A stretch of DNA of 64,000 bases, taken from the NCBI GenBank assembly GCA_951406725.2, contig OX597831.1, positions 24,862,001 through 24,926,000 of the forward strand, written 5' to 3'. How positions within the stretch are numbered: the stretch's first letter is position 1; each line of letters starts with the position of its first letter. A program made the position numbers and the translations under genes. This DNA is from Octopus vulgaris (Eukaryota). Positions 1-64,000 of the stretch are shown in pieces. Below the pieces are notes generated by a model. It was not told the DNA's origin, did not search any database, and saw nothing but the letters and a program-made list of their open reading frames with translations.

Positions 1-260
1 AGAAACTGAAAGAAGCCTGTCGTATATATGTATATGTATATATGTATGTGTGTGTGTTTGTGTGCCTGTATTTGTTCCCCTAGCATTGCTTGACAACCGA
101 TGCTGGTGTGTTTACGTCCCCGTCACTCAGCGGTTCAGCAAAAGAGACCGATAGAATAAGTACTGAGCGTACAAAAAGAATAAGTCCCAGGGTCGAGTTG
201 CTCGACTAAAGGCGGTGCTCCAGCATGGCTGCAGTCAAATGATTGAAACAAGTAAAAGAG
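1..260 (+). mobile_element. tRNA-derived SINE family A, 3' part (cut by window edge)
   Basis: Matches the 3' half of full copies (e.g. 57205-57597), including internal (TA/TG)n and the gaaacaagtaaaagag tail. Confidence 0.9.
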
Positions 261-289
261 AAAGAGAGAATATCTATATATCTATATAT

Positions 290-701
290 TACTCTTTTAC
301 TTGTTTCAGTCATGTGACTGTGGCCATGCTGGAGCACCGCTTTTAGTCCCGCAAATCGACCCCAGAACTTATTCTTTGTAAGCCTAGTACTTATTCTATC
401 AGTCTCTTTTCCCAAACCGCTATGTTATGGGGACGTAAACACACTAGCATCGGTTGTCAAGCGATGTTGGGGTGGGGGTGGGGAGACAAACACAGACACA
501 CAATCATATACACACACATGCATATATATGTACATATATACGACGGGCTTCTTTCAGTTTCCATCTATCAAATCCACTCAAGGGTTTGGTCAGCCCGAGG
601 CTATAGTAGAAGACACTTGCCCAAGGTGCCACACAGTGGGACTGAACCCGGAACCATGTGGTTCATAAGCAAACTACTTACCACATAGCCACTCCTATGC
701 C
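290..701 (-). mobile_element. SINE family A, full length
   Basis: Reverse complement begins GGCATAGGAGTGGCTATGTGG (A-box-like) with GGTTCAGTCCC (B-box-like); internal microsatellite; TAAAAGAG tail; more than 10 copies in window. Confidence 0.92.
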
Positions 702-733
<32 letters not shown>

Positions 734-1041
734 TGTATGTGTATATATGAAGACAGGATAAGCATGGCTGGAATATTTATAATAATAGGTCTGCTTGATC
801 AAGGTTGACTTATGCCAAACAACAAATACAGCATCAATCACAGTAGATTCAGATAGTAGAATATGTTGGTTCCAAATATATCATAATAAAATATGTTACA
901 AGGATGCAGAGGTAGTTTTAGAAATGTGGTAACAACTATGAAGAACTGTACAAATATAGGATTTCTAATTTTGGCATAGTAAAAATGTATAGGGTAGTTA
1001 CGAAACTATGTATATTTAGAATGTGCCAGTTTATCATTTTA

Positions 1042-1416
1042 CTAGCAGTATCGCCTGGTATTGCTCGGGTTTGTTTCGACCCTTTAGAATTAGAATTTTT
1101 ACATTATGTAGCTTGTTATTCTCTTTAAGTGAACATTTTTTCTGGTTGAAATACACCAAAAAATGGCGACACAGCAGTAAAAAAATCGTAAGAAATAGGG
1201 ATTTTCAGAGAAAAAAAGCACCTTTTTGATGTAAATAATTTTTGGTGTTAACATGGTCCGATTTGAATATTTTCTTCTACAGAATAAAGAGCATGCCTTC
1301 TTCTATCATACTCTCAATTTTGGCCAACTTGCACCACAGGGTCTCGGAGAAGATAGTGTTAGTTGAAGGCTACCAAACCTGCCACACACAGACAACTTCA
1401 GCTTTATATATATAGA
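1042..1416 (-). mobile_element. Non-autonomous Helitron
   Basis: Minus strand starts TC(TATATATATAAAGCTG) and ends CTAG; degenerate subterminal hairpin; lies between A and T with no TSD; second copy at 56147-56543. Confidence 0.85.
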
Positions 1417-2526
1417 TTAGTGTGTCATGTGTTTGCTAAAGATCCTTCCCATCACTGCATTATCTATTTCTAGTTTTACTTAATTGGGATACAGGGGAAT
1501 CAAGTTTTCAAAAAAAATATCTTCTGACTTTGAGTCATCTGTCTTACCTGTTTGTCTGAATTAAACATTATTCAATTATATCTACTTCTCCTTCATACGA
1601 CTCTAAACTTGCTCGGTTAAAATTGCCACACTCATCACATTAACTATGTTGTCACTCCACTATATATATATTATTTAGTTGAGTTAATGCTTATTTTAGT
1701 TAATGTTAATATGTTTAATATAAAGAGCATTAAAATGCTAACTAGAAATGAACAAAAACAATATTAGATAATGACTGATACTAACTGAATTATTTCAGCA
1801 AGTACAGGAGACATTTTCACATGCATTTCATTTGTTATTATCATTTGATCAGTGTTGTATAGGCTTCTTCAGCGTATTTACCAAAGTATTGAAGTGGGGA
1901 GGAGAGATTTTGTAAGTAAATATATAAGATAGCACAATGGTTGACAGAAACATGGTATTGTTTAGAAAATAAATGTGTTATTTAGTTGATAAAACAAAAG
2001 CTAGTCTGCAGCAGATATAGGAGTTAGGAATCTGAGAAATGGTAATTTTAATGAATCTCAATGCATACCTAGTCGTGTATGTATAGAAAAATGTGATAAT
2101 ACAAAAATGTCTGAGATGCATCAAAAAATTAATTTGTATGCACTGATTTCATGACATTTTTTTGTAAATGTGGAAATGCTGAGATAATTTTAGCAAATGT
2201 CTCACAGGTGCTATGAAAATAGGTACGAAGATACAGCAATGTTAAGAAAAATAATTATTGATGTTAAACATTGTAAGTTGTAGTTTTAGAACAAAAGAGA
2301 GACAAAACACTGATTTGTCTTAAACCACATATACGTTAACTGGCAGGTAACAGAATCGAAATTCAAATTTTGCCAGTGAAATTGTTTCTCTGCTTTTGCT
2401 CAAACTAATTCTTGAAGGTGATGCTCCAGAATGGTCATTGTCTATCATCAAAAACCAGTAAAAAAAAGAAGTAATCATTGAAATATTTGAATATCTAAAT
2501 TCACAACTAATTATTTTTAACAAAAT

Positions 2527-3072
2527 AGGTGCAGGAGTGGCTGTGTGGTAAGTAGCTTGCTTACCAACCACTTGGTTCTGGGTTCAGTCCCACTGCGTAG
2601 CACCTTGTGTAAGTGTATTCCACACAGCCACTCCTACGCCTATGTATATATTATTAATAATATGAATATATACTATTCATAATGAGTTATAGGGTTCAGG
2701 TGCACGACAGAATGCAGCAGTAAGTCAAGTGAAGAGACACAGCAATGCTAATCAAAAGGGCATGCATAGAACACAGTGTAAAAAATAAGAACACAGGAAA
2801 GTAAGCAGTAATAGAGCCTTAAAGACGAATGAGTGCATAGACATGTCTGAACTAGTGTTGGAGAATTTAAGGAAGCATGACTTTTTGAAAGATGCAGGAG
2901 TGGCTATGTGGTAAGTAGCTTGCTTACCAACCACATGTTTCTGGGTTCAGAATATATAGCATATATTTGCAAGCAATATAGTAGAAGACACTTGGGCAAG
3001 TGTTTTCTACTATAGCCTCTAAATATATGCTATATATTTACAAGCAATATATAGCATATATTGCTTGCAAAT
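2527..3072 (+). mobile_element. Two rearranged 5' fragments of SINE A with fold-back duplications
   Basis: SINE heads at about 2527 and 2892; inverted copies of head and internal sequence at 2619-2643 and 2951-3072. Confidence 0.7.
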
Positions 3073-3507
3073 GATGATTATTGTGTAAAATCTAGGCTTC
3101 CTGAAACAGCTGTCAAGATAAGACATCACATAATTTCCTTATGTACATTTACTCTTAATCCTCTTTTTTTTGTGCTCCAGGTAAATATATATATAGCAAG
3201 CCTAATTTGTGTTTATCTATCCTTCTACTTAAGTATTTCTGCATTTTACATGGAGATTGTATTGAGAGACATTATTTTCCTCAGGAGTTGACAGGAGATT
3301 ACATTGATTTCAGCAGCTCTCAACAATATTGCACTCTTCCCAGTGGTTATGAGCAGCAATAACGCAACTAATGAATGTTCTTTCGACTGTACTGCAACAT
3401 GTTTTTCTCCTCTGTTATCTCTTCAGTCACTGCATCAAAATGTGTGCAACTTGTGGCCATGCCAACCAAGCAGCCACTAGATTACCCTATATACATACAT
3501 GTATGCA

Positions 3508-3557
<50 letters not shown>

Positions 3558-3734
3558 TATATATATATTTATATTATATATATATTTATATCATATATAT
3601 ATTATATATATATATATATTATATATATATATATTATATAGCATCCACCCTTATGGGTTAGCCATATTCAAATGGCAAATATGCAACACGATGTGTTATC
3701 GCTACTGTTTATAACTGTCTCTGAGATTTATCAT

Positions 3735-3773
<39 letters not shown>

Positions 3774-4025
3774 TTATATATATATATGAATGTTTTTAAT
3801 ATTTTTTTTTTATAATGCCAAAACAATCCAAGTTAAAATAAATAATACAGGTCGATGAAATATTGAAATACGAGATAAAAGTATTAAGCATTGATTTGCA
3901 TTATTTCTTATAACTTGCATTGTTTTGGCATTATGAAAAAAAAAACAATTAAAAACATTTATATATATATCAGACAATGTATCATAAAAACGATACTACT
4001 ATACATACATCTTCATACATACGCA

Positions 4026-4414
4026 TACTCTTTTACTCTTTTACTTGTTTCAGTCATTGACTGTGGTCATGCTGGAGCACTGCATTTAGTTGAACAAATC
4101 GATCCCAGGACTTATTCTTTGTAAGCCGGGTACTTATTCTATTGGTCTCTTTTGCCAAAATGCTAAGTTATGGGGACGTGAACACACCAGCATCGGGGGG
4201 GACAAACACAGACACAAACACACACACACACACGCATATATATACATATATACAATGGGCTTCTTTCAGTTTCCGTCTACCAAATCCACTCACAAGGCTT
4301 TGGTCAGCCCGAGGACATAGTAGAAGACACTTGCCGAAGGTGCCATGCAGTGGGACTGAACCTAGACCATGTGATTCGTAAGCAAGCTACTTACCACACA
4401 GCCACTCCTATGCC
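4026..4414 (-). mobile_element. SINE family A, full length
   Basis: Same head, body and tail as 290-701. Confidence 0.92.
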
Positions 4415-4481
4415 TATCAACACATTAGAGACAGAATCTGTCAGCACTTTCTGTTATAGTTCTACTGCATCATGGTCAGCA

Positions 4482-4783
4482 TGGAGTTAAACAGTAACAA
4501 CAACAGCAACAATATTTATAGGGAATAGATGGCAAAGGTCAGTGCTAGAAACAACAAGAATCCTGTTGGACTAATGAAGGAGTTTTTATATTTTCACTTG
4601 ACCTGCCAGAAATAGCAAGTAAATTGCCCTTAAATTATACCATATTGTCCTAATTAAAGGAAGATCACTTTAGATAATGTAAGCTTCGATATATAAAAAG
4701 ACAAGATAATTATTATTTGTATGTCTTTCATCATAGATAGGTGTTGAGGACTAATGTTGACCTTGGGTTAATCAGCAACAACC
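4482..4783 (+). repeat. ~300 bp segment duplicated at 14839-15143
   Basis: Colinear, highly similar direct copy, including non-repeat flank and an old repeat remnant. Confidence 0.85.
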
Positions 4784-5264
4784 CCATTAGGAGCCCTGTA
4801 TTATTAACAAATGTTTTTAGTTCCCCCATTTTGTTTCATATGCTTCCCAACAATGACCCTGCATCAGGACAGAAGGATGCAGTGATCCCCTGAAGAGCAA
4901 ATGAATCGTGGCACACATTAATTCCCTGATAACAAATTTAGGTATAAGCTGTTAGCACTTGTGGCACCGGTTCTCGCTCACGTTCGTATATAGACATTTC
5001 GAGAGCGACATATACGCAATCAAAGTCAAAATTTCTTCATATCTATAACTAGTTCTAAGCTGCCAGGTATGACATTCTCTGCTAGCAACTTAACTTGGAG
5101 TTCTATAAATAATTTTAATTGGAAAATAAATACGAAAATGTAATTAAGTACTAATTCAAGAATTTAGTGATTGACAGAACATTTGTCTTGGAGCACTATA
5201 CTAGATTTTGACTTCATTGCTTTTCTCTTGTAGTTTGTTAGATCTCATCATGAACATGACTGCT

Positions 5265-5690
5265 ATGGCCATCATTGTCGTAACCATCATTATTATTGTT
5301 TTTATTATTATCATTTATATCATCATTATTTACAACATTGTCATCGTCATCATTTTCATCTTCGTTTCCATTATCATCAATGTTTTCATCTTTATTATCG
5401 TCGTCATCATCATCATCACCATTATTATCAGTATCCTAACATCACCATTATCATCACTGTCATCATCATCTTTGGCATCATCATATATGTCATTATCATC
5501 AGAATCACTATTTTCATCATTGCCATCATCATCATCTTCAGCATCATCATATATGTAATTATCATCAGTATCACCAACACCACCATTATCATCATTGCCA
5601 TCTTCATTACTGTCATCATCATCATAATCATCATCCTCCATGCTGGAACCACCATTATCATCATCATTGCAATATAATATAACCATTGTA
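5265..5690. repeat. Degenerate (ATC/ATT)n low-complexity tract
   Basis: Cryptic trinucleotide repeat; produces spurious I/S/D/M-rich ORFs. Confidence 0.9.
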
Positions 5691-5903
5691 ATATCTGTGT
5701 TTAAGTAAGTTGACTTATAGCTGAATAAATGTAATCACTTAAGTCTGGTTTATACACCCATGTGAAACCATGTTGATATAGATCAGAGCTTCTCAAACTA
5801 TCTGATGTGACGTACCAGCAGTTTTCTTTTTTTTTTTTCCAATGTTCCAGGAACTGATGATATTTCTTAGTAATATTAATTTATACCGGAAACAATATAT
5901 GTA

Positions 5904-6130
5904 TCTTTTACTCTCTAACTCTTTTACTTGTTTCAGTCATGTGAATGTGGCCATGCTGGAGCACCCACTTTAGTCAAGCAAATTGATCCCAGGACTTATT
6001 CTTTGTAAAGCCTAGTACTTATTCTGTCTGTCTCTTTTTGCCGAACCGCTAAGTTACAGGGGCGTAAACACACCAGCATCGGTTATCAAGCGATGTTCGG
6101 GGTGGGGGACAAAGACAGACACACATACAC

Positions 6131-6161
<31 letters not shown>

Positions 6162-6433
6162 TATATTGATAAAACTGGTAAGATAACAAAAGAAAGAAAG
6201 AGACCTCGATATTATGTAAAATAGAGGAATTTATCTGTAAATGTAATATGAGACAATTATTCAGTAGCCATGATAAAACTCCGAGTCTTTTTCATAGCAT
6301 TTTTCCGATGGCCGGATAACTGAAGAGATGGTGGCGTGGATTTCCACCTCAGCATACAAAACTCGGAGTTCTATCATGGCTACCAAATAATTGTCTCATA
6401 TTACATTTACAGATATACATACATATATACATT

Positions 6434-6464
<31 letters not shown>

Positions 6465-6642
6465 ATGCGTGTGTGTGTGTGACGGGCTTCTTTCAGTTTC
6501 TGTCTACCAAATCCACTCACAAGGCTTTGGTTGGCCCAAGGCTATAGTAGAAGACACTTGCCCAAGGTACCACACAGTGGGACTGAACCCGGAACCATGT
6601 GGTTCATAAGGAAGCTACTTACCACACAGCCGCTCCCACGCC
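5904..6642 (-). mobile_element. SINE family A interrupted within its microsatellite
   Basis: Tail at 5904, head at 6642; unrelated insert at about 6165-6415 inside the (TA)n tract. Confidence 0.9.
6307..6384 (+). ncRNA. Type I hammerhead ribozyme motif (G12->A degenerate)
   Basis: GGATAA-CTGAAGA-helix II (GTGG..CCAC)-AAAA-CTCGGAG-TT then CTATCATGGCTA, which pairs with upstream TGGCCGGATAA; palindromic helix III ACTC-G-GAGT. Confidence 0.65.
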
Positions 6643-7507
6643 TATAATGAATATAATAAAAGCTGACAATTTTTTGTATCTTGTATTTATTTTGTAAACA
6701 AATAATACAATATTGCATAAACATTTTATAAGCATTTTACAAAGTTTCCTTCTTTTCCGGAAACTCTCTGCTTACCGGCAGCTGATGGCTCATGGACCGG
6801 CACCAGTCCATGGACCACTACCCTGAGTAGCACTGATGCAGATGATTGTGATAGTGGTGTGCTTGATATTAATGATGGTGATGAAGATGCTGACTGTGAT
6901 GATAATAATAATGATAATTTATAGAAAATATGACTGATACATGGTGTTGAAACATAGGCTAAATGTGGTATAGCTTCAGTGGAAATATGGTATGGAGTCA
7001 TATGTATATCTATGTAAGCATGTGTATGTATCTATGTATGGTTAAGTGTGTGTCTATATATGTAACTGTATGTGTATATGCTTATGTGTTTTCTATACTT
7101 GTACATATGCATTTGTATATGATCTGTTAGATTTTCAAAGCTAATTTATCTGAATTTTATAACTATTTTTTTGAATGTCAGCAATCCATTGGGTTAGTGT
7201 TTATTTCTGTTAGCTACCATTCTGATAAGGAGATGAACTGTTGCTGTTCTCCTGGATAGGTAACTAGACTATCATAGGAAGAATTAAATACAGCACAAGA
7301 AGTCAAAATTATTTACAGATTGTTAGATCTTAAGTTGCTGCTCCTTACAGCTGTGATCAATATAACATTATAGTACCTACTTACAGCCTAGTAGACTGAG
7401 TCATTGATATTAGAGAGTCTCAGTCACAGTTATAGTGTCAGAACATGAACTGTCGACTTTTTACTGAGAAAATATATAAGGCATTAATAACAACCATGAA
7501 ACAGGTG

Positions 7508-8241
7508 CAGGGCTGGATTAAGGTCCATAGAGGCTAGTGCCCTCATATCACCATGATCACCATGACCGATCAGGCTATCAGATGTTGCTACACATTGCTG
7601 GTCACAATGCACAAAAAAGGTTAACTATCACTTCGCATTGTTTTAGCCTTCAAATGATGAGCATGTCAACAGAAGAAAGAGTGAGAGAAAGTTGTGGTGA
7701 AAGAGTACAGCAGAGATCACCACCACACCCCGCCAGAGCCTCGTGGAGCTTTAGGTGTTTTTGCTCAATAAACACTCACAACACCCGGTCTGGGAATTGA
7801 AACTGCAATCCTACAACTGTGAGTCCGCTGTCCTAACCACTGGGCCATTGTGCCTCCACAGTGCCCTCATATATAATTCAAAATTTAAACAATAATAAAC
7901 CATAAAATAAAAAATTCCTTTTTCAAAATGCAACAAAACTCACAGTAAGATGGAAAATAATGTTTGGTTTTTTTTTGCTTTTTTTTGTATACTTCCTCTT
8001 CATTTATATTTGAAAAGTTTTCTCCCTTCTTTTTTTTTAATTGCAAAGTCTTTGATTAGATCCTCCCTATGACACTATAAACACTTCGAAATTATATTTC
8101 TGATCATATAAATAAGTTCAAATATCTTTTTAGAAAGTTTAAAATAATTTCTTTTGTGCCATAAACCATTTACCATTTCTGTGATGCCTTCCTCCCCTTG
8201 ATGCCACATGTTTATTTTGCTTAATGGTTAATCCAATGCTG
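7508..8241. mobile_element. hAT MITE with nested SINE
   Basis: TIRs CAGGGCTGGATTAA / TTAATCCAATGCTG; 8-bp TSD AACAGGTG / GACAGGTG. Confidence 0.78.
7549..7859 (-). mobile_element. tRNA-derived SINE, family D-type head
   Basis: Head GTGGAGGCACAATGGCCCAGTGG with B-box-like GTTTCAATTCC; 13-bp TSD AGTGCCCTCATAT at 7536-7548 and 7860-7872. Confidence 0.88.
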
Positions 8242-8749
8242 GACAGGTGTGAGCAACAGGATTTCTGTGGAACACACTTGCTGAGCAATGATAAGTACAT
8301 GATTCTGTCAGCTTGTTTGTCACTTTTTAAATTGTCTGAAACTGTAATATCTCATATCATTAATATATTTTGTTGTTTTGATACCAATCCATCATGAAAC
8401 CAACTCTAATTCCATTTTGCCATTTAATTAAAATCTGCCATCGTAATTCTATGACACAAACTTTTTATCAAATTATGTTCCTAATGACTAATATGAGTGG
8501 GTTGTTATGCAACCTCTTGATTAGATTCAATAATTAACTGAAAAATATTAGATAAACATTATTATTTTGTTAGAAATACTGTCACAAAAAAGGTTAACTA
8601 TCAAATATAATTTATATTAACAGCATCTCAACAGTTAATTCATAATTTGATTCAAGATGTTAATTCTTGTTCCTAACATATATATATATATATACATATA
8701 ACCCTAGCTAGCATGGAAAACGGACGTTAAACAAGGATGATGATATATA

Positions 8750-9409
8750 TATAAAAGAGTGTATAAAATATTTTTATACACAGAGGAGACCATTGACAGG
8801 ACTCCTTACATGTTAAAAAAGCCAGTTAAAACCTAAACAACGAAAAGAGAATTCATAAGGCATGCTGCTATAACACTAAAGCAAACAAAAAAAAAATGAA
8901 TTAGTTAATCCCAAACTCAAGTTTCACTATTAATTGCCAAATACACCAATTTGGAATCTGTAGCTCATCAGTGGAATCACTAATTAATGAATAATTGTGA
9001 AGTTGCAAATACACACTGAAAACAGACAGCTACATTTTTATCCATCTCAGGATTTGAACTTAGTGCATGAGCATAAAATAGTCCTGCAGTAAATAAAGAA
9101 ATTTAAAACTGTGTCCTATACAGACTCAGGATTTAAAATATTACTATCGTAAATATAAGGGTAATAAATTAAAATAATTCATTACTAGTGGTTAGCATGC
9201 ATAAATAAAAGTCATAAGACATAGCATATTTTTTAAAATATAAGACTGTATGAATATTTTTATACACAATGACACAATGGTTTCCTCTTTGTATATGAAA
9301 ATATTTTATACACTCTTATATTTTAAAAAATATGTTTTGTCTTATGACTTTTATTCATGTATACTAACCTCTGGTAATAAATTATTTTTATTTATTACCC
9401 ATATATTTA

Positions 9410-9414
<5 letters not shown>
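8750..9414. mobile_element. Penelope-like pseudo-LTR remnant with fold-back, between (TA)n tracts
   Basis: Inverted arms 9145-9265 / 9291-9414; 8751-8803 matches the reverse complement of about 9276-9321; contains a hammerhead on the minus strand. Confidence 0.6.
8899..8985 (-). ncRNA. Type I hammerhead ribozyme motif
   Basis: Minus strand: ATTCCA-CTGATGA-GCTA..CCAAAT/ATTTGG..TAGT-GAAA-CTTGAG-TT^TGGGAT; helix I extends (AATTAGT/ACTAATT); catalytic core intact. Confidence 0.8.
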
Positions 9415-9477
<63 letters not shown>

Positions 9478-9482
9478 GTATA

Positions 9483-9633
9483 TGAGGTCCAGCCTTCTAA
9501 GTTCTTTTACAGGGTTTAGAAAAACTGAAAGACTACTGCAGTGTGTGAATCTGAGAGGGGAATATGTTCAATAAAATCATAATTAATTGACCATCCTGTA
9601 ATTTTTTTACCCAAACTTTTCAGCACCCCCTCA
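9483..9633 (+). mobile_element. Mariner-derived MITE fragment (transposase C-terminus plus one TIR)
   Basis: Encodes ..CVNLRGEYVQ*; ends ACTTTTCAGCACCCCCTCA-TA; same family as 52961-53177 in opposite orientation. Confidence 0.7.
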
Positions 9634-9681
9634 TACACACACACATATACTGTGTGTGTGAGTGTGTGTGTGTATAAATAT

Positions 9682-9717
<36 letters not shown>

Positions 9718-10508
9718 CTATGGTATTAACTCAGATCCAGCAGGCTTTGAACCAAAATGGTTCCAATAATGGCAACCCCCATCATTTTCTTTTAAAGCGT
9801 GGTGCATCTATGTACCCCATTATACAATGTAGCCTTCACTTTTTAAAATCAGTATGATATAACCTGAGGGCGATTTGACTGTCATTTCTGCCATTTAGTA
9901 GTATGTTACTTCATTCACTTGATATTTCAAGTGCTGAATTGTAACCTGGGCTAGTGAAAACTTAGGACGTTGAAAACACTTTCACAAAAATGTAGAATGA
10001 CTAAAAGGATATAATCCATCAAAGATTATTGAGTTGGTGAGTCAAGAAGCTTTGGTATGAGTCAGAGATTTACAAACATACCAAAACATAAACAGTACAG
10101 AAGGTTAAGGTTAATGAATTTGATTTGTTACCAGCAGGAATTGGTAGCACGAGGCAGTAGGGAGGAATTGGAAACATGTTTATATGAAATGAAGGTATTC
10201 TTCTACAAGACTTTGTAATTTCTTGTTAAAGTGTTTTATTTTGTCTCTTGGTCACTCTCTTTCTTTCTCTCTGTCTCTCTCTCATCATATTTTAAATGTG
10301 TCTACATTTCATTTTGCTGGATGATTCACTTATGAATTCCAACCACGAATACACAGACAGACAAGTAAACATACACCCACATGAACAAGCAGTCTTGAGA
10401 AATGTAACAACAGATTAAATACATTGAAATTTATTATATTTATGTTACTTTACATAGACGTACAACTCACATGCCTATATATCCTCATCATCATTATATA
10501 TATATATA

Positions 10509-10588
<80 letters not shown>

Positions 10589-10679
10589 AAAAAAAAACAG
10601 AGAAGAAAAGTAAAAAAGACAACAACGTGAGGACGTTGTATGTGCAAATATTAAGACACTCAGGGAAGGAAACAAAGGG

Positions 10680-10716
10680 TGTTTTACATTTCGAGCGTAG
10701 CTCTTCTTCAGAAACA
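10680..10716 (-). ncRNA. Minimal type I hammerhead motif (Penelope-type)
   Basis: Minus strand: TGTTT-CTGAAGA-A-GAGC tac GCTC-GAAA-TG-TA^AAACA; lies in a ~200 bp insert (10584-10785) between microsatellite tracts. Confidence 0.75.
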
Positions 10717-10785
10717 GGAGGCAGAGGGAAGTCCAAAAGAAAAGGAAGACAGAGGGAAAAAATCGCCAACAATCCACATGTAATT

Positions 10786-10816
<31 letters not shown>

Positions 10817-10823
10817 CATATAT

Positions 10824-10980
10824 CATTAACAACATATACTTAATGTAAATGCTTCATGTTTTTGCCAATGGACTGCTATTAGTACAGTGGAGTATGTACA
10901 TTTTCAAAGTACTCTACTGTGCCAACAGCAGCCTACTGGCAAATACACAAAGCATATATGTTAAGTCTATGTGGTTAATG
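10824..10980. mobile_element. Fold-back MITE-like palindrome with TTAA ends
   Basis: Imperfect ~70 bp inverted arms 10824-10894 / 10910-10980. Confidence 0.6.
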
Positions 10981-11045
10981 TTATTTATTATACTAGAGCT
11001 GTTACTATTTCATATTTAAATACACAAACACACACACACACACAC

Positions 11046-11079
<34 letters not shown>

Positions 11080-11154
11080 CACCACTCATATGCTATGCAT
11101 TATAGATAAAAATTTGCCATAAAATATAGAGATTTTTAATCTCACCATCTTTAT

Positions 11155-11205
<51 letters not shown>

Positions 11206-11282
11206 ATACACATCAATAAAGCAGTGATGGTTTGTGTGCATTACAATGATAAATGTTGAGCATTAGAAGTTAATTGAATATT

Positions 11283-11494
11283 CTTTTCTACTCTAAGCAC
11301 ACGGCTCATAGTTTTGGGAGAAAGGACTAGTCGATTAGACCAACCCCAGTACACAACTGGTACTCAATTTCTTGATCCCAAAAGAATGAAAAGCAAAGTC
11401 GACCTTGGCGGAATTTGAACTCAGAACATAAAGACAGACGAAATACCGCTAAGCATTTCACTCACCGTGCTAGCGTTTCTGCCAGCTTGCCACC
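11283..11494 (-). mobile_element. SINE family B
   Basis: Body with B-box-like GAGTTCAAATTCC; TSD TTAGAAGTTAATTGAATATT at 11263-11282 and 11495-11514. Confidence 0.88.
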
Positions 11495-12240
11495 TTAGAA
11501 GTTAATTGAATATTACATTAGAACGGGTGAAATTGCATGCAGGCATTATGGTATGCATATGGGTTCAGTCTCTAAAGTACTTTAGGCAAGTGTTTTCTAT
11601 AAAAGCCTCAGGTCAACCCAAACCTTTTCGTACACAGAAATTGTATGGAAACCTGTAAAATTGTGGGTAATGGACTTAATTTCTTTGGCAGAATACACTC
11701 TGTTGCAAATTTTGAACTATATCACCAGTCAGAATATAAATAGATATATTGATACACTGCTTTCTACTTCAGTAACAAATGACTCCTGCTTCCACACAGA
11801 GCCCTTTAAATGATGGTAGCTGATAAACCTGCCTTCGCAAATTATCAATAACAAGGAATGGTAACGTACAAGCATAGATACATAAATATCAGTGTTATGA
11901 GAAGGCAGAATTCAATTATGTAACAGACATGGTGGAGTTTAAAAAAATATAGTGATCATGATGATACTTATGATGTGTTTTTTGGTATGTTGTATTAAAA
12001 ACATGATTATATTTAACATCTATCTTTTTTGTGAAGATTTTCTTTCATATTTCATTGAAAATTTTTTACAGTTTCCATGGAACAGTAGAGTTCTTTAAAA
12101 TATAAGATTAAAAGAATTCTACTAATCCGACTCTGTCATCATCATCGTCATCTTTGTGTCTGCTTTTTCTTGCTGGCATGGCTTGGTGCGTCACACACAT
12201 AATCATACTCATACACACATGTGCACACACACACATATAT

Positions 12241-12650
12241 GGTGAGCTGGTAGAATCGTTAGCATGCCGGGCGAAATACTTTGCAGTATTTCGTCTGCTG
12301 CTGCATTCTGAGTTCAAATTCCACCAAGGTTGTCTTTGCCTTTCATCCTTTCAGGGTCGATTAAATAAGTACCAGTTACACACTGGAGTCGATATAATCG
12401 ACTTTATCCGTTTGTCTGTCCTTGTTTGTCCCCTCTGTGTGTAGCCCCTTGTGGGCAGTAAAAAATAGGTATTTCGTCTGCTGCTAAATTCTGAGTTCAA
12501 ATTCCACTGAGGTTGACTTTGCCTTTCATCCTTTCGAGGTCAATAAATTAAGTACCAGTTACGCACTGGGGTCGATGTAATTGACTTAATTCCTCTGTCT
12601 GTCCTTGTTTGTCCCGTCTATGTTTAGCCTCTTGTGGGCAATAAAGAAAT
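12241..12650 (+). mobile_element. SINE family B, head-to-tail dimer
   Basis: Second unit restarts at GGTATTTCGTCTG (about 12468) directly after the first tail. Confidence 0.88.
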
Positions 12651-13202
12651 TATATAGACTGCATATATAGACTCACATATACTTACCCTTTGTCCGTACG
12701 TCGTTATACAAAATATACAAGCATTATGTTTAATAATCTTTCAGAATCCGGACATATTCAGGTAAACAAAAGGAATATGAAACAATTAATTTTATGAAAG
12801 CTTACTTTTTTTTCTTCTGTTGTCTTTTTGTTTTCTCTTTTGATGTATTTCTGCATTATGGCTTTTGCTTTGAAATACAGACTGTCTAAAGTTTTGGACA
12901 AATCTTCGGATAAAGAAACCTCAAAAAATTTAAAAGAAGGATAAAAAAATTTAATCAACAGCAAAAATCTTTGATTTTACTCTATTTTAAGTTTTGTTTT
13001 ACTGAAAAACAAAAAATAAATAAATAAATAAATAAAAGGAAAATCTGGAGCGACAAACTGAAGCATGGTAAAATTGCACCACAGCAACGATGTCAATAAG
13101 ATTTCAAGATGGATACCAAATGTAAAGGAGTGCAGTGAGATGCAATAAAGAGAACTGCATGCGTTAGTGTGTGAGCCTGCAGATTGATACAAACCTTTGA
13201 TG

Positions 13203-13281
13203 CGATGTGAGTGGTTCCGGAGTTTCACACCCATCAGTCACAACAGTCGATGGGTGTGAACCTCTAGAAAATCTCACATTG
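13203..13281 (+). ncRNA. Candidate microRNA precursor hairpin (family not recognised)
   Basis: 33-position stem with a perfect 12-bp upper stem and symmetric mismatches; 13-nt loop; UG at -14 and CNNC at +17 relative to predicted Drosha cuts 13215/13271; unique in window. Confidence 0.7.
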
Positions 13282-13440
13282 GTCTTTCACCAACCGACAA
13301 TGAAAATGCATAAAAAAGAACTCCATGTTTCCAGCCAGCAAGCCTGCCAGTTAGACAGACAATCATAGGATGGAAACAGCTTTTTTTTTTTTTTTATTAA
13401 TAACAACAAATAGAAACCTTGTATATTCTATGTCTGTGGT

Positions 13441-13478
<38 letters not shown>

Positions 13479-13616
13479 TCTGTTAGTGTTTGTTTATTCA
13501 GTCAAACTTCTCGCTTCCTTAATCAATTTTATGCCTTCAGGTAACAGTTGTGCATTCTGATAACAGATACATCTCTACATACATACACGCATTAATACAT
13601 ATATATAGATACATAC

Positions 13617-13652
<36 letters not shown>

Positions 13653-13668
13653 GCATACATACAAATGC

Positions 13669-13695
<27 letters not shown>

Positions 13696-13703
<8 letters not shown>

Positions 13704-13893
13704 CATACAACCACTCACATAATTGCACATACACATAGATATATCTGTATATATTTATATTAGATATATATGAGAGGGATGACTGCTTTGTGGACAACCC
13801 TTATGCTGGAAGAAGATCTGCTATGGTCTTACCACTAAGAAATGTTCTCAAGAAAATTCTGCCAACACCAGAACGTAAATACATATATGTATA

Positions 13894-13931
<38 letters not shown>

Positions 13932-14145
13932 TAGGTATACATACATATGCATATATTTATATACATACATACATACATCCACTCACATAATTGCACATAC
14001 AAATATATACATATACATGTATCTGTTTATATTTATATTACATACATATGAGAGGGATGACCGCTATGGGGACAGCCCTTATGCTGGAAGTAGATCTGCT
14101 ATGGTCTTACCACTAAGAAATGTTCTCAAGAAAATTCAGCCAACA

Positions 14146-14147
<2 letters not shown>
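13696..14147 (+). repeat. Tandem duplication (~280 bp period) of a microsatellite-embedded segment
   Basis: GAGAGGGATGAC...GCCAACACC core at about 13770-13869 and 14048-14147 with few substitutions. Confidence 0.85.
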
Positions 14148-14205
<58 letters not shown>

Positions 14206-14838
14206 TAAATAAATACTTAAACATATATATCACACACACACACATGCAGAGGCATTCACATGAACGTGCACACAAATATTTATACAGACACACACTCATA
14301 CAAGTATAAACTAGTATCAATTGAAAATTAATCCCACGTTTTTGTATTTCAGTAAAGATTATGATGATGATGATGATGCTGTTTTTTTTTTCTTTCTATT
14401 TGTTAACACCCACCACAACATTTACTGGCTTCTGCTTTGGATTAAATATATTCTGCTATGACTTCTTATCTCCTCTCTTCTATGACCACAAGCTAATGAG
14501 AAACGTCTTTGTGCTCAATCTACCTTCAAAAATAGCAGCTGAATTTTCTTTTTTTTTTCTCTGTCAGCTTACACCCTGCTGTTTAAAATTGATTGGCTTA
14601 ACCCATTGGCTTGCAGATTAGCCTGTCAAATATAATGCTTCTTCATTCACTTTGTTTTGAATTAATCATACATTATCTCATAGCTTTGAGATTGCGATGA
14701 CATGACTGTTTATTTTTAGAATGACATTGTAGGGTAGGTGTGAGAGGCCAGAGTTGGGCACTTTCAACATAAAACACGTAGAATGATTTTGGGCTGGATA
14801 TGGTTGGTTTAACCCTCTAGCAAACAGATTACACTTCT

Positions 14839-15143
14839 TGGAGTTAAACAGTAACAACAACAACAACAACAACATTTATAGTGAATAGATGGTAAAGATC
14901 AGTGCTAGAAACAACAAGAATCCTCTTGAAATAATGAAGAAATTTTTATATTTTCACTTGACCTGCTAGAAATAGCAAGTAATTTGCCCTTAAATTACAC
15001 CATATTGTCCTAATTAAAGGAAGACCACTTTAGATAATTTAAGCTTGGATATATAAAAAGACAAGATAATTATTATTTGGATGTCTTTCATCATAGATAG
15101 GTGTTGAGGACCAGTGTTGACCTTAGGTTAATCAGCAACAACC
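14839..15143 (+). repeat. Second copy of 4482-4783
   Basis: Colinear direct match. Confidence 0.85.
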
Positions 15144-15473
15144 AAATAAAATGCTTGTTCATTCACACTGTTTTGAAATAGGTTTGGAAAACAATGAAAA
15201 GAAATGTGGTTGAGTATACCTCTGGTTGATGGTAGATCTTGGGGATAAGCAACCAAAACTTCTATGGTCATTTAAACCAGCATCAAACAATGCAAAGAAG
15301 ATGGCAAACCAGTAGAATTGTTAGCAAACTCGGCAAGATGCTTAGCGACATTTCATCTGTCTATACATTACGTGTGTAAATTCTACCAAGGTCAACTTTG
15401 CTTTCAACAATTTGGGGTTGATAAAATAAGTACTAGTTGAGCACAGGGAGGGTAAGATGATCGACTTACTTCC

Positions 15474-15925
15474 TATTTCTTTATTGCCCACAAGGGGCTA
15501 AACATAGAGGAGACAAACAAGGACAGACAAAGGGATTAATTCGATTACATCGACCCCAGTGTGTAACTGGTACTTATTTAATCGATTCCGAAAGGATGAA
15601 AGGCAAAGACGACCTTGGCGGAATTTGAACTCAGAATGTAATGGCAGACGAAATACCGCTAAGCGTTTCGCCCAGTGTGCTAACGTTTCTTATTTCTTTA
15701 TTACCCACAAGGGTATAAACATAGAGGGGACAAACAAGTTCAGACAAGGGGATTAAGTTGATTAAATCGACCCCAGTGTGTAACTGGTACTTATTTAATC
15801 AATTCCGAAAGGATGAAAGGCAAAGTCGACCTCGGCGGAATTTGAACTCAGAACGTAGCGGCAGACAAAATACCACTAAGCATTTTGCCCGGTGTGCTAA
15901 CATTTCTGCCAGCTTGCCGCCTTAT
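15474..15925 (-). mobile_element. SINE family B dimer inserted antisense into an older SINE B (about 15300-15975)
   Basis: 17-bp TSD ATGA(T/C)CGACTTACTTCC at 15457-15473 and 15926-15942 brackets both units. Confidence 0.88.
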
Positions 15926-16514
15926 ATGACCGACTTACTTCCCCACCCCAAATTCCAGACCATATACCTATTGTAAAAGGATTATACAGTGCAAACACAA
16001 ACACACACACACACTCACACATACGTAAACACATCGCTCCAGTTCACTCAGCTGACAAACCAGCCTTGTCACATTTGGTGGTGTCAAGCTGAACCACCCT
16101 GAGAAGTATGCTAAAGGTATGCGTGTCTGTGGAGCACTCAGCCACTTGCATGTTAATCTCATGAGTAGGCTGATCCGTTTAATCAGATCAACTATAATAG
16201 TCATCATAGTAACCAACGTAGTACCAATTTTAAATACATAATGCTACTGCTACAGAAACGTGTGCTACTGCTACAGAAACGTGTGTGTGTGTGTGTGTGT
16301 GTGTTCTTGCATGCATGCAAAGTTTATATCTACTGCACAATGTTGAAATCATTCCTTGTCTTTAAAGCAGCGTGTGTATCTACTTAATGCATGTTCACAC
16401 ACTCACACAACTATAAACACACACACACTCGCATAACTATAAACACACACACTCACACAAATGTCTTTATGTTTGTGATAATGGTCAAAGATTATCCTTT
16501 ATTGAAACCTGCTG

Positions 16515-16545
<31 letters not shown>

Positions 16546-16837
16546 CATCTAACACACCATGGCATGCGTCTCAGTGAATATTTTTAGAGAATATATTTTT
16601 ATTTTCGTACTTCTTAGAATCACATTTATTGTCACTCATTTTTTCACCTTCAATCTATATATTCCAGAGTGCATTCTTAAACAAGATACAAATATTTACA
16701 TCATGAAAGAATTCTAAGAGCCATTAAAAAAAAAATCGTGTATATTCTTCCATTCACTTTTATTACTGATAGAATATTATTAAGTAAAAGAACTGCAGAG
16801 AATGGTAATAATTTTTTTTGTTTTTTAATCTTTTTTG

Positions 16838-17096
16838 GTTGTTCCAGTCATCAGACTGCAACCATGCTGGGAACCACCTTGAAGAATTTTGGTCGAACTC
16901 CAGTTCTTGTTTGTCTTTTATTCAAGATCGTTACTTATTCTATGAGTCTCATTTGCGAAACTGCTATGTTACTGAGACATAAACACACCAACCCCAGAAC
17001 CCCAGTTGTGAGGTGGTGGTGGCTGGGAGACAAATACATTTATAAAGACAGACATATACACATGCACACACATGCATGTGCACATGCACTCATACA

Positions 17097-17170
<74 letters not shown>

Positions 17171-17335
17171 GTGGGCTTCTTTCAGATTCCGTCTATCAAA
17201 TCTATTCACGGGGCTTCAGTAGAAGACACTTGCCTAAGGTGCTACACAGTGGAATTGAACCCAGAACCATGTGGTTAGGAAGAAAAATTTCTCCCCCTCA
17301 CAGCTACACCTGCACCTATTATCACACAACCACAC
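16838..17335 (-). mobile_element. Divergent SINE family A
   Basis: Recognisable tail, internal microsatellite and head; the 204-aa ORF here is an artefact. Confidence 0.75.
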
Positions 17336-17699
17336 CTTTGTATTTGTTTTGAAATAATAACCATCCCGACTTTGTAGCAATAAGACTATATTGCATAATA
17401 TATCTTCCCCTTTTAAGATGGGAGCAGTTGATTTAAAAAAGAAAAATTCAACCACAAATTTTATGGCAGGTTGAGAGACCCGTTTGCACATACTACTGGG
17501 CAATCTTAGTTGCACAATAGGCCCTTGGCCCTATAGTATTTATTAACAGCAATCCACAGCATACATAGATCAGAATTGGGTCCTTGGGCCTGTGAGATCC
17601 CTAGCCCTGTAAAGACCCTAGACAACTGCTCAATGTGCTTAATCCTTACAATAGCACAAACATACTACAGATATATAACTCTAAGTGGTGTAAATTTAT

Positions 17700-18545
17700 C
17701 AGTCAAACGATTGGCAGAGAATGTCCTCCATTTGGTCAGAACATATAGCAAGAATGGAAGAATCAAGGCTCCCATGTCAAGTTTTACTCAGTGAGCTCAT
17801 TTCAGAGAAATGACCAAGGGTTGTCCTCTTCAAAGATACAAGGACCAACTTAAAACAACACTAGAAGTCACTGGACTTGAGCTTAAATTGTTTGAAGCAC
17901 AAGCTTGAGACTTTACCTAGTGGTGGTGTTCCATCACCATCAGAACCAAAATCTTCAAAGCCACCAGAAGACAAAAGGAAGAAAGGCTCCACAAAATTAA
18001 CTTCATCCTCCAACAACATTACCTATTTCTTTACTACCCACAAGGGGCTAAACACAGAGAGGACAAACAAGGACAGACAAACGGATTAAGTCGATTATAT
18101 CGACCCCAGTGTGTAACTGGTACTTATTTAATCAACTCCAAAAGCATGAAAGGCAAAGTCGACCTCAGCGGAATTTGAACTCTGAACGTAAGGCAGAGGA
18201 AATACCTATTTCTTTACTACCCACAAGGGGTTAAACACAGAGAGGACAAACAAGGACAGACAAACGGATTAAGTCGATTATATCGACCCAAGTGTGTAAT
18301 TGGTACTTATTTAATTGACCCCAAAAGGATGAAAGGCAAAGTCGACCTTGGCGGAATTTGAACTCAGAACGTAGTGGCAGACGAAATACTGCTAAGCATT
18401 TTACCCGGCATGCTAACGTTTCTGCCAGCTCACTGCCTTTAACATTACTTCCACCAACATTACCATGCAGTTAATGTCATTGACTGGTCCAAGAACTGGT
18501 CTACAGAGTCATCAACACCATTACCATAATGGAAGCGAAGAAATA
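17700..18545 (+). pseudogene. Degenerate RTE (BovB-like) LINE 3' fragment
   Basis: Translates WSEHIARMEESRLPCQVLLSELISEK*PRGCPLQRYKDQLKTTL, resembling the RTE C-terminal WxGHxxRM..LPKQ..GEL..R.RGRP..RYKD.LK motif; later SRTGLQSHQH; interrupted by SINE B. Confidence 0.72.
18023..18440 (-). mobile_element. SINE family B dimer
   Basis: Two units; TSD AACATTAC at 18015-18022 and 18441-18448. Confidence 0.88.
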
Positions 18546-19380
18546 AATTCTTGGATATGAAATAAAGCCACCCACTGCTGCCAATGTATCCATAGAGAAG
18601 AAACTTGATTTCTTGCTGACTCAGTCTTCCTGGCTATAAATAAGTTCCATGTCATCACACAGTTTACACCTGTGAATGATTTGTGAAATCTAGTGTTAAA
18701 TTCAAATTCTCCTGTGGTGATAAATTGGAAATTAAATCTTCCACAGTTGTTGCAGCAAATAACTATTTCATGTCTACATTTGATGAGAGCCGTTTGAGTA
18801 ATTGGCTATCTTTTTTTTTTTTCTATATCACATTTGCATAAACATGAATGCATCATAACAATGGTATCTATGCCAATGAATATTTATAACAATTATGTAA
18901 ATGATATTTATGATGATAATGTTAAAACAGTTTCAATTTGTTTCAGAACTTTGTAAATGCAATTATATATCAATGTTGTTGTGTAAATTTGCTATCCCCT
19001 CCAATTATAATACAAAAGCAGATCTCCAGACCTTAGCCAGGTTATTTGACATGCTAGGAAAGCAGTTAGATTTCTTTCAAATTACAGATGCTGCTTTCAG
19101 AGAAAGGATACATAGTATAATGTAGTCTTAACAAGACAGGATAAAGAGCCAATGAAAGAACCTTGACATGGTCAAGTAACTTGCTAGAAATAGCAGTGAA
19201 TGTCCCACACATTATATCTCAGCTGTCTTACTGAAAGAGAGACACATTGTAAGGGATAGATGCAGCTGGAATACTTTTGATCATCAGTCTACTTATAGTT
19301 ACCCTTGGGGTTTGCAATGATATGAGTAAATAATTTTGCTGAGATATAGAGCAAGTATATATATATATATATATATATAT

Positions 19381-19740
19381 ATTTAGATTGACTGAGGTAG
19401 TAATACGAGTCATAAAAGTCATTATTATGAGGTGATTATAAGATGATAATAAAGTAAGAGAACAAAACGAACCAATGGTTCACGCAAACGATGAATAGCT
19501 TTGCATAAACCATTGGTTCGTTTTGTTCTCTTACTTTATTATCATCTTATAATCATCTAATAATAATGACTTTTATGACTCGTATTACTACCTCAGTCAA
19601 TCTAAATGTATATATTTGTCGTTACCTGTCATAAATAGCCTTATTCTATTTGCAATATGCATTTTCGTTGATTTTTCATATTTTACCCTTACATTTCCGC
19701 GTGTATTTTAAATTTTCTTTTCGCAACATATTTCTACTAT
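19381..19740. mobile_element. Fold-back insertion between (TA)n tracts (Penelope-like remnant)
   Basis: Near-perfect 108-bp inverted arms 19381-19488 / 19500-19607 with an 11-nt spacer. Confidence 0.7.
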
Positions 19741-20344
19741 ATATATATATATATATTTATGGTTGTTATATTTTATATATATACATATATATATATATAT
19801 GTTGTTATACATTTTTGATAACATAATAGGTTAATAGGATGATGTCTATGTTACAATATTACAGTAACCAATAATATGTTGTGCATGTATAGTAATATTA
19901 CAATCATGAAACTAGCATTAGTTTATCTCACTCTTTCTCACGGAACCCCAATTGAAAGATGCTGCCTTATGCATTCATCTCCCCTCTGTATTTACTATAA
20001 TATTGGTTTCAAATTTTGGCACAAGGCCAGCAATTTCAGGGGCAGAGTGCTAAGTCAATTACATCGACCCCAGTGTTCAACTGGTTTTTATTTTATTGAC
20101 CTGTGAAAGGATGAAAAACAAAGTCGACTATAGTAGAATTTGAACTCAGAATGTAAGGACGGAGAAAATGCCACTGAGCATTTTGCCTGGTGTGCTAACG
20201 ATTCTGCCAGCTCACTTGCCTTATGTAGTTGTTGTAATATTGAATGAAGGGAGGTGAATAACAAAAGATGAAACTAGTAAAACTGGATGATAGCGAGATA
20301 GATACATAGATAGATGCATATGCACACGCCCACACACATCCAAG

Positions 20345-20375
<31 letters not shown>

Positions 20376-21575
20376 TACAAAGAGTAGAATTATCAGATTA
20401 CCAATATCTGAATAGGTTTCTCTTTGAGGGTTAAAAAAAAATGAAATAAAATGGATTTCATTGGAGCTAGTGTAATGTTTCACTGCATCCATCTCACTCT
20501 TCTTCTACTCCCACTCTCCCTCATTGTCTGTTTTTTTTGTTTTTTTTTTATTCTTGGTTGCAGTGACAGGTGTGAGGTTTGGGTGAGTGACTTCAGAAGG
20601 AAAAGAATATAATAAATGATATTTCAACTAAATAAAGGGAAAATACAATCTTAGATTAAATGAATGAATTACAGTGAAGAGTTAAGGAATAGTGAAGAGG
20701 TGGGAAAAGAAATTAGATTGTAGCTTATAAGACACTTGGAATTGCTTCAGGGAGAGGAGGAGGTGGTGGAGGAAAGAGGAAAAGAATGTCCCTCACACCC
20801 TTCTCTATCAGCCCCAGGGCACTCTTTCTTCTCTCATCCCACCGAAACATTGCCAAGTTATTTACAGGTGGAAAATTCTCATTATTCCTTAACTAAGAGA
20901 GAGAGAGAGAGTGAAGCAGAGAGAGGCAGAGACAGAGAGACACAAAGACACAGAGTGATACACAGAAAGACAGTCATAGGATGATAGAGAAAGATTGATA
21001 CAGAGCTTTAGTAAAAGCGATACTGCAATAGAGCAATAGAGAGAATGAAAAACAGTGAAAGCTAAAAAAAAAAAAAAATCAAAAATCAGGCCCTAAATAT
21101 GTAAAAATAAAATTCACGTGTCCTCCATTCTAAACACTGGTTTTCTTCAAATGAACATGGCCTCAAAAGACACATTATCATCTAACTTCATCATCGTCAT
21201 CAGCATCATCGTCAACATCATCATCATCATCACTTAATGTCTGCTTTCCATGTTGGCATGAGTTAGGCGGTTTGACTGCAATTGGTAAGCTGGAGAACTG
21301 TGCCAGGTTCCAATCTGATTTGGTGTGGTTTCAATGGCTGAATAACCCCTAGCACAAGGCCAACAATTTCAAGGGCAGGGGTAATTCAAATTACTCTAAC
21401 CCCAGTGTTTAACTGGTACTGTATTTCATCCACTCTGAAACGATGCACGGCAAAGTCAACCTTGGTGGAATTTGAACTCAGAACACGGAGACAGATGAAA
21501 TGCCACTAAGTGTCTTGCCTAGCATGTTAATGATTCTGCCAGCTTGCCGCTATTGATGTCATTTAATCTGTATAT

Positions 21576-21791
21576 ATTCTTTTCTACTCTAGGCACAAGG
21601 TCTGAAATTTTGAGGGAGGGGACAAGTCGATTAATCGACACCAGTATGCAACTGGTATTTAATTTATCAATCCCGAAAAGATGAAAGGCAAAGTCGACCT
21701 CAGCAAAATTTGAACTCAGAACATAAAGACAGATGAAATACTGCTAAGCATTTCACCCAGCGTACTAATGTTTTTACTAACTTACCACCTT
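21576..21791 (-). mobile_element. SINE family B (adjacent older copy at 21350-21550)
   Basis: Family B body and tail. Confidence 0.82.
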
Positions 21792-22068
21792 CATCCATAT
21801 ATATTGATTACTGTTGACTATCATTTTCATGCACCACCCAAAATATCCTTCATTGACATCTACTATTCACCATAATCCATCTTTATTTATACCCATCTCT
21901 ACTAAATGTTGCTTTTCTCTTTAAATTTATTAATAACAACCCAAATACAGCTTTTGCTGTCTTTTCTATATTCCCCCATCATGCTCATACACCCACATCT
22001 CTTTATGTGTGTATATATTATGAACGTGTATATATACCAGTGTGTGTATATATAATATGTATATTATA

Positions 22069-22400
22069 TGCCGGTGGCATGTAAAAAGCACCATCCGATC
22101 ATGGCCATCTGCCAGGTTCGTCTGGTCCCCGTGCCGGTGGCACGTAAAAAGCACCATCTGATCGTGGCCGTCTGCCAGCCCCGTCTTGGCACCTGTGCCG
22201 GTGGCATGTAAAAAGCAAAGCACCCACTACGCTCACGGAGTGGTTGGCGTTAGGAAGAGCATCCAGCTGTTGAAACACTGCCAGATCAGACTGGAGCCTG
22301 GTGCAGCCTTCTGGCTTCCCAGACCCCAGTTGAACCGTCCAACCCATGCTAGCATGGAAAGCGGACGTTAAATGATGATGATGATGATGATGATGATGAT
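22069..22400 (+). mobile_element. SINE/LINE-tail family C with (GAT)n tail
   Basis: Internal GTGCCGGTGGCAYGTAAAAAGCACC repeats; GGCGTTAGGAAG..CATCCAGCTG; ends CGGACGTTAAA(TGA)n; about 8 copies in window. Confidence 0.85.
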
Positions 22401-22409
22401 ATATGAACT

Positions 22410-22530
22410 CAAGGCATAAGAAACATCTCAAATCATATATGTTATGATTCTTAAATTAGTTGAGGTCTGTAAAACGTCAACTAATTTAAGAATCATAATG
22501 TATATGACCTAAGATAATTGTTATGCCTTG
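22410..22530. repeat. Inverted repeat with AAAACGTC at the spacer junction
   Basis: Arms 22410-22463 / 22477-22530. Confidence 0.75.
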
Positions 22531-22651
22531 GCATTTATTGTCCTCTTTCACAAATATACAACTGCTAAATTGGAAATCTAAAATGGTTCCATAGGTCTCA
22601 TCTCAGTTACAAGCTTGGAACCCTGATAATCTGTTACAGCACTTTCGTTAA

Positions 22652-22875
22652 CCCTTTCGATAGCAACCTGCCTCAAAACAACCTCTGGTTCAGTAGTACG
22701 GATGTCTTGTTTTCATAAGTTTTAAATTAAAATCTTCCGCCAAACCTTAGTCACATTTTGTGTTCCTAACACTAGCTTAATGATAACGAAGTTATTTTTA
22801 CTAAATTCTTTGTTATCTTAAAAATTAATTGAAAGAAACACAGAGCATCTCAAGATAAATATAGTAATGAAAGGG
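22652..22875. mobile_element. piggyBac-type MITE
   Basis: TTAA|CCCTTTCG ... TGAAAGGG|TTAA. Confidence 0.88.
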
Positions 22876-23107
22876 TTAAAAGGTGATGAGATGGTAGAAT
22901 TGTTGGCATGCTAGGCAAAACGGTTAGAGACATTTTATCTAGTTATATTTTCTGAGTTCGAATTCTGCTGAGATCAAATATGCCTTGCATTCTTTCAAGG
23001 TTGATAAACTAAGTACCAGTTGAGTTATGGAGTTGATGAAACTGACTTAGGCCACCAAACATGATGGCCTTGTGATGAAATTTAAAACTAATATTTAGTT
23101 GCCTTAA

Positions 23108-23329
23108 CCCTTTCGATACCAACCCAGCTGAAACCAGCTTTGGCTCTGTAGTATAAATGTCTTGTATTCATAAGTTTTGAATTAAAATCTTCCACCAAAC
23201 CTTAGTCACAGCTTATGTTCCTAACACTAGCTGATTGATAACTAAGTTATTTGACTAAATTCGTTGTTATATTTAAAATTAATTCAAAGAAACACAGAGC
23301 ATCTCAAAATAAATATAGCAATGAAAGGG
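23108..23329. mobile_element. piggyBac-type MITE, same family
   Basis: TTAA|CCCTTTCG ... GAAAGGG|TTGA; colinear with 22652-22875. Confidence 0.85.
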
Positions 23330-23719
23330 TTGAAGGGTAACAGAGGGAAAGAAATAGGTGTCTTAGTAGATGATTGGCTACTTCTGTAGGAAAAGAAGGA
23401 TATAGTTAAAGAGAAAATTGGACAGACAAAGTTAGAGAGAGAAAGAGAATGTTGAGTTGGTGGTGGTGGTGGCCTTAATCACAAGGTACTATGAGGTACA
23501 TAGAAGTAGTACAGCCAACTGGACAGAGTGTATGGGCTATGGTAGATATGAGAAGGCATTGGCATTGAGGGAGAGAGAGTGGAGGGGTAATGCATCAGAT
23601 AGGGAGCATGAGAGGGAGAAGAGGGAAGATGAGCTCTGGAGGAGTTTTGATGGAGCTGAGCAGATTGTGTAAAGGCATTGACATAAAGAACATGACCACA
23701 TGTTAGTATGTAATTCGTT

Positions 23720-23794
23720 TATATGCATACACTATATATATATATGTATATGTATATATATGCATATATATGTATATGTATATATATGCATATG

Positions 23795-23844
<50 letters not shown>

Positions 23845-23943
23845 CATACATATATACATACATATATATATATATATGTATGTACATGTGTGTGAATGTG
23901 TGTGAATATATGCATATATATATATATATATATATACATATAT

Positions 23944-24008
<65 letters not shown>

Positions 24009-24359
24009 ACATGAAGGAAATTCTTACAATAATATTTCTTCCCTGATATTACTTTGTCCCAAGTAACAAGGAAATATGTAATATCTTTTGTGTAGTGATG
24101 TGAGGAATATGGCTGCATCTCACTGTATGTGTTTATATATATATGCATATAAATGTATGCATATATATATATAGGCATATGTATATAAATGTATGCATAT
24201 ATATATATATGTATATAAATGCATGTATATATAAGTATATCTGTATGTATATATATGTATATATGTATATCTGTATGTATATATATGTATGTGTATATAT
24301 ATATGTATGTATATGTATACATATATATATATATATTTGTATGTATATATATATGTATG

Positions 24360-24419
<60 letters not shown>

Positions 24420-24440
24420 GTATGTATGTATGTGCTTATG
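23720..24440. repeat. (TA)n/(TG)n compound microsatellite field
   Basis: Direct inspection. Confidence 0.95.
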
Positions 24441-24514
24441 TGTAGGTATTTGTGTTTGTATTCATTTAATCTTTGCTACAATGAAATAGTGATTGTCATA
24501 TCATGTAAGAAGGC

Positions 24515-24743
24515 ATGATAGTGATGATGATGATCATCATCATCGTCATGTTGGTCGTGGTAATGGTTGTAGTGGTGGTGGTGGTGGTGGTGTTGTTGTT
24601 GGTGAAGATGATGTAGTATTACCCTGTAAAATATTTATTGCATTGGAAACATGCTTTGTTAGGTCTGAGAATGAAGCAATTGCAATCAGTAAATTCCATT
24701 GTGGCGGGGGGGGGGGGGTGAAGTTAACGGGTAGAGTTGTTGT

Positions 24744-24780
<37 letters not shown>

Positions 24781-25200
24781 GAGGGTTATGATGGGATAAT
24801 GGTGGGGATAATGATGACGGCGGGGGGGGGGGGGCGAGGGTTACAGAGGGACAGAAGCAATGATGGAAAGTCTGTATCGGTTCATAATGATGATGATTGA
24901 TGATAATGCAGAGGAGGAGGAGGAGGAGGAGGAAGAGGTGCAGGAGGAGGACTTCTGTAGAAATGAATGTGACAACAACGACGACGACAACGACGACGAC
25001 GATGATGATGATGATGATAAAAGGGAATAGAAGGAACGATGCTGTGATGGTGGTGATGATGATGATGATGATGATGATAACGATGATGATAATAATAAGT
25101 AACCTTAGATGGGGAATAAATTAAAATGGCTATGTCAATGATCATGCTACTGATGTCGATGATGTTGATGATGATGTTGATGATGATGTTGATGATGATG

Positions 25201-25231
<31 letters not shown>

Positions 25232-25318
25232 TGGGGATGCAAATGTCAATGCTTGTTGAAGCAACAATGATGACAAAGATGATAGTGATGATGATGGTGA
25301 AGATGATGATTATCATGC

Positions 25319-25351
<33 letters not shown>

Positions 25352-25365
25352 CGACGACGACGACC
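24515..25365. repeat. (GAT)n/(GGT)n/(GGA)n/(GAC)n low-complexity field
   Basis: Direct inspection. Confidence 0.95.
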
Positions 25366-25509
25366 AAGCTAACAATGGCTAGGATTGAAACTAGTAGAAT
25401 ATCTAAGTAAGTAGAGATGCTTCTCTTGTCTCCAGAGAATATCTCTCTGCTCTGATTCATTACCAGAACTGCTTTTTGCCATTGAAAAGGTCTTTTGTCA
25501 CCTTGTAAG

Positions 25510-25575
25510 ACAGCCCAACATTGTCTTTAACATTCGCTAAATACACATGCACGCACACATACAGTGTGAGTCCAT

Positions 25576-25620
<45 letters not shown>

Positions 25621-25736
25621 TACACACCTCTCTATATATATATATACATATAAATACACACACACACACAGCCCAACATTGTCTTTAACATTCGCTAAAT
25701 ACACATGCACGCACACATACAGTGTGAGTCTTCTAT

Positions 25737-25779
<43 letters not shown>

Positions 25780-25862
25780 TACACACCTCTCTCTATATAT
25801 AGATACATATAAATACACATACACACACACACACATATATATATGTACGCTCACTCTCATGC

Positions 25863-25896
<34 letters not shown>

Positions 25897-26044
25897 CTAT
25901 ATATGCACTCACACCTATATACATATATATATTTATATACATACATACACACATATATATATATATACACACCTCTCTATATATATATACATATAAATAC
26001 ACACACACACACACACATATATATATGTACGCTCACTCTCATGC

Positions 26045-26077
<33 letters not shown>

Positions 26078-26162
26078 TATATATGCATTCACACCTATAT
26101 ACATACATACATATATATATATACATACATACATACACATATATATATATATATATATACAC

Positions 26163-26193
<31 letters not shown>

Positions 26194-26427
26194 CATGCAT
26201 GCATGTACAAATTCAATTATTGTAGTGCTGAGATTACACTATTTATACTCAGAGTTTTACTATTATTGCTATCACGTAACCTGATCATGTAATTGGGAAT
26301 GTGTATAGACATACACATACCCACACACACACATTTTATGTCGTGCATATATATATATGTGCATGTATATATATATATATATATATGTATGTATATGTAT
26401 ATATATTTTTATATGCTTGCAAGCACA

Positions 26428-26511
<84 letters not shown>

Positions 26512-26590
26512 CATACATACATACACACACATGCAGAGACATATATATATACACATACGTGCTCAGGAATTTGCATATACACACACATTT
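25510..26590. repeat. (TA/CA)n field with internal tandem duplications
   Basis: ACAGCCCAACATTGTCTTTAACATTCGCTAAATAC.. at 25510 and 25668; GTACGCTCACTCTCATGC at 25845 and 26027. Confidence 0.9.
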
Positions 26591-27254
26591 GTATTTGTGA
26601 TTTTCATTGTTGAACCAGGACCACCCCCGCCTCCCCCGTCACCCCAGCCTCCCCCCGCCATCCCCACCTGACTTCGATTAATATCATATTGATTTCTGTT
26701 TTTATCCTTCATCTTTTCTTGCCTCCTCTTACTCCACCTCCCCCCTCGCCCCCCTCTTCCCGCCACTCAACACATTATTCAGTTTACATTTTCTCATTCA
26801 CTAAACCAAATAGATTTCTTTTATATTGAATCCACTTTAGAGTATGGCTAGCTGTGGGGGTGGTCATGGTGGTGGAGGAGATACAGTCGTAGGTGTTGGC
26901 GTTGGTGGATGCGATAATGTTTGGTAGCAATAGTGACAGTCTTAATGGTCACTGTGTTGATGTTGGTCACAATAGTAGCAGCGATGACGGTCATCTTAAT
27001 AATAACCATAATGGTTGTAGTGATGATGATGATGATGGTATTCTTCATAGTCATGGTAATGTTGATGGTCATAGATGTAATGGTAGCGGTGTGTTACTCT
27101 TATTGTTAGTAGCGAAGGAATTGTTCGGAAAACCAGCAATGCATACCCAACGCTTTAAATTAGACATCCACTACTGACCGTCGAACTCACTTCGGTCTTT
27201 AAACCGATTCCTCTAATTCCCTTCCTGTGTTATGAGACAGCAAGTTACTGAGAA

Positions 27255-27314
<60 letters not shown>

Positions 27315-27624
27315 TAATCCTTTTGATATCATTCTACAAAACATGGTCTTTGCTTCACTGATACAAACTGCATGTTAAAGTATTCATAATTTCATTACAG
27401 CCTTATCGCATAATCTTAAGTTATGCTCCAAACACCAGCTTAATAATAGACAAAATTATAGCGAATATCCACATGTGATATGCTATCATATATTATTCAT
27501 ATAAAATAATTTTTTTAGCTTAAATTGTTTTAAAAATTTTATAATTCTGAGGAGTGGCAGGGGGAACAGAGATGAAATTACCTAAGAGACACAACAAAAA
27601 TACTACAAGATTCATTTGGATGAC

Positions 27625-28120
27625 TTACTCTTTTGCTCTTTAACTTGTTTCAGCCATTTGACTGTGGCCATGCTGGGGCATTGCCTTTAGTCAAGCAAAT
27701 CGACCCCAGGACTTATTCTTTGTAAGCCTAATACTTATTCTATCGGTCTCTTTTGCCGAACCACAAAGTTATGGGGATGTAAACACACCAACATCAGTTG
27801 TCGATTAAATAAGTACCCGTTACACACTGGGGTCAATATAATCGACTTAATCCGTTTGTCTGTCCTTGTTTGTCCCCTCTGTGTGTAGCCCCTTGTGGGC
27901 AGTAAAGAAATAAGAAATAAGAAACATTAGCACGCTGGGCGAAAAGCTTAGCAGTATTTCGTCTGTCTTTATGTTCTGAGTTCAAATTACACCAAAGTCA
28001 ACTTTGCCTTTTATCGTTTTAGCATTGATAAATTAAGTACCAGTTGTGTACTGGAGTTGAGCTGATCAACTGGCCCCCTCCCACAAAATTTCGGGCCTTG
28101 TACCTAGAGTAGAAAAGAAT
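27625..28120. mobile_element. SINE A 3' fragment (minus) fused to a SINE B partial dimer (plus)
   Basis: A tail 27625-27802, then B body from 27803 with a restart at GAAACATTAGCAC (about 27920). Confidence 0.8.
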
Positions 28121-28271
28121 ATACTGCATAGGAACTTTTCTTTATTAGCTTGATCTGGTGAAAGAAATTGTTCAACAGCCATCAGAGGATCTCCAAGATG
28201 GGTGAAATCAACACAGTTGATACACTGAATGCTTAGTATACAAAAGACTATATTCTAGATATCCAATTCTA

Positions 28272-28706
28272 AGCGTAGGAGTGGCTGTGTGGTAAGTAGT
28301 TTGCTTACCAACCACATGGTTCCGGGTTCAATCCCACTGAATTTTCTTGCCTCTGCCTCCACCCCCCACTCCCGCTTCTCCCTCAGGCCGACCAAAGACT
28401 TGTGAGTGGATTGCTCAGAATTATAAAATTTTTAAAACTGAAAGAACCCCGTCGTATATATGTATATATATATATGTGTGTATATATGTTTGTGTGTTTG
28501 TGTTTGTCCCCCAACATCACTTGACAACCGATGCTGGTGTATTTATGTCCCCGTAACTTAGCAGTTCAGCAAAAGAGACTGATAGAATAATTACTAGGCT
28601 TACAAAGAATAAGTTCTGGGGTCGATTTGCTCGACTAAAGGCGGTGCTCCAGCACGGTCGCAGTCAATCGATTGAAACAAGTAAAAGAGTAAAAGAGAGT
28701 AAAGAG
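28272..28706 (+). mobile_element. SINE family A with an internal C-rich replacement
   Basis: Head, B-box and tail intact; 28340-28381 replaced by pyrimidine-rich sequence. Confidence 0.88.
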
Positions 28707-28742
28707 TATATAATGCATATTTGATTCATTATATATTACATA

Positions 28743-29126
28743 TCTCTCTCTATATAAACGGCAGTTTGTCTGTGCGTGTTTCTGTGTGTCTGTTTGTTTG
28801 TACCCTCACCCTGACCACGGCTTTCAACCGATTCTGATGAAACTTGACACACACATAGCCCAATGTCATAATTCAAAACTAACGCAGCGAAAATTTTGAA
28901 AAGTTCCCCCACTTCTGAAAAACATCGATAAATTCGACATGGGGTCAAGAATCAGAAACACAAAACACAAACTGTCTAGGGGACGCAACTCCACCTTTTT
29001 TAACTCTCAAAAAAAAATTTACCATCATTTTTTTCCATTTTTTGCTATTTTTTGGCTATAACTCTCTAAAAATGCTTTATAGTTATTTCCCTTACAAACC
29101 TGAGCAACGCCGGGCGATACTGCTAG
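28743..29126 (+). mobile_element. Non-autonomous Helitron, second subfamily
   Basis: A|TC start; 3' CCTGAGCAACGCCGGG hairpin-like segment then CGATACTGCTAG|T; 3' end shared with 1042-1416. Confidence 0.87.
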
Positions 29127-29663
29127 TCCTAAATATATTAACCATCTGGAATGTCTTTATGCAGTGACTTAACCAGTTAGAAATATCTGCCAAATCCCCA
29201 ACAAAATGCTTCATTCTATATTTAAAAAGGAATGACAATTAAACAGTGTAGTTCTAAATGTATAATATCTGGATAAAAGACAAGATGATCAAAGTCAGAA
29301 TAGTTTTGGTCAAAGGTCTTTTTGATTCGGTATGTCTAAGGGGCTAAACAGCAACCAGTAAATAGTAGTGTGAAATTAGATCTTCATTATCTTTCATGTA
29401 ATCATAGCTGATGGTATTTTATGACAACCATATAGACATTTCATTGTTTTAGGTTTCACAGACCAACTCTGTTAAATTACAATTAACCAACTTTATTAAT
29501 CAATGTATTGACATATGACACACACAGTAATGAAAAGAACTTTTATTTAGTTTCTTGACCTGGTCATTGTAACGTACGTGAGTCTGCGTGTACATATGTA
29601 TATTTACATACATGCATACATACATGCATACATATATATATGTGTATATATATATATATATGT

Positions 29664-29712
<49 letters not shown>

Positions 29713-29777
29713 TGTATATATATGCACATGTATATATGTACATATATATATATGTACATGTATATATATATATATAT

Positions 29778-29811
<34 letters not shown>

Positions 29812-29813
29812 AC

Positions 29814-29930
<117 letters not shown>

Positions 29931-30242
29931 ATATATATATATATATATATAACTACACACATACACATACATGCAGACATATGCACACACACAACACACA
30001 CACTCTCACACACACACACACTCACACACACAAAGATATGTACACATGCACACAAGCATTTATGTTTAAGAACACAACTACTCAAAACAAATAATAAAGT
30101 TTACATACTCATTAAACTCTTAGATATGATACCGTTGCTACACATACTTTTGCGTTTCTAGAATTCATGGCAATGAGCTATTAAAGATTCAGCAAGGTTC
30201 AACTGGTGCAAAACATTCCTATAATAAATGAAATGACAGTGT

Positions 30243-30631
30243 GCTCATAATAAATAACAGGATAACAGGACAACATGCCCAAAATAAATAATAGGACAAC
30301 ATGCTCAGAATAAATAATAAAACATGCCCATGATAAATAACTATAGAAGTGTCGTCAATAAATAACAGGACAACATGCTCATAAATGAAAGGACAACATA
30401 CTCACAATAAATAATAGGACAACATGCTCAGAATGAATAATAGGACAACATGCCCATGATAAATAACTATAGAAGTGTCCTCAATAAATAACACGACAAC
30501 ATGCTCACAATAAATAATAGGACAACATGCTCACAATAAATAATAGGACAACATGCTCACAAAAAATAATAGGAAAACATGTTCACAATGAATAATAGGA
30601 CAACATGTTCAGAATAAATAATAGGACAGCA
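30243..30631. repeat. Minisatellite, ~23-bp unit AATAAATAATAGGACAACATGCTCAC-like
   Basis: Many degenerate tandem units, including a repeated higher-order variant ACTATAGAAGTGTC. Confidence 0.9.
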
Positions 30632-30892
30632 TCATCATCATCATCATCATTGTTTAACGTCCGTTTTCCGTGCTAGCACGGGTTGGACGGTTCGACCGGG
30701 GTCTGGGAAGCCAGGGGCTGCACCAGGCTCCAGTCTGATCTGGCAGTGTTTCTACAGTTGGATGCCCTTCCTAACGCCAACCACTCCGCGAGTGTAGTGG
30801 GTGCTTTTTACTTGCCATTGGCACAGGTGCCAGGGTAGTCTGGCATCGGCCACGATCGGTTGGTGCTTTTAACGTGCCACCAGCATGGGGCA
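30631..30892 (-). mobile_element. Family C element
   Basis: (CAT)n tail and body match 22069-22400 in reverse complement. Confidence 0.85.
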
Positions 30893-31888
30893 TGCCCATA
30901 ATTAATAAAAGAAATAGTTTATATGAAGTAATACTGAGACATGTCTGTAATACACAATGGGAAAACATAATGAAGTTGTTATGATTATTTCTAATTCGAC
31001 CTCATGATTGTTAGGGCTACAGAGAAATTTAAGTCAGAGAACTGTGAGTCAATACTTTCTTCATTGCTCAGCCGTTCCTTGCCATTCCTTGCCATCCCCA
31101 CCATTTCAAGACTGTGTTTAACTTGTACTAATCTGTCTAATGCCATTAACTGTCTCTTTCATTACAATACTGAAGCATCATTGTATCGCTTTATTAAAAG
31201 AGAGGAGAGCAGAAAAGATATAAAGAAATTTGTCTGTCTTTAAACCCATTTTCAACTGGACATGGACACATGCGTGCACACACACACACACACAAACACA
31301 CGAGTGTGTCATCATCATTGCAATTTTGGTCTATTTTCTTGTCATCACATTAAACAGACTTAAATTTGTCATTAAACGGTGGCATCGAAACCGAGTACAG
31401 ACATTAAACATTTCTTTGAATTATTATTATTAGAACTAACGTCTACTTTCAGAGAGAAACAATTGTGATTAAATGAGATATTCCTTCTAATAAATCTCTT
31501 TTTATATAATATTGCAACATGTAATAAAATATTTGATGACATACAAAGGAGTGGTGCAAAAGTAAAATTATTGGTCTCCTGTATTGAAGAATATATGAAC
31601 TATGTTGCTATTCATTTATGAACCTGTGTTAGATGGTTTGATCTCCGTACTAAATTGAGTTTATCAATTATAATATGGAACGATTTTTGAAAATATGAGA
31701 GTGGTGGATAGTTAGTGTCATAAAAACAGTTGGAGAAGGTGTCCGAATGCAAAAATATGGAAAATAGGAAACTGAGAAAGTTCAGTGTCAAAATTAATGG
31801 CCAATAGTATAATGTTATATGGCTGTATACTTGTGTTTATGTATGTGTGCATTTGTGCTTGTATGTCTAAGTATGTATGTATGTATAC

Positions 31889-31927
<39 letters not shown>

Positions 31928-31941
31928 TACATATACATAAA

Positions 31942-31993
<52 letters not shown>

Positions 31994-31996
<3 letters not shown>

Positions 31997-32442
31997 TAGA
32001 AAAAAACCCTTTTATCAATTCAAAATGAACAATTAAATTACACCATCTAGAAAATTACATACAATAGAAATATTGAAATTAAAATAACAATAAAATACTA
32101 ATGATTAAGTAAATTGCAAAAAAATAATAAAAACGTATAAAATCATTTCTTAAATATAGCCACGAAACACGTGTCGTTATTCTACCAATTATATACGTTT
32201 TTATTATTTTTTTGCAATTTACTTAATCATTGGTATTTTATTGTTATTTTAATTTTAATATTTCTATTATATGTAATTTTCTAGATGGTGTAATTTAATT
32301 GTTCATTTTGAATTGATAAAAAGTGTTTTTTTCTAATTATATATACATATATATATTATATTGTGGGAAATTTGATTTAGTATTTCTAAATTGAATTTTT
32401 TTCCCTGTAAGTTAGGATTAATACTCCCTCAAATAATTATTA
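31994..32442. mobile_element. Fold-back insertion between (TA)n tracts with hammerhead 3' half
   Basis: ~146-bp inverted arms 31994-32139 / 32192-32338; spacer contains GAAACACGTGTC; tail TTCCCTGTAAGTT.GGATT shared with about 53368-53388. Confidence 0.72.
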
Positions 32443-32557
<115 letters not shown>

Positions 32558-32773
32558 GTAGATAGATAGATAGATAGATAAACAAACTTGTTGACCTATG
32601 GCCAGAGAGGCCATAGGCCAACGACTTTAGGGTCCACTTTATGGGCATGAAATGCAGGATAACACCTTAGATCAGCCATATCTATCATTAACTATATATC
32701 CTACTGCTCCATAATTTAGAGTGTGCTTTTTGGGAGGGATTTATGATTTACTGAAGATATATATACATATATG

Positions 32774-32817
<44 letters not shown>

Positions 32818-33161
32818 AACACACACGCACACACACACATATTTATAATGTATGTATACATATATACACTGCACGTTGATTTTTTTCTCAGTGTATATGA
32901 TTAATCTTTGGTGAATTAACATTTCAGGAGATCTCATTTTGCCTGATCTCAGGAAACATTTTCATTAACTCTAATAGTATATTTTCTCATTAGGGTATTT
33001 AATTTCAATCAACTAAAAATTATACTCAGCTCACTGCCTTGGGTATTGTAGCATGTAATTAACCTCAGAGTCTTGGTGTACATGCTAATCTTAGCAAATT
33101 TTCCATTGGCATTTTATGCATGTGTGCATGAATATATGTGTCTGTGAGTGTGTTTGTGTGT

Positions 33162-33208
<47 letters not shown>

Positions 33209-33826
33209 CATCATCATCACTTGGTGTCCATTTTCCATGCTGGCATGGGTTAGATGGATTGAGTGGAACTGGTAAGCCAGAGAACTGCATCAGACTCCAG
33301 TCTGATTTTGGCTAAGTTTCTACTGCTGGATGCTCTTCCTAATACCACCTACTCCCCAGCGTGTACCAGTGCCTTTAATGTGTCTCCAACACAGCTGCCT
33401 GTAACACATCACGGCCATGACTACAATTTCTCTAAGTTTGATGTATCTTCTTCTCAAGCTTGATGTATACACGCACATACATACAATAGTGTCAAATAGT
33501 AAGAATGAGCACTCAAAATTGCATTTGGTACATAAATCAGTTTTGAGCATCAAACAAAGCAACCAATGGTTTCACCTGGTAATTCACCACATTCTTCAAA
33601 CGATCCACTTTACAATGCTGGTAATCGTCTCCACTTAGGTTGAGTGTGTGAGTATATATATATATATAAACACGCATACATACACATATATACACATGCA
33701 CACATCTCAGCATGGAAGGCAGATATTAAACAATGATGATGGTGATATATATATATATACATACATAAATAAATACACGTCTATACACATATACAGATAT
33801 ATGTATATCTATATATATATATATAT

Positions 33827-33870
<44 letters not shown>

Positions 33871-34057
33871 TCATCATTTAACATCTGCCTCCCATACTGA
33901 GATGTGTGCATGTGTGTGTATATTTGTATATGCCTATAGATGTGTGTGTGTATATATATAACAGGAAAGTTTACAAAAATAAACAAAAGACGAAGGCAGG
34001 AGGAGTACAAACAAACAAATGCATTAGTATAGTGCTCAGGAATAGAAATAGAAAAAG

Positions 34058-34095
34058 TCTTTTACGTTTCGAGCCTACGCTCTTCGACAGAAAGA
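34058..34095 (-). ncRNA. Minimal type I hammerhead motif (A6->U variant)
   Basis: Minus strand: TCTTT-CTGTCGA-A-GAGC gtag GCTC-GAAA-CG-TA^AAAGA; lies in a ~180 bp insert between (TA)n tracts. Confidence 0.7.
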
Positions 34096-34637
34096 TACAC
34101 AGAAAAAATAAGGAGAGAAAAAATTGTGTGTACGAGCTAATATTTGTATATATATATGTATATATATGTGTGTGTGTTCATGTGTGTGTATATATACGTA
34201 TATATGTGCATATATATAATTTAATCAACTAAAATGTTTCCAAACCAACTTCCCATAACAATCTGACATCCCACTCATATACACACACCCAAAGATTATT
34301 TTAATTCTACAGGGACCATATAAAAGCAAGACTAACCCTAATGCATCACAGTCCAATGATGGCTAAATTAGGCTGAAACTTCGAAGTCCCACTCAACAAC
34401 ATTCTCGGATAAGAATAATAGATTTATGTTCCACAAAAGTATAGAGTAACTCATCAGATGCCTGTAAAACTGCTTTTGTTATATAACTGAACATAGAAAC
34501 AAACATTAATTTATATATATGTGTGTGTGTATATATCATATGTTTTATATATATATGTATAGACAGATTTGATATAGATATCTGTGAGTGTGATTGTGTG
34601 CCTGTGTGCGTGAGGGTGTCTCTCTCATTCTCTCACA

Positions 34638-34716
<79 letters not shown>

Positions 34717-35267
34717 TACAAACACATTATGATGATGATTATGATAAGCACACTCACAAACAGTGAATTCAGCGATATTTGGAAAGCAATTAAAATGACA
34801 TTGTCTGAAGATTTATATATTTATGACACCTTCATCAATATGATATATTTATTATATTTTTCTCTGTAATATAATACTTCAGTTCTTTGCATTTTGTTCT
34901 CAGACTAAAACTCTACATCCATTTTATAGTTGCCATTGTTGTTTTTCTTCAACTCTACACTGATTTGATCAGACCTATGGTCAGTGGTCATCAAACATTT
35001 TAGATGTCTGAGTCTATATTGTCCAACATGTTTTTATTGTTTTATGGTAGTAAACTGGGAGTTAAGAGGATTTTAGAGGAACCATAGAAAAGTGTAATCT
35101 CAGGTTCAACGTATCTTTTGTTAATAGGGGAAGCAATTCAACTTCTTGTACATACTAATTCGACTCCTGTCAAGCATTTATGATATGAAATATAAAGAAC
35201 ATATCTTAACCCTTTACCATTCTGATAACTTTGTCAAATGTAATGCTTATGTATTCATGTTTCTTTG

Positions 35268-35525
35268 TTTAGCGTCCGCTTTCCATGATAGCATGGGTTG
35301 GACAGTTCAACTGGGGTCTGGGAAGCCAGAAGGCTGCACCAGGCCCAGTCTGATCTGGCAATGTTTCTATGGCTGGATGCCCTTCCTAACGCCAACCACT
35401 CCGTGAGCGTAGTGGGTGCTTTTTACGTGCCACCGGCACAGGTGCAAGACGAGACTGGCAAACGGCCACGATTGGATGGTGCTTTTTACGTGCCACCGGC
35501 ACGGGGGCCAGCGAGGCTGACAACG
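35268..35525 (-). mobile_element. Family C element
   Basis: Matches 22069-22400 in reverse complement. Confidence 0.85.
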
Positions 35526-35564
35526 GTTTGAATTAATCATACATTATCTTGAAGCTTTTAGATT

Positions 35565-35947
35565 TTGTTAATATGATTGGTAACAAAGGGGCTCTCCATC
35601 AAAATGAAAGCCAGACTCTGTGTTGCCTGTGTGTGAAAAGCCACGCTCCACAGCAGTGAAATGTGGGCCGTGACTGCTGAGGATTTGTGAATGTTTGTAA
35701 GAAATGAAGCTTGTGTGTTTCGCTGGATGTCTAATGTCAGTGTGCATGAGTAACAGAGTGTAAGTGTCTTGAGGAAAAAACTGAGCATAAGCGACATCAG
35801 ATGTGGTGTGCATTAGAGACGAATGGTCATATGATGTGTATGGATGACATCAGTTGTGTAAAGAAGTGCCAATCTCTAACTGTGGAGGAAACCTGTAGAA
35901 GTGGTAGACCCAGAAAGATATGAGTTGAGGCGGTGAAGCATGATCTT
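35565..35947 (+). pseudogene. Degenerate RTE-clade LINE ORF C-terminal fragment
   Basis: Translates with stops LVTKGLSIKMKARLCVACV*KATLHSSEMWAVTAEDL..RNEACVFRWM..; later GHMMCMDDISCVKKCQSLTVEETCRSGRPRK, resembling RTE YGSETW and GRGRPRKTW motifs. Confidence 0.8.
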
Positions 35948-36869
35948 GACAACCGATGCTGGTGTGTTTACGTCCCCATAACTTAGCGGTTCGGCAAGAG
36001 AGACCGATAAAATAAGTATTAGGCTTACAAAGAATAAGTCCTGGGGTCGATTTGCCCGACTAAAGGCGGTGCTCCAGCATGGCCACAGTCAAATAACTGA
36101 AACAAGTAAAAGAGTAAAAGAGAGAGAGAGAGAGTAATGCTTCTACATTTGTGTTCTAAAGCCATTGTCATAAATATTATCATATCATTATAGTCATTAT
36201 CAACATTGTTGTGTTTATCATTATCACTAGCATAAACTTCATATCCAATTTGTGGAGAACTTCGACAGTGTGGGATTTCAAATTTGATAATGGGGAAAAA
36301 AAAGATTTGCTTGCAGCTGAGGGGTTTCCCCACATTTGATCTAAAGTATGAAATCTAACGACAGCATGTGACAGTGGATAAACAGACCGAGTTTAGTTTG
36401 AACATTAATTTAATGATTTCTTGATTAACTGCCTCTTTGTTACAGGTTAAGTCAAGCTGATCTGCAACATCAAGAAAATGTCCATTTAGCACCACTCAGC
36501 TGCAATACAACATACCACTATACAATATCACATTGACAGTGATGTATCTGATAACAGCAAAAAATATCTAGCTCAGCAACAGCTTTCAAACAATCGTCAA
36601 AAATAAACTACTTCACTCATTTGTCATTGTCATTATTGTTCTTTTATCCTTATTAATCATCATTAATCATCGCCCTCATCTACAGATATTGCAAAAAATA
36701 ATTCAAAATGCTGCATTTTTTTTCTGTTGTTAGTCAACCAGAATTCACAAATAATTTCATATATTGATACCGATAGGTATTCACAGAGACAGAGATGAAA
36801 CTAGAACAAATCCAGCTCTTCCACACATCATATACTTCTTTCTTTTATTTTTTTCTAAGTTGCTCTTTA

Positions 36870-37520
36870 TAATAGTAATAATGAAATTGTTGTACGCAGT
36901 GCTCAGGTGCACCACAACTTGTCAAAAGTGCGTATAAAGTATATGCAGTAATGTACAAATGTCTGGAAAGTGAACAGTGTATGAGTCAGATACATGCTTG
37001 TATGTGTATGGTTTTGTAGTGTTGGCAAATCTCAGAAAGCATGAAAGTTTTGAAGGATGCAGTGCTCTAACAACCGATGCTGGAAGTTTGTTCCATGCTT
37101 CAGCAACTCTTAGTGTGAAAAAAATGTTTCCGAAAGTCATGGGAACTGTGCTGTTTTCTGACTTTGTAAACATGTCCACGGGTGTTAGACAGATGGAGTT
37201 TGAAAAGGTGCTCAGAGTTATTCTTGGTAAGATGGTTAATAATTTTATGGGTGTCTGCCAAGTCAGCTGCCAGACGTTGGAGTTTCAATGTAGCCATGCC
37301 CAGGGAAGTAAGGCATTCAGAATATGGCAGATGCCTGATGGAGGGTATTCTCTTGGTTGCACGTCGCTGAACAGCTTCTGGATGATTAATATCCTGGGCA
37401 AGATAGAGGTTCCAGACCAGTGATGCAAATTCCAGGTGAGGTTGAACCATAGCTATATAAAGCCGCAGATAGATAGCCGGAGAGCGGCTCACAAAGGACT
37501 TGGTGAGTGATGCCAAGACA
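36870..37520 (-). pseudogene. CR1-clade LINE 3' fragment (RT C-terminus plus 3' UTR)
   Basis: ORF 37100-37516: LYIAMVQPHLEFASLVWN..EAVQRRATKRIP..YSECL..TRGH..RKHFF, then frameshifted RVAEAWNKLP; typical CR1 motifs; (ATT)n-like tail. Confidence 0.88.
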
Positions 37521-38076
37521 TGTCATTTATAATAAGTACATTTAATGTACATGTTTTTGTGTTTAGAGCTACATACAAAGAATTTGTATTCAAGAAATTT
37601 GCTTTGCAATTATAAGGTCACTGTTTCAATTTCACTGCGAGGCATCTTGGCCAAGCATCTTTTAAAATAGCCTTAAGTCAACCGGAGCCTTGTGGGTAAA
37701 ACTGGGTAGATAGGAACAGGATTCCTGTGTTGGAAAGACTGTATCTGTTATGGAAAGGGCCGGCATTGTCACACACTCTGTTATGCTGATTCTACATGAG
37801 GATTACATTAAAGGTATCTGTGTCTTTAGAATACTCAGCTATATGCGAGAATACAATAAGCCGATTGAAATACTAGAATAATCATCATTTAAACTGACAA
37901 AATTCATCTACTTTTACTTGGTTTGTATGTTTGTACATTTGACTACATACGTATGTGCATATGTATGTGCGCGTGTGTGTGTGTGTTGTGCTTGGGTATT
38001 TAAACAGTAGCACCCCAATATGAACATGCTCATATGCAAATGCATGTATTTAAATTTTGCATATATATATAGATGG

Positions 38077-38107
<31 letters not shown>

Positions 38108-38312
38108 CACATACACACACACATACACATATATATATATATATACACATACATACATACATATATATAGATACATATATACATATATATATATATATAC
38201 ATACATATACATATATATACATATATATACACATATACATATATATACATATATATATGCACATATACATATATATATATATATACACACACATACATAT
38301 ATATACACACAC

Positions 38313-38357
<45 letters not shown>

Positions 38358-38403
38358 CACATGTATGTGTGTGTTTAGATATAGATATATTCATGTGTGT
38401 GTG

Positions 38404-38443
<40 letters not shown>

Positions 38444-38776
38444 CATACATACATGAATATAGAGTCTTCACACAGGAAACTTTATGAACAGGTAAGAAGG
38501 CATGAATATGCAGAAATACAGAAATACACCCACGTGTACAGCCATACCCAACAAACACTCTCCAAGATGTACTAACGACAATATAATGACCATCTACTTA
38601 AAGTACACTGGTGATGATGATGATAATGAGAGTGATGATACTTACTGAACCATCATCTGTGGTGAATTGTCCGTGAACCATTAATCTGTCAGTTTCACAC
38701 ATTGAAATATTATCTGTCCACTTCTGAAAGTTTCTTTTACTTTGGTTTTATTCCTGTGTTATTGATATTGTTTCTA

Positions 38777-39072
38777 TCATCATCAGCATCATCATCATCA
38801 TCGTTTAACGTCCGTTCTCCATGCTAGCATGGGTTGGACAGTTCGACCGGGGATCTGGGAAGCCAGAAGGCTGCACCAGGCTCCAGTCTGATCTGGCAGA
38901 GTTTCTACAGCTGGATGCCCTTCCTAACGCCAACCACTCCGTGAGTGTAGTGGGTGCTTTTTACGTGCCACCTGCACAGGTGCCAGGAGAGGCTGGCAAC
39001 GGCCACGGTCGGATTGGTGTATTTTACGTGCCACCGGCACGGAAGCCAGTCAAGGCGGCGCTGGCATCGGCA
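38777..39072 (-). mobile_element. Family C element
   Basis: (CAT)n tail plus body. Confidence 0.85.
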
Positions 39073-39130
39073 ACATTGTTAATATATGGTAATGGGTTGG
39101 AGTAGTCGGTGGTGTGCCAGATGTAATACA

Positions 39131-39688
39131 TGGAGGTGCGTGACTTAGTGGTTAGGGTGTTAGCATCATGATCGTAAGATTGTGGTTTCGATTCCTGGAC
39201 CGGGCGACTCATTGTGTTCTTGAGCAAAACACTTCATTTCATGTTGCTCCAGTCCACTCAGCTGGCAAAAATGAGTAACACTGCGATGAACTGGTGTCCT
39301 GTCCAGCTGGGGAACACATACGCCATAGAAACCGGGAAGCCGGGCCCATGAGCCTGACTAAGCTTTAAAAGGGCGCATTTATTTGTGGAGGCACATGGCC
39401 TAGTGGTTAGAGCAGTGGAGTCACGGTCAAGGGATTGCGGGTTCGAATCTCAGACCAGCCGATGTGTGTGTTTAAGAGCGAAACACCTAAGCTCCACGTT
39501 GTTCTGGCAGAAGGTAATGGCAAACTTCTGCTAACTCTTTCACAACAACTTTCTCTCACTCTTTCTTCCTGCATCTTGCTGCTCACCTGCGATGGACTGG
39601 CGTCCCATCCAGGTGGGGAACCTACATGCCAAGGAAACCGGGAAACCGGCCCTCATGAGCCAGGCATGGCTCGAGAAGGAACAAACAA
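39131..39688 (+). mobile_element. Dimeric SINE (family E + family D)
   Basis: Two tRNA-like heads (39132 and 39385); 12-bp TSD CAGATGTAATAC at 39118-39129 and 39689-39700. Confidence 0.88.
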
Positions 39689-39924
39689 CAGATGTAATAC
39701 CTAACAATAAATAGTTTTGGCTGTGTATGTTCAGAGTTCAAATCTCACAGGAGGTCATCATTGCCATCTATACTTCTGGGATTAATAAAGTGTCTTTCAA
39801 GAACTGGGGGGAGGGGTCAATTAAATCTGTTCTTTTCTCAGGTGGAGAAAGGGTCCCACCCCTGACTGTTAGGACTGAGAAGTGGGTGGATGAATTTTTA
39901 TCTCTTTCTGTCATCCTTTACTTC

Positions 39925-40650
39925 TTTCTGTCATTAGACTGTGGCCATGCTGGGGCACCACCTTGAATGAATCAACCCTAGTTGAATGAATCAACCCTAG
40001 TAATTATTTTTTTTCTTTTTAACCTGTTACTTATTCTATCAGTCTCTTTTGCTGAGCTGCTAAGTTACAAAGACTTAAACATACCAACACCAGATGTCAA
40101 ATGGTGATGTCTCACACACACACACACACACACACATATGTAATTATAAGGTTCAAGGATCTAAGTGTAGGAAGTTTGTAAGCTTTGAGCAGTCTTTTTC
40201 AAATTATAGGTTTAGTGAGTTATCTTGGGATTCCTTAATGACAATGTAACCTTCATATAATTAAGGTATCTTTAGTCTGATGAATAGATATCCAAGTATC
40301 CCTCACTGAAAAATTATTACACCAGAGGATCTGCTAACTAGGAAACATATGTAGCCTGAATTTTACCTGCTCCACTCCTTCATTTTGAGCGTTCAAGGCC
40401 TTTGAGCCTTGAAGTCTTGTACCTTCATCAGAAGTCTTGTACCATGTTTTGCTTTTTTGAGACTCAAGACTTTTCATACACCCCTTGTATATTTATACAA
40501 CGGGTTTCTTTCAGTTTCCATCTACCAAATTTACTCATATGGCTTTGGTTGACCCAATGCTATAGTAGAAGACACTTTCCCAAGGTGTCATGCAGTGGGA
40601 CTGAACCCAGAACAATGTGGTTGGGAAACAAACTTCTTACCACACAGCCA
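39925..40650 (-). mobile_element. SINE family A interrupted by a hammerhead-bearing insert
   Basis: Tail about 39925-40110, head about 40495-40650; unrelated insert at about 40140-40490 in the microsatellite. Confidence 0.78.
40271..40360 (+). ncRNA. Type I hammerhead ribozyme motif
   Basis: TTTAGT-CTGATGA-ATAGATATCC...GGATCTGCTA..-GAAA-CATATG-TA^GCCTGAA; palindromic helix III ACATATGT; helices I and II imperfect. Confidence 0.68.
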
Positions 40651-41250
40651 TGTTTGAAAAAATTAATTCGCTTTGAAGCTTTTTAAATGTGTCCAAAACA
40701 ATGGTGAGGAAAGAATTATATGGAAGCAAACTTTGTATCAACTACTTGTTCTTAGAGAGGAATGGTGTGTTTAAGAGTTTATTAAGTTTCTTTTCTATTT
40801 TCTTGGCACAGAACACAAGTATTTTTCAGTTGAAGAAGCACCGGTTAGATATTTAATTGACTGTACTTCTCTACCCAAAGTTTTTGGTCATGATTTTGTG
40901 CCTATGTTAGAAACATTTACCATTATTATTAGGCACAAGAGCAGAAGCTTGCTTTCTGTGTGGGAAGAAGCTGACTTCTCAACCACATGGTTCCCAGTTC
41001 AGTCCCATTGTGTGGCACTTTGAGTAAGTGTCTTCTGCTATGGCTTCAGGCCAACCAAAGCCTTGTGAGTGGATTTGGTATGGGGGGAAACTGAAAGAAG
41101 CCTGTTGTATATACATATATATGAATATGTATAATTTCAGTAAAAACAATTAAGATTCAAGTGAGTTCCAATGAATTCACATGAATGCAGTACTTAACTT
41201 AGATGCACCAGAAATCTATATGGTATTAACCATAAAATAATGTGGGGTGA

Positions 41251-41599
41251 TTATAAACAAGAAAAAAGCAACAAGAATGGATTAGTTGTTCAGTAAAATT
41301 GTTTCATACGAAGAACAGCTTTATTAAAAGCTGCAAATATTGCAGCAAATACAAGCAAATACAGACTTCAAAAGTTCTGCTTACAATCTAACTTTGCTTT
41401 TCATAGAACTCTCTTCGATACTTCATGAGTGTAGCCTCACCCCCCTAGGATGTTTGGAAAACTCATATGTGTTTTGGCTGATGAATACGGGACACTTGTA
41501 TTTGTTGCAATATTTGCAGCTTTTAATAAAGCTGTTCTTCATATGAAACAATTGTACTGAACAACTAATCCATTCTTGTTGCTTTTTTCTTGTTTATAA
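41251..41599. mobile_element. Fold-back element containing a hammerhead, downstream of a SINE A microsatellite
   Basis: ~105-bp inverted arms 41251-41355 / 41495-41599; (TA)n on the right, SINE A 5' half (about 40960-41110) on the left. Confidence 0.75.
41471..41562 (+). ncRNA. Type I hammerhead ribozyme motif with long branched helix II
   Basis: GTTTTGG-CTGATGA-ATACG...C(G/A)TAT-GAAA-CAATTG-TA^CTGAAC; palindromic helix III ACAATTGT. Confidence 0.78.
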
Positions 41600-42933
41600 A
41601 TATATATATATATATGAAATAATTAAGATTCAGTTGAATTAGGTACATGAGTTGAGGCACCAAGTCAGTTTGGTATTATCTGCACAGCTCGAAGTGAGGC
41701 GAATAAAATCAAAATAAGTAACAGGAGGTCAAGTATTAGTGGAATACGACCATTTCAAGTGGCTCCATTTAATTGAACAATGCAAGCATGGAATAAGGAC
41801 ACTGAAATTTTGTGGGAAGGAGAAAGTTGAGTACATTGACCTCAGTATGAAACTGGTACTTATTTTATTGATTATGAATGAATGGAAGGCAAAGTTGAAC
41901 CTCAGTGCCATTTGGACCCAGAATGCAAAAATGGTTGAAATGCCATTAACTGTTTCCTCCAGTACACTAAGGATTCTATCAGATCACCACCTTATCAGAT
42001 CATTCTATCAGATCATTCCCCTGTTCGAAAGCATAAGGACACAGACCGTGTAATATAGCCAGCCGGAGACAATGTCTCTTGGGGCTGAATTTCAGCAACA
42101 TTTGCCATAAAGCAGGACTGCTATGTTACGTTAGCAAGCGATCTTTGCTCGAACTGTTCCAATGTTTTACATTCTGAATTCCAATTCTACCAATGAAATA
42201 CCAGTCAAGTACTGGGGTCAGTGGTATCAACTCATTCCCCCTCCCCTCAAAATAGCTGTCCTTGTGCCTTAATCAAAATCACTTGTACAGGACCATTGTA
42301 TATTTCATCCATATTATTTGTATTCTGTGTTTGTATGTAGGGAGGGCTGTTACCCAATTTTTTTAAAATGTAAGTTATTCTAATTAACTATTGGATTAAT
42401 TTAATTTTAATTGTATTGTTGTGTCTTTATCACCTCTATGGCAAATAAAAGGTTATCATTATTGTCTTTGTTGCTGTTGCTCTTTTATTTATCCTGTTTT
42501 ATTTTGGCAATTGTTGACATGATGTAGTTCTGAGTCATTGTGTAATTCAGAAAGATGCTGCAGAGACAAAATAGTTTACTTTCTGATATATTGTTACAAT
42601 GTAAAATACCCATGAATATATCATACAATAAGTCATAGGTGCAGATGTGACTATGTGGTAAAAATTTGGCTTCTCACCCACATGGTTCCGGACTCAGTCC
42701 CCACTGTGTTGCCTTAGGTTGACAAAAAGCCTTGTGAGTGGGATTGGTAGATGGAAAGTGAAAAGTCTCACTGTATGTGTTTATATAAGCCTTATGAAGG
42801 AGGTGTCTGAGGAGAGAGATACGTGGCGCATTGATGGACTTGAGAAAACCCACCTGCCACAACAGAATTGATATCCTCAAAACAAGGTGCCATGTAAAAA
42901 TCAATGGTGTGGGTGCTGATATCACACACACAC

Positions 42934-42979
<46 letters not shown>

Positions 42980-43201
42980 TTACATATATACGACAGGCTT
43001 CTTTCAGTTTCCGTCTACCAAATCCACTCACATGGCTTTGCTCGGCCCGAGGTTATAGTAGAAGACACTTGCCCAAGGTACCACACAGTGGGACTGAACC
43101 CGGAACCATGTGGTTCGTAAGCAAGCTACTTACCACACAGTCAATCCTACACCTGCGATTTCAAAACTTCACAAATTCAAAACTTTACTAACCTGCTGCT
43201 G

Positions 43202-43287
<86 letters not shown>

Positions 43288-43687
43288 GTGTTACGACCTT
43301 GGGACAAGTGCGCATTGTCTTAAATTTTGGTTTCCTTATTCAGAAATTGCAAAACTGAACATATTAAATATTTTTAATCATTTGCTTGTAAGGTTTTTAT
43401 CCAAACTTATAATTTCTTTTTCTATTTTTTTTTTTTAACCCCAGTACATGTTAAGTCATCTAATTTTTTCTTTGAAAATATTCATTTTTTCTCCATCAAT
43501 TTTTACCTTTTTTATTTCTATATTCTTGAATTCCATCACATCTAGAAAAAAAATTTCTTTTTTAAAAATATATCTATTTTACTTCCGTTTTTTTTTTTTT
43601 TTCTGTCTTAATTATCTTTGCACGCTCATATGATTTCAAAATCTAGCTTGTTGTTGTTGAGTCTGAGCTTTCCAGAATATTACGGTA

Positions 43688-43718
<31 letters not shown>

Positions 43719-44732
43719 AGAGGTTTACATTGAAAAAAAAACAGAAGTGTTGCAGAGCATTGCTTTATAACAACTACTTCATTTCCAGGGAAATTATCAC
43801 TAGGTGACAACATACGTTGCATTCAATGACATCCAAGACGTGGTTCTAGTTTTAAATCCTGAAATTTCCAAGAATCTTAAATGTTTCCACGATATACAAC
43901 TTACATTGCACAGAATAGGAACTTGCTTGCGCATCTCAGAACAATAAAGCTACCGTCATTGCTGTTGCTATTACTACTACAACTACTGCTACTATAACTA
44001 CTAATACTAGTACTACTACTACTATTACTATGGAAGTCTATGGAATATCTCTGTAGGTGAAAACATACAAGTTTAACAAGTCCCTGCCACCCACACATTT
44101 CTGTACACGCGCACATTGAAATCTCTGCATCACCTTGCATTTTGATAGAGATTCAAACAAAATATCTTGGCTTTCTCGCTGGAAACCTAGATGCTACATA
44201 AAAGAACATATTTAATTTTGTTTTTCTTTGAAAACACTATCATCCACAGTATCACTTCTCATTGTCATTATCATCGTTACCGTCATCACCATCAGCAGCA
44301 GCAGCACCATCGTCATCATCATCACCACGATTATCTTTACCACTATCACCAGAATCCTCACTTTCATCATTATCATCATCATCTTTGCTGTCGCCATCAT
44401 CGTTATCATCTTTATCATTTTTCTCTTCATTATCATCGTTACCTTAACTACTTCTCTTCCCCACCACCACTGCTGTCACTACTGCCACCGACATCACAAC
44501 CATGGCCACCATTGCCGTCACTTGAGTAATTCTTCTTCACATAACGTTGTCTGTTGTCCAGAAGTTCACCAGTTCAAGCTTTACAACAACCACTCAGGTG
44601 TTGAATACAGCCTTACCACAATATCATGTAAACAATATCAAATCTGCTATAACCATATGTCAAGTACAACACTTCTTCAAATCACTGCCAACACCATCAC
44701 CACCACTACTATTGCTGCTGCTGCTGCTGCTG

Positions 44733-44793
<61 letters not shown>

Positions 44794-44821
44794 ACCTTCA
44801 TCATGGGTAATAAAAAAATAA

Positions 44822-45074
44822 TAAATGCGCCCTTTTAAAGCCTTGCCAGGCTCATGGGCCTTGTTTCCTAGTTTCTATGGCATATGTGTTCCCCCCAGCT
44901 GAACGGGATGCCAGTTCATCACAGCGTTACTCATTTTTGCCAGCTGAGTGGACTGGAGCAACGTGAAATGAAGTGTTTTGCTCAAGAACACAACGCGTCG
45001 CCCGGTCCAGGAATCGAAACCACAATCTTACGATCATAATGCTGACACCCTAACCACTAAGCCACGCACCTCCA
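44822..45074 (-). mobile_element. SINE family E monomer
   Basis: Reverse complement head GGAGGTGCGTGGCTTAGTGG with B-box GGTTTCGATTCC; matches 39132-39383. Confidence 0.88.
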
Positions 45075-45355
45075 CTCATCATGGGTAATGCCATATCCAA
45101 AGCCACTATGTTTACCATTCTGCCTACAGCACTTCCACAAAGCACTAATATCAATTCCAGCATCACCAATTCCACCACCACCACCACCACCACCACCATC
45201 AACACCATCACCTTTGTGATCATCATCATCAATCTTATTAAGTTCATGTCAACGATCCAACTCAAGCTATGACAGTATCCTTCCTTTTCACCACAAGCTT
45301 TGCTTCTGGTGAATTTACCATTAATGGAGAGAGAATCACATCTAGGTTAAATTAA

Positions 45356-45816
45356 CCCTTTTGTTACTAACCCGGCTGAAACCAGCTCTGGCTCTGAGTA
45401 CAAATGTTTTGTTTTCATGAGTTTTTAATTAAAATCTTCCACCAAACCTTAGTCACAATTTATGTTCCTAACACTAACTTAATGATAACTAAGTTATTTT
45501 ACTAAATTCTTTGCTATATTTAAAATCAATTGAAATAAACACAGAGCATCTCAACAGAAATATGATAACAAAAGGGTTAACAAATGATTAATTTAACCCT
45601 TTCAATACCAACCCGGCTGAAACTGGCTCTGGCTCAGGGTACAAATGTCTTGTTTTCATAAGTTTGGAATTAAAATCTTCCACCGAACCTTAGTCACAAT
45701 TTATGTTCCTAACACTAACTTAATGATAACTAAGTTATTTTAGTAAATTCTTTGTTATATTTAAAGTAATTGAAAGAAACACAGAGCATCTCAAAATAAA
45801 TACAGTAACGAAAGGG
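45356..45816. mobile_element. Two adjacent piggyBac-type MITEs (45356-45576 and 45597-45816)
   Basis: Each is TTAA|CCCTTT...AAAGGG|TTAA; same family as 22652-22875. Confidence 0.9.
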
Positions 45817-46478
45817 TTAAAGAACATGCAAATTTGATTTTTAACTTTTTTCTTCTTCCATATAATAAAGTTCTTAAAGTTTTTAGTTGTTGGTAGTCAT
45901 GTATGGTACCAATTCACTCTCCCTTGGAATCTTCAGCACAGCATCACTTGAGACTTAGACTAACCAGGCTAAATTCAACCTTCTATGAAATTACAGAGAA
46001 GAGAGAAAATAGTTCACCATCTGATATATCATCATCATCATCATCATCATCGTTTAACATCCATCTTCCATGCATGGGTAAGATGGCTGACAGGAGCCAG
46101 CCAGGTAGACGATTACCTTAGGCTACTGTGTCTGTTTTGGCATGGTTTTTACAGATGGATGCCCTTGCCAATTACCAACCACTCCACAGAGTGAACTCTG
46201 TGCTTTTTACATGGCACCAGCACAGGTGAGGTTAGTTTTGGTAGGATTTTTACAGCTGGATGCCCTTCTAAATACCAACCACTTTACAGTAGGGACTGGA
46301 TACTTTTTGTGGGGCATCAGCACTGGAAGGGTCACCAAGTAACTTGTAAGACAAAGAATCTGTGAGAGGGGCAGGAGCATTTGAGGAGGGAAACTTGTGT
46401 CAGAGGATAAAAATTTAGAGTGTGACAGAGAGGCAGAAACAGGTGTCCATCTAAAATATATACCTACATATATATATA

Positions 46479-46860
46479 GGCACAGGAGTGGCTGTGTGGT
46501 AAGAAGCTTGCTTCCCAACCACATGGCTCCAGCTTCAGTCCCACTGCATGGCACCATGGGCAAGTGTCTTCCACTATAGCCTTGGGCCAATCAAAGCCTT
46601 GTGACTGGATTTGGTAGATGGAAACTGAAATAAGCCATCGTATATATTTATATGTGTATGTTTGTGTTTCTCCCCACACTATCACTTGACAACTGATGTT
46701 GGTGTGTTTACGTACCCCGTAATTTTGTAGTTTGGCAAAAGAAACCAACAAAATAAGTACTAGGCTTAAAACGAATAAGTTCCAGGGTCAATTTGTTTGA
46801 CCGAAGGCAGTGCAATAGCAAATGACTGAAACAAATAACAGATTAAAAGAAAGTAAAAGA
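46479..46860 (+). mobile_element. SINE family A
   Basis: Head, body and tail recognisable. Confidence 0.85.
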
Positions 46861-47936
46861 AAATATATATATACATATGTATGTATACACACACACATAC
46901 ATATATATATATATATGAGAAAAATTTCTTACATGTTGGTAAAGTATTCCCTAGCATTGGTTAGTCATTTGTACCTCTCCCTGAAATTCCTTCTAAGACT
47001 GGACAACTAATTCAGCCCCAGCAATTGCTGGTACTTCTACAGATTTCAGCTGTGTGGATTTGGAGTTATATGAAATAAACACATTGCTCAAGGATACAGT
47101 ATAGCACCCAGAATCTTAACCACTAAGCCATGTGCCTTCACAAACCCTTACCAGCACCACTTCTATCACCCCCCTTGACCATATCACTGCTACAACAACA
47201 ACCCTTACTTTTACAGTTATAATCACTACCATCATGCCAACCACTGCTCCTGCTACTCCTCTTCACAGCTGACACATCGTCTGTCATCACGTATAAGCTA
47301 TGATTGATTTGAATTAGGTTAGAATACAGTGTCATTAATTTTGCTCATTAAGAATGTACTTTAAAGCACCCACATCTCACACCAACCAACCATGAAGCCA
47401 CAGCTTTATGGTGCCAGTAAGAAATCCACATGTAGGATTATTCTGCTTCGTTGGTCAGCTGATTTGAAATTAGCATTGTATGATACAAACTTGATACAGT
47501 GTGACTAAATAAACGATGGCCTGTTGATAGCTAGAACTTTGACCGTAGGTTTGTTGGATTAGTATTGGCACTCCGTTGGTTATGACGATGAGGGTTCCAG
47601 TTGATCTGATCATTGGAACAACTTGCTCGTGAAATTAGCATGCAAGTGGCTGAGCACTCCACAGACACACGTGCCCCTAATGTACTTCACTGGGAACTTC
47701 AGCAAGACACAGAATGTGACAAGGCTGGCCCTTTTGAAATACAGGTACTACTCATTTTTACCAGCTGAGTGAACTGGAGCAATAGGAAATAAAATGTCTT
47801 GCTCAAGGACACAACACGTCCCTGGGAATTGAACTCACAACCTTATGATCGTGAACTGAATGCCCTAACGACTAAGCCATGTGCCTTCATGTTATTAGTA
47901 CTCACATAGATAATAATAGTAGTTACTTCTGAATGA

Positions 47937-48496
47937 GTGGAGGTGCGTGGTTTAGTGGTTAGGGTGTTGAACTCATGGTCCTAAGGTTGTGGTTTCAATT
48001 CCTGGATTGGGCAATTCGTTATGTTCTTGAGCAAAACACTTCACTTTCACGTTGCTCCAGTCCACTCAGCTAGCAAAAATGAGCAATCCTGCAATGAACC
48101 AGCGTCCTGTCTGGGTGGAGAATTTCTACGCCACTAAAACTGGGAAACTGGCCCTTATGAGCCTGGCATGGCTCGAGAAGAAACATTTTGTTGGGGACAT
48201 GACCTAGAGGTTAGAGCAGCGGTGTCACGGTTGAGGGATCGTGGATTTGAATCTCAGACCGGGCGATGTGTGTTTATGAGCGAAACACCTAAGCTCCACG
48301 CTGCTCTAGCAGAAGGTAATGGCAAACTTCTGCTGACTCTTTTGCCATAACTTTCTCTCACATTTTCTTCCTGCATCTTGCAGCTCACCTGCGACAGGCA
48401 GGTGTCCCGTCCAGGCCGGGTGGGGAACCTATACACCAAGAAACCGGGAAACTGGCCCTTATGAGCCAGGCATGACTCGAGAAGGAACAAACAACA
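47937..48496 (+). mobile_element. Dimeric SINE (family E + family D), second copy
   Basis: Same E-then-D order; TSD ACTT(C/T)TGAATGA at 47925-47936 and 48497-48508. Confidence 0.86.
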
Positions 48497-48755
48497 ACTT
48501 TTGAATGATTGTAATTTTTAATGTTGCAAATTAAAACCAGTCAAGGCCAATCAACATAGTCACATTGATATTTTCGCCACCACACAAACACCAAGCTTGT
48601 TCACCAGTTACTTTGTCAGAGCATGTCACTTCTACCATTTTAGACCACAGTTAGATCTCATAAGTTATACTGTTAGGTAAGGATGTGTAGTTAAGAAATT
48701 CGCTTCCTGACCATAAAAGCATAGAAAGTGAATTTGATGGACAGAAACCCTTAAA

Positions 48756-48990
48756 GGCGGCGAGCTGGCAGAAACGTTAGCGCGCCAGCCGAAATGCTTA
48801 GCGGTATTTCGTCTGCCGTTACATTGTGAGTTCAAATTCCACTGAGGTCGACTTTGTCTTTCATCCTGTCGGGGTCGATAAATTAAGTACAAGTTATGCA
48901 CTGGGGTCGATGTAATCGACTTAATCCCTTTGTCTGTCATTGTTTGTCCCCTCTATGTTTAGCCCCTTGTGGGTAATAAAGAAATAAGAA
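48756..48990 (+). mobile_element. SINE family B monomer, near consensus
   Basis: GGCGGCGAGCTGGCAGAAACGTTAG head, GAGTTCAAATTCC B-box, AATAAAGAAATAAG tail. Confidence 0.9.
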
Positions 48991-49333
48991 ACTTTTAAAG
49001 CCCATCATGTACAGTTGTGAGCATTCAATAAGGTTTGAATATCAATTAAGGCTGTCTCAAGCTTTAGAGAATTGTTAAATTTGCCCAGCTTATATCTGCT
49101 GCGTTGGTTATATATAATGAAGGCAGGGTAAACTCCAAGCTGAATCCAATTGAAGCACATGTTTATCCAACATGTACAACCTTGTGATTCTTATTTGCAA
49201 ATGAAACATCTGCAGCTGTGAATAAATAATGCCACAGAATTTTCATACTTCCTGTTTTGTTATAGGTTATGTGCGTGCATGTGTGTGTGTGTGTGTGTGT
49301 GTGTTACTATGTAAACTGATACAAGCAGTGTTA

Positions 49334-49760
49334 GGCGTAGGAGTGGCTGTGTGGTAAGTAGCTTACTAACAAACCACATGGTTCCAGGTTCAGCCCCACT
49401 GTGTGGCATCTTGGGCAAGTGTCTTCTACTATAGCCTCAGGCCAACCAAAGCCTTGTGAGTGGATTTGGTAGTCGGAAACTGAAAGAAGACCATCGTATA
49501 TATGTGTGTGTGTGTGTGTGTGTTTGTGTGTGTGTGTATGTTTGTGTGTCTGTGTTTGTCCCCCCAACATCGCTTGACAACCGATGCTGGTGTGTTTACG
49601 TCCCTGTAACTTAGTGGTTCGGCAAAAGAGACCGACAAAATAAGTACTAGGCTTAAAAAGAATAAGTCCTGGGGTCGATTTGGTTGACTGAAGGCAGTGC
49701 TCCAGCATAGCCACAGTCAAATGACTGAAACAAATAAAAAGAGTAAAAGAGAGTAAAGAG
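49334..49760 (+). mobile_element. SINE family A, full length
   Basis: Head GGCGTAGGAGTGGCTGTGTGG through TAAAAGAG tail. Confidence 0.92.
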
Positions 49761-51583
49761 CAAATCATTTTCTTGCTTCGTACTTTCAAAGACATGTGAA
49801 ATAAAAGACCCCTTGCTTGAAAAGCAGTCGAAGGTTAGTGACAGGGTGAGCATCTGGCTGTAAAATGATACTTCAGTAACAAATTATTCATATGTAAACA
49901 CACATGCCCATACACACATTGTCCCATTGACAGGATTTGAACTCAAAAATGGCATTTTGTCTAACACTCTCCTGAACAGAAAATTGGCCTCAAATTTTGG
50001 AACAAGTCCAGCAGCTTTGGTGGAGGGACTAAGTTGATTACATCAACCCCAGTGTTCAGCTGGTACTTATTTTATTGACCCCAGAAAGATAAAAGGCAAA
50101 AGCAACCCTGGCAGAATTTGAACTCATAACATAAAGACAAACAAATTGCCTCTGAGCATTTTGCCTGGTTTGCAAACAATTCTGCCAAGTTACTGCCTTT
50201 CTAGTGAACACAGTACTAACATGCTATATTAATATTATTCAAAGTATCATATTGTAATGTTTCTCCTCATTTCATTATCATTTATGCAGCTATTAAATAT
50301 AAATTTATACAAAATAAAAACATCAAGTGTGCAATTAAGTCATCATTATTGTCTAATTGACTGCATCAAGCTTAATGAACAGAGATCACTGTTTATAAAC
50401 TAGAATGTTGCTCTGAATATAAATAAACAAAAGATAAATGCTATATTTTTACTCTTACAATTCTTTATGAATGTGATTATCATCATCATTATTATTTATT
50501 ATTATTATTATTAGTAATATTATTGATATTATTATTATATATTTTATTATTATTAGCAGTAATATTTTTGATATTATTATTATCGTTATTATTGTTATTA
50601 TTATTATAATTATTATTATAGAACAAAGCTTATTATCCAACCAACAAATGTCAGACAAATTTCATTTGTTTTATTTTTTTTTTTGTTTTGAAATTGTTGG
50701 CAATGTCAAAAAGACACCATTTGATTATTATCTCTTAGAAAAATTTCCAATGCAAAACAATGAATATGTTTCCTTTACAAAGCCTATTTAACCTTTTAAT
50801 ATGCTACCAGCAACACCGGGCTTTCTATAATGTCTTATGTTATTCTCTGATTTGTTATTATGCCTATTATATTATTCATAGTCTCTCTCTATATTATTGT
50901 TGTTGTTCATTCATAAGTGATTTGTGATTTTTGCCCTTTTCCCTGTTCTCTCATGTAACTTCAAATGTTTAAGCAATCAAATAATTTAGGTATTCATTCG
51001 TAATGCACCACAGATCTAGAAACAATATAGTATTGTTACCATGGGTGATTGTTAGCTATATGATATATTGTAATATAACACAACATGGGATATGATGTAA
51101 TAAGATAGCAAAGTAAAGGTTAATATTTCATCAATTTTTAATTATTTTTCTTTGAAATATTTATCGAAAGATCGGAATATTGTTTTACGAAATATGATTA
51201 TTATAGATTCAGTTGTTGATCATATTTGTTTTATCTGATGATAATTATAATAATTATTATTATTATTATTGTTATGTATTTTTTTAAATGTTTTTCTTTC
51301 AAAATGTCATAGAATTGAAATTGTTTCTTTAATTATGTAATTAAACTATGAAATATTGTAAGCAATCAGTCTTTCTGTTTTTAACAAAGTTCTTGAATTA
51401 TAGTCTCAAGATGATAATTTTTGAGAACTATCAACCACATCTTCAGTATATAGACTGAGCATATTTACATCTCTGCTATATTGCAATTGGCTTGACGTCT
51501 TATTGTAGGGACTAATATCTATATCTATGCTATATTTCAGTTAGCTTGGTGCTTTATCATAAGGACTATTTATAATATCTCTA

Positions 51584-52170
51584 TCATCATCATCATCATC
51601 ATCATCATCATCGTTTAACATCCACTTTCCATGCTAGCATGGACTGGACGATTTGACTGAGGACTGGTGAACCAGATGGCTACGCCAGGCTCCAATCTGA
51701 TCAGGCAGAGCTTCTACAGCTGGATGCCTTTCATAATGCCAACCACTACGAGAGTGTAGTGGGTGCTTTTAAAGTGCCACCAGCACGAAGGCCAGTCTGG
51801 CGGTACTGGCAATGGCCACGCTTGAAAATGTACTTCAACACCTTTCATCACCTTCTCTTGAATCGTTGCACACACTTTCTACTGTTCTTCTTCAGTTAGG
51901 GTGAAGGGGCCAGTGTCAAACTGTCTCATCATCCAATTCATTCCAACTAATATAAAATGACGATTACGACTCTTTTACTTGTTTCAGTCATGTGACTGTG
52001 GTCATGCTGGAGCACTGCATTTAGTCAAGCAAATCGACCCCAAGACTTATTCGTTGTAAACTTAGTACTTATTCTATCAGTCTCTTTTGCTGAACCGCTA
52101 AGTTACAGCGAGATAAACACACCACCATCGGTTGTTAATCGATGTTGGGGGTACAAACAGACACACAAAC

Positions 52171-52205
<35 letters not shown>

Positions 52206-52370
52206 CATACATATATATGATGGGCTTCTTTCAGTTTCCATCTACCAAATCCACTCGCAAGGCTTTGGTCGGCCCTAGGCTATAGTAGAAGACACTTGCT
52301 CAAGGTGCCACGCAGTGAGACTGAACCTGGAACCATGTGGTTGGTAAGCAAGCTACTTAACACACAGCCA
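51584..52370 (-). mobile_element. Family C element (51584-51822) and SINE A (51969-52370)
   Basis: Match other copies in reverse complement. Confidence 0.85.
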
Positions 52371-52960
52371 GGGCATGATGATGATGATGATAAACATTAT
52401 TTTATTGATAATTCTATATTGTTGATATTATTTTAATGTGGAACTGCAAATGGTCTTGAGAAAGCCTCAAACATCATCATTTCCTGGAGGCAGTATTAGG
52501 TTTTGTACATAGGCAGCACACATGTTGTTCCTCTCTCTTTCAATTTTCGACGGATGGAAACTGTGGCATTCATGTGTGAGTAGTGAGTAGTGAGTAGTGA
52601 GAAAGCCCTTCTATTATATTCATTTACAATTGTTTCATTGAAATTCAATCTCATGAATATTGTTATATTATGCAAATTTATACACAACCATGAGATTTTG
52701 AACACAATTCATCAGAGAATTTTATACATAATTCTTACATAACTATATAAATTATACATATCTATGTATATACACATACATATATATATGAATACATGCA
52801 TATATACATATATGTGTGCATGTATGTCTGTGTGTATGTGTATATATATACATCTATATCTATTTCTCTCTATATATATATATACACACACACACACATA
52901 CACGCACATTTGTATATTCGTATATATATATATATATGTGTGTGTGTGTATATATATATA

Positions 52961-53177
52961 CAAGTGGTGCTGAAAAGTTCCTGAATTTAGCCTAAAAAAG
53001 ATACCAATGGATCAGTTAGTTATGATTTTATTCAACAAATTCTCCTCTCAGATTCACACACTTATTGCAGTATTTCTTCAGGTTTTCTAAGCCCTAAAAA
53101 AGAACTTGGAAAGTTGGGCCTCTAACCAGGCTTTTTGTGATGCCCTTAAAACCAGGAACTTTACAGTACCCTTCATG
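52961..53177 (-). mobile_element. Mariner-derived MITE
   Basis: Imperfect TIRs GGTGCTGAAAAGTTCCTG / CAGGAACTTTACAGTACC; TA flanks; transposase C-terminal remnant. Confidence 0.75.
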
Positions 53178-53503
53178 TATATATAAATATATATATATGT
53201 ATATTATATTAAATTAGAGACAAAACCACTATTATGCAAATCAAACAAAGAAAGACTTAATCTAATACATAAATTAATTTATATTATTTAGAATTTAACA
53301 ATCATTAATAATTATTAATATATATAATATTTTACTATAAAATTGGATCCAATCCTAAATCTGATTATTCCCTGTAAGTTTGGATTTATTCCCTAATATT
53401 TATTATTATTATTATATATATATATACACACACACATAGAGACAGACAGACACAGAGATATATTTATTTACATCTCAAACTTTTGTTGACTTACATCAGC
53501 ATA

Positions 53504-53555
<52 letters not shown>

Positions 53556-56146
53556 ATATCAGAAATCACTGCTGCAACTTCAGAAATAAAAAAAAAATAA
53601 AAGCATTAGGCTTTATGAGCAAAGTTCTATATATCAGGTTTGACACTCCTTTGTCTCTCGCATCATCGAAAATATAGTAAGCCAATGATTGGTCTATTGG
53701 AAAGCTAGAACCATCAATAGTATTGATCACAAATTGTGATATGAAATGAAATAATAAATGCAGAAGAAACATTGTTTTTGAAGCGGTTACTGCCTATTCT
53801 GAAGTAAAGTATTTGCGAACATTTGTGGTAGAAACAATATGGCTGTTTGTAAATTATCTGCCTTATAAAGACCTGAGAAAGAAGGAATGAGCTACTGATT
53901 GTGAATATTCAAACGTTTAACCCTTTAGCATTCAGATTACTCTGCCAAATGTAATGCTTATTTATTTGCATGATTTTGAATTAATTATGCATTATTTAAA
54001 TAGCTCTGAGATTTTGATGATGTATACTCTTACTCTTTTTACTTGTTTCAGTCATTTGACTGTGGCCATGCTGGAGCACTGCCTTTAGTCAAGCAAATCG
54101 ACCCCAGGATTTATTCTTTGTAAGCCTAGTACTTATTCTATCGGTCTCTTTTGCTGAACATTTTGCATTTAAACCGGCCATGCCAATCCCAAATATCTGA
54201 CCTGTTTTATGTTTAAACAAGTCAGATCCTGTCTCTCACACCTACCTACAATGTTATTCTTAAAATACATACATACATAGCTATAGGAGTGGCTGTGTGG
54301 TAAAATTCGGGCCTTGTGCTAAAATTTGGAACACTTATTTAGTGTAAAGCAATGAACTGGCATGCCAGACAAAATGCTCAGCAGCATTTCTTCTGGTATC
54401 ATGTTCTGCATTCAGATTCCAGCAACATTGACTTTGCCTTTTGTCCTTTCAGGGTCAATGAAACAAATACAAGTCAAGCATTAGGGCCAATGTAATCAAC
54501 TTGCACCTCTAATGAAACAAACAAAATGCTGGCCTTGTGCCAAAATTAGAAAGTATTATCTAGTGTAAGCGGATCAATAAAATAAAGTACTGTGTAGGTA
54601 AAAATAAAGTACCAGTGAATCTCAGTGGTAGGTGGTATTGCTTAGTGAAAGTGTGGTTTAGCAGACTTTAATTAGAATAAATGTTTAGTTGCTGTTAGTT
54701 TTGTCTCTCAACATTCTAAGTTGACTCTTGCCAGGTGTTAGTAAAATAAGCACCTGTCAACCACTGAAGCTGATTTAATCAACAGTTCCCTCTCCCAAAA
54801 TCTGTAGCCACATGTGTAAATTAGAAACCATTTTTCATTATTAGAGATTGGAGTCAGTACTCATAGCTTTTACAGGTTCTTCCTCACTTTAGGAATAATG
54901 TCTAATGTGGTTGACAGTCAGCTTGAACTGAAAAGCTGTATTTTTTATCGAAATGGTTTTTTCAGAATTGAATGGGATTTCAGGAGGGGTTGTAGGGCTC
55001 AGCTATGTCAACAAAAGTTAAGAATTGTTCAGAATATTTTTTTTTCTTAATCAGGCAACTCTGCATTGTTCAGGTGAAGTAATATAAATATATTTATCAC
55101 AGCTTTCATTTCTCCTACCCTAGACATTGAAGCCTTCTTAATCAGTTATTGACACCTTTTCCAGACCTCTAGAGAGTGGAAGTATAGTGACAAATCTTTT
55201 CCCAAGAGCATGCATTGTTCTCTTACATATGGCTGATTTTAAGATTATTTTCTTCTCCAGATAGGCATGATAATAATAATAATAACAAATGAAATTGCAG
55301 AGTGAATAAGTAGATGTGAAAGCATGTATTGCAACATTTGTGCTAATGGCTTTATGCATTAATAAATACAGAGACACACTGCAATGGCTTTTGTGAATAT
55401 AACATGAAAGAAATTTCTATCATCGTATGAAGCAAAGCCTTAATCACTCAGAAGAGTTTTGGAAATTGTCCGATAGTTGAACTGATCTGCGAGTATACTT
55501 ATCTTGTAGAACACTTAACAGATATGGAGAGTAAGTAATAATGATATTCAGCTGGAACCTTCAATGTTCTAAAAATCTTTGTGATATGCGAAGATAGGAA
55601 AGTATCCGAGATCAAATGTTAGCTTTGATATTTTATTTGCTGAAAGATCTTAGATAATGTTTTGTGTCTGCGTTAAATTTGATTAACTCGCAACGTATAA
55701 TGTCGGCTGGTCTCAAACTTCGGAGTAATTATTAGATATAGTGATTAAAGAAAACATCAGATAAAACCCAGAGAGAGTTATGGCATTTGATTATTATGAA
55801 ATATAATAGTACTGACCATTGCAGCTACAAAGGACTGACGGCCCATAGGATTCCTCTTCTTTCAACTTTGTAGTCTTTCTGACCTGGCTAATCTGTCTTA
55901 TACAAGTGAGGCTCAGAGATGTTATTGCTGTTGGTTTCAACAATTTTTATGTCATTAATCTGATATAGCTGGCTGCAGACATTGAACGCTTTCGTGATCT
56001 CTTGAGAAGAATAGGCTGACATAAGTCACCCCCATATCTACGTTTGCCTTACTAGATGATTTGAAATGGAAGTTAATGCAACAAATGTTTTAACTTCATA
56101 GTACTCCAACTCCTAATGAATCAATTGTACCTATATTTAATACTTA

Positions 56147-56543
56147 CTAGCAGTATCGTCCAGCGTTGCTCAGGTTTGTTTTATTTTCGACCCTTTAGAA
56201 TTGGAATTTTTGAAAAGTAAAACATTTGCATTATGTAACTTGTTATTCTCTTTAAGTGAACATTTTTCTGGTTGAAATACACCAAAAAATGGTGACAGAG
56301 CAGTAAAAAAATCGTAAAAAATAGGGATTTTCATAGAAAAAAAGCACCTTTTTGATGTAAATAATTTTTGGTGTTAATATGGTCTGATTTGAATTTCTTT
56401 TCTACGGAAGGAAGTGTAAACCTTCTTCTATCATACACTTAATTTTGGTCAACTTGCACCGCAGGGTCTCAGAGGAGACAGTGTTAGTTGAAGGCTACCA
56501 AACCTGCCATACACAGACAACTTCAGCTTTATATATAGAGAGA
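56147..56543 (-). mobile_element. Non-autonomous Helitron
   Basis: TC start and CTAG end on the minus strand, A/T insertion site; colinear with 1042-1416. Confidence 0.87.
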
Positions 56544-57204
56544 TTTACATCTAGGTGGAGTGAATCATTATTGACTAGGATGCCATTCATCTCCAGGCAA
56601 CAGATAACAATCAGCAACTTCTGAGGTGTTATTCTATAATTGGCCCCAAGTTGAACATGGTTCATAGTGTAAGGTAAAATTAGTTGCATAGAACACTTCG
56701 TCATAAGTTCAGATTTTACTGTTGTTATTAGGTTGTACCCCTGAGTAAAGCAACTAACAGTATTTGTTCCAGTTCAAAAATGAAATAAATTAGTTTGCTA
56801 TGAAGAAGATAAGTTTATTATCTATCTCGCTTTGGAACTCTTTACATTAAGATCTCAGGAACTAGTTTCTCCAGACACTGTCTCCAATTTGCCTCACTGA
56901 ACAAAGAAGTAGGTTCCACTTTGATTTCATTGTTGAGTTATTAGCAGCAGCAAGGATGTCCAGTTATAAGAACAATTTCTCTATTAAGTAAACTCCTACA
57001 TCTATGCAACGATAGATAAATGAATATAAAATATTATAAAAATAAAAAATAAGTATTGTGTAATTATGTTTACTACTTGTCAGTATACTATTAGTGAGTA
57101 TTCCTTAGTATTCCTGGCTAAATTATTTTCTTATTGAGAATCAAATAGGCTGGAAGTGGCAGAATCAACTAGGTTGAAACTTGGAGGAAAAAAAATCCCA
57201 ACTA

Positions 57205-57597
57205 GGTGCAGGAGTGGCTGTGTGGTAAGTAGCTTGCTAACGAACCACATGGTTCCAGGTTCAGTCCCACTGCATGGCACCTTGGGCAAGTGTCTTCTAC
57301 TATAGCCTCGGGCCAACCAAAGCCTTGTGAGTGGATTTGGTAGACGGAAACTGAAAGAATCCCATCGTATATATATATGTATGCATGTGTATATGTTTGT
57401 GTGTCTGTGTTTGTCCCCCCAACATCGCTTGACAACCGATGCTGGTGTGTTTACGTCCTTGTAACTTAGCAGTTCAGCAAAAGAGACTGATAGAATAAGT
57501 ACTAGGCTTACAAAGAATAAGCCCTGGGGTCAATTTGCTCAACTAAAGGTGCTGCTCCAGCATGGCCACAGTCAAATGGCTGAAACAAGTAAAAGAG
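57205..57597 (+). mobile_element. SINE family A, full length
   Basis: Head, body and tail as in other copies. Confidence 0.92.
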
Positions 57598-57690
57598 TTT
57601 GAAACTGGTTGAGTCAAATAGCTTGGAATTAGTAGAGATGACTAAATTGAAACTTGTGGAATGAATTAACTTGAAACATGTATTTTGAAG

Positions 57691-57896
57691 TTCTGTTGTG
57701 TCTGGGGAGAGTCATTTTCTTTTTGTGCCTTATCATGTAACACACTCACCAGTAAAATTTCCCCTTGAAAAGTTTGCAAGACGCAACGAAAATTTTAGAA
57801 CAATAAAAATAAGAAAAAGAAAGTGGAAATTTTACCGGTGTGTGTGTTACATAATAAGGCACAAAAAGAAAATGATTCTCCCCAGACACAACAGAA
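57691..57896. repeat. Inverted repeat (72-bp arms)
   Basis: Arms 57691-57762 / 57825-57896. Confidence 0.85.
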
Positions 57897-58487
57897 TATG
57901 CTTCAACACACGAACTCATATAAAGAATCTTGCAAACAAAATCCAAAAACCGAAACGTATATTGAAATTGTTAGGAATCAACTATCTGGAAACTGGTTAT
58001 GTCAGTCAGCTTAAAACTGGTGGAATGATCTAGTTTTAAACTGGTGGCCAATTAGCTTGAAATTGCTAGATTTGCAGCCAGTTCCACCCCTTGTCCATAA
58101 TTTAGTGTTATGTCAATAAGTCTGCAGCAAATCTTAATTTATTTACCAAATATAAATATTTGTTAGCTGCACAGATGATCTAGTTTCTCTGAATTAATCT
58201 AAGCTTCAATAAAATCATTTATAAAGCCAATATATTTACTCTCAATGGTTCTGTGAAACTGTTGACATGTTCCATTATGTTTACTTACTCTGACAGGAAA
58301 TAAAAACCTTTGTTGGTACTCCATGAGGCTTGTGTGTAATTTAAAGAACCCTTAGAGAGGATTAACACTTCATTGCCAAGAAGTGAATAAAAATATCCAA
58401 TGACACAGTCTTTAATCACATAAAAAGGCTAATGTCAATAATTATAGTAAACTTTTATATATATGTATGTATTATTTTTGCTATATT

Positions 58488-58955
58488 GGTGTAGGAGTGG
58501 CTGTGTGGTAAATATATAAGTGTAAGAGTGGCTGTGTGGTAAGTATATAGGTGTAGGAGTGGCTGTGTGGTAAGTAGCTTGCTTACCAACCACATGGTTC
58601 CAGGTTCAGTCCCACTGCATGGCACCTTAGGCAAGTGTCTTCTACTATAGCCTCGGGCCGACCAAAGCCTTGTGAGTGGATTTGGTAGATGGAGGCTGAA
58701 AGAAGCCTGTTGTATATATGTATATATCTATATGTGTGCATGTGTTTGTGTGTCAGTGTTTGTCCCCCCAACATCGCTTGACAACCGATGCTGGTGTGTT
58801 TACGTCCCCGTAACTTAGCGATTCGGCAAAACAGACCGATAGAATAAGTTCTAGGCTTACAAAGAATAAGTCCTGGGGTCGATTTGCTCAACTAAAAGGC
58901 AGTGCTCCAGCATGGCCGCAGTCACATGACTGAAACAATTAAAAGAGTAAAAGAG
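58488..58955 (+). mobile_element. SINE family A with triplicated 5' end
   Basis: 31-bp head units at 58488, 58519 and 58550. Confidence 0.9.
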
Positions 58956-59335
58956 TATATCCATGTACACATCCATACACATATATGCATGTATGAGTGT
59001 GTGTGTGTGTGTATATGTGCATATATCAGTGTGAGGTGTGTGTATGTATATATATATATATGTGAAATATATATGTATATATATATTTATTATTCGTGCT
59101 GAAGCAGTTATGGTAATGATGATGGTGACTGTTGTAAATGATATTTAATATTGACAACCCCACAACATCAAGGTAATTTACCGTATTACAAACCTGGTGT
59201 TTCTTATAAAAACATTGGAAAGTGGAAAGCCAAAGGCATACCTGACACAAACTGAACTCCACCTGAATAAACCATTTTGTGTAGCTCTCAACAAACACAG
59301 CAATCCATTGTTTTCGTGATAATAATGATTTTTAA

Positions 59336-59556
59336 CCCTTTAGCATTTAAACCGGCCATATCCGGCCAAAAGTATTCTGCCTGTTTTATGTTCAAACTGG
59401 CCAGATCTGGTCTCTCACACCAACCCTACAATACTGTTTTAAAAATTAACAGCTACCTCATCAAAATCTCATAGCTACAAGATAATGCATGATTAGTTCA
59501 AAACAATGTGGATAACAAAGGATTAATTTTGGCAGAATAATGCGAACACTAAAGGG
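59336..59556. mobile_element. piggyBac-type MITE, second family
   Basis: TTAA|CCCTTTAG...CTAAAGGG|TTAA; fragments also at about 14610-14815 and 53917-54265. Confidence 0.85.
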
Positions 59557-60094
59557 TTAAAGTAGACACCTAGCTGCAAATTTGGAATATTTAAGTAGAG
59601 AAGAATCATTCAATCAAAATACTTGACTGCTGTTTCAGTTCTTTTTTATCTTGAAAGGATGAAAGATAAAGTCAACTCTGGCAGGATTTGAACTCAGAAT
59701 GTAAGCTACCGCAAGACAGTTTGTCTTGTGGTAGCTTATGCATTCCACCATCCACAGTACCCCATCTTGTTTTATGGCCTACCAATGCATACAGTGAGTT
59801 TCTTTGCCCTAGGAGACGGGGAGACACTCGGCAAGAAATGGAAACAAAACTAAAAGAAGAAAAACTTATAATAATAATAATAACAACATTGTGTTCTAAC
59901 ATTGATATGAAACCAGAAATTTTATATTTCCAAGTATAGTTTATTAAATCTACCCCAGTACATGACTGGTACTGTATATTATAGCTTCCTTTTCTAGCAG
60001 GATAAAAGGAAAAGTTAATCTCGATGGAATTTGAACTCACACCAGAACTAAATACCGCACAGCATTTTATCTCATCCATCACTCTTTTTAAGAA

Positions 60095-60137
60095 TAATGA
60101 TATTAAGAATAATAATAATAATAATAATATTAATAAT

Positions 60138-60174
<37 letters not shown>

Positions 60175-60182
60175 TTAATAAT

Positions 60183-60267
<85 letters not shown>

Positions 60268-60290
60268 TTGATGATAATACTAATGATATT
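60095..60290. repeat. (AAT)n microsatellite
   Basis: Direct inspection. Confidence 0.95.
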
Positions 60291-63027
60291 TTCTTTCATA
60301 ACTGAATTATCGATATATGTATATATCTCCCAGTTGTTATTTGATGTCACTCACAACTTTTGTTTGATGTTTAACCTTTGACCTTTGATGCATTTTTTTT
60401 TCTACTTGTAATACATAACACACCTTTCTTCCTCTCCCAGTTAGGTTCTTCTCTGCAGTCTATCTCATAATTTTATGTCTCTCTCTCTCTCTCTCTCTTT
60501 ATTACCTCACTTCTCTCTCTCTCTTTATCTGATCCTCCTTTACAATCACCATTATCAGTGCCATCATCCTCATCCATCCAACTTCTCTTCTTTTTCTCTG
60601 CCTTTCTTTTTACTCTCTCACTGCCTTCTTTCTCTCTTTCTCCTCCACCTTCAGCCACTATATCTATGTATGAAATCAATATTGAACTCAAGCTTTTCTC
60701 TTTATTGGAAGTTAACATCAAACCAATGCTGAAATATTTTAATTAATAAAAAGAAAATTTTAGAAGTTTAAAAAAAAAATCTAAATAATCAATGAAGCTA
60801 TCAGATGATCTTAGGTGTTCATATAGTTCTTTAAATCAATAGTTCCATAACCTATTGACTTTTATTTTATTTAGTGATCACTGAAGACTTGCTTATTGTG
60901 ATCATACAAGCGATGACACTCTGGAATAGATTTCTGTTACATAGTCCATACCTAGTGATAGATTTTAACTCTGTACTGCTATCTAAATGATACACTTATC
61001 CATTATGCGGTTCCTCTATAATCTGTTTCTTCTCCAGGGTAATATCTCTTCAATGAATAAGAGCAACACCTCTGCAGTCGCTTGAACTACTCTTCCTATT
61101 GACAAAAACAATGTTCCCCCAAATAACGTTTTATTCCATTTCAAAGAGAGTTCACATGTTTTTTTTTATAGGGGTTTAGTTCGTTTTTAATAACTTTTAT
61201 AGATGGTGAGAAGATGCTCCCTCACTAGCTTTTGCAGAGCCTCAAAGGCTGGTGGAAGAAAGAGTGAAATAAATCACAATTCATCTTTATTCTGTTTTTT
61301 TTTCTTCCCAAAATTACTTAGTAAGGTGGAATGACTCTTTGTAGAGCCCCCAAGGAAGAAAGTTATCCTCAAACTGGAGAGCTGATATGAATAATAATAA
61401 CAGAGTGGACTCTGTTAAAGGTGCCCAAGGACCATGCACTGGTATTTACCTTTAGCATGCTGTAGATGCACTATGTTGCCATACAAGCTTACCTCTCTCT
61501 CAGTGTGACACAATGTGCCTGAAGCTACAAGGGTACAAACTGTGTGGTGTCACAATGTGTTTAAGTGTGCTAATGGTTAAACTGAGCGATCAGTTAAGTC
61601 TACCATCCTGGTAGATCATGGTGGAGTTTCAACTTAAAACACAAAATGCCAAAACAAACAATACAAAACATCTTCAGGATTCCGCTAGATTCCTCTTGAT
61701 AGTAATACATTTATTGAACCCAAGAGAATGACAGGCTGAGTAGATCTTATTTTATTAACCCTGAAAAGATGAAATGCAAAATTAACCTTGGTGACATTTG
61801 AACTCCAAATAGGAGCATGGAATAAATGCCACAAAGCATCTTGTCTGACATGTTAAGGATTCTGTCAGGTCACTGCCTTTCTATGAAGTCACTATAAATG
61901 CTGATTTAGTGACTGCTAATTCATTGCCTAATAAAGTTTCCACACTGCAAACCTAGCCTGTGTCACCCGAATGAAAGCCAGAAATCCTAGAGTTTCTACA
62001 ATATGAAGCAATGCACTCAAATATTGTGTTGCCTTCAGACCAGATAGCTATTCCATATGTTTATAATAGAATGGATTTTGCTAGAAGTACCCAAGATCCC
62101 AGAGATAGTGTTAAATCAGGGTCAACTCTATTACCAAAGAACCAATGTAATATTTTGAGTGAGTTTTCCCAAAGATTTTGTTAAACCCGTTTAATTCTCA
62201 AGGTTTAAGGGCTAATACAACTTAATGTAGAATACACTTGCTTGAGCTGCAGTGTGGTCTGATGTAACTCAGATCTACATGACTGTGAAACAAATTTCTT
62301 AAGTATTATGCATGAACTTGTCTGAACAACATGGTCTTTGGTAAATATATAGAGGTTAGAGCTATGATACTGATCTAACAGACCTGCTAAAGGAAGATTT
62401 TTATGTCTGATTATCTAGACATTTGGTTCTATGTGTAAATGATAGATATTCAATTTCAGAAGCAGTGCCATTTCAATTCTCTAGAATATTCAGTGAAAAA
62501 GCTGTGCTCTTTCATTTTCTGTGTGGTCACTTGCTCTCATTAAGACTTCTTCGTTGCGTTTAGAGAGACAGATATAATAGATCACTACAATGAGGTCTGA
62601 CTTCATATGAAACTGATAAAGAGACTGTTCTCATGTAATTTAGAATTTAGAAAATTACGCCATTAAAATATGTAACACCTGAACAGACAAGGAAGCTTCT
62701 GCAAGGTAGCTGAGCCAGTTAAAATAGCAATCAAATACGTCTTAAATTACACCGTATTGTCTTATATAAAAAAAAGAACACAATAGACAATGTAGTCTGA
62801 GATATACAAAAAAATAAATGATGATCATGGTTATAATACAATTGATAGTATAGCTCTACTTGATCAGGGCTGACTTTGAACTAAATAACATCGTCATTAT
62901 TATCCTCATCCTGGCTTGACATTGGTTGCATTTATTTCTTGTTCCCTTCACTTTTCTGTTGCCATATTTCTCTTAAAGTACACTATCCCTGTTTCTGTTA
63001 ATTTTGAATATAACAAAGAGTTAAGTA

Positions 63028-63590
63028 TTGGGTTGTCCAGAAAGTTTGTGCTGATTTTTAATGGAAAAAGGTTAATAAATATTTGCCATTACATTTTTAA
63101 TCAACCAAATATGAACCATTTTGTTTCACAATGCATCTCTTTCTTTCCTTTAACTTGAAAATATCCACTTCCCAGAACTGAGGTGGTTTTATGGTAAAAA
63201 AATTCATCAAGGTATCTTTTTATGTCATCCAAGGAATTGAAATTTTTACCATTAAGACTATTCTGCAGAGACCTAAATAAGTGGAAATCTGAAGGAGGAA
63301 TATCTGGTGAATATGGAGGATGGGGTAACACATCCCAGCTGAGCTTCAGCAATTTTTGTCTGGTTCCCAAAGCATCAAGTGCCGAAAATGAACTTTCTTA
63401 TCTTCCATTTTAAAGGGTTACATAATTAACACAGGTTATAGGAACATAAACCTTCTTCCATGAAAAGATAGCTTAAACTGTGCTCTAAATGGAGGTGTAG
63501 TAAAATCCTATTTTATGGACTCAACCATGTTCTAAAATAAGTCAAATGGTAAGCTACCATAAATCGGCACGAACTTTCCAGACAATCCAA
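63028..63590 (-). mobile_element. Internally deleted mariner element (mellifera-subfamily-like)
   Basis: 30-bp TIRs TTGGGTTGTCCAGAAAGTTTGTGCTGATTT (5 mismatches), TA on both sides; N-terminus MEDKKVHFRHLMLWE (ATG at 63408) abuts C-terminal TRQKLLKLSWDVLPHPPYSPDIPPSDFHLFRSLQNSL. Confidence 0.92.
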
Positions 63591-64000
63591 TAGAATAACT
63601 TATCATTATTAAGCTAGTGTTTGTAACATAAAATTTTGTTGGAAAGCTTTTATCTAGATGACTTTAAAACAGGATCAGGTGCAATTTCAGGCAGGTTGCT
63701 ATCAAAAGGGTTAATGCTAAAGAATTTGGGAAGCTAAAAACAAACACAATGAATCCTTATGAGTTTTGAAATATTTTAAACTTCACATTTCCAAAATGAC
63801 AGGAAATAATGAAAATGACTACAGAAAGAATGTGTCACAACATTGATTATTTTTTTCTTTTCTTTTTCCAAATAATCTAACTCAATAAATTCTACGAACT
63901 ACTGTAGGAAGTAAATATAATAGATCTTTGCTGAGTTTAGTGAGATGTTATTGTTGGTGTTGTTGTTTTAATGGTTTTAATATTTCGCAAAGAGAAAGGA

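Follow-up and report, generated by a model that had tools for sequence, protein, structure and literature searches.

A single-copy hairpin of Octopus vulgaris as a very probable conserved cephalopod microRNA gene with a squid orthologue

Does a symmetric hairpin in the Octopus vulgaris genome represent a genuine microRNA gene, which of its arms would provide the product, and how old is the family to which it belongs? These questions were raised by a first-pass annotation of a 64,000-nucleotide stretch of genomic DNA (hereafter the window, meaning the whole stretch that was analysed), in which a strong candidate microRNA gene of a lineage-specific or novel family was proposed. The analysis described here leads, with high confidence, to the reading of this single-copy hairpin as a conserved cephalopod canonical microRNA gene with a 5p product. 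The coordinates of its features are collected in Table 1.

Table 1. Features of the hairpin locus, in window coordinates.
Feature	Position	Strand	Remarks
Single-copy block with alignments to three further organisms	13046..13378		no listed change 13199-13295
Basal UG motif	13201..13202	+	at -14/-13 relative to 13215
pri-miRNA stem-loop	13203..13281	+	33 positions, 28 paired, mismatches all symmetric
Mature 5p microRNA (predicted) UUCCGGAGUUUCACACCCAUC	13215..13235	+	21 nt, may reach 13236; equals the E. scolopes consensus mature sequence
Seed UCCGGAG, positions 2-8	13216..13222	+	predicted 8-mer target site CUCCGGAA
Apical loop	13236..13248	+	13 nt, no UGU/GUG; squid 4/13 identical, ungapped, by eye
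3p arm	13249..13271	+	predicted star 13251-13271; squid 17/20 identical over 13249-13268, by eye
CNNC motif (CACC)	13288..13291	+	+17 counted from 13271, after which Drosha is predicted to cut

The stem of the pri-miRNA is formed without gaps by 13203-13235 and 13281-13249, with two G-U pairs. Pairing is interrupted by a 3x3 internal loop (13212-14 / 13270-72), by single 1x1 mismatches at 13218/13266 and 13223/13261, and nowhere else, while a perfect core of 12 bp (13224-13235 / 13249-13260) adjoins the loop, inside which two isolated pairs appear in the MFE fold. The + strand folds with an MFE of -41.7 kcal/mol (z -6.16), and none of 200 shuffles folded equally well. The pairing was recomputed, and the stem, the perfect core, the purely symmetric mismatches and the 13-nt loop described in the first-pass annotation were all recovered, as were the UG at -14 and the CACC at 13288-13291. 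A stem of about 33-35 bp, a basal UG and a flanking CNNC are Microprocessor determinants; basal UG and CNNC are common but not obligatory processing motifs, and the same applies to the apical UGUG and to CmR/GHG. The CmR/GHG motif is absent from this hairpin, which has A at position -5 and a pair at -6/+4. Since the apical UGUG and CmR/GHG motifs are optional, the microRNA call stands despite their absence.

A sequenced counterpart is found in a small-RNA study of the bobtail squid Euprymna scolopes, in which Data Set S1 lists miR_306399_46928 in row 189 of the hemolymph sheet, with a miRDeep2 score of 330, + orientation and 'NA' for miRBase (PMC8125070). The entry is a miRDeep2 prediction without a curated name, and the table gives consensus sequences without read stacks (PMC8125070). 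As listed there, its mature sequence is identical to window 13215-13235 at 21 of 21 positions on the + strand, and its 5' end coincides with the Drosha cut predicted from structure alone (13215). The squid mature sequence begins the precursor, so the product is the 5p arm of the + strand. The sequenced squid orthologue thus agrees with the first proposal in strand, in arm and in a 5' end at 13215, as well as in the microRNA call itself. The earlier suggestion that the arms should be better conserved than the loop is borne out too, the listed squid sequence giving the order usual for a microRNA, mature over star over loop (Table 1). Beyond the mature sequence, its 5' end and the arm, the two species share the loop length and one syntenic neighbour. 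They differ at three star positions, at 9 of 13 loop positions and in the end of the precursor, which in the squid table corresponds to 13268 and would need 3 nt more for the canonical 3' overhang. One of the three star changes turns a G-U into a G-C pair, and the other two break a pair. Among the sheets available, the squid entry is present for hemolymph and absent for the light organ, and its level was higher in cell-free hemolymph than in the aposymbiotic light organ (logFC 9.45, logCPM 7.94, FDR 0.0044) (PMC8125070).

The position of the gene is partly shared with the squid as well. Five entries are listed in that table for the squid scaffold, namely miR_306399_46928, a pair for a single further locus, and two more. 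One entry, miR_306399_46916 (miRDeep2 score 2000), is placed 2.78 Mb upstream of miR_306399_46928 on the same strand (PMC8125070), and has one perfect match in the octopus genome, 1.70 Mb upstream of the hairpin and again on the same strand. This match (C18:23177056-23177078) sits within a hairpin (z -4.6), and is a second conserved microRNA gene. Another entry, miR_306399_46896 (score 830), has its one perfect match elsewhere, on the - strand of contig C8 (C8:52289304-52289325), which is likely a third conserved microRNA. Synteny with the squid was therefore observed at one of the two loci tested, squid entry 46959 (score 1.1) lying outside the test.

By the standard pathway, the + strand would be transcribed as a pri-miRNA, from which Microprocessor cuts at 13214/13215 and 13271/13272 would free a precursor of 57 nt (13215-13271). 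Next, Dicer would cut after 13235-36 and before 13250-51, releasing a 5p arm of 21-22 nt to be loaded into Argonaute as the guide, and the seed would direct repression of mRNAs with CUCCGGA(A) in their 3'UTRs; for the 8-mer target site of Table 1, the definition given in PMC9699675 was applied. It is likely that the octopus gene makes the same small gene-silencing RNA as the squid, since its 21-letter arm is identical to the sequenced squid microRNA. The start of the 5p product at 13215, as originally predicted, matches the squid; the predicted length of 22 nt does not, the squid consensus being 21 nt and missing the final A. If the 5p arm has 21 nt here as in the squid, the star would start at 13251 and not at 13250, its ends being derived from the geometry of a 2-nt overhang.

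The hairpin also compares well with the norms of MirGeneDB, which describe arms that pair imperfectly (median 19 bp), a mollusc precursor below 80 nt and a loop of at least 8 nt. Here, 19 of the 21 5p bases are paired, the arms share 19 pairs, the precursor has 57 nt and the loop 13-15 nt; the arm length fits, and U occupies positions 1 and 9 of the mature 5p sequence. For the processed arm, where 20-27 nt in small-RNA reads is the norm, the evidence is the published consensus read of the squid orthologue (21 nt), which comes from another species. For conservation, where at least two species are considered, there are the squid, with its mature over star over loop order, and three further organisms with no listed change. 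The microRNA criteria of Fromm and co-workers from 2015 are said to ask that both arms yield reads, with uniform 5' ends and 2-nt 3' overhangs.

A different division of labour between the arms or strands has to be weighed at this point: the locus might be a real microRNA gene whose main product in this species, or a second one, comes from the 3p arm or from the antisense hairpin, through an arm switch or a bidirectional locus. The fold of the minus strand is almost as stable (-40.3 kcal/mol, z -5.8), its loop contains UGU/GUG, and neither arm carries a listed change in the three relatives. However, the minus strand has a shorter basal stem and, over the four offsets that were tried, no UG with CNNC, and in squid the product comes from the 5p arm of the + strand, the sole arm invariant between squid and O. 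vulgaris. Such an arrangement is accordingly held to be improbable, and a gene whose product is the 5p arm is the preferred reading.

Closer relatives were reached through public sequencing runs, of which 24 were listed, none of them recorded as RNA, and 20, under eight organism codes, hold part of 13141-13340. Four of the 24 were compared. Contigs spanning the hairpin were obtained from three of them (organisms F, G and H), and the fourth (X11) covers 13237-13379 only. Over 12661-13044 none of the runs gave an unambiguous contig, and neither this gap nor X11 is counted as evidence. The contig of organism H aligns to 13292, just past the CNNC motif. Within 13046-13376, the three spanning contigs show 23 substituted positions and two indels, and none of the listed changes in these organisms falls between 13199 and 13295. 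The absence of all 25 variable places from the 91-nt hairpin has a hypergeometric P of about 2e-4 (per run 0.024, 0.005 and 0.015), values which are rough, the runs having been found by words shared with this stretch, the depth being 3-4 and some changes being common between organisms. Each spanning contig has 2-5 further differences near its ends, outside the 25 counted.

These contigs also bear on the idea that the hairpin is a conserved structured element, either an ADAR substrate or a cis-regulatory hairpin within a long transcript, with the squid small RNA as a by-product. Two low-depth contigs (X9 and X16), from runs guessed to be RNA, cross the hairpin uncut, and the flanks too are well conserved among the close relatives. 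Against this, an element kept for its structure should change in both arms together, whereas the 5p arm is fixed and its partner arm and loop drift, and the constraint extends over the Microprocessor motifs. This explanation is regarded as highly improbable beside a canonical microRNA gene.

How far could such a hairpin arise by chance or from a repeat? The hairpin is single-copy in the 2.8-Gb genome, with one DNA match for 110 bp and one for 333 bp, in accordance with the 'unique sequence' of the first-pass annotation. A DNA search scoring the best candidates revealed no further copy with E values as high as 1, and the same search recovered the copies of a control hairpin at 10863-10941. The 5p arm has one genomic match within 2 mismatches (control 1), and the 3p arm is matched exactly once and with 3 mismatches 11 times (control 26), so that nothing rises above the control. 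A multi-copy MITE, which the annotation had named as the outcome that would count against it, is recognised by many dispersed TIR copies, and a single copy was found.

Folding alone proves little, since the repeat-derived hairpin 10863-10941 folds as well as the candidate. This hairpin, 2.3 kb upstream, has 29 of 33 pairs, a 13-nt loop and a z of -6.89. Four more copies of it, at 78-87% identity, are present in the genome; it shows no UG/CNNC and no match in the squid microRNA table, and looks like a repeat-derived inverted-repeat (MITE-like) remnant. A microRNA cluster that would include it was considered and rejected, the neighbour being repeat-derived and absent from the squid table, and no clustered microRNA was found within the 64-kb window. 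In an ungapped scan of both strands of the window, 50 symmetric hairpins were counted in which 26 or more of the 33 positions pair. UG and CNNC, scored at four cut offsets per hairpin, occur together in two of the 50, namely 13203-13281 and one that is microsatellite-like; the two motifs come together at 0.8% of all positions in the window. Long, almost perfect inverted repeats (27-32 of 33 pairs) are seen at 19450-19538, 22433-22507, 2954-3035 and 231-321, without UG plus CNNC. They are probably foldback or MITE remnants, and the first seems to continue beyond both its ends. As for the candidate itself, an origin as a decayed inverted repeat, MITE remnant or chance hairpin, which the 50 symmetric hairpins and the equally good fold of the multi-copy neighbour would favour, is scarcely credible against the lack of a second copy, the full identity with a sequenced squid small RNA, the partly syntenic position and the confinement of the relatives' changes to the flanks.

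The surroundings of the gene were also surveyed. No host gene was found by a Pfam scan of 150 of the 183 filtered frames of at least 45 aa, a scan insensitive enough to miss transposon-like fragments, and its four weak matches did not reach its cut-off. Two frames on the minus strand have no Pfam match: 37100-37522, which we take to resemble the last part of a LINE reverse-transcriptase ORF, and 63101-63397, presumably resembling a mariner transposase fragment. At 12741-12767, 450 bases upstream of the hairpin, a 17-base stretch is flanked by AG and GT splice-like signals and could represent a host-transcript micro-exon; none of the contigs compared reached it or joined it to other sequence. 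A local duplicated unit of about 280 bases, together with AT microsatellites, follows the hairpin closely on its downstream side (13610-14292).

With regard to family and age, the locus is, judged by its sequence, a conserved 5p microRNA of coleoid (or older, cephalopod) origin with the predicted seed UCCGGAG. The family would have originated no later than the octopus-squid ancestor, these lineages having split nearly 300 million years ago (PMC9699675). Of the proposal 'lineage-specific or novel', the first half holds at the coleoid or cephalopod level, and the second fails, the squid orthologue having been present in a table of 2021; the gene is already on record at least through that orthologue. 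According to PMC9699675, 90 novel octopus families are recognised, of which 43 are common to the bobtail squid and 12 more are shared with Nautilus as well, so that 43 Coleoidea and 12 Cephalopoda families make 55 octopus-squid families in MirGeneDB, where both octopus and squid are represented. Assignment to a named family would call for agreement in sequence and seed with a curated entry, together with presence in octopus and squid and absence from Nautilus (Coleoidea) or from other molluscs (Cephalopoda). Coleoidea family names include MIR-12510 and MIR-12511 (supplement of PMC11701709). The present hairpin resembles these novel families in being common to the bobtail squid, outside miRBase v22.1 (by the squid table), single copy and unclustered, and it is probably among the 55. 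Since conservation with the squid and expression in the squid are what MirGeneDB annotation would capture, we are fairly confident that it is curated there.

Searches of the literature and of other resources returned no name. The arm sequences have no match in the supplement text of PMC9699675, the Data S1-S4 archive being effectively outside that search, nor in the part of the supplement of PMC11701709 that was available; the supplement of PMC12479628, as far as available, gave no sequence match in a search without a positive control. Neither 16-mers nor 12-14-mers of the arms led to a relevant paper among article main texts, and a search by octopus microRNA names pointed to PMC9699675 as the one relevant source. 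In Rfam 15, no family reached its gathering score over the whole window, and the 10 sub-threshold matches at E up to 10 over 13000-13500 include none that is meaningful; the likeness is that of a generic hairpin (mir-181 E 1.3, MIR5565 E 3.7, far under gathering scores). Metagenome contigs gave 0 matches to the hairpin.

A bolder possibility, which we consider rather unlikely, is that an octopus-squid family nearly 300 My old has been missed by both MirGeneDB and miRBase, that it circulates cell-free in squid hemolymph, and that it might serve as a regulator which is carried in the blood and has few targets. Seed positions 2-7 form a palindrome containing CpG, and on this reading the site of such a seed should be rare in AT-rich 3'UTRs. 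CpG is depleted in the window (observed/expected 0.41). The median count of 7-mers there is 5, and the seed 7-mer is seen a single time, within the hairpin; roughly one 7-mer in four is as rare, so 'few targets' is to be taken as no more than a hint.

The microRNA gene adds no new mechanism, and it would be more significant only if the family were absent from MirGeneDB or if its few predicted targets indicated a specific coleoid trait. What it offers is a sound annotation, in which a reading of the letters alone obtained the right strand, arm and 5' end, and a link by which an unnamed squid hemolymph microRNA is now tied to its O. vulgaris orthologue. In this way, the gene takes its place in the cephalopod microRNA expansion that has been linked to coleoid nervous systems (PMC9699675).
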